Source of the DNA: Octopus sinensis
Lineage: Eukaryota
Direction of reading: 5' to 3'
Length of the DNA stretch: 64,000 nt
Assembly: GCF_006345805.1 (NCBI RefSeq)
Contig: NC_043012.1
Location: 10,664,001-10,728,000 of the forward strand
Shown one piece after another: positions 1 to 64,000 of the stretch. The notes beneath the pieces were generated by a model that saw only the letters and a program-made list of their open reading frames with translations, had not been told where the DNA came from and made no database searches. Both the position numbers and the translations under genes were made by a program. Positions within the stretch are counted from its first letter, which is position 1. Each line of letters begins with the position of its first letter.

Positions 1-1107
1 GTTGTCCCACAGGGCACGTCGTTCTTTCTCAGGGCAACTTGGGGCACTGATGTTCATAGTGGCCCTTTCAGACATGCCTTCAGTTGCTACGATGACCACC
101 CTTGCTAGCTATTGCAGAGACACAAAGGTCTCCCACGCAATACAGAACCCTGAAAATATTGCGCATCTGCAACATGAGCTGGACACAATATACAGGTGGG
201 CTGAGGACACACAACATGAGTTTAATGCAGGTAAGTTCCAGGCCCTGCGCTACTGGCACACAAAGGTAAATGACGTGAAGACTGGATTACACTGGGCCAG
301 GAAGAATTGCAATCCTGAGTCAAAATCAGTGCGTGACCTGGGCATTGACATGAGCAATGATGCATCTTTCCAAATGCATATTGCTAATCTGGTGATAAAA
401 TGCAGACGGCTAGCTGGATGGATTCTCCGAACTTTCAGAACAAGAGAGAAGGAGACACTGATGGTCCTATGGAAAACATTGTCCTCAGCCGTTCGACTAC
501 TGCTCCAACTTTGGTCACCACACAATATAAAACAAACAGCAGAACTCGAAGCAACTCAGAGAAGCTACACAAAGAAAATCGTCTCAATGCAAAATGTCAG
601 CTACTGGGAAAGACTGAAGGTATTAAACCTCTTCTCCCTGGAGCGGAGGCGGGAGAGATATATGCAGTAATATACATCTGGAAATCCTGGAGGGTCTTAT
701 CCCAAACTTTGGCATTCAAGTTACTCCACCGCAGAACGGGCGCCCGCTGCGTGGTGCCAAGGATTCCAACATCACCATCAAAATACAGGTCCAGATACTG
801 CAACAGCTTGGGTTTCAGAGGACCACAGCTTTTCAACATCCTCCCTAATGCCTGAGAGACTTACATGGTGGTGTGGATGTGGGTTTCTTTAAAACTAAAC
901 TGGATCTCTTCTTGTTGGAAGTCCCAGATGAAACCTACCTCACGACAGGAGACGCGGATGCGGGCAGCAGCATCGAACTCCCTTGTTGATCAAGTGCCAC
1001 GTATCAGAGGTGGATTCACAAACTAGTGTGGCTCATTCAGCGGTGGTTGCCCCAGCATGCCGCGGCCTTCGGGCTAAAACATTTTTAAGGATTAAGGATT
1101 TAAGGAT
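1..1107 (+). mobile_element. CR1/L2-group LINE, 3' part (decayed RT C-terminus, 3' UTR, TTAAGGA-type tail)
   Basis: ORF 2..670 has [12 protein letters not shown], a degenerate YADD (YCRDTK), RDLGI and SYWERLKVLNLFSLERRRER. It continues with frameshifts through GPQLFNILP and ends in a hairpin plus TTAAGGA repeats at 1085-1107. Confidence 0.9.
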
Positions 1108-1375
1108 ATATATAATATATACATATACATATATATATTATTATAGATATATACATGTGTACATATATACATATACATATACATATACATATATATATAT
1201 ACATGCATATATACATATACATATACATATACATATATATATATACATGCATATATACATATACATATACATATACATATATATATATATTATATATATA
1301 TATATATACACACATGCATATATACATATACATACAGGTGCATATATTCATATACATATATACATATATACATAT
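1108..1375. repeat. Compound (TA)n/(TACATA)n microsatellite
   Basis: Read directly from the sequence. Confidence 0.95.
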
Positions 1376-2435
1376 CTGAGCAGCCGAGGGCATATCTGAG
1401 AGGGCAACTATGAACAGCAGTGGCCCCAAGACAGTGCCACGTGGCACACCATTTACTATTTGCGTTTCCTTGGAGGTGACTCCATTGGCCACTACTGCCT
1501 GACGTCTATATTTTAGAAAGTTGTGCAGCCATTCTCCAAGTTTTCCGCATAAGCCGAGATCGCGCAGTGAGTGACATATCATGCCATGGTCAACTTTATC
1601 AAAGGCTTTTGCAAAGTCGAGATATAACACATCCACGCTTGAGTCATTCAGCAGCTGTTTTAACACCCAGTCGTAGTGTTGCAGGAGCTGTCAGACAGCT
1701 TCTACCTGGACAAAATCCATGCTGGGTGTCAGTCAGCAGGTCATTTTCTTCTAGGAACGTGATTAGTTTCTTGCGGACTAATTATTTCATGACTTTAATG
1801 ATGTCTGAGGTCAGGGAGACAAGCCTATAATTTTTAGCATCTGCTCTGCTTCCTCCCTTATGGATAGGGCATATTATCCCTTCCTTCAGTTTGTCTGGGA
1901 GCTTACCACTTGCAAGGAAGCTCTGGAAGAGAAAGCTGCAGTGGTTTTGTAAGAGCTCACTTGCATGATTTGAGTAGGACTGCTGGAAACCCATCCGGGC
2001 CAGCCGCTGAGTTTGTGTCAACCTCATCTATGGTTAGTATTAAATTTTCTTCAAAGTTTATGTACTTATTTTAAAAACCTCTTTGGTTTTAGATAATGTG
2101 GCAAAGAATTCCGATGGTTTGTTCACTTGCCCCTGTTCCAAAGTGGGAGTGAACAAACTTTGGAACTGTTCGTTCAGTATTTCACATACCCTCATGGGGT
2201 TCCCTGTGAGGGAGCCATCTTTTTTGGAAGAGGAGTCCTATCTTGTGGCGTACTGAGGCTGTTTCTTTCGTAAACTTAAAGAAAGCTTTAGGGATTGACT
2301 TGATATTTTCTATAACCCAAGCTTCTTTTTTTGCTCTCCCCTTTTCATGGGACTCATGCAGACGTTTCCCAATTTCCAATCGCACTCTCTCCAGGTGATA
2401 CTTCTCGCCACATTTGAGATGCTTGATCAGGCTGT
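1376..2435 (-). mobile_element. CR1/L2-group LINE fragment, N-terminal half of RT
   Basis: ICPIHKGGSRADAKNYRLVSLTS, VLYLDFAKAFDKVDH and [22 protein letters not shown]. Frameshifted and ends just before the YADD motif. Confidence 0.9.
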
Positions 2436-2518
2436 TCGCAATCTCTCTCTCCCCCCTCTCTCTCTCTCTTCTCTCTCTCTCTATATATTATATATATATA
2501 TATTATATATATATATAT

Positions 2519-2578
<60 letters not shown>

Positions 2579-2619
2579 TATATATATAATATATATATAT
2601 ATATTATTGTGTGTGTGTG

Positions 2620-2805
2620 TCTTTGTGTCTGTTTGTCCCCCCTCCATCACTTGACAACCGATGATGGTGTGTTTGCGTCCCCGTTATCTAGCAGTTCAGC
2701 AAAAAAGTCCGATAGAATAAGTACCAAGCTTACAAAGAATACGTCCTGGGGGGTCGATTTGTTCGATAAACGTTGTGCTCCACTATGGCTGCAGTCAGAT
2801 GACAA
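2620..2805 (+). mobile_element. SINE family A, 3' half
   Basis: Matches the ...CTTGACAACCGATG...GATAGAATAAGTAC... block of the full copies. Confidence 0.8.
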
Positions 2806-2807
2806 AC

Positions 2808-3152
2808 TTATTTTATCGATTACGAAGCGATGAAAAGCGAAGTCGATCTCGGCGGAATTTGAACTTAGAACGTGAAGACGAATATAATGCTAAGCATTTT
2901 ACCCGGCAAGCTAACGATTCTTATTTCTTTATTGCCCACAAGGGGCTAAACACAGAGGGGACAAACAAGGACAGACAAAGGGATTAAGTCGATTATATCG
3001 ACCCCAGTGCGTAACTGGTACTTATTTAATCGACCCCGAAAGGATGAAAGGCAAAGTCGACCTCAGTGGAATTTGAACTCAGAACGTAGCGGTAGACGAA
3101 ATACGGTTACATTTCGCCCGGCGTGCTAACGTTTCTGCCAGCTCGCCGCCTT
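2808..3152 (-). mobile_element. SINE family B (tRNA head plus Meta-like domain), one full and one partial copy
   Basis: Reverse complement reads AAGGCGGCGAGCTGGCAGAAACGTTAGC...GAGTTCAAATTCC...GTCGACTTTGCCTTTCATCCTTTCGGGGTCGAT. Confidence 0.85.
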
Positions 3153-3207
3153 ACACAGTGAATATATTAATTTGACACACCGTGAAAGTTTTTGGTGGAA
3201 TATATTA

Positions 3208-3249
<42 letters not shown>

Positions 3250-3251
3250 TG

Positions 3252-3282
<31 letters not shown>

Positions 3283-3663
3283 TGTGTTTATGCACACGCA
3301 TATACAACAGATATGTACGATGATGGGGATGATGAAAACCTTGGTCTAATTCGACATGTGACTGTCCAGTTCTTTCGATGAAGGATTTATTCATTGAATT
3401 AATGTATAAAGTGGTTTAGCGTGCCGCATATCAGTGTACCGCTAATGCAATTTCTAAGCAGAATCTGCTTGACTACTTGCGTATATAATCTGTACGATCC
3501 ATTGGAAGGGCATCTCCACACTTTGCTATCAATTAATTTCACTTACAACTTCTATATCCGTTCGAGATTATAATAAAGATGCGTGTTTATCATATGATGC
3601 AATGGGACCGAAACTTGAATAACTGAGCTTGAGCACATTACTGTCATGTATATATAAACATAC

Positions 3664-3702
<39 letters not shown>

Positions 3703-3899
3703 GTGGTGTGTTGTGTGTGTGTGTGTGTGTGTGTGTTTGAATGTGTGTGTGCGTGTGTGTGTGTGTGTGTGTGTGCCTCATGCGTGAGACCGAGTTTTTA
3801 AATGATAAAAACAATAATAATAAATGCCCTGATGTTGCACCATGCAGTGTCTCTCGCGGCTGCTGATCTGAACTGATTAGAAATGTTATCATATACATT

Positions 3900-4145
3900 C
3901 TTTTATTCTTTTATTCGTTCCAGTCGTTTGTCTGCGGTCATGCTGGAGCACCGCCTTTAGTCAAGCAAATCGACCCCCAGGACTTATTCTTTGTAAGCCT
4001 AGTACTTATTCTATCGGTTCTCTCTTGCTGAACGGCTAAGTGACGGGGACGTAAACACACAAGCATCGGTTGTCAAGCGATTTTGGGGGGGTCAAACACA
4101 GACACACCAACATATATATATATATATATATATATATGTGTATAG

Positions 4146-4179
<34 letters not shown>

Positions 4180-4338
4180 ATGCGACAGGCTTCTTTCAGT
4201 TTCCGTCTACCCAAATCCACTCACAAGGCTTTGGTCGGCCCGAGGCTATAGTAGAAGTCACTTGCCCAAGGTGCCACGCAGTGGGACTGAGCCCGGAACC
4301 ATGTGGTTGGTAAGCAAGCTACTTACTACACAGCCACT
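3900..4338 (-). mobile_element. SINE family A (tRNA head, CORE-like block, internal microsatellite, LINE-like tail; octopus OR-type)
   Basis: A box TGGCTGTGTAG, B box GGCTCAGTCCC, CACCTTGGGCAAGTG CORE-like motif and TAAAAGA tail. Confidence 0.88.
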
Positions 4339-4374
4339 CAGTCTTGGTGTAAAAATTGAGAGTATAGTAAATAT

Positions 4375-4788
4375 TCTGCTCAGTACCATACATTTGCCTG
4401 TCAGTTGAGCTTATCCTGTAGTAGCTGACGATATGTGCATCTCTGATCACGATCAAGAATAGTGCAGGAACATCATAGCCATGTACTGAAAAGCATTTTG
4501 AGGGATTTGAGTAATCTTCTCTGGAAACAAAGGTGTTTCATTCATCAGCCTTAAACTAACTTTATTTAAGGGGCTTTTGAGCGGGATAGGCTATTCGACC
4601 TAAAAGAAATTCTAACTGGGCCCCACCTGCAAGGTAATGCGCTGTTTATTTTGATATAAGAATCACCATGTTACGCACATATGATTGTGATGCATGTGCC
4701 TGGTGTGCCCTTATCAAAGGGGTAGCCGTGATGGGTATACTGGGCTTCGTATATAACGCCACTTTGAAGGCTTGCTCTGTTCTCACTC

Positions 4789-4824
<36 letters not shown>
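4375..4824 (+). mobile_element. Probable retroposon 3' fragment ending in (AAT)n
   Basis: GC-richer block ending in an (AAT)n run at 4789-4823. Family not identified. Confidence 0.4.
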
Positions 4825-4825
<1 letters not shown>

Positions 4826-4842
4826 TATATCATATATATATG

Positions 4843-5290
4843 TAGGCGCAGGAGTTGCTGTGTGGTAAGTAGCTTGCTGTAGGCGCAGGAGTGGCTGTGT
4901 GGTAAGTAGCTTGCTAACCAACCACATGGTTCCGGGTTCAGTCCCACTGCGTGGCATCTTGGGCAAGTGTCTTCTACTATAGCTCCGGGCCGACCAATGC
5001 CTTGTGAGTGGATTTGGTAGACGGAAACTGAAAGAAGCCTGTCGTATATATGTATATATATATGTATGTATGTGTATGTGTTTGTGTCTGTGTTTGTCCC
5101 CCTAGCATTGCTTGACAACCGATTCTGGTGTGTTTACGTCCCCGTCACCTAGCGGTTCGGCAAAAGAGACCGATAGAATAAGTACTGGGCTTACAAAGAA
5201 TAAGTCCCGTGGTCGAGTTGCTCGACTAAAGGCGGTGCTCCAGCATGGCCGCAGTGAAATGACTGAAACATGTAAAAGAGTAAAAGAGTA
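4843..5290 (+). mobile_element. SINE family A, full length, first ~38 bp of head duplicated
   Basis: GGCGCAGGAGT(T/G)GCTGTGTGGTAAGTAGCTTGCT occurs twice, followed by B box GGTTCAGTCCC and a (GTAAAAGA)n tail. Confidence 0.9.
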
Positions 5291-6885
5291 TATATACATA
5301 TGCACACAAACACGCACATACTGATCTACTATCCTCTTCTAATGGACTTTAAAAGTCGTGCTGCCTGTTCTTGGGAACACTGTGTGTGTAGTTATTTGTT
5401 ATGAATTTGCATGTGCAAGGATCGGCATACTAGCATTTTGTTTAGCATTCCACATGCCTTACTTCACATCAATACATAGATCTGAAAAATGTATCCTTGT
5501 TACTATAAACATAATTGTATGATTCAGTTGTCGAAGCTGTATTAACTATAGATTATATTTGAACGAATAACAAGAGAATCATAAACGCCTGTGTAATATG
5601 TGCATTTATATCTGATTCAATGCTAGCGAAACAATTTAAATAATTCCTATTATTTTTTCCTTTATATATTTGTGAATGTGGAACATATAAAACCATTTCT
5701 TGTGCTATACATGTATGCAATCATAAATCCTGTTTTTATTCAGAAATGATTTTCGATTTGCGAGGAGAATGTTTACATCGTCATTGTTCCAAAAACTATC
5801 ATTGGCAAGATTTGTTTGAAAGAAACACTTATTGTTGTTCACTGATTGAGAGTGATGTCTTGAAATTATCCTTAGTGACAATTCTAAATGATGTTGCAAC
5901 TGAACTCCTATTAAACTCATTTTCGAAATATAAAATTTTCCAGACTGGTAGTTCAAAGAAATTCCTGTTCTCACAAAAGAAACTTATAAATGTGGTAATA
6001 CTATGTGAACTGCTCAGATCTTGTATTGCTATAGCAAAATATGAAGCTTCCTAAGAATGAAGCACATCTCATCTACAAATCAATAACAATTTTACTCCTT
6101 TAATTACAAAGTTCGATACTCTTAAAGATCTTTCATTTCATGAGGAAATTAATAAAAACGGTTTTCTTTTCTACAGTTGTTAGAAAAATTTGGAAAATTT
6201 TGTAGCATTCTTCACTTCTGAAAGATAGAGAAGTGTAATATGAATGTGAATACAGTTGTTTCAATTTACCTCCTGTCATACTTCTCTCTATATATTTGTG
6301 GACTTCATCACAAATTAGATTGTCCACAAACTTCGAATATTGTCAGTGAAACACACACGCACGCTATCTATCTATCTACCTACCTGTCTGTCTGTCTGTC
6401 CACACACACACACAAACACATACACACACACATACGAATGAATAACAGCAGATGGATATGTCAATTAACTACAGCTGTTTCGAACGTATTTTTAATTGCT
6501 TAATGAAGACATTACATCATTAGAAAAAAACCGGTGCCTTACCAGTTAAGTGCTTGATTCACTTAAATCCTGATCTATCACACACACACATATATATAGC
6601 AATATCGTTGTGGGTGAACTACTTCAGCGTCTTAAAGAACATGATAAATTTCACAGAAATTAGAAGTAACTTCTAAGTTAAAAATTCCCTCCGTGGGTGC
6701 TTAAAATCTAAAACAACCACAGAAGTTAACTCGCCTTATGAACATTTTTGAAGATAAAAGTAATGCATTAAGGAGTGAAGTGTCTCTTTAAAGCCAACTC
6801 ATAAAAGCAATATCCATGTTCCAACTTTGTTCGAACATATTAACGAGGCATTAACATACACAGACACACACGCACTCATATGTAT

Positions 6886-6925
<40 letters not shown>

Positions 6926-7114
6926 ATAGCTAAATGGATTAAGAAACAAAAGTTATATGAATAAATAGATACACACACGGACAGAAAGAATATATAAAGA
7001 GATACACAGATAATAAATAGAATAGATAGACAGATAGGTAGATAGGTACATAGATAGATAGGTACATAGGTAGATAAAGCACTGCCTTTAATCAAACAAA
7101 TCCTAGTCGAATAA

Positions 7115-7225
7115 GCTTAGTACCTATTCTATCGGTCTCTTGCCGAAACATTATGTTACGGAGACGTAAACACACCAACATCGGTTGTCAAGCGATGATG
7201 GGGAGGGACAAACACAGACGCACAA

Positions 7226-7281
<56 letters not shown>

Positions 7282-7465
7282 GTATGTATAGATGACACGT
7301 TTCTTTCAGTTTCCTATTTCTTTACTGCCCACAAGGGGCTAAACATAGAGGGGACAAACAAGGACAGACAAAGGGATTAAGTCGATTACATCGACCCCAG
7401 TGCGTAACTGGTACTTAATTTATTATGTTGGGGGGACAAGCACAGACATACAAACATATAAACAT

Positions 7466-7503
<38 letters not shown>

Positions 7504-7642
7504 GCGGCGGGCTGCTTTCAGTTTCCGTCAACCAAATCCACTCACAAGTTTTTGGTCGGCCCAAAATGCTACGCCGTGGGACTGAACCCGGAACCATGTA
7601 GTTTGGAAGCAAGCTTTTTACCACACAGCCACTCTTGCGCCT
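7115..7642 (-). mobile_element. Cluster of family A and family B SINE fragments
   Basis: Family A pieces flank a family B tail at about 7313-7420. Confidence 0.8.
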
Positions 7643-7795
7643 ATGCGTATATAGACAAACAGACAGACAGATTGACACATAGATTGATAGATAGAAAGGT
7701 GGGCAGTTATATAGACAAGGTATATTGATAGTTTGGTAGAAAGAAATATACGTAGACAGGTAAGTTGATAGACAATTAGTAAACAGACAGTTACG

Positions 7796-7870
<75 letters not shown>
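7796..7870. repeat. (GATA)n microsatellite
   Basis: Perfect tetranucleotide run. Confidence 0.95.
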
Positions 7871-7871
<1 letters not shown>

Positions 7872-8262
7872 ATAAAAGACAGTAAGAAAGAAAGCGACTG
7901 AAGCTGGTCGGCGAATTGCAGATTGCAGGTACAAAGGAAGACGTGCGATAGGGAAATAAGAAAAGCGATTGAAAGACGAGTGTAGGAGGGATTGATGGAA
8001 GAAGTGAGTTTGCAGATTGAGGAGTAGGAGGAGTTAGAGTCTGGTGAAATCTGTTTCGCTGGATTGTCAGTAAGGTGGGATTTGTTGGCAGAAGTGAATT
8101 TGGGGGAAGTAGGAGGAAGGGAAATTAGAGATACGGTTGTGGTTCTGGTTTAGAGAGTAGGATGTACTGTAAGAGAAGGAGATATTGAGGAGGTTTGTGA
8201 GACAGAGATAGATAAATACTTAGATAGATAGATAGGTAGATAGATAGATAGATAGATACGTT

Positions 8263-8320
<58 letters not shown>

Positions 8321-8475
8321 AATAGGGTGAGGGAAAAGAATTCATTTGTTGGCTGTGACACGGAGAGAGTGATGGAGAGACAGAAAGAGAGAGAGAGAAA
8401 ATGAGAGATTGGCGGAGAAGTATGTATGTGGAGAAAAAGATGAAGAAAGCGAAGTAGAGCGTGTGTAGACCGAAT

Positions 8476-8533
<58 letters not shown>

Positions 8534-8982
8534 GGAGAGAGAGAGAGAGTATTAATAAAATCAATGGAAATTATTATTATAATTCAGTCTTCGATCGAGC
8601 AAACATTCCAGCCACGACCATGCCGCCGATTTCCTGTGTATAGGAAACTCCGAACGACATTATCAGATACGTGCCCTTAGTTTTAAGCTGGTTGGATATG
8701 ACTTGAGGGAGATTTCGCAGCTATATTTTGCAGATTGCATGACTACGTTGAAGCCACCCTATTGGCTCGCTAATTTTATTTCCTGGTTATCCCAGCCCGA
8801 GCGGATTTAAGTTAAAATCATTTCAGCTGTGACAACACCGTCAACTTCTGTTAATACATAATGTCATTCAGTCATTTTTTGATTGATTTCTACAAACTAT
8901 CAATACTCATCGTGTTTATGGATATTTTTGTTCTTTATTTAATTTGAAAGAAAACAATGATTTTGTGGCGTTTATTACGTTA

Positions 8983-9217
8983 CCTATTTCTCTATTACCC
9001 TCAAGGGGCTAAACATAAAGGGGACAAACAAGGACAGATAAACGGATTAAGTCGATTACATCGACCCCAGTGCGTAACTGGTACTTATTTTATCGACCCC
9101 GAAAGGATGAAAGGCAAGGTCGACCTCGGTGGAATTTGAACTCAGGACGTAACGGCAGACGAAAAACCGCTAAGCATTTTGTCCGGCGCGCTAACATTTC
9201 TGCCAGCTCGCCGCCTT
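8983..9217 (-). mobile_element. SINE family B, full length
   Basis: Near-identical to 2918-3152. Confidence 0.88.
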
Positions 9218-9784
9218 ATTGTTTATTGCGGCGTTTTTTACGTTACTTTCCTGGTATTCTTGTTTATTAGTCGACCTTATCTTTCATATAACTTCGGGCT
9301 CGATAGCATAAAGTACCAGTCTCACAGCGAATCGATATAAAACTAAAATTTCGTAACTACTCAATAACACTTATGTTTGTTGATAATCTAATCGGCTCAA
9401 TCACCTAACCAATCTCTCCGCGTTTTTGTGAACTTGAGAGATTAACGGAAGTTTAGGCTCTTGTTACTACATTTACTGACCCCGGTTTAGAGCCGGAATT
9501 TTATTTCACTGACCTCTCGAAATCCCACAAAATCTCCTTCAGGTCATTATATATATAAACAAAGATGCTTGCTGGATTAAAACGTGTCGAGCAGATGATT
9601 TCGATATCACAATGGGCACAATGGATATTGTCGGGTCTCCCGTATCCAGTAGACTGTTTACGATAGAAATTAATGAAAAAAAAAATGTCCTTTACAAGTT
9701 GTATTAAATCTAAAAAGAACAAGCAAGGGAAGAAACACCATTAAAATCAACTGAGTGTAATTTATGAGCAGTATAGCAACTGCG

Positions 9785-10048
9785 TGGAGTCGCAATTGCC
9801 CAGTGGTTAGGGCAGCGGACTCACGGTCGTAGGATCGCGGTTTCGATTCCCAGACCGGGCGTTGTGAGTGTTTATTGAGCGAAAACACCGAAAGTTCCAT
9901 GAGGCTCCGGCAGTACTTATTTTATCGACCTGGAAAAGAGGAAAGGCAAAGCCGACCTCGGCAGCATTTGAACTCAGAACGTAAAAATAGACGAGATGCC
10001 GCTAAGCATTTTTTTCAGGTGCGCTAACGATTTTGCCAGCTCGCCGCT
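9785..10048. mobile_element. tRNA-like SINE head (+) abutting a family B 5' part (-)
   Basis: CAGTGGTTAGGGCAGCGGAC...GGTTTCGATTCC on the + strand, then the reverse complement of the family B head. Confidence 0.75.
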
Positions 10049-10269
10049 TTATGCATATGGTGAAATATTGAATATCAACGATATGGCTATGAAGAATAAT
10101 TCAAGGACGCGTTCTGCATACTAAACACATCTATGGCAGAATCTAACAATAGTAGGTTAAAAGCATTCGGTAACCTCAGATATATCGAACAATCAATACG
10201 AAAAAAAAAATACTGGTAGGGGAAATAATTCCTCGAAAATAGGTTGACTGAAATATTAAGATATTTAAA

Positions 10270-10657
10270 CAATCTCTCTCTATATAAACGGCAGTTTGTC
10301 TGTGTGTGTGTCTGTGTGTCTGTTAGGTTGTACCCTCACCCTGACCACGGCTTTCAACCGATTCTGATGAAACGTGACACACACATAGCCCAATGTCATA
10401 ATTCAAAACTAACGCAGCGAAAATTTTGAAAAGTTCCCCCAGTTCTGAAAAAAATCGATAAATTCGACATGGGGTCGAGAATCAGAAACACAAACCACAG
10501 ACTGTCTAGGGGACGCAACTCGACCTTTTTTACTTTCAAAAAAAATTTACCATAATTTTTTTTCCATTTTTTTGCTATTTTTTGGCTATAACTCTCTAAA
10601 AATGCTTTATAGTTATTTCCCTTACAAACCCGAGCAACGCCGGGCGATACTGCTAGT
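10270..10657 (-). mobile_element. Non-autonomous Helitron-like element (Lep1-like architecture), short form
   Basis: 5' ACTAGCAGTATCGCCCGGCGTTGCTCGGG hairpin and 3' TTTCATCAGAATCGGTTG...CAGACAAACTGCCGTTTATA. Other copies at 29790 and 43518. Confidence 0.7.
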
Positions 10658-11607
10658 TTGAAATAAAGCGACTTTGATGTGACAATCTGTGAACTAGAAG
10701 GCTTGTTCCTGGTCAATGAACTACAATGCTCGGTTAATGACATTATTGTAGACCGGTACCTTGAGCCGTTTCTAAAATACCAGTAGCTTGAATAACCGTA
10801 GAGCTGAGACCCTGGGGGAAGTTGTTATCCCAATGTGAAATAAATGCAGTTTCAGAGAAGAGAGCAGAAGTGAACCTACCAACCGTACCCTTTCAGGGGA
10901 TCTCACTATAACACTAAACTCATATTAATAAGATCTCATTCACCAACTTGATTGCACCCCATCCTACATCAATGCGTAATCCACCAGGACTCAAAAGCCG
11001 CCCTGCTCTCCCGCCTAAGAACACAGCCTAAGCCGATATTTTAGTAATTTATTCTCTGTTCGATGACGTAAAGATCGGAGCAATTTATTTATTAAATGAA
11101 ATTATGGTTAGGATACGGGAACGTGCTTTGTCTTACACTGGAATAAATATACTTCAGACTCTAAACACTTTTAACACTATTGTGTATTCAACATTTTAAT
11201 GTGTGAGTGTGTGTATTGTATTTCCTTCTTTGCTCAGCAGTCATTCTGGAGTCCCGATTCTGAAGTCCCGAATTTGGAGGATTTTAAGATTATATATCTC
11301 CTTAGAGTGGTACTTATTTCATTGGCACCGATTGATTCAGAGACATTGGCGTAAAAGAAATTGACTACAAGCATCAAACCAAGAATACATACATACATAC
11401 ATACATACATACATACATACATACATACATACATAGCATTATAATACAGTATATATGTATCTAAGTATGATCGAAGGGAATGTTTCTAGGAAAACAACCA
11501 GGCCGACAAAATGGATTATTTTTCCGCCACGGTGACACTGATATTTCGCATTTTAAGTCCCATTTGTCTAAAAAACTTCATTATCTTCCTATAAAGCATT
11601 GTGTGTG

Positions 11608-11683
<76 letters not shown>

Positions 11684-12049
11684 GGCTTTCACCGTTTAAG
11701 TGTTAGATTGTATGTGTGGCCGTAATCTGGCAGTTCGGCAAACGACCGATATGGTATGTAACATACATATAGTAAATGTCTGGGTCGATTCCATCGATTA
11801 AACCCTTCAAAGCAGTGCACCAGCGTGACCTGTGTCCAGTGATAGAAAGAAGAAAAACAATAAAAGAATGAAGAAAATATGGGCGTGCGAGCACGTATAT
11901 ATGTGCGTATAATTGTGTATGTAGTTAAATCTACGTTTCTCACTGAAAACATCAGACAGCTATATCAACTTGCGTATACATACATATGTCTGTGTGTATG
12001 TATGTGTGCGTGTATATATATACATATATATATGTACATGTATATATGG

Positions 12050-12590
12050 ATAGAGGACGTCACCAACAGTGCAAATTACAGGAAATACGTAAACAACGAG
12101 AAAAAATGGAAAACAGGACAAGTAAATACAGAGAAAGGACTCGTCATCAGTTGTCGGCTGTCTATCTACTCCTCTTTTCGAGCATTTATCGACAATATGA
12201 GTTATCGAAGAGTTGCTCCCATAAATTCTAAAATAAAATTTAGGATTTATGGACGGTCAAAGTTGGAAACAAGAAAAAATGACAATGGAGACACACAAGG
12301 AAACCGAACGAAAACAAACATAGCGGGGTGGGTCGTTTGACCAGAACGAGAGGAAAATAGTGAACGCTGGGAGAAACATTTTTTTGAAAAGGGAAAACAT
12401 AGAGAGAGAAAACACGTCCACTCTTTTAAACGTCCGTGCAAGAAAAGAAAGATGGTCACGTGAGGAAAAGAATGGTGGACGATGGTCACGTGTGAGCAAC
12501 GAGAGAGAGAGAAAAAAAAACAAGAGAAGAGTGGTAGAGAGAGACAGATACAAAACGTGAAGGAGGGATGGGGAGAAATATATAAAATAT
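12050..12590 (-). mobile_element. Pyrimidine-rich non-coding element carrying a rearranged hammerhead
   Basis: Flanked by TA-rich microsatellites. Sequence 3' of the ribozyme resembles 48090-48133. Confidence 0.65.
12139..12215 (-). ncRNA. Rearranged (non-circularly permuted) hammerhead ribozyme motif
   Basis: Minus strand: CUCAU-A-UUGUCG...GCUC-GAAA-AGAG...CGACAA-CUGAUGA-C-GAGU. Confidence 0.72.
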
Positions 12591-12664
12591 ATACCATATA
12601 TTATATATATATATAGCACATATATATATAGAACAATAATATATATATACATATATATACACAT

Positions 12665-12812
12665 AGGCTCAGGCGTGGCTGTGTGGTAAGAAGCTTTCTT
12701 CCCAACCACATGGTTCCGGGTTCAGTCCCACTGTGTGGCACCTTAGGCAAGAGTCTTCTAATATAGCCTCAGGCCGATTAAAGCCCGTCGTGTATATATA
12801 TAAATTTATGTG

Positions 12813-12843
<31 letters not shown>

Positions 12844-13045
12844 GCTTTGTGTCTGTCCTCCCACCATCGCTTGACAACCGATGCTGGTATGTTTATGTCC
12901 CCGAAACTTAGCAATTCGCCAAAAGAAACCGATAGAATAAGTACTAGGCTTACAAATACGTCCTAGGGTCGATTTGTTTTACTGAAGGCGGTGCTCCAGC
13001 ATGGCCGCAGTCAAATGACTGAAACGAGTAATAGAGTAAAAGAGT
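12665..13045 (+). mobile_element. SINE family A with an internal deletion
   Basis: Head and tail match the other copies. Confidence 0.85.
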
Positions 13046-13338
13046 ATACATGCATATAACCATATGTGTGTGTGTGTGCTGTTGTCATTACTGTGCTATA
13101 TTTCAGTGTGTAACTATAGTAGTGAACAAGACAAAACTGATTCTCATGTATATGAAATGTGGCATGTTTAAATATAGCAGGACATGTTGTATCAACGCCG
13201 CCATGGTGCATATTATAACTGATGCATTTCACATGTGCATTAAATACTGCATATGCATCGAACTGCATTAAGATCAACCGAAATAGACGGATATTACAAC
13301 ACATTTACACACTATGTGACGTGACTAAAATACATCTA

Positions 13339-13378
<40 letters not shown>

Positions 13379-13818
13379 TATATAGATACTAGATAGATAG
13401 ATAGAAGGAGGTACCTACCGCATTAGCGCATTCGCTGTGTATATACGTACATATATACATGTACATGTGTGTAAGTATGTATGTATGTATTCATGCATGT
13501 AAATTTGTATGCATGTATACGTACGCAAACAAATGCAAGCAGATAGTCATACAGTGCCTGCTCGTTTATGGAAAATGTTACTGCTGTTTGAATGTGATTC
13601 CAAACTATATTTGGGTGGTTTAATTGTGTACGTGTGTTGCTACGTATTATACATACATAAACGTGCACATGCACATATATACACAAGCATACACATGTAT
13701 ATGTATGTCACATGACTACATAAACGGAACATGCACACACTCAGAATGTAATCTTCGACACACAATGGATGTATGTAGATGTGTATGTACGTTAAATGTA
13801 TGTATAAATGTATATGTA

Positions 13819-13852
<34 letters not shown>

Positions 13853-14134
13853 TGTGTGTGTGCACGGGTGCATGTAGGAGTGTCTGTGAGGCCGCTACAT
13901 TAAAACAGATGCAGGACGTACTGCAAAGTTATGGATGATTGGAAAGGCCCTCAACCCAAAGAAATGACATAAGATCAAATCGTGGTCCTTCAACCCGTCG
14001 AAGACGGCAGCAACTCTTGCATATGCATGCATATGGTTATGTATATGTGTATATGTATATCATAATGTTTATGTATATGTATGCGTGTATATATATGTAT
14101 AATATATTATATATAATATATATATATATAAATA

Positions 14135-14281
14135 AAAGCCCTGTACTTATTCTATCATGCCTTTTACCGAACCGCTATATTACGGAGACGTAAGCGCACC
14201 AACATAGACTGTCAGTATGTGGTGCTGAGGCAAACAGATTCACAAATCACACACACACAAAACCCCCACACACAATATATA

Positions 14282-14346
<65 letters not shown>

Positions 14347-14465
14347 GACGGGCTTTCAGTTCCCATCTACCAAATCCACCCGAAGCTACAGCAGAAGATA
14401 CTTGCCCAAGATGCCACGCAGTGGGACTGAAACCGGAACTATCTGGTTGGGAGGCAATTATTACT
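14135..14465 (-). mobile_element. SINE family A, diverged
   Basis: CCACGCAGTGGGACTGAA and internal (TA)n. Confidence 0.75.
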
Positions 14466-15259
14466 AATAACTGTTGATATAAGCCTGAAACTTTAAGGTC
14501 CAATGAATTATGGGTTGGGAAGTGTGTATTTGTAATCTATTTTTATCCATCTTCGCATATATGTATGTGTACATATATAGAATGTGGATAAGTAGGCAGA
14601 TAGACATCAATGACAATTGTGCATTGACTTTGAAAATATAATATTTAATCTCCACAGAGTCCATAGTATAGTCTCTATACTTTCAACAAATTGTGTGTAC
14701 TTCATCAGTTTCCTACACACAGCTTTGACAGCTGTCTTGCTCTAAGAGATGGTTTTGTCGCCAGGAATGCAGAAATTTGACCTCTGACGTTACCGTTCTC
14801 TCTTTCCTCCTTATTTATTTTCCTTTCATTCTGTCGTTCGTGCTTCTTTTCATTCTTGAGATGTAAGGTAATAAGTCTCAAGCTGATAATTTCTAGAAAA
14901 ATAAATTGACTGTTATTGGCAAGCGAGCACGACTTGATTGTTTAAACCATGGTTTCGCTTATTGTTTGAAGTGTCTTTGCGGTCGCGAGCAGACGCAAGT
15001 CCTGTCTCGGTCCTTCCAACTGAAACACTGAAGATGTGACTGCTGTAGGGAGGAAAAGAAAGAGAATGCTGCATTAGCAATCGGCTGGTACTCATTTTCG
15101 TTTAGTAGATTAAAGCAATTTAAATTGAAGTGCCTAGCTCAAGGACACAAGACTCTACTTGGACCAGGAATCGACCCCACGAACTTAGAATCATGGGTAC
15201 AACACCCTCACTAATAGAAATGCATCCGTAGATATATGAACGATGAAGTGAGAAAAATA

Positions 15260-15480
15260 CGGGTAATGCTAGCTCCTTGTGAAAAATTGTAAGAGAATGA
15301 AGGGAGGTTCAGTTCGTGTAGAGGCATGTTTTGTGATTGGGTTTAAAGACAAAGATAAGGAAAGAATTCCAGAGGGATGGCATTCAAAGGAAGAAGGAGT
15401 GAGTGCAGAGCTTAGTGTCGGGAGCTTGAGTCGGGGACAAGCCACAGATGACCGTAGGTTTCTGAGAGGATGCTACTGAT
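15260..15480 (-). mobile_element. Decayed LINE ORF2 C-terminal fragment
   Basis: Minus strand translates HSFFL*MPSLWNSF, resembling the SFFPR...LWNSLP motif. Confidence 0.45.
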
Positions 15481-15964
15481 GATGCAAAACCAGTCAACTC
15501 CATGGAACATCGGTCTCTGTTGTACCGTTAAACACGGCAATGTGGAATCAGAAAGTGCTGTTGTTTATCCCGAGGTCTCTCCTAGTCAAAAGCATTCCAG
15601 TCTTGACCACACCCTTTTTTTCCTACGCAGAACAAGCCAAGGACCACCTTCAAATTGTACCTTTTCGAAGATAGTCGAGTTTGACATTTGGCTGCTATTT
15701 CTAACAGAACAGTCAACGACTGTTGGTGTATGCTGACGGTCAACTTTATGCCAATATATTTCCATGGCCTTTTATATATTAGGGATTTGAAGGAACATAT
15801 AAGATTTGAAGGAAATATTAACATTTGAAGGAAATATTAGGGATTTGAAGGAATTTTAGTTGCTATTTCTTGCAGGTTGTTGTGTCCACGTATAGGTTTT
15901 TTCTCTGGCTTGCCAGCCGATGCAATATGCCGGATGACAAGTTATGCAATGATTCACTCACTCA

Positions 15965-16010
<46 letters not shown>

Positions 16011-16339
16011 GACACAGTCTAAAGAACATGTATCAATGCATTGAACTTTAAAAAATATCAGAATATATGTATATATTTATTTAATTTATTTATTTTATTT
16101 TATTTATTTATTTATTTATAGCTACTGTAACCACTGCTATCACCCACCACCTCCGCCACTGACCACACAAAACTCTAATCACGTTATTATCGATGTTGTT
16201 CTATCTGTTTGATCATGGTTATTGCTTCCTTAAACATATTCCATGTGCCACTGATAACGTGGACATTGCCACATTGATCTTTGTTTGATTGATTGATTTA
16301 TAGATTTTTAGTTTAGTTAATGTATGTTTTTTCTCACAG

Positions 16340-16775
16340 ATATCATCGTCAGCATCATCATAACCATCAACATCGCCGTCTCCAGCTTCATCGTTACCAA
16401 CATTCTCAGCATTATTATTAGGCTCATCATCATCATCATCCTCATCATGATCATTATCAACACGATCATCATCACCATCATCATCACCATCATCACTATC
16501 GTCATCATCACCGTTATCATCACCGTCATCATCATCATCATCATCGTCGTCATCATCGCAATCCTCAACATCGTCACCATGAACATTGTCATCGCGGTCG
16601 TCACCATCATCATCATCATCAACAACGATATCGTCGTCATCATTATCATGACCATCGTCGTTTCGACATCATCATTATCATCATCAAAGCCGTCGTCTTT
16701 GCCATCATCAAGTTTCGTCATCATAAATCATTATCATTGTCGTTATAGTAATTATCATCATGATAACATCATTAT
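16340..16775. repeat. Degenerate (CAT)n repeat
   Basis: Read directly. Explains the poly-I and poly-M ORFs. Confidence 0.9.
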
Positions 16776-16983
16776 AGCCGCCAATTCACCACTACGTTAA
16801 AGACAAAACAGAACATAGGCAGGCAGCATCCCTACAATACTCTCTTCACCATGTCGTTGGATGAATTTTAAGAATTTTAAGCTATCCTAATTTTGTGGAA
16901 CCTAATAATTTTTGCGTCTCTGAATTCTCTCAAGTCCTCATTATGGGAAACAGCCAGATAAGACATTCCATCTGTAACCATCC

Positions 16984-17070
<87 letters not shown>

Positions 17071-17094
17071 TGAAATACATCGTCCCCAGGATTA

Positions 17095-17483
17095 TGTGGG
17101 TGTGATGGCGGTAGCAAAATTTGTTGCTTCCAGTGCCGTTGAGACCCCCTTCGGTCATGAATGACCATGGGATGGCACCTATAAAGTTACCCTCCCAGGC
17201 ACAAGTCCGGGAAAGGTTGTTTATGGGAGGCCAGGAGTCGCCCATGCATACCAGCCTCTCCACACCACTGATGTCATCCAAGGGAAAGGCAAAGGGGCCG
17301 ATACAGCTTGGCACCAGTGACATCGCAGCTCATTTCTAGGGCTGAGTTAACTGGAGTAACGTGAAATAAAGTGTCTTGCTCAAGAACACAACACGCAGCC
17401 CGGTCCAGGATTCGAACTCACTACCAGGATTCGAACTCACGATCGTAAGCTTGACGCTCTGACCACTGAGCCATGCGCCTTCA
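17095..17483 (-). mobile_element. SINE family C (tRNA head plus GTGTTCTTGAGCAAGACAC block)
   Basis: Reverse complement of the copy at 33150-33490. Confidence 0.85.
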
Positions 17484-18019
17484 TGGTGTTTAAATACAGG
17501 CTTCTCCATTTAAGGAAACTGTTCTATGTCTGTATGCTATATGTTCTCTTTATTTTATATTTACTAGTGCGATGCTCGTCCTTCTGCTAACCGTAAGATA
17601 GTCAAATTTTAGTTCAAAATCTTTTGGCAAGTCCGAAGCCACAGTAAGAAACACTTGCCAAAGTTGCTACGCTGTGTGAGTGAACCCGGACTCATGCAAT
17701 TGAGAAATAAACTACTTACCACAGAGCAACGCCTGGTTTCTAACAAAGAAACAAAACACGGTTGCCGGAATTTGGGTTAAGAAAAAAGACAAGCATCACA
17801 TGATGTGCATTTGGAAAAGATCTGCTTGTTTTCACTGTTCCACTTACAAACTGCATATATAGTGCGTTAACTTGGTAGCTTACTTTAATCTGATTATTCT
17901 AACTTTTCGTGTTTGACATTTAAGCAGTTAATAACATAACCAAATATATGCATTTAGCTTCGAACCGATCAGAGCCCTGTGAGTGGATCTAGTAGACGGA
18001 AACTGAAAGAAGCCCGTTA

Positions 18020-18085
<66 letters not shown>

Positions 18086-18717
18086 ATCTATCTATCTATC
18101 TGTTTGTCTCCCACTGTCTTTCTCCCTCTATTTCTCCCTATATCTCTCTATTTCTTTCTCCTCCCTTTCTTTCTCTCTATATATACATAGATGTGTGTGT
18201 ATTTTAGTGCTTGTGTCCAATCAACACTTTACAACCGGTGCTGGTTTATTTATGTGGCTGTCACTTAGCAGTTCAGCAATAGAGTCTAATAGACATAGAA
18301 GAAGAGGATTGGAGTCGATTCTTTCGGCTAAAATTCTTCACTGCAGTGCTCCAGCATTGCCGCAGTCTAATGATTCGAATTTAAAGATAAGAGATAAAGA
18401 ATACATATGTATATATTAATACATATACAACTATATCCACATTGGGATATACAGATACACACATAAGCATACATACATACATACATACATACATACATGC
18501 ATACATACATACATACATACATACATACATACATACAGTTATGTGTGTATGCCTGCATGGATATCTGTGTGTTTGAACATATACGTACTCGAACACCCTT
18601 CGAGAAAGAGAGAACGTCAACTCATAGCCACACACATCACAAATGTGATCCCATACATCAGTATTGAGTCCTTTCATCCTTACATATTTGTTGACGTGCA
18701 ATCGTCAACAACTCATA

Positions 18718-19020
18718 CATGTATGTATGTATGTATGTATGTATGTATGTATGTATGTATGTATGTATGCACGTATGTATGTATGTATGTATGTATGTAT
18801 GTATGTATGTATGTACGTATGTATATACGTATGTATGTATGTATGCACGTATGTATGTATGCATGCATGTATGTATGCATGTATGTATGTATGCTTGTAT
18901 GTATGTATGTATGCATGCATGTATGTATGTATGCGCGTATGTATGTATGCACGTATGTATGTATGTATGTATGCATGCATGTATGTATGCGCGTATGTAT
19001 GTATGTATGTATGTATGTAT
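18718..19020. repeat. (ATGT)n microsatellite
   Basis: Read directly. Confidence 0.95.
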
Positions 19021-19314
19021 AAATACATGCATATAAGGACAGTGATGAATGAATGACCGATTGTCTTAGGAACTTCCTTAGCTTACAGCTGTTTCAAATA
19101 TAAAATGCAGTAGACTCATAGTTGAAACACTATGAGTCCACTGCATTTACAGCTGTTTCCACTTATAGTGGAATGAAGTTCATAAAATAACGGTTTATAC
19201 CTTTGTCATCTCATTATCTTATTACCGCTCTGTACTCGACTAATTCTTCTCTCAGAAGCGTTTGTATATTGAGTTCTACACCAAGATATCACTATCGCAA
19301 TGCCCAAGCGAAAT

Positions 19315-19533
19315 ATTGATTTCAAATTTTAGCACAAGGCCAGTAAGTTCGGGGGCGGGGTAGTAAGTCGATTAGATCAACCCGAGTGATCAACTGGTAC
19401 TCTTTTTATCGACCTCCAAAGGATGAAAAGCGAAGTCAACCTCGGTGGAATTTGAATTCAGAACACGAAGACTGGCGAAATGCTGCTTAGCATTTTGCCC
19501 GGCGTGTTAACCATTCTGCCAGCTCACTGCCTT
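19315..19533 (-). mobile_element. SINE family B, diverged
   Basis: GGATGAAAAGCGAAGTCAACCTCGG...CCAGCTCACTGCCTT. Confidence 0.75.
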
Positions 19534-19609
19534 GCCTAAGCAAAATATTAAGACATTATACGCACACACATGTATATACACATACATATATATATATATA
19601 TACATATAT

Positions 19610-19814
19610 CTCTTTTACTCTTTTTACTTGTTTCAGTCATTTGACTGTGGCCATGCTGGAGCACCGCCTTTAGTCGAGCAAATCGACCCCGGGACTTATT
19701 CTTTGTAAGCCCAGTACTTATACTATCGGTCTGTTTTGCCGAACCGCTAAGTGACGGGGAGTAAACACCCAGCATCGGTTGTCAAGCAATGCTAGGAGGT
19801 AAACACAGACACAA

Positions 19815-19868
<54 letters not shown>

Positions 19869-19918
19869 CACAATATATATATATATATATATTATATATA
19901 CACATATAGCACAATATA

Positions 19919-19967
<49 letters not shown>

Positions 19968-20132
19968 TACGACAGGCTTCTTTCAGTTTCCGTCTACCAA
20001 ATCCACTCACAAGGCATTGGTCGGCCCGGGGCTATAGCAGAAGACACTTGCCCAAGATGCCACGCAGTGGGACTGAACCCGGAACCATGTGGTTGGTTAG
20101 TAAGCTACTTACCACACAGCCACTCCTGCGCC

Positions 20133-20133
<1 letters not shown>
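19610..20133 (-). mobile_element. SINE family A, full length
   Basis: Complete head, (TA)n centre and tail. Confidence 0.9.
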
Positions 20134-20164
<31 letters not shown>

Positions 20165-20529
20165 TATATATTATATATATATATATATCACACACACACA
20201 CACACGCTACACGCATATACATATACACATACATAAATCAAAGTTGTTACATTGTCATTTAGTACGACATATTCTGTATATGTGAGTTAAATTAGACTTC
20301 TTAGTGTCTTATGTAAATAAAATCATATTTGCATGTAAGCGGAGCGTAAGGTATGATATTTGTTATACAAAGAGTGGTGCAATCGGAAATCACCAACCGA
20401 AACAAGCATCAATATATGGATTACGCTTATATTTTACTAGGACCGAGCTTTCAAGAGGAAACCCAATCGGCTTCAGAGAGATAATACACACACACACACA
20501 CACACTCGCGCGCGCGTGTATATGTATAT

Positions 20530-20692
20530 TTGTTTCAGTCACTTGACGGCGGCCTGAACAAAGCGACCCGAGTGCTTATTCTTTGTGAGGCTGGTACTTA
20601 TTCTATCGGTTTCTTTTGCCCACCTGCTAAGTTACGGGAACATAATCACATCATCATCGGTTGTTAAGCGATGGTGGGGACACACACATGCG

Positions 20693-20737
<45 letters not shown>

Positions 20738-20875
20738 GACGAACTTCTTTCGTCTACCAAATCCACTCACAAAGTTTTGCTCGGCCCGAGGCTATAGCAG
20801 AAGACACTTCGTCAAGGTGCCACGTAGTGGGACTGAACGCAGAACCATCAACCTTCTTACCACACAACCACGCCT
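20530..20875 (-). mobile_element. SINE family A, diverged
   Basis: Homology to the other copies. Confidence 0.75.
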
Positions 20876-20884
20876 ATATATAAA

Positions 20885-21272
20885 TACGAGAGAAAGCCAA
20901 ATATTATCTGCACCTTCATCACAACATATCTTTATTATTATTACATTGTCTTCTGCGCATGCGTGCTTATATTTAGTTCTATTTTTGTCATGTAATCGAA
21001 GTTTGAGCCTTGTCGCGCCATTTTTCATTCTGGCTTTACAGTGTAAGCATGGCCGCTGCATTAGCAATGTGCGCCAAAGAAGAACAAAGGGCAGTAATCC
21101 GATTTCTATGGTCGAAAGGTGTGTCAGCGGCCGAAATTCATCGGAAGCTTTTAGTAGAATACGGGGACAGGGTACTTTCGCATAGAATTGCGTATGAGTT
21201 GATGGATCGAGTAGTTTAAAAATGGCCGGACAGCGTGACGCACGAAGAGGGAGCAGGACGCCCTTCAACCTT
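20885..21272 (+). mobile_element. mariner 5' fragment (TIR region plus N-terminal HTH of a decayed transposase)
   Basis: Starts TACGAG and encodes EEQRAVIRFLWSKGVSAAEIHRKLLVEYGDRVLS, then THEEGAGRPST after frameshifts. Confidence 0.85.
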
Positions 21273-21529
21273 CTGCTATCATACTGTCAATTTTGGTCAA
21301 CATGCGCCGCAGGGTCTCGGAGGAGTTGGTGTTAGTAGAAGGCTACCAAACCTCACACACACACACACACAACACACACACATACATACACACACAACTT
21401 CAGCTTTATATATAAAGATATATATGTATACATACAACCACACACGCACGCGCAAATATATATATGTATGTGTGTTGGTATCTCTATGAATATGTTATCC
21501 ATAGACCAAAACACTTGCTTATACAGAGA

Positions 21530-21680
21530 TGTGGTGGCACGAGGTCTAGCGATTACGGTGCTGCACTCACGATCGTAAGATCGCGGTTTCGGTTCCTGGA
21601 CCGGGCGATGCATTGTGCTCTTGAGCAAAGCACTTCATTTCATGTTGCTCCACTCCACTCAGCTGACAAAATTGAGTAAT
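21530..21680 (+). mobile_element. SINE family C, 5' part
   Basis: GGTTTCGGTTCC B box and CTTGAGCAAAGCACTT. Confidence 0.7.
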
Positions 21681-21821
21681 CTTACAATGGACCGGCGTCG
21701 CGTCGAGAGGAAGAACCCGGGTTGGCAGATTTATGAGCTTATAACTAAGGAAGGACTTCCAAATGCATACATACATCGTATGGGCATACATAGATGCACA
21801 CATACGTATATACATAGACAC

Positions 21822-22035
21822 GCACGAGGGGTGGGGCTAAAAAGTTCTTGGGTTTGGGTAAAATAAAATGCAGGAGAATCAGTTAATAATGATTTTATTC
21901 AACAAATTCCCCTCTCAGATTCACATACTTGCTGCTGTGGTCCTTCAGTTTTTCTAAGCCATGTAAAAGGTTGCATTTCCAACCAGGCCTTTCGCGATAA
22001 CCTTGAAATCAAAATCTTTTCAGCACCCCTTCGTG
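21822..22035. mobile_element. mariner-type MITE
   Basis: Imperfect TIRs CACGAGGGG..CTAAAAAG / CTTTTCAGCACCCCTTCGTG. A second copy lies at 22533-22750. Confidence 0.7.
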
Positions 22036-22346
22036 TCCGTCCGTCCGTCTGTGTGTGAGTGTGTGTGTGTATGTGTGTGTGTGAGTGTGTGAGTGTGTGT
22101 GTGAGTGTGTGTGTGTGTGTGTGTGTGAGTGTGTGTGTATTTGAAAATTTTAATAATATAATTTTATAGTTTGGTTTGCAGATTTAGTTTTTCTTTGATT
22201 TTAATTCCCCTCTAGTTGTATCGGTCTTTCATAGGTCAAAGAGCTTTTTACGCACGTTGCCGCTTCTTCTTTTGTTTATTTCTTCTGGAATGGTGCTGTC
22301 GCACTTTTCACTCTTTTCCTTTTTCAAATATGCCTAACTGCACCAA

Positions 22347-22419
22347 GGATTTCACACCTCAAGATTAATCAGCCGAAATTGCGAGGACAATCCGGTTCTT
22401 GACTGAAGATTAAAGGCTT
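22347..22419 (+). ncRNA. Rearranged hammerhead motif, cleavage strand degenerate
   Basis: UCAAGA...AGCC-GAAA-UUGCGA...UCUUGA-CUGAAGA-uuaaa-GGCU, with an extra GGAUU/AAUCC helix. Confidence 0.6.
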
Positions 22420-22493
22420 CGAATGACCTGTCCGGGTCTTTTGTATAGTCTATCTGGATGTTTTGCGTTCTTGTCCCATTTTGTATGATATAT

Positions 22494-22532
<39 letters not shown>

Positions 22533-22536
<4 letters not shown>

Positions 22537-22750
22537 TGTGCTGAGAAGTTCCTCGATTCGGGTATAAGAAAATACGGGTGCGGGGTGATCAATTAATTAT
22601 GATTTTTTCAGCATATTTCCCTCTCAGATTCACACCCTTAATGCTTAGGTCTTTCAATTCCTCTAAACTTTGTAAAAGAACTCGTAAGCTAGGGCTTCGA
22701 ATCAGACCTTTGACGATTCCTTTAAAGCCAAAAACTTTTCAGCATCCCAG
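22533..22750. mobile_element. mariner-type MITE, second copy
   Basis: Shares CCCTCTCAGATTCACA and termini with 21822-22035. Confidence 0.7.
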
Positions 22751-23081
22751 CATATACACGTAGTACATCCATCCGTACATACACGTAGACATACATTTGC
22801 ATGTATGACCACAATAAGCTTGCATTGACTCGTCGTCGCTTCAGTGTAACTTGTTTCATGGAGCGTAGAGGCTTACAGCTAGCAGGTAGCATTGTGATTA
22901 AAAAACAAATAAACTCTACAAGCATCTAGTAATGAGGCCACTGTTTGATATCATACAGTACCACCCGTGTTGATATTAGCACATGATAAACACGGATTAA
23001 TATTTAGAAAGACTACACACGAAACATAAACACGATGTAAAAAAATTAAGGAAATATTAACAACCGGTTGTGTGCGTGTGT

Positions 23082-23155
<74 letters not shown>

Positions 23156-23781
23156 GTTTGTGCGTGCAAGTTAGTTTTGAAGTAATGTGTCCTCCATCCA
23201 TGGTTTGAACCGGCGCACATGTTTACTGTAGAAACCTTAATGAAGAAGGATACACCTCTTTTCTCTTTCTCTTTTAGTTGTTTCAGTCATTTGACAGCGG
23301 CCATGCTGGAGCACCGCCTTTAGTCGAACAAATCGACCCCAGGACTTATTCTTTGGAAGCCTAGTACTTATTCTGTCGGTCTCTTTTGCCGAACCGCTAA
23401 TAAAAGAATATATATATATGCATATATAAATATATATATATATATGCATATATATAAAAGAACATTATTACTCCTAAAACTAATAACGTTAGTGTGTATA
23501 ATATATGTATATATTTATTTATTATGCACACCTTCGAGATCTTGACAAGGATGCAGATATTAATCAAAAAATCAATCAATCAATTAATCAATCGATCATC
23601 TAAACAGTCAATTTTTCAATCTATATCAATGCATCGATACGTTGCAATCACTTGAGAATTTCAATCAGTAAAGGCATTCACGGAGCTATTGGAAATAAAG
23701 AGACAAGCAGAGAGATCGATAGATAGATAGATAGATAAAAATCAATCTGTTTATTATTTATTTGTATGTATGTCTCTCTTT

Positions 23782-23815
<34 letters not shown>

Positions 23816-25296
23816 GGAGTTAGATGGGCAGGTAGAATAGAATGTGCGTGCGTGCGTGTAGATGGGAGTTACAAGCATATATCAATCTCTCTCCTTTTAT
23901 CGGATCAATAACTTCAATAGGTTTATCAATATCTACAGTGAGTGAAACTCCCAAGTGATCGCAACGTATCGATACATTAATATAATTGAATAATTGACTG
24001 ATTAGCTGACTGATTAATTGATTGATTGCCTGATTGATGTATTGGTTTATTGATTACAAATTTGGTTATGTAATGTATGCATACTTGTATATGTATACAC
24101 ATATACACTGTATGTGATTATATACGTTTGATATATGCACTATACTTATATACATGCATACATAGTTACATATATATACATACATATTTAGTATGGATCT
24201 TTAGTATCTAGGTTCAAATCTTGTTGAGGTTACCTTTGCGTTTCATTCTTCCGGGGTTGGTAAAATTAAGTACTTGTCGAGTACTGGATAATTCTATGAC
24301 CACACCCCACATTCTCCAAATTTAAGGTCAAATCTAGGAATAATTATTTAAAAAAAATTATTCTAGAATATAGTGTTGAAAACATGTTAGGGAGGTGGAT
24401 AAAATGCCCTGCCGTATTTAGGTACATTCCTTTAGGTTCTGGGTTCAAATCCAGTAGATGTGAACTTAGCTTTCATTCTTTACGAATTGATAAATAAAAT
24501 ATCAGCCCGGGGAGTTGGACTGAGCACTGTGTAAGATTTCTTTCAATTCCCTGCATTCTGAGTTCGAATTTCCTCTTGGTGCCTGTCCAAAGCTAAACAC
24601 GTGACAGACCTTGTGGATACATCGTTGGATCTACAATTGCCCAGCGTGGACATGTACACATACAGACAAACATCGGTACAGCAAATAGTGACGGTTTGTT
24701 GAGTATTTCCTCCAGTGATGGATCAATAATGACTAAATGGATTGACATGAGGAGTGTTTGATGTGTCGATATTGTATCGATGATATTAACTGTGAAGTAA
24801 TAAATCCGTTGAACTTGGATGTTTTATTTAAAACCATTCAAGTTTATTCTCTTAGGAGCACAGATTAGTAGACATCAACGTTACTAGGATTCGAACATTA
24901 CACTTTAAGTTTCCGCTTCACTCAAAAATTATCGATTTAGGAATGAAGCTGTTTTTAACGTTTTTATCATAAGCTTTGCCTTTATAATTCGTTTTAAAAA
25001 AATGTCAGTATAATGCATTCCTAATATTAATGTATAGTGAAGTATGGTGTTTAAAAAAATGTTCGATAACAGATATATTTTATATGCGCGTGGGAGTCGG
25101 TGTGTGAATTGGCTTTGTTGTACCCGATTAATAAGACTAATGATTAAGAACGTTCCGTCTGTGACCATCGCAATCTTTTTGGTGATGTACTTAGGATCTA
25201 ATTCGTTAGGGAGAGTTTACGAAAAAAACAAAAGACGAAGACAGGTGGTGTACAAAACAAACAGATGTATTAGTATAGCGCTCAGGAATAGAAAAA

Positions 25297-25336
25297 GTCT
25301 TTTACGTTTCGAGCCTACGCTCTTCTACAGAAAGGG
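25297..25336 (-). ncRNA. Minimal type I hammerhead variant (CUGUAGA core) in a Penelope pLTR-like fragment of about 25215-25395
   Basis: CUUU-CUGUAGA-A-GAGC gu ag GCUC-GAAA-CGUA-AAAG. Confidence 0.6.
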
Positions 25337-26248
25337 ACACAGAAAAAACAAGGAGAGAAAAAAATGTGTGTAGTGGCTAACGATCTATCATGGCGACTAA
25401 TTCGTTACCTTGCTTGACACCACTTACTGGTCCTTGGTAGTTTTTGGATTCTATCCTGCTAGAAGTACTTGCGTCAGGGATTTAGAGCTAAGGATGCGTC
25501 ACCTCTTGTGGTGGAAGCTTTGAAAAGGTCCCTGTGAGTTATCCTGCCTCCTCTGACTAAGTAGTATATAAAAGCCGACAATGTTGTGTAATAACTTCCG
25601 CTCAGACATGGCTGTGTAGTTAGAAGTTCGCTTTACAACCACATGGTTCCGGGTTCAGTCCCACTGTGTGGCACCTTGTTTCATTGATTTCATTACTGTA
25701 TAGACGCAGTGTCGACGAATGGCTAAGAAATTCTCTTCGCAGTCACGGGGTCACGAGTTCAATCCCACAGTTGGATATCCTGGAAAAGTGCCTTTTATCA
25801 TAACGTCGGTTCAATCTAAGACTTCTGGGTTAAATTAGAGAGAGGGGAAACTGTATAGAAGCCCGTCGGTTACTTTGTAACTGTAATTCAAAAGTGCTAC
25901 CTTATCTTATATGATATTACGCTGTGTTAAAGGGGTACGCGTGTCTGTGAATATTCAGCCAATTATGCCAGTACACTACCACCCCAACACAACCAGAATA
26001 GTTGCTGTAAGTACCCCTGTGTAGAATAGTTCCGTTCTGCAGGTACCCTTCAGTAGAGTTGTTCTAAGTAACCCTAGGTAGTATAACTGAAAATACTCCC
26101 TGGAAGAATAGCTCAGTGATATAAGTCTCCCTAGGTAATACAGCAATAAGTACACCTGGGTGTATGTACCACAGTAAATACTACTACACGAAAAACCACC
26201 CAGACCACAGAAGACCGCCACCTACACCATCACACTACCATATCATAT

Positions 26249-26426
26249 ACTGGTGCTCCGCACCCTTTTATCACTTGCGGCACACTTTTCAAAATTCAGC
26301 GGCACAACTGAACTAAAAATATAACTAAAAGTATAGAGAACATTATATTCAGGTTACACTGCGGCACACCTAGAATCGCCTCGTGGCACACAAGTGTGAG
26401 GCGGCATATCGGCTGCGGAGCTCAGT
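26249..26426. mobile_element. hAT-like MITE
   Basis: Imperfect TIRs ACTGGTGCTCCGCA / TGCGGAGCTCAGT and repeated subterminal GCGGCACA motifs. Confidence 0.6.
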
Positions 26427-26973
26427 CATTCACCTACTACAGTCCAGTCCATACTACCACGTCACATTATACCAACCACAATAGACACTACTACCAGAAC
26501 CACAACTGATACAAGCATCACCACTACCACTGGTACTACTACCACAAACAAACACATCTCGCCAATCAAGCTATCACAACAAGGCACTGCTATCATAAAA
26601 GGAAGCTGTGCTGTTATCACAGTTCTCTCAGACAACTATAGCCATCACAGGCGGTAGCAATTGTATAGCCACCACAGATCTACTACTACTATCACCACAA
26701 CCATCACTTGCAGTAGTCATGTTACACACACCACGCAACTACTACTACAACTACGACTTACCCATCACTGCCATTAGGTGAGAGAGAACAAGCTGGTGTC
26801 TTAAAGGGAAGCTCTACTGTTGTCAGTTATTCCGTCTCTAAACACAGGCAGACGCTTTCGTGTAACAATATGGCTATATAGCAGCAGCAGCAGCAGCAGC
26901 AGCAGCTTTGCAACATGTAATCGCTTATACATACACACTGGATGGTGGTGCTGATATGTACGTTGGTGAAGGT

Positions 26974-27370
26974 AAGGCGGCGAGCTGGCAGAGACGTTAG
27001 CACGCCGGGAGAAGTGCTTCGCGGTATTTCGCCCGTCGCTACGTTCTGAGTTCAAATTCAGCCGAGGTCGACTTTGCCTTTAATCCTTTCGGGGTCGATA
27101 AATTAAGTACCAGATGTAATCGACTTAATCCGTTTGTCTGTCCTTGTTTGTCCCCTCTGTGTTTAGCCCCTTGTGGGTAGTAAAGAAATAGGTATTTCGT
27201 CCGTCGCTACGTTCTGAGTTCAAATTCCGCCGAGGTCGACTTTGCCTTTCATCCTTTCGGAGTCGATAAATTAAGTACCAGTTACGCACTGGGGTAGATA
27301 TAATCGACTTAATCCGTTTGTCTGTCCTTGTTTGTCCCCTCTGTGTTTAGCCCCTTGTGGGTAATAAAGA
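26974..27370 (+). mobile_element. SINE family B, tandem dimer
   Basis: A full copy followed directly by a second unit that starts at GGTATTTCG. Confidence 0.88.
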
Positions 27371-27722
27371 AACAGATATATACGTTGATGAACGTGCCTG
27401 TAATTGCGTGTACGTGTGTGCATACGTACTACTATATATGTATATATTCTTTTAGTTGTATCTGGCATTTGACTGCGGCCACGCTGGACCACTACCTTAA
27501 AGGGTCCTTCTTCCCTTCTTTCCTGAGCGTCCAATAATACTTTATTTGTTCCACATCCTCGCGTTGTTGTCTTTTTGTTTGGATTAACTTATATATATAT
27601 ATATATATATATACGCACACACAGATGTGTGTCAGTGTGTGTATATGTTTGTGTGTCAGTGTTTCACCCCCCCCCATCGCTTGACAACCGATGTTGGCGT
27701 GTTTATGTTCCCGTAAAATAGC

Positions 27723-28267
27723 AAGACTTCCACCTCACCCAAAGCACCCTTAAAACTTTTTTTTTTTTTTGACACAAACCCTGCTTTTCGGCTACAGGGA
27801 ATACGAATCTGCCAAAAAATTGGCAAAAATCGACATTTCTAAATTAACACCCACCACCCCTATTTCCTTCATTTTAAACTTTTCTCACAATTTTTTCTTC
27901 TCAAAATATGCGGAAAAATATGGAGATTATAATTCTAAAAAAAAGTTTCCAAAATCTTTGTAAAATTTTTATTTAAAATTTTTTCCTTTCTAAATATGCG
28001 GAAAAATACGGACATCAGGATTCGGACAAAAATTTCAAACCATTTCTGTACTTACGGTTACGGTTTTAGGGTTAAAGTTTTAGGGTTAGGGTTAGTATTG
28101 CGGAAAAAGTTAGGGGGAATGAGGGGTGCGGTGGATTTTTCACCATGCCGATTTTTGGCAATTTTCCGGAACCTCCGTATCCGAAAACGGGGATTTTTGG
28201 CAAAAAAAAAATTTTAATAAACAAATTTGGGAGAAAATGGTGGGAGTGGGGACGGGCGGAAGTCTTT
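27723..28267. mobile_element. Palindromic MITE-like element with internal TTAGGG-like repeats, inserted in a family A SINE
   Basis: Ends AAGACTTCC(A)CC / GGCGGAAGTCTT, imperfect long arms, and SINE sequence on both sides. Confidence 0.65.
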
Positions 28268-28389
28268 CCAAAATAAGTACTAGGCTTACAAAGAATAAGT
28301 ACTGGGATCGATTTGTTCAACTAAAGGCGGTGCTACAGCATGGCCGCAGTCGAGTGACTGAAACGAATAAAAGAATATATATATATATA

Positions 28390-28620
28390 TATCTTTTACT
28401 TGTTCTAGTTATTACACTGCAGCCATGCTGAAGCAACAAATACAAATACACAAATATATATATATACGACGGTTTTTTTGTTTAGTTTCCGTCTACCGAA
28501 TCCATTCAGAAGACTTTGGTCGGACCGAGGTTACAGTAGTAGACGCTTGGCCGAGGTGTCACCCAGTGGGACTGAATTCGGAACCATGTGGCTGAGAAGC
28601 AAACCTCTTACCACACAGCT
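28390..28620 (-). mobile_element. SINE family A, diverged and deleted
   Basis: Homology to the family A head. Confidence 0.7.
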
Positions 28621-29732
28621 AAAACTATGACTATATATATATTTCACTGATGCTGCTTTCCTCGAGAGGTATTCAGACTTTCCAACCTGAACTTTATCAC
28701 AATTTCCAATTAATATACAAAAATATATTTATGCATTGAGTACTTACAAGCCTCGAATTTTCTTTTAATCCTCCACATAGCTCAACAACTCTTCGTGAAG
28801 CCTGACGCACGAGACGTAGCACATCAACAGCCGGGTATTCTTTCGTTAATCACGCAGACTAAAATCTTACCCATGTCTGTTTTACGATCTTCATATCTTT
28901 TAGGGAGAGAATTAATTGGTGTTCATGGTATTGATAGGAAGTTCGATTCCAATTAAAGTTTAGTTGCTTGTGTATTTATAAAAGAAATCATTTTCTCCCA
29001 TCATTGAATTTAAACTTTGATGTAAAACACAGAACGAAGGTTCAAATCCAGTTAACATTATATTTAAGATTTTGTTGCTTTATTTTCTAATTAAGATGAA
29101 ACTAATATCTTGCTATCTTTGTACCTCATCAGTACAGCTCATAGACAATTGCATTTCGAAGTAAATATATTTTTCAAAAAGTTATGGGTAAACTACAAGC
29201 GTGTAGATATATGGAATGAAGAAAGACACCTTCGTCCACTGAATAGCAAAATTTTGTTTTAATTTTTTTCCCATTTACTTTATGTTTTTCATATATCTAT
29301 TCATCCATTTCCTATCATCCATAAACACTAGAATCTGTTTAAAGAGGGGTGCTTATGTTTTTTGTTTTTAGTGGCAGGGGTGGGGTATATATTTTATATG
29401 CTGAAGGATTAATAATAATAACAGTAATAATAACGGCAACTTGGTCGCAGTTTGATTCGTAATTCTGCTGGGTCGGACTGACCTAGGGTTAAATAATAGC
29501 AGTTAAAGTCAGAAGAAGGATGAACCGAAAAGGGGATGTCTTATGTTGAGGATCAACCTGCTAGAAATAATAACCTCATTATTCAAATTTCACTGCTGAT
29601 TTGATAACGAGGTCACTCACACAACTAATGTCGAAAACCTGGGTGTGTCTTAAACATTGAACAGTGTTGATGGAATAGAATATATGTGTGTGCACAAATT
29701 CCACATCCTCGCCATCCTCTGTGTGTGTGTAT

Positions 29733-29789
<57 letters not shown>

Positions 29790-29794
<5 letters not shown>

Positions 29795-30160
29795 GGCAGT
29801 TTGTCTGTGCGTGTTTCTGTGTGTCTGTTTGCTTGTACCCTCACCCTGACCACGGCTTTCAACCGATTCTGATGAAACTTGACACACACATACCCAATGT
29901 CATAATTCAAAACTAACGCAGCGAAAATTTTGAAAAGTTCCCCCAGTTCTGAAAAAAGTCGATAAATTCGACATGGGGTCGAGAATCAGAAACACAAACC
30001 ATAAACTGTCTAGGGGACGCAACTCCACATTTTTTTACTCTCAAAAAAATTTACCATCATTTTTTTCCATTTTTTTGCTATTTTTTGGCTATAACTCTCT
30101 AAAAATGCTTTATAGTTATTTCCCTTACAAACCTGAGCAACGCCGGGCGATACTGCTAGT
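29790..30160 (-). mobile_element. Non-autonomous Helitron-like element, short form
   Basis: Near-identical to 10270-10657, between TA runs. Confidence 0.7.
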
Positions 30161-30261
30161 ATATATATATATAACCACCGATAATAAACTTAGATAAACT
30201 TGGGTATGTTTCGACCAAAGATTGGTCTAACTTAATAGCACCACCTGATAGGGTTATCTAA

Positions 30262-32270
30262 ATCCTTTTTAAATCAAGTTTTGTGATGTCATGGTCCATT
30301 CAAGTAGTGAGCTCTTGTTGAGTGAGTTGTATCCAGGTATGGGTGGCTTATCTGATATTCCTTGAAGAAATTTGTCCAGACTCCGCTTAAAGGTGATGGA
30401 ATCCTTTTCCTCTTTGATTAGTTTCGGGACAATGTTAAACAGGGCAGGGACTGTTGAGGAAAAGAAATTGTGTCGCAGTGTACCTATATGTTGTGATCCT
30501 GAATTGGGCTGGGGACGTATCACTCGTGGTCCCAGCCTTGGATGAACTTTGAAGCTAATGTTCAGGTCGTTTGGGCAATGCTGGCGGTATATTCTCCACA
30601 TCGTACAAATGATGTACCGCTCGCGGCGGTGCTGGAGAGAGTAGAGTTTTAAGGCTCTAAGGCGGTCCCAGTAATCGAGATCAGTCATGCCCTTAATTCG
30701 TTTAGTGAATGCCCTCTGGGGTGATTCAATTTTCGGGATGTTTTGTTTTGTATGGGGAGACCACATGGGGACAGCAGTATTCGAGGTGTGGCCGTACATT
30801 CTATGAGCTATATCGACCTTATTGTTGACGTGGTCACTCCAACTGAGATTGTTATCAACAATTACTCCTAGGTTTCTGATATTATTAGGTGCTGTGAGCG
30901 GTTCCCCTGAAAGAAGAGAATATGGCTGTTTTAGTATAGTCTTCCAAAATGCGTTTAGTTGCATTTTGTTTTTGTCTGCCCATTGACTCACCACATATAG
31001 ATCAGACTGGAGTTGAGCTTTTCCAACTCCAGCCTTTTCATTGTTGTTGAATGGGAATGTTGTATGTGGGAGTATTTTAATTGGTTGATTTTTTTTTATT
31101 GAGTCTTTTGATGTGCCTGATGCGTGTTTTTTTCTCTTTGGGGACCCGGTTTCTGTTTGGGTTAGTGGATTTCGTAGGAGCGTGTTTTGAGCATGTATAG
31201 GCGACAATGTTCTCAAAGTGCTGCCATGCAGTCTCAATGTGGGTGGAACTGAGAGTGAAGGACCAGTCGATGCCGAACAGATCTTTTCTGACTGCTCCCC
31301 AGTCCGCTTTGTGGATGTTTATGTTGTCAAATAAGTGCAGTGGAGTGTGATTGGCTGGTTTGGTTTTGATATACCGGGAATTAAAATTGCAGAGTATCAT
31401 GTCGTGGTCTGAGAGGAGAGATTTTTCAACTGAAATACTGTGAACGGAGCTAGAGTTTTTGGTTAATATTAGATCCAAAATCATTTTATTCTACCTTGCA
31501 CTAGCTGAATCAGGAAGAATTTATCCATTAGATTAAAGAGTAATTCTGCTGCTGCTTTGTCTGATCTAGAGCATTTGCCTAACTACAGAGTATTTGTGGG
31601 CCAGTTTTATGAGGGAGGTTAAAATCACCCATCACTAGTATGTTTCCGGAGTTGTATTTTTGAAGGAAGGAGTTGACTTTTTGAGGCACTCTTCAATTCC
31701 CTTTAGAGGTGCTTAGGGAGGCCTGTAAAGACCAACAATGATCATGTCTTTGGCCTTGTTGAATTGTGACACAGATTCACAATAGCTATGGAAAATATGC
31801 CCTTGGCATCAACTGAAAATAAGTCATGGAGAAAAATGGCTGCCCCTCCACCCCTTTATTTCGGTCTGTGCGATCTGCATGGGTGATGGTGAAATCTTTT
31901 ATTTTCACCTCGGCATCCATGTGTGTGCTGTTTAGGTGAGTTTCAGTAAGGATAAAGAAAGGGATGCAGTGTGCCGTTTCAGCAAGCCAACTCTCTATGT
32001 ATGGGATCTTCCAGTTTTGGTGCAATGAGTGATGAGTTGATGCCACGTACATTTAATAGGAATGTCGAGGTAAGGGTTGTTTGATGTTTGCATTGTTCTA
32101 AGAGCTCAGTGTTACGTTTTATGTTGTTCAGAGGTAGCAATGAGGGTAGTTTTTGTATGGGGCTGTGTGTGTGTGATTTTCTAGTTGGTGGTGGGTGGGT
32201 GTCGCTTGTGTTTTGCATAAATGGTTGCTGATAGCTCGTTAGATCTCCTGGCTTAGGTCGGCCTTCATAT
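30262..32270 (-). mobile_element. CR1/L2-group LINE relic: APE endonuclease plus RT C-terminus, RT core missing
   Basis: ILTETHL, VMGDFNLP, ILDLILT and SDHDMI, then LQSDL..VSQWA, RNLGVIVDNNLSW and DYWDRLRALKLYSLQHRRERY. Confidence 0.88.
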
Positions 32271-32436
32271 GTTCTAGATAAATTAGTAAAAAAAAAAAAG
32301 AGTTGCCTCTTTAGTTTGCCACGGCATTAGATAAATACTGGCGTCCATTTACTTGACTAAAGCCGTCAATGTTGTGCTCCAGCACTGCCGCAATTCAATG
32401 AGTGAAGAAAGTAAAAGAGTATACACACACACACAT

Positions 32437-32467
<31 letters not shown>

Positions 32468-32491
32468 CACATACATACACACATAAACACA

Positions 32492-32523
<32 letters not shown>

Positions 32524-33149
32524 TGACTGTGTGTGTGTGCGTGTTTATGTGTGCGTACGTGTGCTCAAATGCGCGCGATCCATTTTACATTTTTTTACGT
32601 TATTTTTTTCTTTCGTTGTTTTTAGATTGTATCTTTGAGAATGTAACATATCTTCCCCCATCGACATTCCTCCCTGGCTGGTCATTCATGTGTATGCATC
32701 TACGCCCAGGTCATCCTATAGAAACACAGGCAAGTTTCGAAAGGTCAGAGAGCTAAATAGAGCATTATAATAAAATAACCATTTCCGGTAGGCGAACAAA
32801 TACTTCAATGGAATTCGAACCTGCGTAGTTTTGGTGACTGAATATGAAAAAGAAAACAAATAAAACGGAAGATTTTATCAAACAAGTTAACTATAACAAA
32901 TGTTTGTACCAATTTTACACAACACCACCCAGATTCACAAGGGTATGTGTGCAAAGGACTTTATATATGTACACACACACACATATATATGCGTGCGAAC
33001 TGATGTATTTGAGAGTATCACCATAATATCTGGGGCAGTCACATCTAGCAGAATACCGCAGGATCGTACTGTCACGAAACATGCAACAAGGAAGAACAGT
33101 GATATGTTTATTTATATATGTGTGTGTGTGTGTGTGATATTCTTATAGT

Positions 33150-33490
33150 AAAGGCACATGGCTTAGTGGTTAGAGCGTCGAGCTTACGATCGTGAGGTTA
33201 TCAGCTCGAATCCCGGACCGGGCTGCGTGTTGTGTTCTTGAACAAGACACTTTATTTCGCGTTGCTCCAGTTCACTCAGCTGTAGAAATGATTTGCGACG
33301 TCACAGGCAGCAAAGCTGTATCGGCCCCTTTGCCTTTCCCTTGGAAAACATCAGTGGCGTGGAGAGGGGAGGCTGGTATGCATGGGCGACTGCTGTTCTT
33401 CGATAAACAACCTTGCTCGGGCTTGTGCCTAGGAGGGTAACTTTCTAGGTGCAATCCCATGGTCAGTGTCGTGATATTCAGGGGGTCTCA
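33150..33490 (+). mobile_element. SINE family C, full length
   Basis: A box TGGCTTAGTGG, B box AGCTCGAATCC and GTGTTCTTGAACAAGACACTT. Confidence 0.85.
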
Positions 33491-33614
33491 GATATTCATA
33501 TATATAAGTATATTCGTCACATAAGTGACGGAGGGTACTAAATAACTTTTAGCCACGTGAGTGCACTTTTCTAACGTCTGACAAGGGGAACAAGCTCCCT
33601 ACGGCAAGCGAGAT

Positions 33615-33665
33615 GGTGTCATATCAACGCTGATTTCAGATTTGATTAAGCTTCATCAGTGACCC
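33615..33665 (-). ncRNA. Type I hammerhead ribozyme motif
   Basis: GUCA-CUGAUGA-AG..CU-GAAA-UCAGCGUUGA-UA-UGAC. Confidence 0.7.
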
Positions 33666-33952
33666 ATGATCCCATCGCATTGTGAATAGCCACCGTAATA
33701 GTATATATGTATAGACTTCTTCTATACAAGTCCTTTGTATTAATTATTCCTCTCCTTACCTTCTTGTTTCATCGCGGCATAAGCAAAAAACAAAGTCTGG
33801 AAGATTCACAATGTAAAGGCGCACCTTTGATGCAAGTCTGATAAAGTGCTACTTTAATGTTTAAAACCACCAAATATTACGCAAAATTTCATATCGAATT
33901 GTTGCGTAAATTGATGTTGCAAGCAGAATTGACACAGAAACAAATATAACAT

Positions 33953-34127
33953 AGGCGCAGGAGTGGCTGTGTGGTAAGTAGCTTGCTTACGAACCATATG
34001 GTTCCGGGTTCAGTCCCACTGTGTGGTATCTTGGGCAAGTGTCTTCTACTATAGCCTCGTGCCGACCAGAGTCATGTGAGTGGATTAGGTAGACGGAAAC
34101 TGAAAGACGCCCGTCGTATATATGTAT

Positions 34128-34183
<56 letters not shown>

Positions 34184-34478
34184 ATATTACCAACAGTATA
34201 TTGGATAAATGATATCCCATAGTGGGTTACACCCATAACCCCTATATACATGTATATATATATTTATATATGTGTGTGTATGTTTGTGTGTCTGTGTTTG
34301 TCCCCCCAACATCGCTTGACAACCGATGGTGGTGTGTTTACGTCCCCGTAACTTAGCGGTTCGGCAAAAGAGACCGATAGAATAAGTACCAAGCTTACAA
34401 AGAATAAGTCCTGGGGTCGATTTGCTCGACTAAAGGCAGTGCTCCAGCATGGCCACAGTCAAATGACTGGAACAAGTA
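33953..34478 (+). mobile_element. SINE family A, full length
   Basis: Head and tail intact, with extra sequence in the central TA tract. Confidence 0.88.
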
Positions 34479-34502
34479 ACACACTAACGAACACAAATGG
34501 GA

Positions 34503-34600
34503 TTTAAAATTTACGACAGCTGTTTCGGTAGAAATTTTAGTGATGTATTCGTAGATTACATCATAACATATAAACCACCATCTTCAGCTAAAATTTTAAA
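34503..34600 (-). ncRNA. Type I hammerhead motif with extended stem II
   Basis: UUUAAAAUUUUAG-CUGAAGA-U-GGUGG...CUACC-GAAA-CAGCUG-UC-GUAAAUUUUAAA. Confidence 0.7.
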
Positions 34601-35134
34601 GAGATATGAACAAGTTGTTTTACCACACTTTAACCAATGTTAGTTGCAACTAGCCATTTCTGGCATCCTAGTTGTTCATGTGCCAAGATTCTAATAAATT
34701 CTTTGACTAATATACATACATACATACGTGTGTGTGTGTGTGTGTATGTGTGTGTGTGCGTGCGTGTGTGTATGAAGGCTTAATTATTAGACGAGAAAAA
34801 TAATCTCAATGTTAAATACTGAGTATGCAATATTGTGTTTGTGCGTGTATGTGGGCATACACATACACACACGCACATATACACACGCATACGAATGCAC
34901 GCATTTATGTTTCGCACGCCGACACATACAACATTATGTGTGTGTGTGTGGTGTGTGTGTGTGTATGTGTATGTGTGTTTGTGTTTGTTCGTTTAGGAAG
35001 ATTTAATACGTTAAGACATGTGTGAAATGTTGATAAGTGGAATTGTTTTAGATATAACAGATTGAATACTGTAGCTATAGATATAGGATATCTTGGACGC
35101 GGAAGGGGGCGCAGAGAGACAGCCAAACAGAAAC

Positions 35135-35164
35135 GTAGTAGTAGTAGTAGTAGTAGTACTTCTT

Positions 35165-35248
<84 letters not shown>

Positions 35249-35313
35249 ATACTACTACTACCACCACCACTGCTAATACCACCACCACCACCACCACCAC
35301 CACCACCACCACC

Positions 35314-35344
<31 letters not shown>

Positions 35345-35365
35345 TTACTACTACTACTACTACTG
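35135..35365. repeat. (TAG)n/(CTA)n/(CCA)n trinucleotide array
   Basis: Read directly. Confidence 0.95.
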
Positions 35366-35934
35366 ATTGTAGCTTAGTGATCCTGGGCGTAATGGTGGTA
35401 GGGTACGTATGTATTCTAGTAATATTAGTATTAGTGATGGTCGTGGTCGTGGTCTTAGTTGACGGAGGGGTGGCTGTATTTGGAGCGCTATTGCTGCTGT
35501 GGCAGTGACATTGATTTTAGACGTGGCGGTATCATTTGTATCAATATATGGGTTCTGCTTCTTCTGGTGGTCGTAGTAGCAGTAATGGTGGTGGTGGTGG
35601 TGGTGGTGGTGATGGTTGGGTAGCGGTGTGAGTACTACCGATGGTGTTGTTTGCGTACGTGTATGTATGTGCAGTTTGTTGTTGTGGTGTTGGTAGCGGT
35701 AGCCGGTAATATAGCGGTGTTGTTGTTGCTGCTGCTGTTATTGGTGTTGTTGTTATTTTAAGGACACCCTCTTAATGATATGTCCGTTTCAGTAAGTCAC
35801 CTGACCCTTGATGCTTATGACGTGGGTAAGGAAAGGGACAAACCTTAACCCTTAAAATTGGATTTACTACGGAAGCGTTGCAGAAACGTGTAACCGAAGC
35901 TCAGAGGCATTCTATGTCTCTGTCTGTCTGTTTA

Positions 35935-35983
<49 letters not shown>

Positions 35984-36729
35984 GTATATGTATATATAGC
36001 TGTACAGACAGCATTTCTCATATTTGAATTTAATGAAGTGAAGTTATGCAAGCAAACATTTGATAAAAACTCCCTCTAAGGTGTAATGATAAATACGACC
36101 AGCACGAGCGAAACACGATCGTCTCTTTCACAAGATTGCTTTCAAGACCAAATCCCACTCTCCGAGGCATCGTTTTTCAAAACAATTCGATCATCTGATT
36201 ATATTTGATGGTCTTAAGTGCCTAACTGCTAAAGAGGGAGTTTTACATCACGAATCACTTGGATAGACTTATTCAAGCGACGTTTTTGCAAATATGGCTT
36301 AAATATATATACATTCACGTGTGTGTGTGTGTGGGTGTGTGTGTGTGTGTGATGTCATCGTTGTCCTCAGCGTTCGCCTACTGTTACCAGCAGTTTATTG
36401 CTGTTGACGCTGCCAAAAGGGAATAATGTCGTTAAAAGCGCGAAATTGCAAGGGATTTTTGAACGATAGCTGACGAGAAAGGAGCGATGCCCGTCTTCTG
36501 TGAGTTTTCTGTCTGTTCCTTTGTTGTGTTTTTGTTTAAATTTTAGAACGTATATATTTCCTGATGGCATGACATTTCACTTTTCGTCAATAAGTACAGC
36601 TTTCTCTTACCTTCATGAGTGCAAATCAGTTTTAATATGCAATTATTTGCCTGTTTCTGTCCCAAGTTAAGACAGCATTAACCAGCAATCGCCATCTTTT
36701 TCTCGGAAGTTATAATCTAGCTTTATGTC

Positions 36730-37137
36730 CTATTTCTTTACTACCCACAAGGGGCTAAACACAGAGAGGATAAAGAAGGACAGACAAACGGATTAAGTTG
36801 ATTACATCGACCCCTGTGCTTAACTGGTACTTATCTTATCGACCCCGAAAGGATGAAAGGCAAAGTCTACCTCGGAGGAATTTGCACTCAGAACGTAACG
36901 GCAGCCGAAATGCCTATTTCTTTACTGCCCACAAGGGGCTAAACACAGAGGAGACAAACAAGGACAGACAAACGGATTAAGTCGATTATATCGACCCAGT
37001 GCGCAACTGGTACTTAATTTATCGAACTCGAAAGGATGAAAGGCCAAGTCGACCTCGGTGGAATTTGAACTCAGAACGTAAAGACAGACGAAATACCGGT
37101 AAGCATTTTGCCCGGTATGCTAACGTTTCGGCCAGCT
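36730..37137 (-). mobile_element. SINE family B, tandem dimer
   Basis: Two adjacent units. Confidence 0.85.
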
Positions 37138-37366
37138 TTTATATCCGCTGCGGTCGGCTTTGACTTTCATCCTTTCGGATTTCGATGAAATAAGAACCAG
37201 TTAAGCACAGGGGTCGATGTCATCGACTTGCTCCCTCCCCATAATTTTTAAAATTTTAGACACCAAACATTTGGCTTGTCTTTAAGTTTTATGTTCAAAT
37301 GCTGCCGAAGTCGACTTTGCTATTCATCCTTTCTGGGTCGTGGGGTTAAAATAAGTACGAGTTATG

Positions 37367-37399
<33 letters not shown>

Positions 37400-37416
<17 letters not shown>

Positions 37417-37612
37417 TCCCCACAACATCACTTGACAACCGATACTGGTGTGTTTGCGTCCCCGTAACTTAGCGGTTCGGCAAAAGAGGCCGATAGAATA
37501 AGTACTAGGCTTCCAAAGAATAAGTCCTGGGGGGGGGGGCGATTTGCTCGAATAAAAGCGGTGCTCTAACATGGCCACAGTCAAATGACTGAAACAAGTA
37601 AAAGAGTAAAAG
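37400..37612 (+). mobile_element. SINE family A, 3' half
   Basis: Tail with GTAAAAGA repeats. Confidence 0.85.
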
Positions 37613-38234
37613 AGGTCTACTGTATTTTGACGAAGAGACACGGAGCAGATTGTGACGACGCTGTGTTAGACAAAAAGAAAATGTGATAGCCACAGCTGGA
37701 AATATTTGTTCGTAAGTCATCTTGGGTCAGAACATATCTAGGGACTAACAACACAATAGTGGCTACAACAAAAACTTGCTTCCTCACCCTCCCGCTGTGG
37801 CTGCGCTGCTGCTGGTTCTGCTGCTTTCGTTGTTGTTTCGTTGTCTAGGCCAGCCTAGATTCAGCGGATACAGACTCAAAAAGATCACCAATTATCACCA
37901 ATGTATTTTATAACTAAAATAACATAACATGGTGTTTCCTGAAAAGCGCAGGCGTACACAAGCACACTCATTTACGCGCGCACAGGAACCCACATAAATC
38001 CACACGCGCACACACATTATATATACTCTTTTACTCTTTTACTTGTTTCAGTCATTTGACTATGGCCGTGCTGGAGCACCGCCTTTAGTCGATGTAGACA
38101 TATTCGGCGTAGACATATTAAAAGAGGTTTTTGCTCGATAATTTCTTCACAGACCGCCATTCTTGTCCATTGTTTCTGCTTAGTTTTTTTTTTAAATATT
38201 GTTTTTGTGTGGTTTCCTTTGTTTTTCTGCAAGC

Positions 38235-38281
<47 letters not shown>

Positions 38282-38859
38282 CTCTCTCTCTAAATATGAG
38301 CGATAATTATTTATGTTTTTCTGTGTTTTAATTTTGTAATTTTTAACGTTATTATTCTTCCGTTTTATTGAAATTTAAATGTTAGTAGGTTGAAGAATCC
38401 CGATTCCGAAATGTCTTATGCTCAAAGTTGGTAAAAGACTAACTGGAAGGGGACAGCAATGCGTTATCAAACAGAATATTTTAAGGTACTGACTGTGGAG
38501 CGGGGTATTGGAGAAAAATTGTTACAAGAGGCACGTTCTAACAGTTTTCTCTATTTTTTTTTTACTTACATACCATCTCTTTCTTCCTTCTCTCTTTCGC
38601 CCATGTATGTATATATATGCAAATGTATAAATGCATCTGTGTATGTATATGAATGTATATGTGTATGTATATGTATATGTATTTTAGTTGAAACATTACA
38701 TTAGGAGATAAAGTGGAAACTACTTCAAAGAAAAAACTTATCTTTATATCTAAAATAACATAACATGGTGTTTCCTGAAAAGCGCAGGCGTACACAAGCA
38801 CACTCGTTTACGCGCTCACAGGAACCCACACAAAACCACACGCGCGCACACATTATATA

Positions 38860-39083
38860 TACTCTTTACTCTTTTACTTGTTTCAGTCATTTGACTCTGG
38901 CCGTGCTGGAGCACCGCCTTTAGTCGAGCAAATCGACCCCAGGACTTATACTTTGTCAGCCTAGTACTTATTCTATCGGTCTCCTTTTGCCGAACCGCTA
39001 AGTTACAGGGACGTAAACACACCAGCATCGCTTGTCAAGCGATGTTGGGCTGACAAAGACAGACACGCAAACATATACACACA

Positions 39084-39120
<37 letters not shown>

Positions 39121-39302
39121 TATATATATACATATATACGACAGGCCTCTTTCAGCTTCCGTCTAAGAAATCCACTCACAAGGCTTTGGTCGGCCCGGGA
39201 CTATAGTAGAAGACACTTGCCCAAGGTGCAACGCAGTGGTACTGAACTCGAACCATGTGGTTGGTAAGCAAGCTACTTACCACACAGCCACTCCTGCGCC
39301 TA
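38860..39302 (-). mobile_element. SINE family A, full length
   Basis: Complete copy. Confidence 0.9.
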
Positions 39303-40674
39303 TATGCCTTTTTTTTATATATATATATATAAGGCTTTCGTCATTATTGAGAAAAAGGGAGGAGAAAGATATTCTCCACCAGAATGGAATCAGCTAAAAA
39401 AGTCGAAGGACCCAAATATGCTGCTAAATTGGAAGATGGTATGTAGAAATAAATGAATGCTCTCTCAATCCGAAGGAGTTGTAAAGTCAATTGGAACGTT
39501 TACTCAGATCGTCTGTTTAGACACCCATCCTGGCGGAGTAGATTTAACGGACCTTTCCAGTTCGGCTGCCAAATTTCGAAAACTCAATGTTTATTGAAAA
39601 TTTTAAAATTTGGAACATCAATGTAGTTGTCCAAGCTGAATCTTAGGAGATATTTCCCTTTTTTCAGAAATTAAAAAAAAAAAAAAGTTATGGAAGTTTA
39701 AAATTTGATAATTTTCACCCAGGCAGAAAATAGGATTTGGAAGCTGTCATTTTGTGCGTGGCAACGCGTGTTGTCAACTGTAAATAAATCAAATTCTGCT
39801 TTACGTACGCTATATAATCTCTATTTTTGAGAACTTTCAGAAAATTTTAGCGTATATGTATTCTACACACGGGAATTCACGCAACTGTCCAAAAATAAAA
39901 CGAAATTTTTTTTGGTGTGTAATTTAAGGTCTATTTGGCTGTTATTTTTGGCACATCTAACGTCCACCTCAGTGAGTGAAATATATTTATCAACACATGC
40001 TTTCTCGCAGACAAAAGAGTTCTCAGGCTTGGCTTATTAGCATGGAAACAGGCATGAATGTCTCTATGGCTTACGACTGGTTAAAATTACCCAAAATTTG
40101 CAAACTTTAAAAGATAATAACTCTTTATTTATTGAATCGTTTTCTAGCAGGCCTAAAGGCCGCATAGAGGCACTGGTATGTACAGCGCACGTTGTACACA
40201 GTGGGATATGAAAGTAAGATAGAGAAAATTCAAAAGGGGAAATCACAGAATTGACTTAGGGACACACACATACTCACACGCACACACATGTATACACACC
40301 TGCACACATATTCACAGAGAAACGGACACCGCTTCCTCACCCCATCCCCACCTCACCTCCCAAATAAAATTAATAGAAAACAATTGCTTCAACTCGGTGT
40401 ACGGAATAAATATGAAAGACGGTTTCGTTCAGGTCAAAGATCATTCATTAAGTTGAAGTCAGTATTTATAAAGGTCAAAAGTACAAAAGGTCATGAAACT
40501 GAAACTTCCCAATACAGATACTAAAAATATTAAGAAGCAACAAATGTAAAAGCATATATCAGCCATGCGCAACCTGCGGCCCGCGGGAGTTTTTTAACGA
40601 AAAAAGTGTCCTTGGTTTTTTTTTTTTAATAGTACAGCCCTCTTCTCGAAAAGAATTGCTCATGCTGGGTATGT

Positions 40675-41000
40675 ATACATGTGGCTGTGTCGTAAGTAGC
40701 TTGTTTACCAACTACATGGTTCCGGGTTCAGTCCCACTGCGTGACACCTTGGACAAGTTTCTTCTACTATTGCCTCGGCTCAACGAAAGCCTTGTGAGTG
40801 GATTTGGTAGATGGAAACTAAAGGAAACCCGTCGTACATATATGTGTATACCTATGCGTGTGCTTTCGTCTTCTACCCACCGCTTGACAACCGGTGTTGG
40901 TTTATTTATGTCCCCGTAAGCTAGCAGTATGGCAAAACGAGGCCGATAAAATAAGTACCACTTTTACAAAAACATGTACTTCTGTTGATTTGTTCGAATA
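40675..41000 (+). mobile_element. SINE family A, diverged
   Basis: Head and part of the tail. Confidence 0.78.
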
Positions 41001-41679
41001 AAGTTTAGTGGTTTCCAAAGTGAAGAATTTTTGTCGAACGAATCAACCCAATACTAATTGTTTTTAGTACATAATCTACCAATTTACAATCATCGAAATG
41101 TCAAGTTGTCAAGCGGTGGTGGAGGACAAGTACATACACATAGACACACACACAAATACGTACATAGGACGGGCATTTTGTTTCCGCTACCAAATGCCCT
41201 CGCAAAGCTGAAAAGATGAAAATCAAAGTTGACTTCAGCCGGATTTGAAGTCAGAACATAAAGAACTAGAAGGAACACCGATGCTCTAACGATTCTGCCA
41301 TTCAGCGCCCAAAATAGAAATACTAAATTCTAAAAGGAGCGTACAGGTAAATTTTTGCAGACTGGTTAGTGGATCAAATCTAGCTTATTACCTGGCTGGT
41401 ACTTTATTTTATCGATAAAGGAATAATGAAAGAGTTGACCACTGTGTACTGCGAACGCAGAACGTACAGTGTTGTAATTGTATTTTGCAATCGATTTGAA
41501 TCGACGCACGATTTTTGGAAATTTAACATTTTGATATTATATCCAATAATACTTTGACTATCGTGGGTGTTACATTCCAAAAGCCCTTGCGATAGGTGAA
41601 AATCTGCGAAGTAGAAACAGTACTGTACTGTATATAATATCAAAATGTAAAAGATATATATATATATATATATATATAT

Positions 41680-42299
41680 ACTCTTTTACTTGTTTCAGTC
41701 ATTTGACTGTGGCCATGCTGGAGCACCACCTTTAGCCGAGCCTAGTACTTATTCTATCGGTCTCTGATGACGAACCGCTTACTTTCGGGGACGTAAACAC
41801 ACCACCACCGGTTGTCAAGCGATGTTGGAGGGGGGAAAAACACAGTCACAAACGTATACACACACACACACACACACACACATACATATATACGACGGGC
41901 TTCTTTCAGTTTCCGTCTACTAAATCTACTGACAAGGCTTTGGTCGGCCCGAGGCTATAGTAGAAGACACTTGCCCAAGGTGCCACGCAGTGGGACTGAA
42001 CCCGGAACCATGTGGTTGGTAAGCAAGCTACTTACCACACAGTCACTCCTACGCCTATATATATATATATATATATATATATACTCTTTACTCTCTTTTA
42101 CTTGTTTCAGTCATTTGACTGCGGCCATGCTGGAGCACCGCCTTTAGTCGAGCAAATCGGCCCCGGGACTTATTCTTTGTAAGCCCAGTACTTATTCTAT
42201 CGGTCTCTTTTGCCGATCCGCTAAGTAACGAGTACGTAAACACACCAGCATCGTTTGTCAAGCAATGCTAGGGGGACAAACACAGACACACAAACACAT

Positions 42300-42342
<43 letters not shown>

Positions 42343-42481
42343 CATATATACAACAGGCTTCTTTCACAAGGCATTGGTCGACCCGGGGCTATAGCAGAAG
42401 ACACTTGCCCAAGATGCCACGCAGTGGGACTGAACCCGGAACCATGTGGTTGGTTAGCATGCTACTTACCACACAGCCACT
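41680..42481 (-). mobile_element. Two tandem family A SINEs
   Basis: About 41680-42056 and 42083-42481. Confidence 0.88.
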
Positions 42482-42774
42482 TTTTTTAAACAATAGTTTT
42501 GCAAGCATTTTATTTTATCAACTGGTATTTGAGAAGCAGTAATATTTTGGAATCTATTCGTCTATTTGCAGAAGTTAACATTTTTTAGTGTGGAAGCTGG
42601 AGCTTCTGTTTTCCTCTTTAAAACTTTGTAAATTTACATTTTCAGCATCGAAAATAAAATTAAAAAATAAAAGTCCTTAATTCCATTTTGTATACTGGCT
42701 CTCTTGCCGGCAGACGAGGACCGGCGGTATTACATTGCAAACAAGATGTTTTGGATGAAAATGGAATTGTCTAT

Positions 42775-42920
42775 TCCGCCAAGGTCGACTTTGCCTTTCA
42801 TCCTTTCGGGGTCGATAAATTAAGTACTAGTTTATCACTGGGGTCGATGTAATCGACTTACTCCCTTTGTCTGTCCTTGTTTGTCCCCTCTATGTTTAGC
42901 CCCTTGTGGGCAATAAAGAA
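42775..42920 (+). mobile_element. SINE family B, 3' part
   Basis: GGTCGACTTTGCCTTTCATCCTTTCGGGGTCGATAAATTAAGTAC. Confidence 0.85.
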
Positions 42921-43446
42921 ATATATATTCAGTATTTATAAATACGTATTCGAACGTATTTATATAAATACGGGAAGTTGAGAGAGTCATTAGGGCGTTG
43001 AACAGATTGCTTTGCAATATTCGTTCTGATGTCAAATCCCATTCTAATGTCAAATGTGACCTTCACCTTTTCAGAGTACAATATAAGAATAGCTAACGCT
43101 TCTTTCCTTCCTTCTTTCTTTCTTTATTTATTTATTTCTCATCTGTTGGAGAAATTTGTTGTGGACAGACGGAGACAGGTGGTAGAGGGAGCAAGGAAAA
43201 CCCCCACCTGATTGGCAGATAATAGATGAAAGACAAAGACACGTCGCTTCGTCGTGCCTCTTTGACTCCATCAGGAGGCGAAGACTTGAAGCAGGAAGAA
43301 CAAAAGAAAGAAACACACACACACACACACACGTACACGCACAGAAATATACTGATATGACATGTGTGTCAGCTCTGAGTTTCCCCTTGGCTGGACTGCT
43401 GACAACTGTATTCAGCATATACATACATTCACTCCACCATACATAC

Positions 43447-43517
<71 letters not shown>

Positions 43518-43519
<2 letters not shown>

Positions 43520-44290
43520 TAGCAACATAGCCCGGCGTTGCCCGGGTATGTAAGAGTATGTAGGCAACGACTAATCCCAATCTAGTCCTTTCCCTCTAGG
43601 GAACGAAGGCGCATGTGTAGGTTGCAATGTCTTCTCTTCACTCCCAAATAACTATCAAACAGCTATCGATAATTCAACCCAACCAATTCCTACCAGGAAG
43701 AAATTACATTCGAGACTTTACCCCCAACACCGCCACTTCTGCTAATAGCTGCTGCAGCCGCAAGTTATTCGAATACTTTTTTTGTTTACACTTTCTTTAT
43801 AACTACCACCCCAAACGTTTTACCTTAAATTTTTGACGTACCCTAAGGGTCCTCGGACGCTACTTGCAAACTCTTGGTTTATTATAAACCGCTTTTGTTG
43901 TGTGCATCAAAAAACCTTTTCCATTTTAAGCAAGGGTCTTCTACTGTAACCATTGCTGCCCGCTTTTTTGCCGTTTTTGTACATTTTTATACATTTTGGG
44001 ATACTTACCTCACGTGTTCCGAGAGTTAAAAAGGTCGAGTTGCGTCCCCTAGACAGTCTGTAGAAAATGTGTTGCATATAAAAAGCTTCGATTCTCGACC
44101 CATGTCGAATTTATCGATTATTTTTCAGAACTGGGGGAACTTTTCAAAATTTTCGCTGCGTTAGTTTTGAATTATGACTTTGGGCTACGTGTGTGTCAAG
44201 TTTCATCAGAATCGGTTGAAAGCCGTGGTCAGGGTGAGGGTACAACCTGACAGACACACAGACACACAGACAGACAAACTGCCGTTTATA
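43518..44290 (+). mobile_element. Non-autonomous Helitron-like element, long form
   Basis: ACTAGCAACATAGCCCGGCGTTGCCCGGG start, the same 3' ~260 bp as the short copies, and a different internal segment. Confidence 0.7.
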
Positions 44291-44317
44291 CATATATATA
44301 ATATATATATATATATA

Positions 44318-44366
<49 letters not shown>

Positions 44367-44427
44367 CTGTGTGTGTGTATGTATATATATATATATATAT
44401 ATCTTTAAATACAGTCTTGGCCAAAAG

Positions 44428-44461
<34 letters not shown>

Positions 44462-44519
44462 ATTTGTTTGTGTGGTGTGTGTATTTATATATATATATAT
44501 ACTTTTGAGCAGGGCTGTA

Positions 44520-44581
<62 letters not shown>

Positions 44582-44624
44582 TACAGCCTTGCTCAAAAGT
44601 GTATGTATATATTTGTATGTGTGT

Positions 44625-45010
44625 GTTGTGGTAAGAAACTTACTTCCCATCCACATGGTTCCGGGTTCTGTCTCCCTGTGTGGTACTTTAAGCAAGGGTC
44701 TTCTACTGTAACCTCGGCCCGACCAAAGTTTCGTGAGTGAATTTGGTAGACGGTAACTGAAAGAAGCCCGTTGAACACATACACACATTCATATGTATGT
44801 ATGTGTGTCTGTGTTTGACCCCTACCGCTGCTTGACAACCGGTGTTGGTGTGTTTACCCCCCTGTGACATAGGGGTTCGGCAACACAAACCAATAAATTG
44901 AGTTCTAGGCTTAAAAGAAAATTCTGAGGTCGTGTCATTTGACTAAAAGTTCTTCAAGGCGGTGTGCCCCAGCATGACCGCATTCTAATGGCTGAAACAA
45001 GTAAAAAGAG
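44625..45010 (+). mobile_element. SINE family A, diverged
   Basis: Head to tail homology. Confidence 0.8.
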
Positions 45011-45023
45011 CGGGAAAAAGATA

Positions 45024-45906
45024 TACGTGGTCTGATCAATGAGTATCCGGACTGTTACCATAGTAACAAAGCTAAAGCATGCAGAGTAAAGCTGCTTGGC
45101 ACAGATTGACCTTAATCTCTGCTCTGCATGCGCACCAAGTTTCAACGTTCTAACCCACTTCTACTGCTGGCAGTAGCGCTTAGAAGGAAGGTGTGTAGCG
45201 TGTGATCGTCGCATTGACCATGACAGAGAAAGATGCGCAGAGAATCTGCATCAAATTTTGCCGAAAGCTTGGCGTTTCCTACTCAGAGACCTTCGCAAAG
45301 TTTTCAAATAGTTTTCATCGTTCTCGATCCAATCAAGCAGATCTTGTTCAGCTGAAACCCGAGTGTCTTTTTGGTCAGCTGAAAGCAGTTTGGGCACAAA
45401 CTTGGCAGACCCAAATCTTCAGAGATAATGGACTGAACTGAACCGTAACTAATTTGCACATCCTCTAATAACTCACGGGTGGTGATTCGTTGATTTCCCT
45501 TCACAGCTGCATGTACATCTGTGATGTTTTTCTCAGTTCTTCTGGTTGCGGGTCTCCCAGAACGTCCGTCAATATCGACATTTTTTCGGCCATCTTGGAA
45601 ACGTCTGAACCACTCGTACACATGTGTCCGGCTCATACACTTCTCTCCATACACTTTCTGCAACTTTGTGTAGGTGTCTGATTAAGTATCTCCATGATAA
45701 CTTTCTCTGCCATTGTCAATGCACCGATCACACGCTACACACCTTCCTTCCAAGCACTGCTATAAACAGCGGAAGTGAGCTAGAACGTTGAAACTTAGTG
45801 CACATGCGCAGTAGAGTTCAAGGTCAATCTCTGCCAAACGGTTTTTCTCTGCATACTTTAGCTTCCTTACTATGAAAACAGTTCGGACACTTATTGATCA
45901 GACCCC

Positions 45907-45909
<3 letters not shown>
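45024..45909. mobile_element. Fold-back mariner derivative made of two 5' ends
   Basis: The + arm encodes MTEKDAQRICIKFCRKLG and the - arm encodes VYGEKCMSRTHVYEWFRRFQDGR...SGRP. Both ends read TACG(T/G)GGTCTGATCAAT. Confidence 0.88.
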
Positions 45910-45952
<43 letters not shown>

Positions 45953-46025
45953 AAAAATATAAAAATACAAAATGGGACAAGAACGCAATATATCTTTATA
46001 TATATAGATAGATAGATATATATAC

Positions 46026-46121
<96 letters not shown>

Positions 46122-47160
46122 ATAAATGCGTTTGTGTGTGCGCGCGCATCGGCGTAGCTGTGTGGTAAGAAGCTTACTTCCCAGCCTCATGGTTCAGGGT
46201 TCAGTCCCACTAAGTGACACATTGGGTAAGTATCTTTTGCTATAGCTTCGAAGACATCAATAGGAGAAGTCCCATGCTAAGAAAAATAAATGCTGTGATC
46301 GATTCATTCGGCTAGAAATTCGAGGCGGTGTCACAGCATGGTCGCAGTCTAATGACTGAAACCAGTAAAAGATATAAAAGATATACACAAATTTCTATGT
46401 GAGTGTGTGTGTGTGTGTGTGTGTGTGAGATATGTATATATATATATATTGATGAATACACACAACATTATAATTATATAATTTACAGTTGGGGAACGTG
46501 TTCCTTTATGCATTTATGCAAACATACTTCTCACTATTCAAATATGCATGAGACACCACCGATGTCCTGCTGTGCCGTTTGTTTCTGCGATCGTGTGTAC
46601 CTGCGACGGTGTCTGAATATGTGTAAATGAATGATCTACGTTTCTAAAATCCATTTGTTTTCTAATCATAACACGATGCTTATATTTATTACCGTAACCT
46701 TGTTCGTTAACCTCACTCCACAAGTCCACGTCAACCCCGCAGTACATCACACCGTACTTCGCTTTACTTGTCCCACCACACACCCCTGCACCTCACTACG
46801 TCACGCTACACTGCGTCGCTTGCTTTTATGTTGACAAGTTGACCGATGGCTAAACAACAAAACAACAACTACAACAATAGCAATATGCTAACAAAAGGGC
46901 TTCTATTCCAAAACACGAGCTGCTAGTAATAGCAGCCAAATTGTTAGGAAGCATTTATCTTCTATCGTTTAGATTTTACTTGTTTCGGTCATTTGACTGC
47001 GACAAAGCTGGAGCAACGCCTTGAAGGGTTTTACTCGAGTAAATTGACTTATTCTATCTGTCTCTTTTGCCGAATCGCTAAGTTACGAGGACGTAAACAC
47101 AACAACACCGGTTGTCAAGCGGTAGTGGGGGAAAACGCACAGACAAAGACACACACACGC

Positions 47161-47199
<39 letters not shown>

Positions 47200-47219
47200 A
47201 ATATATATATATAAATATT

Positions 47220-47665
47220 CTGTCCTTACCTTCGAAACACGCATGGAGTCGAACCAGGGACAGCTGATGAAGGGGAATATTCCTTGTATTATTTGTCTTG
47301 TACCCTGTTTTTTCGTTGTTAAAAAAAGTCCGTTTCCATGTTTGTTTTTATGTTTTCGTTTCTCGTTGAGTTCTACGTCTATTTGTGGTGTCCTGTACTC
47401 ATATATATATATATGCATGTATATATACATGTAGTTGTAGGTACGTACATATATGTATGTATGCATATATTTTATTTATTAAATTATTGTATGACTGAGC
47501 GCCCTCACGTCGTTTCGTTTCGTTTCTTTTCTTTTCTCCAAGTAAGTTTTTATATATAATTATGACGCGAATCTCTGTAACCCTTTGCTTGACCTTCCTT
47601 CCTGTCTGTCTGTATTCCTCTTTGCGTGTCTCTCTCCTTCTTATTTTTCACCCTTTCTGGTTTCC

Positions 47666-47701
<36 letters not shown>

Positions 47702-48214
47702 TCCTCATCTCTCTCACTGCTGAGACGACCAACTTCCTTTCACTCGCTGCCTTCTACAAGTCAACACGACTTTTTTCTTGCGCTCTGAATTTTTCCATCG
47801 TCTAGGCTTAAAAAAAGGCCATCAATGTTGGTTTCCTTGTCCTGTTTTTATTCTTTATGTGTACTGTATTTTTTTGTATTTGTATTTTTATTTTTATTTT
47901 GTATTTGTATTTTTATTTGTATTGCTTTTACGTCCTGTTCTTGTCACATTTTTTCTTTCCTTGTTTTTACCCCTCTGCAAAGGAATTTTATTTAATTCTT
48001 TTGCAGGAAGGATTGATTCGACGGGTCGTGTTCTGTCCTTACCTTCGAAACACGCATGGAGTCGAACCAGGGACAGCTGATGAAGGGGAATATTCCTTGT
48101 ATTATTTGTCTTGTACCCTGTTTTTTTCGTTGTTAAAAAAAGTCCGTTTCCATGTTTGTTTTTATGTTTTTGTTTCTCGTTGAATTCTACATCTATTTGT
48201 GGTGTCCTGTACTC

Positions 48215-48251
<37 letters not shown>

Positions 48252-48402
48252 CTATATATATATATATGCATGTATATATACATGTAGATGTAGGTACGTA
48301 CATATATGTATGTATGCATATATTTTATTTATTAAATTATTGTATGACTGAGCGCCCTCACGTCGTTTCGTTTCGTTTCTTTTCTTTTCTCCAAGTAAGT
48401 TT
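47220..48402 (+). mobile_element. Retrozyme/pLTR-like non-coding element with ~330-370 bp direct repeats (period 813 bp)
   Basis: 47220-47549 repeats near-identically at 48033-48402, and each repeat carries GAAA and CTGATGA core strands. Confidence 0.8.
48015..48088 (+). ncRNA. Rearranged (non-circularly permuted) hammerhead ribozyme motif, intact core
   Basis: CGUGU-U-CUGUCCUU / CCUUC-GAAA-CACG / AGGGACAG-CUGAUGA-A-GGGG. All three stems can pair. Confidence 0.8.
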
Positions 48403-49004
48403 ATATATATATATATATTATATATATATACGACAGGCTTCTTCCAGTTTCGATCTACCAAATCCACTCACATGGGTTTGGTCGGCCCGAGGCTATAGCA
48501 GAAGACACTTGCCCAAGGTACCATGCAGTGGGACTGAACCCAGAACCATGCGGTTGGTAAGCAAGCTTCTTTTCACACAGCCACGTTTATTTGATATTTC
48601 AGAAATATGCTTGAAAAGAAAAAAAATTACAGGATTGCCAAGGATGGAACGCCTTTAATAATAGATCTCCTTTAACAGGAATGATCTTGGGTTAAACATC
48701 ATTGGCAATGCACTAGCGACGAAGACCTGTTAGAAATAGCAGCCAAATCTCTGTCAATTGAAAGCCTAATTTTCTAAAGTTTGGAAAGGCATGTTGGACA
48801 ACGTAATCGTTGATACACAAGAGGTATGTGATGGTCATGGATGCAAAGCATATGATCAAAGGTTCCGCTTTATCAAAACCGACTTGGATCTAAGCGAGAA
48901 TCTCTGCAACAGGCAGTATTAACAATAATATTATCATATTTACCATAAATCTATATCTGCAACCCTGTCACATGGAGGACGCACTCACCACCGACACCAC
49001 CGTC

Positions 49005-49036
49005 TACAACAACAACTACTACTACTACTACTAATG

Positions 49037-49068
<32 letters not shown>

Positions 49069-49245
49069 ACTACTACTACTACTACTACTACTACTAATAC
49101 TACTAATACTGCTGCTGCTGCTACGACTACTACTACTAATACTGCTGCTGCTACTACTACTAATACTAATACTGATGCTACTACTACAAATACTGCTGCT
49201 GCTGCTGCTGCTACTACTACTACTACTACTACTACTAACACTAAC
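49005..49245. repeat. (CTA)n/(CTG)n array
   Basis: Read directly. Confidence 0.95.
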
Positions 49246-49650
49246 ACCATTGTCGTCGGTGGTACAACCCGTCGATACATCCATCTATTTAAATTTACAT
49301 AGGACGTGTGAGCAGTTCCGATTGATTGAGCACACCTAGTTGTATAAATCTAACCAAGCGGAACATAGATCAAGATATGGGGAGAAATATCCAAACAAAC
49401 TACTTACTTCTGCTAAACATCACCTCCATTTTACTCACCGACCTTCCTTATCTGTCTATCTAACTGATGCACTTATCAACTTCCTTAGTTGCCCGAGACC
49501 GTAGTTTACCTATGAATTTCAACGGGTCTTATTGTCTTTTTTGTTTTTACCTACCAATGTCTTACCTGCCACATTATAGCTAATTGTCTACATAAAATAC
49601 TTTCGGATCTTTGTGGTTTGGATCGCTATCTCCAATTTTGTTCCAATTTA

Positions 49651-49836
49651 TAGGCGCAGGAGTGGCTGTGTTGTAAGTAGCTTGCTTACCAATCACATGG
49701 TTCCGGGCTCAGTCCCACTGCGTGTCATCTTGGGCAAGTGTCTTCTACTATAGCCTCGGGCCGACCAACAGCCTTGTGAGTGAATTTGGTAGACGGAAAC
49801 TGAAAGAAGCTCGTCGTATATATGAATATGTATATA

Positions 49837-49872
<36 letters not shown>

Positions 49873-50130
49873 TGTATGTATGTATGTATGTATGTATGTT
49901 TGTATGTGTGTGTATATATTTGTGTGTCTGTGTTTTTCCCCCCAACATCGCTTGACAACCGATATTGGTGTGTTTACGTCCCCGTAACTTAGCGGTTCGG
50001 CAAAAGAGACCGATAGAATAAGTACTAGGCTTACAAAGAATAAGTCCTGGTGTCGATTTGCTCGACTAAAGGTGGTGCTCTAGCATGGCTGCAGTCAAAT
50101 GACTGAAGCAAGTAAAAGAGTAAAAGAGTA
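49651..50130 (+). mobile_element. SINE family A, full length
   Basis: Complete copy with an (ATGT)n centre. Confidence 0.9.
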
Positions 50131-50589
50131 TTGTTTTCAAATTTGGTATATGGATTAAGTTTTGTATACTAATTATGGAATTGAAAATCATTTTCCCTAT
50201 AAGTTTATAATTAAAAAGTTATTAGCCTTTAAAATTTGCAAAATTCGGGTATTTTAGCCAATTAGAAGCGAGTATTTTAAACATCACTTTGAAGTTAGCA
50301 TAGTAAGCAAAGAAGTGTAACCGCCACGTATTTGCAAAGAACTCTGTTTCCATAGTAACAATTTTTCCGAAAATGTTACAGGCGTTCGAAGTTTGATAAT
50401 TTTAAAGATTTTCAGCCAATCAGAAAACAGCGTGTTCGCTGCCTCTTACTATCAACTGTCACAGTAGCGAGAAAGGGATGGGGGGGGGGGGAACAAACAG
50501 TTATGGAACATGTAGTAGTTACACTCCTTGTGCGCATGCACAGCATCTTTAGTTACTATGGAAACAGAGTTGTTTGCAAATTCCTGGCA

Positions 50590-50820
50590 ACGTGTTATGT
50601 CCTTGAGCAAGACCCATTATTTCACGTTGCTCCAGTCCACTCAGCTGGCAAAAATGAGTTGTACCTGTATTTCAAAGGGCCAGCCTTGTCACACTCTGTG
50701 TTAGGCTGAATTTCCCTGAGAACTACATTAAGGGTACATGTGTTCAAGGAGTGCTCACGAGCAAGCTGTTCCGTTGATCGTATCAGTTGTGACCCTCCAC
50801 ATCGTAACCGACGGAGTGCT
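50590..50820 (+). mobile_element. Family C-related SINE lacking its head
   Basis: GTCCTTGAGCAAGACCCATTATTTCACGTTGCTCCAGTCCACTCAGCTG. Confidence 0.65.
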
Positions 50821-50831
50821 TCTCCTTCATA

Positions 50832-51372
50832 TACTCTTTACTCTTTACTCTTTACTCTTTTACTCTTTTACTTGTTTCAGTCATTTGACTGCGGCCATGC
50901 TGGAGCACCGCCTTTAGTCGAGCAAATCGACCTCGGGACTTATTCTTTGTAAGCCCAGTACTTATTCTATCGGTCTCTTTTGCCGAACCGCTAAGTGACG
51001 GGGACGTAAACACACACACCCATACATATATATACATATATACGACAGGCTTCTTTCAGTTTTCGTCTACCAAATCCACTCACAATGCATTGGTCGGCCC
51101 GGGGCTATAGCAGAAGACACTTGCCCAAGATGCCACGCAGTGGGACTGAACCCGTAACCATGTGGTTGGTAAGCAAGCTACTTACCACACAGCCACTCCT
51201 GCGCCTATATATTAAAATTTTTTTTTTTTTTATTACTACCCACAAGGGGCTAAGCACAGAGGGGACAAACAAGGACAGACAAACGGATTAAGTCGATTGC
51301 ATCGACCCCAGTGTGTAACTGGTACTTAATTTATCGACCCCGAAAGGATGACAGGCAAAGTCGACCTCGGCG
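50832..51372 (-). mobile_element. Family A SINE (50832-51206) plus family B tail (51230-51372)
   Basis: Homology to the other copies. Confidence 0.85.
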
Positions 51373-51576
51373 GAGTATATATTATATATGTGTGTGTGTA
51401 TCTTTGTGTCTGTGTTTGATAACCGATGTTGGTGTATTTAGAATAAGTGCAAGGTCTAAAAAGAATAAGTCCTGGGGTCACTTTCTTCGACTAAAAGAAC
51501 AGTGGTGATCCAGCGGTGATCCAGCATGGCCGCAGTCAAATGACTGAAAAATGTAATGGAATAAAAGAATACACAT

Positions 51577-51607
<31 letters not shown>

Positions 51608-52069
51608 CAATGTGTGCGTATATGTATGTGCACATATGTATATATATATATGCATGTATATATATGTATGTATAAGTGTGTGTGTGTGTGTGTGCATGTA
51701 TAGAATATATAAATATATGACTCATTATAGGCACACGGTCTTTTACACGCCGAAAGAATAGTCAAAACCACAGAAAGAGGAAGAGATATAGAGGAGTGAG
51801 GGAGAGAGAGAGAGAGAGATGTGAGGCACGTCTCCTAGACATAAGGGTGGTAAAGGGGTAGAAAGGCGGTTGGTAAATGCAATCACGACACCGTGAACAT
51901 TCGTGACGGGTGATAATTACTGCACTGATTGAACCGTTCCCTATTAACAAAGTGAGACGCACAGACAGACAATATATTCACGGTCAGGTTAATGACGTAG
52001 CCTCCACGTGTTCTCTCGAAAAAGTAGTAAAACCTCCCAGAAAGCTTCTAGGTAAAAGAAAGGGTACGT

Positions 52070-52572
52070 TTTATGTCACTCGCTTCAGTCATTCGACTGC
52101 GACGATGGCGAGTGCGCCGGAGCCTTAAAGGGTTTTAATCGATCAATCGACCCCAGTAGTTTGGGTTTTTTAGTCTGATATTATTATATCAGTCCTTTGC
52201 TAAACTGCTAGTTTACGGTGACGTAAAGAAACGAACACCGGTTTTCAAGTGGCGTGGGGACAGATACAAAATCAAACACACACACACACAAATATATACA
52301 TTCCTTGTTTCAGTCATTTGACTGCGGCCTTGCTGGGGCACCGTTTAGAAATATTAGTCGAATGTATCAACACGTGTATTTACTTTGTTTTAAAGCTCTG
52401 TACTTACTCTGTCGGTTCCCTTTTGCCGAGCCGCTGCGTTACGGGGATGCTGGTGTATCTACGTCCACGTAACTGAGCAGTTCGGCAAAAGAGGGCCGAT
52501 TGAATAAGTACTAGGCTTACAAAGAATAACACCTGGGGTCGATTTATATGTGTGTGTGTGTTTGTGTGTGTG

Positions 52573-52609
<37 letters not shown>

Positions 52610-52895
52610 GTGAGTGTGTGGCAAGAAACTTCCCAACCACATGTATCCGGGTTCAGTCCTACTGCATGGCATCTGGAGTAAGTGTTTTCTACTATATCAT
52701 CGAGCCCACCAAAGCTTTGTGAATCGATATGATACACAGAAATTGAGAGAAGCCCGTCGTGTATATATATATACATTTGGTCGGCCCGAGGCTATAGTAG
52801 AAGACACTTGCCCAAGGTGCCATGCAATGGGACTGAACTCGGAACCATATGGCTGGTAAGCAAGCTACATCCCACACAGCCACTCCTACGCCTAT
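52070..52895. mobile_element. Cluster of family A SINE fragments in both orientations
   Basis: Several head and tail pieces. Confidence 0.7.
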
Positions 52896-53024
52896 GTAAT
52901 TTCTTCGTGGAGGATGTTGAATTTACAATGAAACCGATTCTTGCTGGATTCGAAACCGACTCTATCTCCATTACTAAGATGTCTGAAAGTAAAACCACAA
53001 CTTTTCTCACACGCACAGCTTCAT

Positions 53025-53026
53025 CT

Positions 53027-53125
<99 letters not shown>

Positions 53126-53148
53126 CTCTCTTTCTCTCTCTCTTTCTC

Positions 53149-53179
<31 letters not shown>

Positions 53180-53329
53180 CTCTCTCTTTCTCTCTTTCCT
53201 TTCTTCTTTCTTCTTCTTCTCTCTCTTTCTTCTTTCCTTTCTCTCTCTTTCTCTCTCTCTTTCTTTCTTCTTTCTTCTTTCTTTCTTTCTTTTTCTTTCT
53301 CTCTCTTTTTTCGTTTTTCTTTCTTTCTT

Positions 53330-53380
<51 letters not shown>

Positions 53381-53417
53381 CTCTCTCTTTCTCTCTTTCT
53401 TTCTTTCTCTCTCTCTT

Positions 53418-53450
<33 letters not shown>

Positions 53451-53489
53451 CTCTCTTTCTTTCTTTCTTTCTTTCTTTCTCTCTCTCTG

Positions 53490-53522
<33 letters not shown>

Positions 53523-53532
53523 CTGTCTCTCT
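53025..53532. repeat. (CTTT)n/(CT)n polypyrimidine tract of about 500 bp
   Basis: Read directly. Explains the KER- and SFFL-rich ORFs. Confidence 0.95.
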
Positions 53533-53889
53533 GCGTTTCTGTGTGTACGTATATGCGTGTATTTTATTGTATACAGAAACATATACAAAACCGTATATGC
53601 CTATACATATATAAACGTACCTATGCATGTATATGTACACACCCAGGTACACTCCACGCCGATACCCCCTATCGCTCGCCGCCGCCCCCCACACGCACAC
53701 GTATGTATTTATTTACGTACACAACTAAATATTTGCACGTTGTTCCTGGTAGCAATGGATAGTAGAAGTTGAACAGACAGATCTTGTCACTAGGTGCGGT
53801 CAATTTGTACATTATACGGTTTGTGTGCGCAGCATTGTTGGTGTCGGGATGGCGGGTAGTATGGGGGTGGGACGGGGGGTTGTTGTTGT

Positions 53890-53989
53890 NNNNNNNNNNN
53901 NNNNNNNNNNNNNNNNNNNNNNNNNNNNNNNNNNNNNNNNNNNNNNNNNNNNNNNNNNNNNNNNNNNNNNNNNNNNNNNNNNNNNNNNN
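53890..53989. other. Assembly gap (100 N)
   Basis: Run of N. Confidence 1.
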
Positions 53990-54079
53990 TGGAAGTTCAT
54001 CTGGTGTCAACAACTCTAGAAACATCTTCAGAATGACAGATTATAAATAACAAGTCGCATATTTGTGTTGTTACGCTTC

Positions 54080-54285
54080 TTCTCTTTTACTCTTTTACTT
54101 GTTTCAGTCATTTGACTGCGGCCCCAGGACTTATTCTTTGTAAGCCCAGTACTTATTCTATCGATCTCTTTTGCCGAACCGCTAAGTGACGGGGACGTAA
54201 ACACACCAGCATCGGTTGTCAAGCGATGTTGGGGGGACAAACACAGACACACAAACACCAACACACACACAGACACACACCACAC

Positions 54286-54341
<56 letters not shown>

Positions 54342-54506
54342 TACGACGGGCTTCTTTCAGTTCCGTCTACCAAATCCACTCACAAGGCATTGGTCGGCCC
54401 GGGGCTATAGCAGAAGACACTTGCCCAAGGTGTCACACAGTGGGACTGAACCCGGAACCATGTGGTTGGTTAGCAAGCTACTTACCACACAGCCACTCCT
54501 GCGCCT
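54080..54506 (-). mobile_element. SINE family A
   Basis: Near-complete copy. Confidence 0.9.
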
Positions 54507-54879
54507 AGAGTTATAGATATTAAATCCATCGTTTATATTCTACAAAGAATCGCCGTTCTTATAAGTAAACGGTATATAACAAACTTGTTGGCGTATGCAA
54601 GGTTTCACCAAGATCCTACGAAGCATTAGTCGTAACTAGTACTTGAACAAATTGTGTGTTTAAAAAGAAACATGTTAAGTAAGAGGTTTTAGTGCCTCCT
54701 TCTTGTAAGAGGATTGAAACCTCATATCGATTTTTTAAAAAAGAAAAATCCAGTCGGCGGGTGTTGGGTTTCGTCTCTCATTTATTCATTTTATTTCATT
54801 TTCGTTCATTAACGTGTTTGTCCAGCCGCAAAGCTACACAATCTTTGTACTGTCTATATGACGAATTTTATGAAATAAA

Positions 54880-55017
54880 GTAGCTTGCTTACCAACCACA
54901 TGGTTCTGGGTTCATTCCCACTGCGTGGCACCTTGGGCATGTGTCTTCTACTTTAGCCTCGGGCCGATCAAAGTCTTGTGAGTGGATTTGGTAGACGGAA
55001 ACTGAAAGAAGCCCGTC

Positions 55018-55096
<79 letters not shown>

Positions 55097-55310
55097 ATGT
55101 TTGTGTGTCTGTGTTTGTCCCCCAACATCGCTTGACAACCGATGCTGGTATGATTACGCCCCCGTAACTTAGCGGTTCGGCAAAAACAGACCGATAGAAT
55201 AAGTACTATGCTTCCAAAGACTATGTCCTGGGGTCGATTTGCTCGACTAAAGGCGGTGCTCCAGCATGGCCGCAGTCAAATGACTGAAACAAGTAAAAGA
55301 GTAAAAGAGT
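54880..55310 (+). mobile_element. SINE family A, A box truncated
   Basis: Starts at GTAGCTTGCTTACC. Confidence 0.88.
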
Positions 55311-55900
55311 AAATCCGAGTAAAGTCGAGAATTAGACGGAGTAATTCTGCATCACCGTAATAAAAAAAATTCACCGAAAACGTTCTCTGAAGGGACACAA
55401 AGCGAAGACTGCCTTTAACAAAGTGTTGAAGTTCTGTAGTGGTATTGCACCATACGACCAATATCCATTCTAAGCATTTTAGATCTCTTTCCAATGTAAG
55501 AAGCATTAATCATATGCACAGCTTTCAAACTCTTACCCGAACCATGAGAGGCGTTGTGACATCGCGAGTTACGCAGAGGGAAAGGGATTTTCTTTTGCTA
55601 ATCCTACTGCTAAGGTTCCGAGTTACTATTATTTTGTTTTTGTTTTAGTTTTTAAACTAAAATCCCTAAATATCACGCTATGATTTTTTTTCTCTCCCTA
55701 AATTCGCAGTGTTTGCCACACATAAACCTACCAGTGTCAAAGTAAGTGTCCCGAGCCTTTTTTTTTTTTTCCTACAAACAACGGTTTTGGCGACGAAGAG
55801 ATAAAGAGGTCGAAAACAATGAGAAAACAGTTGGAGACAAGAAACAATATCTGAGTGTAAGGATGTTCGCCCGTGCGTGTGTATGTTTGGTGTGTGTGTG

Positions 55901-55931
<31 letters not shown>

Positions 55932-56093
55932 GATGTTTGTATGCATACCTCTGACTACTTGTGCATAGATATATATTTATGTGTGAGTGTGTAAGTATTG
56001 ATGTATAGATGGGTGCCTGTGACTCTGCGTAAGTATATGTATGTATGTATATGCATTCATAGATTTATATATATGCGTGTACATATGTGTGTG

Positions 56094-56137
<44 letters not shown>

Positions 56138-56345
56138 TTATGTGTGTGTGTGCGTACATGTAAAAGCATTATGCCCTCATCAAATATTAAAATATTAATA
56201 ATAATGGATGAACCTCCCATGTGAATGTTTTATCCGTGTTGCATTTGTATTACGTTCTGAACTTTGACATTTGCTAGCCACATGCACTACGTCACAGAGT
56301 CACGTGTTTCCATATGCATGCGAGTGTGGGGTGACTGTGCGTGCA

Positions 56346-56394
<49 letters not shown>

Positions 56395-56511
56395 TTAAGA
56401 TAAAAACAAAAAGATGAACATAGTTTAGAAAAGATACAGAAGCGAGATAACTTGCTGAATATTTAGAGATAGATAGGCTTACATATTAATGTGTGCGCGC
56501 GTGTGTGTGTG

Positions 56512-56559
<48 letters not shown>

Positions 56560-57081
56560 TGTGCGTGTGTGTGTGTGTTTGTATATGTGGGGATATGTAT
56601 TTGATCGTTGAAATAAATCTCCACAAATGGGAAACAAGAACTCAATACCGAGTTTTAAGGAAGCAAAGTATGGCATAGAAATTTTTATTTTTGCTGATCA
56701 TTGGTTCCTCGTTTCATCTCTCCATCTTGCGAATATATGCGTTTATGTGTCGACATCTATGCATATTTATATATACTAAGAGACAGAGAGGGGATGGATA
56801 GGAGACATAAATACAGATATAGATACAGATATAAGTATATGCGTGTGTCTGTACAAACACACAGACACACATATACATACATACACACACGCACGCACAC
56901 ACACACACACACACACATAAATACATATATATATATATGTATGTATACATACATATATATATATAATATGTATAATAAAGTATATATATAATATATAATT
57001 ATATATAATATAATTTACATATATAATATATATGAAAAAGTGCATTAAATACTACGAAATGTACAGGTAGGAGAAACACAA

Positions 57082-57156
57082 GGACCCTAATTATTCCTCA
57101 GTTATCGACCAAAAATACTAGTACACAGTTTCGTGCTTTTAACGATAAGGCTGGGA
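57082..57156 (-). ncRNA. Degenerate rearranged hammerhead motif
   Basis: CCCAG-C-C-UUAUCG...GCAC-GAAA-CUGUG...CGAUAA-CUGAGGA. Stem II is weak and position 16.1 is C. Confidence 0.5.
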
Positions 57157-57525
57157 ACTTCGAATATAGGTGTCACCCGCAAGATTTGCGTAGAATTAAG
57201 GGCTCGAGCAGACATAGACGAAGACAATAAATAAAGTCTTTCGGCCAAACACGAGAGTGATGGATTTTATATATATATATATATATAGTTGTAGCATGGA
57301 AATCTAGATTTACTTACGGGGACAGCAAATGAGTATCACCTGAGGCGATACATATAGATTTTCTTATACAGGTAAATCGATACATAATTTAATTTAAACT
57401 TAACTCCAAAATCCTGTATATACGAGGATCTGTATTTATCGAAACATTTGTAGTGATTAAAAAGCTGCCTGACCGTATTTACTCTTCATTTTGACTCTTT
57501 TACTTTTTACTTTATTATATATATA

Positions 57526-57559
<34 letters not shown>

Positions 57560-58149
57560 TGTTAAGTAAGAACTCGCGTGTTCCAGTGAGAGCTAAATAT
57601 CATGAACGACACAAGGGTTCATGTGTTCATGTGAACTACTTCAAGTTTCATGCTCGGATAGATCGTATCATGTAGACTACTTTACTCGATTTGGCAATCC
57701 TTCTAGCGCAAAGAACACAGAAATACAGAGGATAACGAAACGGAAGTGCAAGGATGCGTTATAGGACAAAGGGATTATTCTGTTCATGTTATGACCCTTT
57801 AATCTGTTCAATGAAAAATATTGTTTGGTATGAATGTTTAATGTGTCTTTTACTAGGTGTTGTCCTCTAAAATAAACTGTTTTGTGTAGTTGTCGAATGG
57901 GGGTAAGACTAAACTGCGCTAATCTCTGTGTTTAAATCTAGAGAGCAGGAGCGTTTTCCAGTTCAATAAGAACACCTAGATACAAAAACGAAGCTATGGT
58001 ATTGAAATACATCTCAATGGCCATTCTGAGTTTCTCTCAGCTCATTTTTGTTTAATCTATGCAAATTACCTCGACCATAAATGTGTTCGCTTTTATTCCT
58101 GTATATGTCCATATCTCTTGGCTGCTGGAGAAATGGTTCAGCAATTGCC

Positions 58150-59075
58150 ATGCGGATGACACTTGAAACCCTTGACATCGAATATGTACGGGAGATAAAT
58201 TATGACGTCGAAGAAATGGCAGCGTTTGTGGCTGATAGTGAACACAAATTGAACGAGGATCAAAAAACTGCCTTCCAATCCATTATTTCATTCATTCATA
58301 ATAGCGAGACTGGTAATCTCTTCTTTCACAATTCTCCAGGTGGAACTGGCAAAACATTGATTATCAATCTTATTTCGGCAAAGCTGCGACAAAATAAACA
58401 GATAGGCCTTGCCGTGATGTCAAGTGAAATAGCTGCAACTCTGTTCAACGGTGGACGCACAGCTCATTCGGGCTTCAAATTGCCTCTGGACATTGCAAAA
58501 AAAAAAAACATAGCAACCTGCAATATTAGTCGTGGCACTACAAAAGCAAACATTTTCACCGAGTGCAAATTGATCATTTGGGATGAAGAGACAATGAGTC
58601 AGAAGGGGCCTTTTGAGGTTCTTGACAGATTACTTCAAGATCTGAGTCGCAACTCAAGGCTTATAATGGTCGGCCTAACAGAACTCCTTGCAGGCGACTT
58701 TCGACAAACGCTCCCAGTCATTCCAAAGGGAACGAGAGCAAGGTTAGAAAGTTGAAACTCACAACAAACATGAGAGTGTAGTTAGGTGGTGATGCGCACA
58801 TCATAGAGACCTTCTGCAGACAATTAATGTATATTGGAAATAATGCTGTAATTGTTGATCCGGATAGGAAGATTAGTTTATCCTTTGGCAATTTGGTGTC
58901 AAATACGCACGAACTATTGGCGAGAGTTTTCCCCAGTCTGAACACACAATTCACAGACCATTGTTGGCTGAGAAAACGTGCAATTTTGGCGCCAAAAAAT
59001 GTCGCAGTCGATGGCATAAACAATGACCTTCTGGAACAACCGCCTGGCGATCGTCGAACATATTTTATCCGTGCT
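58150..59075 (+). pseudogene. Helitron RepHel Pif1-family helicase fragment
   Basis: SPGGTGKT (Walker A), AATLFNGGRTAHS.FKLP, LIIWDE, GDFRQTLPV, LTTNMRV and RAILAPKN, with a frameshift and a stop. Confidence 0.92.
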
Positions 59076-59419
59076 TGATCTGTGACTACACAACAAAAAA
59101 CAGCCGTGAGAAATCTAAGAAGAAACACAAGATAATTATAACAAGATCTGACACACAACAATAAACAACAACAAAGATAAAGAAAAACAAGATTAGAGCA
59201 TTATCACTGAAGGAACAACATCAGCAACAATAGTTGCAGCAACAACAATATCAATAACAACAAGGAAAAAGTACGGCAGCAACAACGTAAAAATGTAAAA
59301 AAAAAAACAAAACGATGCCAAAACATCATCAACAACAAGGATACAGAACCAACAACAACAGCAGCAGTATCAAGAAGAAGAAGAAGAAGGAGGAGGAGGA
59401 GGGGGAGGAGAAGGAGAAG

Positions 59420-59450
<31 letters not shown>

Positions 59451-59554
59451 TCCTCTCCATTCACGATGCAATCTTCGTAGTTTACAAATCTGTCACAGGT
59501 TTCTCTCTTAAAAAACAAATGTGACTTTATAATTCCTGAAGCGATGATAATAAC

Positions 59555-59590
<36 letters not shown>

Positions 59591-59777
59591 GAAGATGATG
59601 ATGATGATAATTAAGCTGGTTTCTTTTTCGTTTGTTTGTTGTTTGCTTTTGTACTTGTTTGGTATTTGAGTCAAAGTGGAAATGGAAACTAAAAGCGATT
59701 TTGCTTTGAAGACGAATTGACTAACAAGAAATTATACATCCAATACCAACATATATGTAAATACATACACACATACA

Positions 59778-59823
<46 letters not shown>

Positions 59824-59856
59824 ATATATGCTATACACACATACATATATACACAA

Positions 59857-59949
<93 letters not shown>

Positions 59950-61411
59950 CATATATAAGCGCACATACACGCGTACACACACACACACACACACATTCCT
60001 GCATACAGACTGGAAGACGGACATAATTACCTATATACATACACGTCTACATATATGCCTAGATAATTATAAACAGAATACACACAGCAAGACAAAATTA
60101 CATGCATGCGTAATTATAAGCGTAATCAACACTTTATATACACTAGTCTGTGTGCATACACACATAATTATATACAAGCAAGCAACACTTTATACACATT
60201 CGTTTCAATGTGTCTCACGGAAACTAAATATATTTCTCCAGACACAATTGTACGACTAAAATAATGTTAAAGAAAATAAACTTCAAGCTGTAAATTAAAA
60301 CTTTATCACATTTATAATTTGACGGAGCTTTAAAAAGCAATTTTATTGTTAATCTAAAATAGTTGAGAAAAAAAAAGAGGCAATCGTGGCCATCACTACT
60401 TTCAGGAATTTCTACAATGGTCTCTGAGTAAGGCACAGGGGCAGCATTTTTGCTTTTAGGAGAAGAGTTCAGACGATACACTCGCCCCTAATAGTACCCA
60501 ATACTTTACTTTATCAACCCAGGAGGAATGAAAGGTATAGCCGTTCCCATCGAGATTTGAACTCAGACCGTAAAGGGCCAGAAGAAATTCTGCAAATCAT
60601 TTTTACAACGCTCTAACGATTCTGCCATTTCGTGTCAGTTTAAAATCATTATTTCTAATTTACGCAGGTAGCCAGCAGTTTTGAGGGGAAGGGTTGATAT
60701 CATCGACTCCAGTACAAGATTGGCACTTAATTTTACCAACTCGGAGGGATAAGCGGTTTAGTTGGCCACTGCGCAGTTTGAAGTGAGAATATAAAAAGTG
60801 TGGTATTACTCTATTAATAAAGAAATATATATGACTCTAGTCGTAATAAGAAACCTAGTCACAGGTATCAACAGAAGTATCACCAATCTGTCGGCAGACA
60901 GAAAAATCTTCAATAGGGTTGCCCCAAATATAACGTGGAATTAGCCAAGAGTAGCTTTACTGATAACTTAGCATATATGACCGATCCCCATCTCGAAATC
61001 TAAAGAGAGATAGTTAGAGAGAGGCAATCTGGTTTAATTCTCTATGTTTTTACTAACATAGCTAAGAGCTACATGATGGTAATAGAAAATTCCTTAGAAA
61101 CCATATATATCATAAACTCATAGATACCTATAATGTCAAAGTTAGCTACTCATGCTTACATAGTATCTCTTACAAAACAGTCCCCATCCGACACTTTATC
61201 AATGACCATTGTGACGATCGTGCCTCGCAAAGACTGGTCTACAGAGCCACTTTCACACTACCATGAGACACTACACGGGTATGACTGTCAATGTATTTAA
61301 GAGAAGATTCACGCAACACATGCACTCGTTTAGTTGTCCAGACACCTTCCTGCCCTGCTTCATCTGGAGGATCGAAGACCATTAAAACAACTTCCCCAAC
61401 ATTACATAGAG

Positions 61412-62139
61412 CAGTGTTTCCCAAAGTGGGCAGGACTGCCCCACACCAGAGGCGGTGGAAAGATTCAAGAAGGCGTTGAAGAAAAGTGGGGCGATAATAG
61501 AAAAAAACCCAAAATAATAGGTTGATTAGTTTAAGTTTTATATGTGAAATACAGTTTTTTTTAACATTATTTACATTTGACGGATATTTGTCCTCATCTT
61601 GTTTGTTGTTAACACGTTTCGGCTATATATACCCCCCAGCCTTCATTAGGTTCTCATTCCTAAGGTATTTTTCGATGTTATTATTATTATTATTATTATT
61701 CAGGTCACTGCCTGGAATCGAACTCGGAATCTTGGGTTAGTGGCCCACGCACTTAACCATGGGCATATGGCGTAGTGGTTAAGAGCGCAGGCTACTAACC
61801 CCAAGATTCCGAGTTCGATTCCAGGCAGTGACCTTAATAATAATAATATCGAAAAATACCTTAGGAATGAGAACCCAGGTTCGAAATTTCCCCAAGACAC
61901 CTGATGAAGGCTGTGGAGGGTATATCAGCCGAAACGTTCAGTTAACAACAAAGATGAGGACAAATATCCATCAAATGTAAATAATGCACATAATTCCTCA
62001 TCTCTTAAATACAGAACAGTTGTTTTGAATTTGCTCCAGGAAGTGGTCTATGTTTACGGAGTTGAGTTGGAGAGGGAACACTAGGGATGTGGCCTGGGTG
62101 CTAAGGGGTAGGTAGCCTGAAGAAGTTTGGGAAACACTG
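61412..62139. mobile_element. hAT-type MITE
   Basis: Perfect 14-bp TIR CAGTGTTTCCCAAA / TTTGGGAAACACTG. Flanks ACATAGAG / AAATAGAC match at 6 of 8 positions as a TSD. Confidence 0.85.
61565..61986. mobile_element. Inverted pair of a tRNA-headed SINE with a hammerhead-containing tail
   Basis: The + unit at 61761-61986 has A box TGGCGTAGTGG, B box GAGTTCGATTCC, then CTGATGA-A-GGCTG..CAGCC-GAAACGTT. The - unit is at 61565-61759. Confidence 0.82.
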
Positions 62140-63151
62140 AAATAGACCATTCTTGACAAGCCCCCTTCCTTACTCACCTGGTGCTTGTAATTGTCAACTC
62201 TGCTTCCGTGAAGAACTGCATGTCATCCATCAGTCTGCAGAATCCATCAAAAGGAGTAGCGATGTATTTTATTGTCTCGACAAGAGTTATACAAAGTTGA
62301 TGAACTTCAAGCCATTGTATGCTGATAATCTGATACCATGCTAACCTCAGCTGGCTCACGTACAATGACAGGGTATAGAATTCCTGGTGGCTGCAGAGAT
62401 TATAGCTTACCATCACTCACGGTTGTTACAAACTCATATGTAAGCTGATGCTATCAAATGAGTCACCTCATCTTGAGGTAATTGCTAATGCCAAAATTTT
62501 GTCTGCTCTATTGCATTTGGCATCCAATGAAGAAAAGTTGATGCCATAGAAATATCATATCCCTCTGAACGCTAAGTGATGCCAACATAGCGGTGCTCCA
62601 CCATGTGGGGCTTCTGACCAAAGAAATGATATCGTTAAGATAACAAAAACAATCATGATCTGAAATTACCAATGAAGCTGAGTCAAATTGCCACGAGGGC
62701 AAAGCCGTGTGAGTGGATTTCGTAGATGGAAACTATAAGAAGTCCGTTATGGACACATTGAAGTATCTACCCGCTAGAAATAAAGAGTTAAAACACCTCA
62801 CTTGGACCACCTAAAATTACACTGAAAATAACAGATACAACAGTATACGGGTGAGCGAACTGAAAAAGATGTCTCATATAGCATTATAGCATAAAGCTAT
62901 ATATTTAATGGAACAGGTATATATGTGGACCGGTTTCTGGTTTGACACAAAGTTCTTACCTTACTCAGCACATCTTAACCCTTAGAAATATCTTCCCAGT
63001 CCGCCACGTTGAAATCTGCTGGTGTCCTTAAATGCTTAGCGCCAAAATGTGGACAGCCTCAGTGTGAAAAGTACTAAGCAGCAGCAAAAATATTCAGAAC
63101 TGAATATTTATATAGATATTAATATTGATTATATATATATATATGTATATA

Positions 63152-63362
63152 TATGTGGTCTGATCAATAAGTATCCGGATGGTTGCTATAGTAACAAATC
63201 TAAAGCAAGCAGAGTAAAGCCACTTGGTACAGATTGACCTTGGACTCTGCTGTGCAAGTGCACTAAATTTTAACGTTCTAGCTCACTTCCACTGTTTACA
63301 GCAGTGATTGGAAGGAAGGTGTGTAGCGTGTGATCGTCACATTGACCATAACAGAGAAAGTT
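63152..63362 (+). mobile_element. mariner 5' end, same family as 45024-45909
   Basis: TATGTGGTCTGATCAATAAGTATCCGGA...GGAAGGAAGGTGTGTAGCGTGTGATCG, ending in (AG)n. Confidence 0.85.
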
Positions 63363-63389
63363 GAGAGAGAGAGAGAGAGAGAGACAAAG

Positions 63390-63820
63390 GTTCCAGTTTG
63401 ATTTGGCTTGGTTTCTACACCTGAATGCCCTTCCAAACGACAACCACTTTACACAGGTGCTTTTATGTGGCACTGGCACTGATGTTTTTTTTTTTACATG
63501 ACACCAGCAGAGGGCTCTGCCATACAAGAGTGTATCACAATGTTAGTGACATGCAAGAATCTATCAGTGTTACTGTTATACATGTATGTACCAAGCAGTT
63601 ACTAAGTGTATTCCTTTATGAAAATCATCATCATCATCATCATTGTTTAACGTCCGCTTTCCATGCTGGCATGGGTTGGACGATTTGACTGAGAACTGGC
63701 GAACCAGATGGCTGCACCAGGCTCCAATCTGATCTGGCAGGGTTTCTACAGCTGGATGCCCTACTTAACGCCAACCACTCCAAGAGCGTAGTGGGTGCTT
63801 TTATGTGCCACCGACACGAG
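63390..63820 (-). mobile_element. SINE-like fragments with an (ATG)n tail
   Basis: (CAT)n followed by GTTTCTACAGCTGGATGCCC..AACGCCAACCAC, with a related piece at 63405-63480. Confidence 0.6.
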
Positions 63821-64000
63821 TATAATTCTATTTTATTTTCCCTGCTAACCTAGAGCTGTATAGTTGTGGCTAGTCCACTGGTCAAACCAAAGTATTTCCA
63901 ACCATTGCCATGTTGGCACTAATAAATAAAATTAATAATCCTTTCTACTATAGGCACAAGGCCTGGAATTTTCGAGGAGGAGAGATAGTTGAGTGCATTG

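Follow-up and report, generated by a model that had tools for sequence, protein, structure and literature searches.

A decayed copy from an octopus repeat family with a likely self-cleaving hammerhead motif of the non-circular SGC type

A Non-coding Repeat With a Rearranged Hammerhead Motif

The window analysed here is a stretch of 64,000 nt from the genome of Octopus sinensis which, on its minus strand, holds a 5'-truncated copy of a non-coding repeat (12563-12013; family A) that ends in a TA-rich tract. This copy is 77% identical to a natural tandem copy at another locus (L379), where the tandem unit measures 901 bp, and 83-88% identical to 29 other loci. A related insertion on the plus strand (47218-48402; family B) comprises about 1.4 units in tandem, with a spacing of 813-853 bp and position 47218 repeated at 48031. 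Units of 790-900 bp, all non-coding, are found in dispersed, partial-tandem and inverted layouts. First-look searches of the 2.72-Gb genome returned 4,608 candidates for the 12-kb copy and 4,483 for the 48-kb copy, and exact patterns for the motif blocks G and C described below gave 4,985 matches with a B-type stem II and 1,827 with an A-type stem II, as opposed to 1 each for the reversed-pattern control. Contigs of sequencing runs whose labels name two other organisms also align to the family B stretch, at 82% or more.

On the minus strand of the 12-kb copy, the segments of a hammerhead ribozyme follow one another in the order cleavage site (block S), GAAA (block G) and CUGAnGA (block C), i.e., SGC, and as a consequence of this order all three stems cross. 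Block S (12201-12190), assigned from sequence and covariation, contains the 5' strand of stem III, CUCAU, with A17 (12201-12196) and the 5' strand of stem I, UUGUCG (12195-12190), with the predicted cut between 12196 and 12195. Six nucleotides separate it from block G (12183-12172), which is composed of the stem II strand GCUC (12183-12180), GAAA (12179-12176) and the 3' strand of stem III (GAAA then AGAG). A 15-nt linker (12171-12157), which includes AGUA at 12170-12167 and the 3' strand of a fourth helix, P0, adjoining stem I, leads to block C (12156-12139), i.e., the stem I 3' strand CGACAA (12156-12151), CUGAUGA (12150-12144), an extra C (12143) and the stem II strand GAGU (12142-12139). 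Upstream lie a hairpin that folds into 8+5 bp with one mismatch (12252-12219) and the damaged 5' strand of P0 with the damaged GAA side of an internal loop (12212-12203), where two bases have been lost after 12212 and those at 12204 and 12203 differ from the majority. Downstream, a UUGUCC tail (12121-12116) is complementary to the 3' strand of stem I, as seen in minimum-energy folds of natural copies. The original prediction had placed the blocks and the upstream hairpin at these minus-strand positions, and both were recovered from the sequence.

Every core base of a type-SGC hammerhead is kept in the window copy, with an A-A pair at position 15.2 due to an A at 12175 where the family has U. 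In comparison with 33 relatives, two upstream bases are missing and those at 12204, 12203, 12143 and 12141 differ. The A-A pair, together with these lost and changed bases, marks the copy as a decayed family member; judged by its sequence, it would cleave poorly or not at all and would make a poor assay substrate. In agreement with the expectation that the family consensus would repair stem III, 31 of the 33 relatives read GAAAUGAG, with U at 15.2. An extension of stem III by ACUC/GAGU, also put forward at the outset, found no support: the ACUC at 12202-12199 reuses the CUC of stem III itself in a shifted register, and that at 12213-12210 is present only because the window copy has lost two bases carried by 29-30 of the 33 relatives. 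This extension was rejected, the true fourth helix being the one between the 5' flank and the linker (P0).

An intact counterpart of the motif is found in the family B insertion (48027-48088, plus strand), with CGUGU-U, CUGUCC, CUUC-GAAA-CACG and GGACAG-CUGAUGA-A-GGGG, and the 5' end of this insertion lies at most 2 nt from the predicted cut of the upstream unit (48032/48033). In B-type subfamilies, CCUUC can additionally pair perfectly with GAAGG (48042-48046 with 48082-48086 in the window), possibly as a slipped form of stem II in which G8 and A9 would be buried; this off-register pairing is absent from family A.

Descriptor and Database Scans

A strict descriptor, which required at least 5, 4 and 3 further pairs in the stems and was tried in all six block orders, matched the whole window only at the 48-kb copy, the 12-kb copy being missed because of its A-A pair at 15.2. 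Run on 30 dinucleotide-shuffled versions of the window, the same descriptor had 0 matches for all six orders, in line with the earlier claim that the pairing exceeds chance. Among the loci related to the two copies, the SGC order was matched in 9 of 30 for family A and in 19 of 30 for family B, and other orders in 0-1. Rfam covariance models returned no hammerhead family among the 8 matches up to E=10 at 12090-12300, nor among the best 150 of 188 matches over the whole window, and a metagenome pattern scan gave 25 matches, none of which passed more than the minimal descriptor.

Conservation and Covariation of the Stems

When 150 copies with an apparently intact upstream part were clustered, they formed ten clusters of at least two copies, plus 14 singletons. 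Across these clusters, which total 136 copies, position 17 is occupied by A, C or U and in no case by G, the cleavage triplets are mostly GUC, GUU, GUA or AUA, and position 7 varies only as the core permits. The 51 copies that were aligned, all selected on these very blocks, show no variation in CUGA.GA and CGAAA, and the 15.1-16.1 pair is A-U in 76 of 77 copies, block S having played no part in their selection.

Pairing was scored on an unedited MAFFT alignment of the 51 copies (up to six per cluster), which gave 91.2% pairing over the four helices and 165 double-change cells, a level attained in 0 of 500 shuffles and compared with 40-56% in slid registers; MAFFT misregisters six family A rows in block S, and the pairing figures are thereby lowered. 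Shuffle controls can be beaten by related sequences. A parsimony test was also run on 77 copies, using a tree with the positions of stems I and III masked and with block S set by best pairing over seven offsets; it counted 21 Watson-Crick switches in stems I and III, and at each position 69-77 of the 77 copies are paired. Subfamilies that are sisters of family A have changes on both strands of these stems, as in CGUAU/AUACG and UUGUUG/CAACAA. Stem II, of 4 bp with two G-U pairs in most subfamilies, is paired with few double changes, a near-constancy that is partly imposed by the patterns used to select copies. At the level of aligned sequence, compensatory change is thus demonstrated for stems I and III and for the fourth helix, and it extends over at least 10 subfamilies, as anticipated by the original prediction, which held the topology to be kept between subfamilies.

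A Fourth Helix and the Predicted Folds

In P0, the 5' flank pairs with the linker between blocks G and C; the helix is 82.6% paired, with double changes in 4 of its 5 pairs, and in all subfamily majorities 0-3 nt separate its 3' strand from that of stem I, which follows. Between P0 and stem III, seven subfamilies present GAA opposite AGUA, an internal loop that we take to be a sarcin-ricin-like motif, and subfamilies B, F and G have no such loop. A K-turn reading of this loop fits A, C and J and was dropped in view of the U at position 2b in D, E, H and I. For the Eckert-type helix between the linker and the 3' tail, a 5-bp test gave 50.2% pairing, a level not above that of shuffles or slid registers. 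At the position of the upstream hairpin, the majorities of other subfamilies carry hairpins of different sequence.

The minimum-energy folds of natural copies, computed by a program that cannot model pseudoknots, favour non-hammerhead hairpins. Mostly there are three of them: the upstream hairpin, one that combines P0 and stem III, and one in which block C pairs with the tail. This three-hairpin arrangement is likely an inactive fold, and within it the UUGUCC tail (12116-12121) is predicted to act as a decoy. A second cleavage site at the tail was also considered and discarded, as no UH precedes the complementary stretch in families A and B.

5' Ends Around the Predicted Cut

Copy ends were read in a sample of 93 copies of one subfamily, chosen by an anchor 117 nt downstream. 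For the 5' ends, 21 rows were dropped (5 belonging to other subfamilies and 16 with internal indels beyond which the element continues), and in the 72 copies kept, 13 ends lie within 16 nt on the 3' side of the predicted cut; the equally long stretch on its 5' side has 1 (p=0.0009), and the 16 nt that follow further downstream have 5 (p=0.048). Other subfamilies gave 19 versus 4 hand-read 5' ends (p=0.0013) in a pattern-selected set that is blind to ends nearer than 3 nt to GAAA, and family A gave 9 versus 4 among 79 copies, which is not significant (p=0.13). Most 5' ends do not lie on the predicted bond but stop 5-10 nt short of it, and already inside the ribozyme, at +39 to +1, their rate is up (0.28 per nt). 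In the reference copy the hotspot contains no TA/AT dinucleotide, and its flanks contain 3-4. Taken from genomic copies, the pile-up just 3' of the predicted cut in the younger subfamilies appears to be a trace of cutting.

Subfamily C has a second cluster of 5' ends, with 6 at -172 to -177 from GAAA, just downstream of a GGCTTAACAGCC stretch (L208, L245, L258, L268, L276 and L281). At L192, L197 and L370, the 5' end, at or near the predicted cut, is fused directly to a short segment from the 3' end of the element itself, in inverted orientation.

3' Ends, Target and Candidate Mobilising Partner

At the other extremity, 75 of the 93 copies stop at a single point or just short of it, and 10 run about 45-50 nt further, to 3-19 nt past AAGTAAG; (TA)n adjoins nearly all 3' ends of this sample. 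The copies thus show traits of Penelope-like elements (PLEs): two fixed 3' ends, the tail being optional, truncation at the 5' end, copies in partial tandem and inverted arrangement, and a (TA)n target. In families A, B and C, the AAGTAAG sequence, which resembles a splice donor, is located near the unit 3' end and precedes the tail (47541-47549 and 48393-48401 in the window; L379; L265). No matching splice acceptor was confirmed, and an upstream AG was rejected as such for not being conserved (CGG in D, E, H and I). PLE pLTRs have been reported, in the accessible text, to hold an intron start (Craig et al., 2021).

No copy joined to a PLE ORF, including a Naiad ORF, was found in L001-L060 and L111-L380, and the motif is absent from the full-length autonomous elements of L091-L098. 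As no ORF-linked copy was found, the mobilising partner is one that we infer. Elements with an RT plus, at the C terminus, a GIY-YIG nuclease, with open frames of 775-781 aa, are present in the same genome. Open-frame PLEs, accompanied upstream by an overlapping ORF with a length of up to 479 aa, were noted at L091:2032-4377 (plus strand) and L097:2542-4869 (minus strand) and in C1, C3, C6 and C19, and the occurrence of several near-identical open-frame copies suggests recent activity. The RT/GIY-YIG elements carry a CX4CX2C motif before the nuclease and are Neptune-like by the published description, so far as its available part goes (Craig et al., 2021). No homology between the repeat unit and the pLTR of an RT/GIY-YIG element was found among the families sampled, for which 150 of 5,029 GIY-YIG candidates were scored. 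A family copy lies within 1.5 kb of 5 out of 30 GIY-YIG loci, always on the 3' side and in mixed orientation, and at L127 a family copy is nested in the TA tail of another element. Given the mixed orientation and the nested copy, this proximity is read as a shared target and not as direct ORF linkage. At L070 and L071, GIY-YIG matches of a kind unlike PLE nucleases probably belong to a host SLX1-like gene.

Relation to Known Hammerheads and Retroelements

The type-SGC hammerhead is a non-circular permutation defined by Eckert et al. (2023; PMC10085705), whose accessible text gives validated cleavage rates of 0.007-0.13 per min and describes rearranged ribozymes from assembled metatranscriptomes, with RefSeq searched too; the available part of the supplement contains "Octopus" 0 times. 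With the type-SGC ribozymes of that text (HRIMA-1 and SGC variants), the octopus motif has in common the S-G-C order, the full core and the three crossing stems, and with the validated ones also the single extra nucleotide after CUGAnGA and the short U-rich S-G linker. However, the fourth helix described there joins the linker to the 3' tail, whereas that of the octopus motif is a covarying 5'-flank/linker helix, and stem II is G-U rich in the octopus motif only. A further paper (PMC13725137), in the sections available, merely cites the permutation study.

Animal PLEs and retrozymes carry type I motifs only, according to the accessible parts of the reports concerned (PMC4209133; PMC7229834; bioRxiv 10.64898/2026.07.22.740005). 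The pLTR hammerheads of PLEs, as described in the portions available, resemble the octopus motif in their terminal-repeat site, the extra nucleotide between 9 and 10.1 and the G10.1-C11.1 pair, and the elements resemble each other in tail signature, AT-rich targets and partial tandems; yet those hammerheads are type I, often minimal, with a small or absent helix III, whereas the octopus motif is SGC with a full 5-bp stem III and no ORF (PMC4209133; PMC11167929). The second of these sources, in its available text, sets out a tail mechanism and reports for the anole PLE that the hammerhead needs protein, that catalytic mutants are without effect on in vitro insertion and that no RNA-seq reads end at the site. 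Animal non-LTR retrozymes, proposed in the accessible text to be non-autonomous PLE derivatives, share with the octopus element non-coding tandem units with one hammerhead each, but theirs is type I in RNAs of about 170-400 nt, in contrast to the SGC motif in mostly dispersed and truncated units (PMC7229834; bioRxiv 10.64898/2026.07.22.740005). Dimer dependence is described, in the same available texts, for animal PLE hammerheads (PMC4209133) and for amphibian retrozyme hammerheads (PMC7229834). Naiad PLEs, by the available account, target (TA)n, occur in Octopus spp. and have no detectable hammerhead; they share with the octopus element the (TA)n targets, the tandem and inverted structure and the tail, but they encode EN-RT, and the octopus motif was linked to no Naiad ORF in the loci examined (Craig et al., 2021).

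In the literature covered, mostly outside subscription journals and without bioRxiv supplements, no cellular genome was found to have been reported as carrying an SGC hammerhead. The fold class is already known, and what appears to be new is its occurrence in thousands of copies of an animal retroelement, where its fourth helix is a different one and cutting has left a genomic trace. The octopus repeat itself may already be catalogued in Repbase or Dfam.

A Proposed Mechanism and Its Alternatives

We consider it probable that the window copy is a decayed member of a high-copy, non-coding and likely Penelope-mobilised family bearing a predicted, likely self-cleaving SGC hammerhead, and the octopus element is best read as a non-autonomous Penelope-type retrozyme. 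Transcripts of the element would be cut after NUH, and a Penelope-type RT/GIY-YIG protein, supplied in trans, would nick (TA)n and copy the RNA from an internal start. Cut RNAs would then give rise to copies ending at the cut site, and uncut or re-ligated RNAs to longer, more-than-unit copies. The three-hairpin fold may keep the RNA in an inactive state for much of the time, the active form presumably being either a monomer with P0 open or bent, or a complex that takes block C from a second unit. Against this reading stand the non-significant pile-up in family A and the second 5'-end cluster, for which the ribozyme offers no explanation; stem II is weak, the minimum-energy folds are non-hammerhead and an Eckert-type fourth helix is unsupported. 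Additionally, no ORF-joined copy was found in L001-L060 and L111-L380, nor the motif itself in the full-length autonomous elements of L091-L098.

A variant of this mechanism that differs in the active species, and that we regard as somewhat unlikely, is that the motif cleaves only between two copies, with block C coming from the neighbouring unit in a tandem transcript. If P0 and stem III formed a stiff rod abutting stem I, block C could not reach its own S/G loop, and the 0-3 nt between P0 and stem I in all subfamily majorities, the GAA/AGUA loop in seven of them, the frequency of tandem copies and the dimer dependence described for PLE and amphibian retrozyme hammerheads (available texts of PMC4209133 and PMC7229834) are consistent with such a geometry. 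However, validated SGC ribozymes work with zero-nucleotide helix links (PMC10085705, accessible text), P0 may open to leave a linker of 10-16 nt, and subfamilies B, F and G dispense with the loop. That the structure instead serves another job, such as RT/endonuclease binding or RNA stability, with catalysis vestigial or protein-dependent and irrelevant to transposition and with the 5' ends reflecting RT stalling or joining, is improbable in our judgement, even if it would accommodate the anole PLE, with its protein-dependent hammerhead, normal in vitro insertion of mutants and lack of RNA ends (PMC11167929, in the part available), the climb in 5'-end rate within the ribozyme and the second cluster. 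Such a role would leave unexplained why position 17 is only A, C or U and why position 7 varies only where the core allows, and 5' ends become sharply fewer 5' of the predicted cut; in the reference copy the hotspot is poorer in TA/AT than its flanks, and an RT that reaches it would already have displaced every downstream partner strand.

Mobilisation by machinery that is not Penelope-like, i.e., a LINE, or by a Naiad-type PLE whose "missing" hammerhead would be the SGC motif, is about as improbable as such a non-catalytic role. The absence of an ORF-linked copy from the loci examined leaves room for it, and Naiads lack a detectable hammerhead, target (TA)n and are present in Octopus spp., according to the accessible account (Craig et al., 2021), but the same loci show no link between the motif and a Naiad ORF, and the two fixed 3' ends with a tail, the partial tandems and the adjacent inverted copies are PLE hallmarks that argue against a LINE. 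Finally, it is scarcely credible that the pairings are a product of chance or an artefact of shared ancestry: the copies are indeed related, and related sequences can outdo shuffle controls, but the 21 compensatory switches on the stem-masked tree, the pairing of 69-77 of 77 copies and the absence of matches in 30 shuffles largely refute this explanation.

Wider Implications

At a more general level, we tentatively suggest, at slightly less than even chances, that non-circular hammerheads extend beyond viroid-like environmental RNAs, in that an animal retroelement lineage would have borne and diversified one over thousands of genomic copies, with cleavage in vivo and with the cut RNA serving as a template for retrotransposition, of which the 5' ends would be the record, the fourth helix acting as a switch or enforcing an obligate dimer. 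If true, a non-circular RNA permutation would exist at high copy in a cellular genome, and its copies would provide a dated series of natural compensatory variants for work on structure and kinetics. Tandem repeats may offer a route to this permutation, with S, G and C drawn from three successive units. PLE families described as ribozyme-less may also have SGC-type motifs as their undetected ribozymes: since the motif is invisible to type I-III descriptors, surveys limited to these can miss whole ribozyme families, and "hammerhead-less" PLE clades are worth re-scanning. The family also bears on the in vivo role of PLE hammerheads, as in the anole element cleavage is dispensable in vitro and no RNA ends were seen (PMC11167929, available text), and octopus 5' ends cluster at the predicted cut. 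The same genome also has ordinary type I (CGS) hammerheads in other repeats (upstream in L097, and in L093, L100 and L109), and in some of these hammerheads stem III is minimal.
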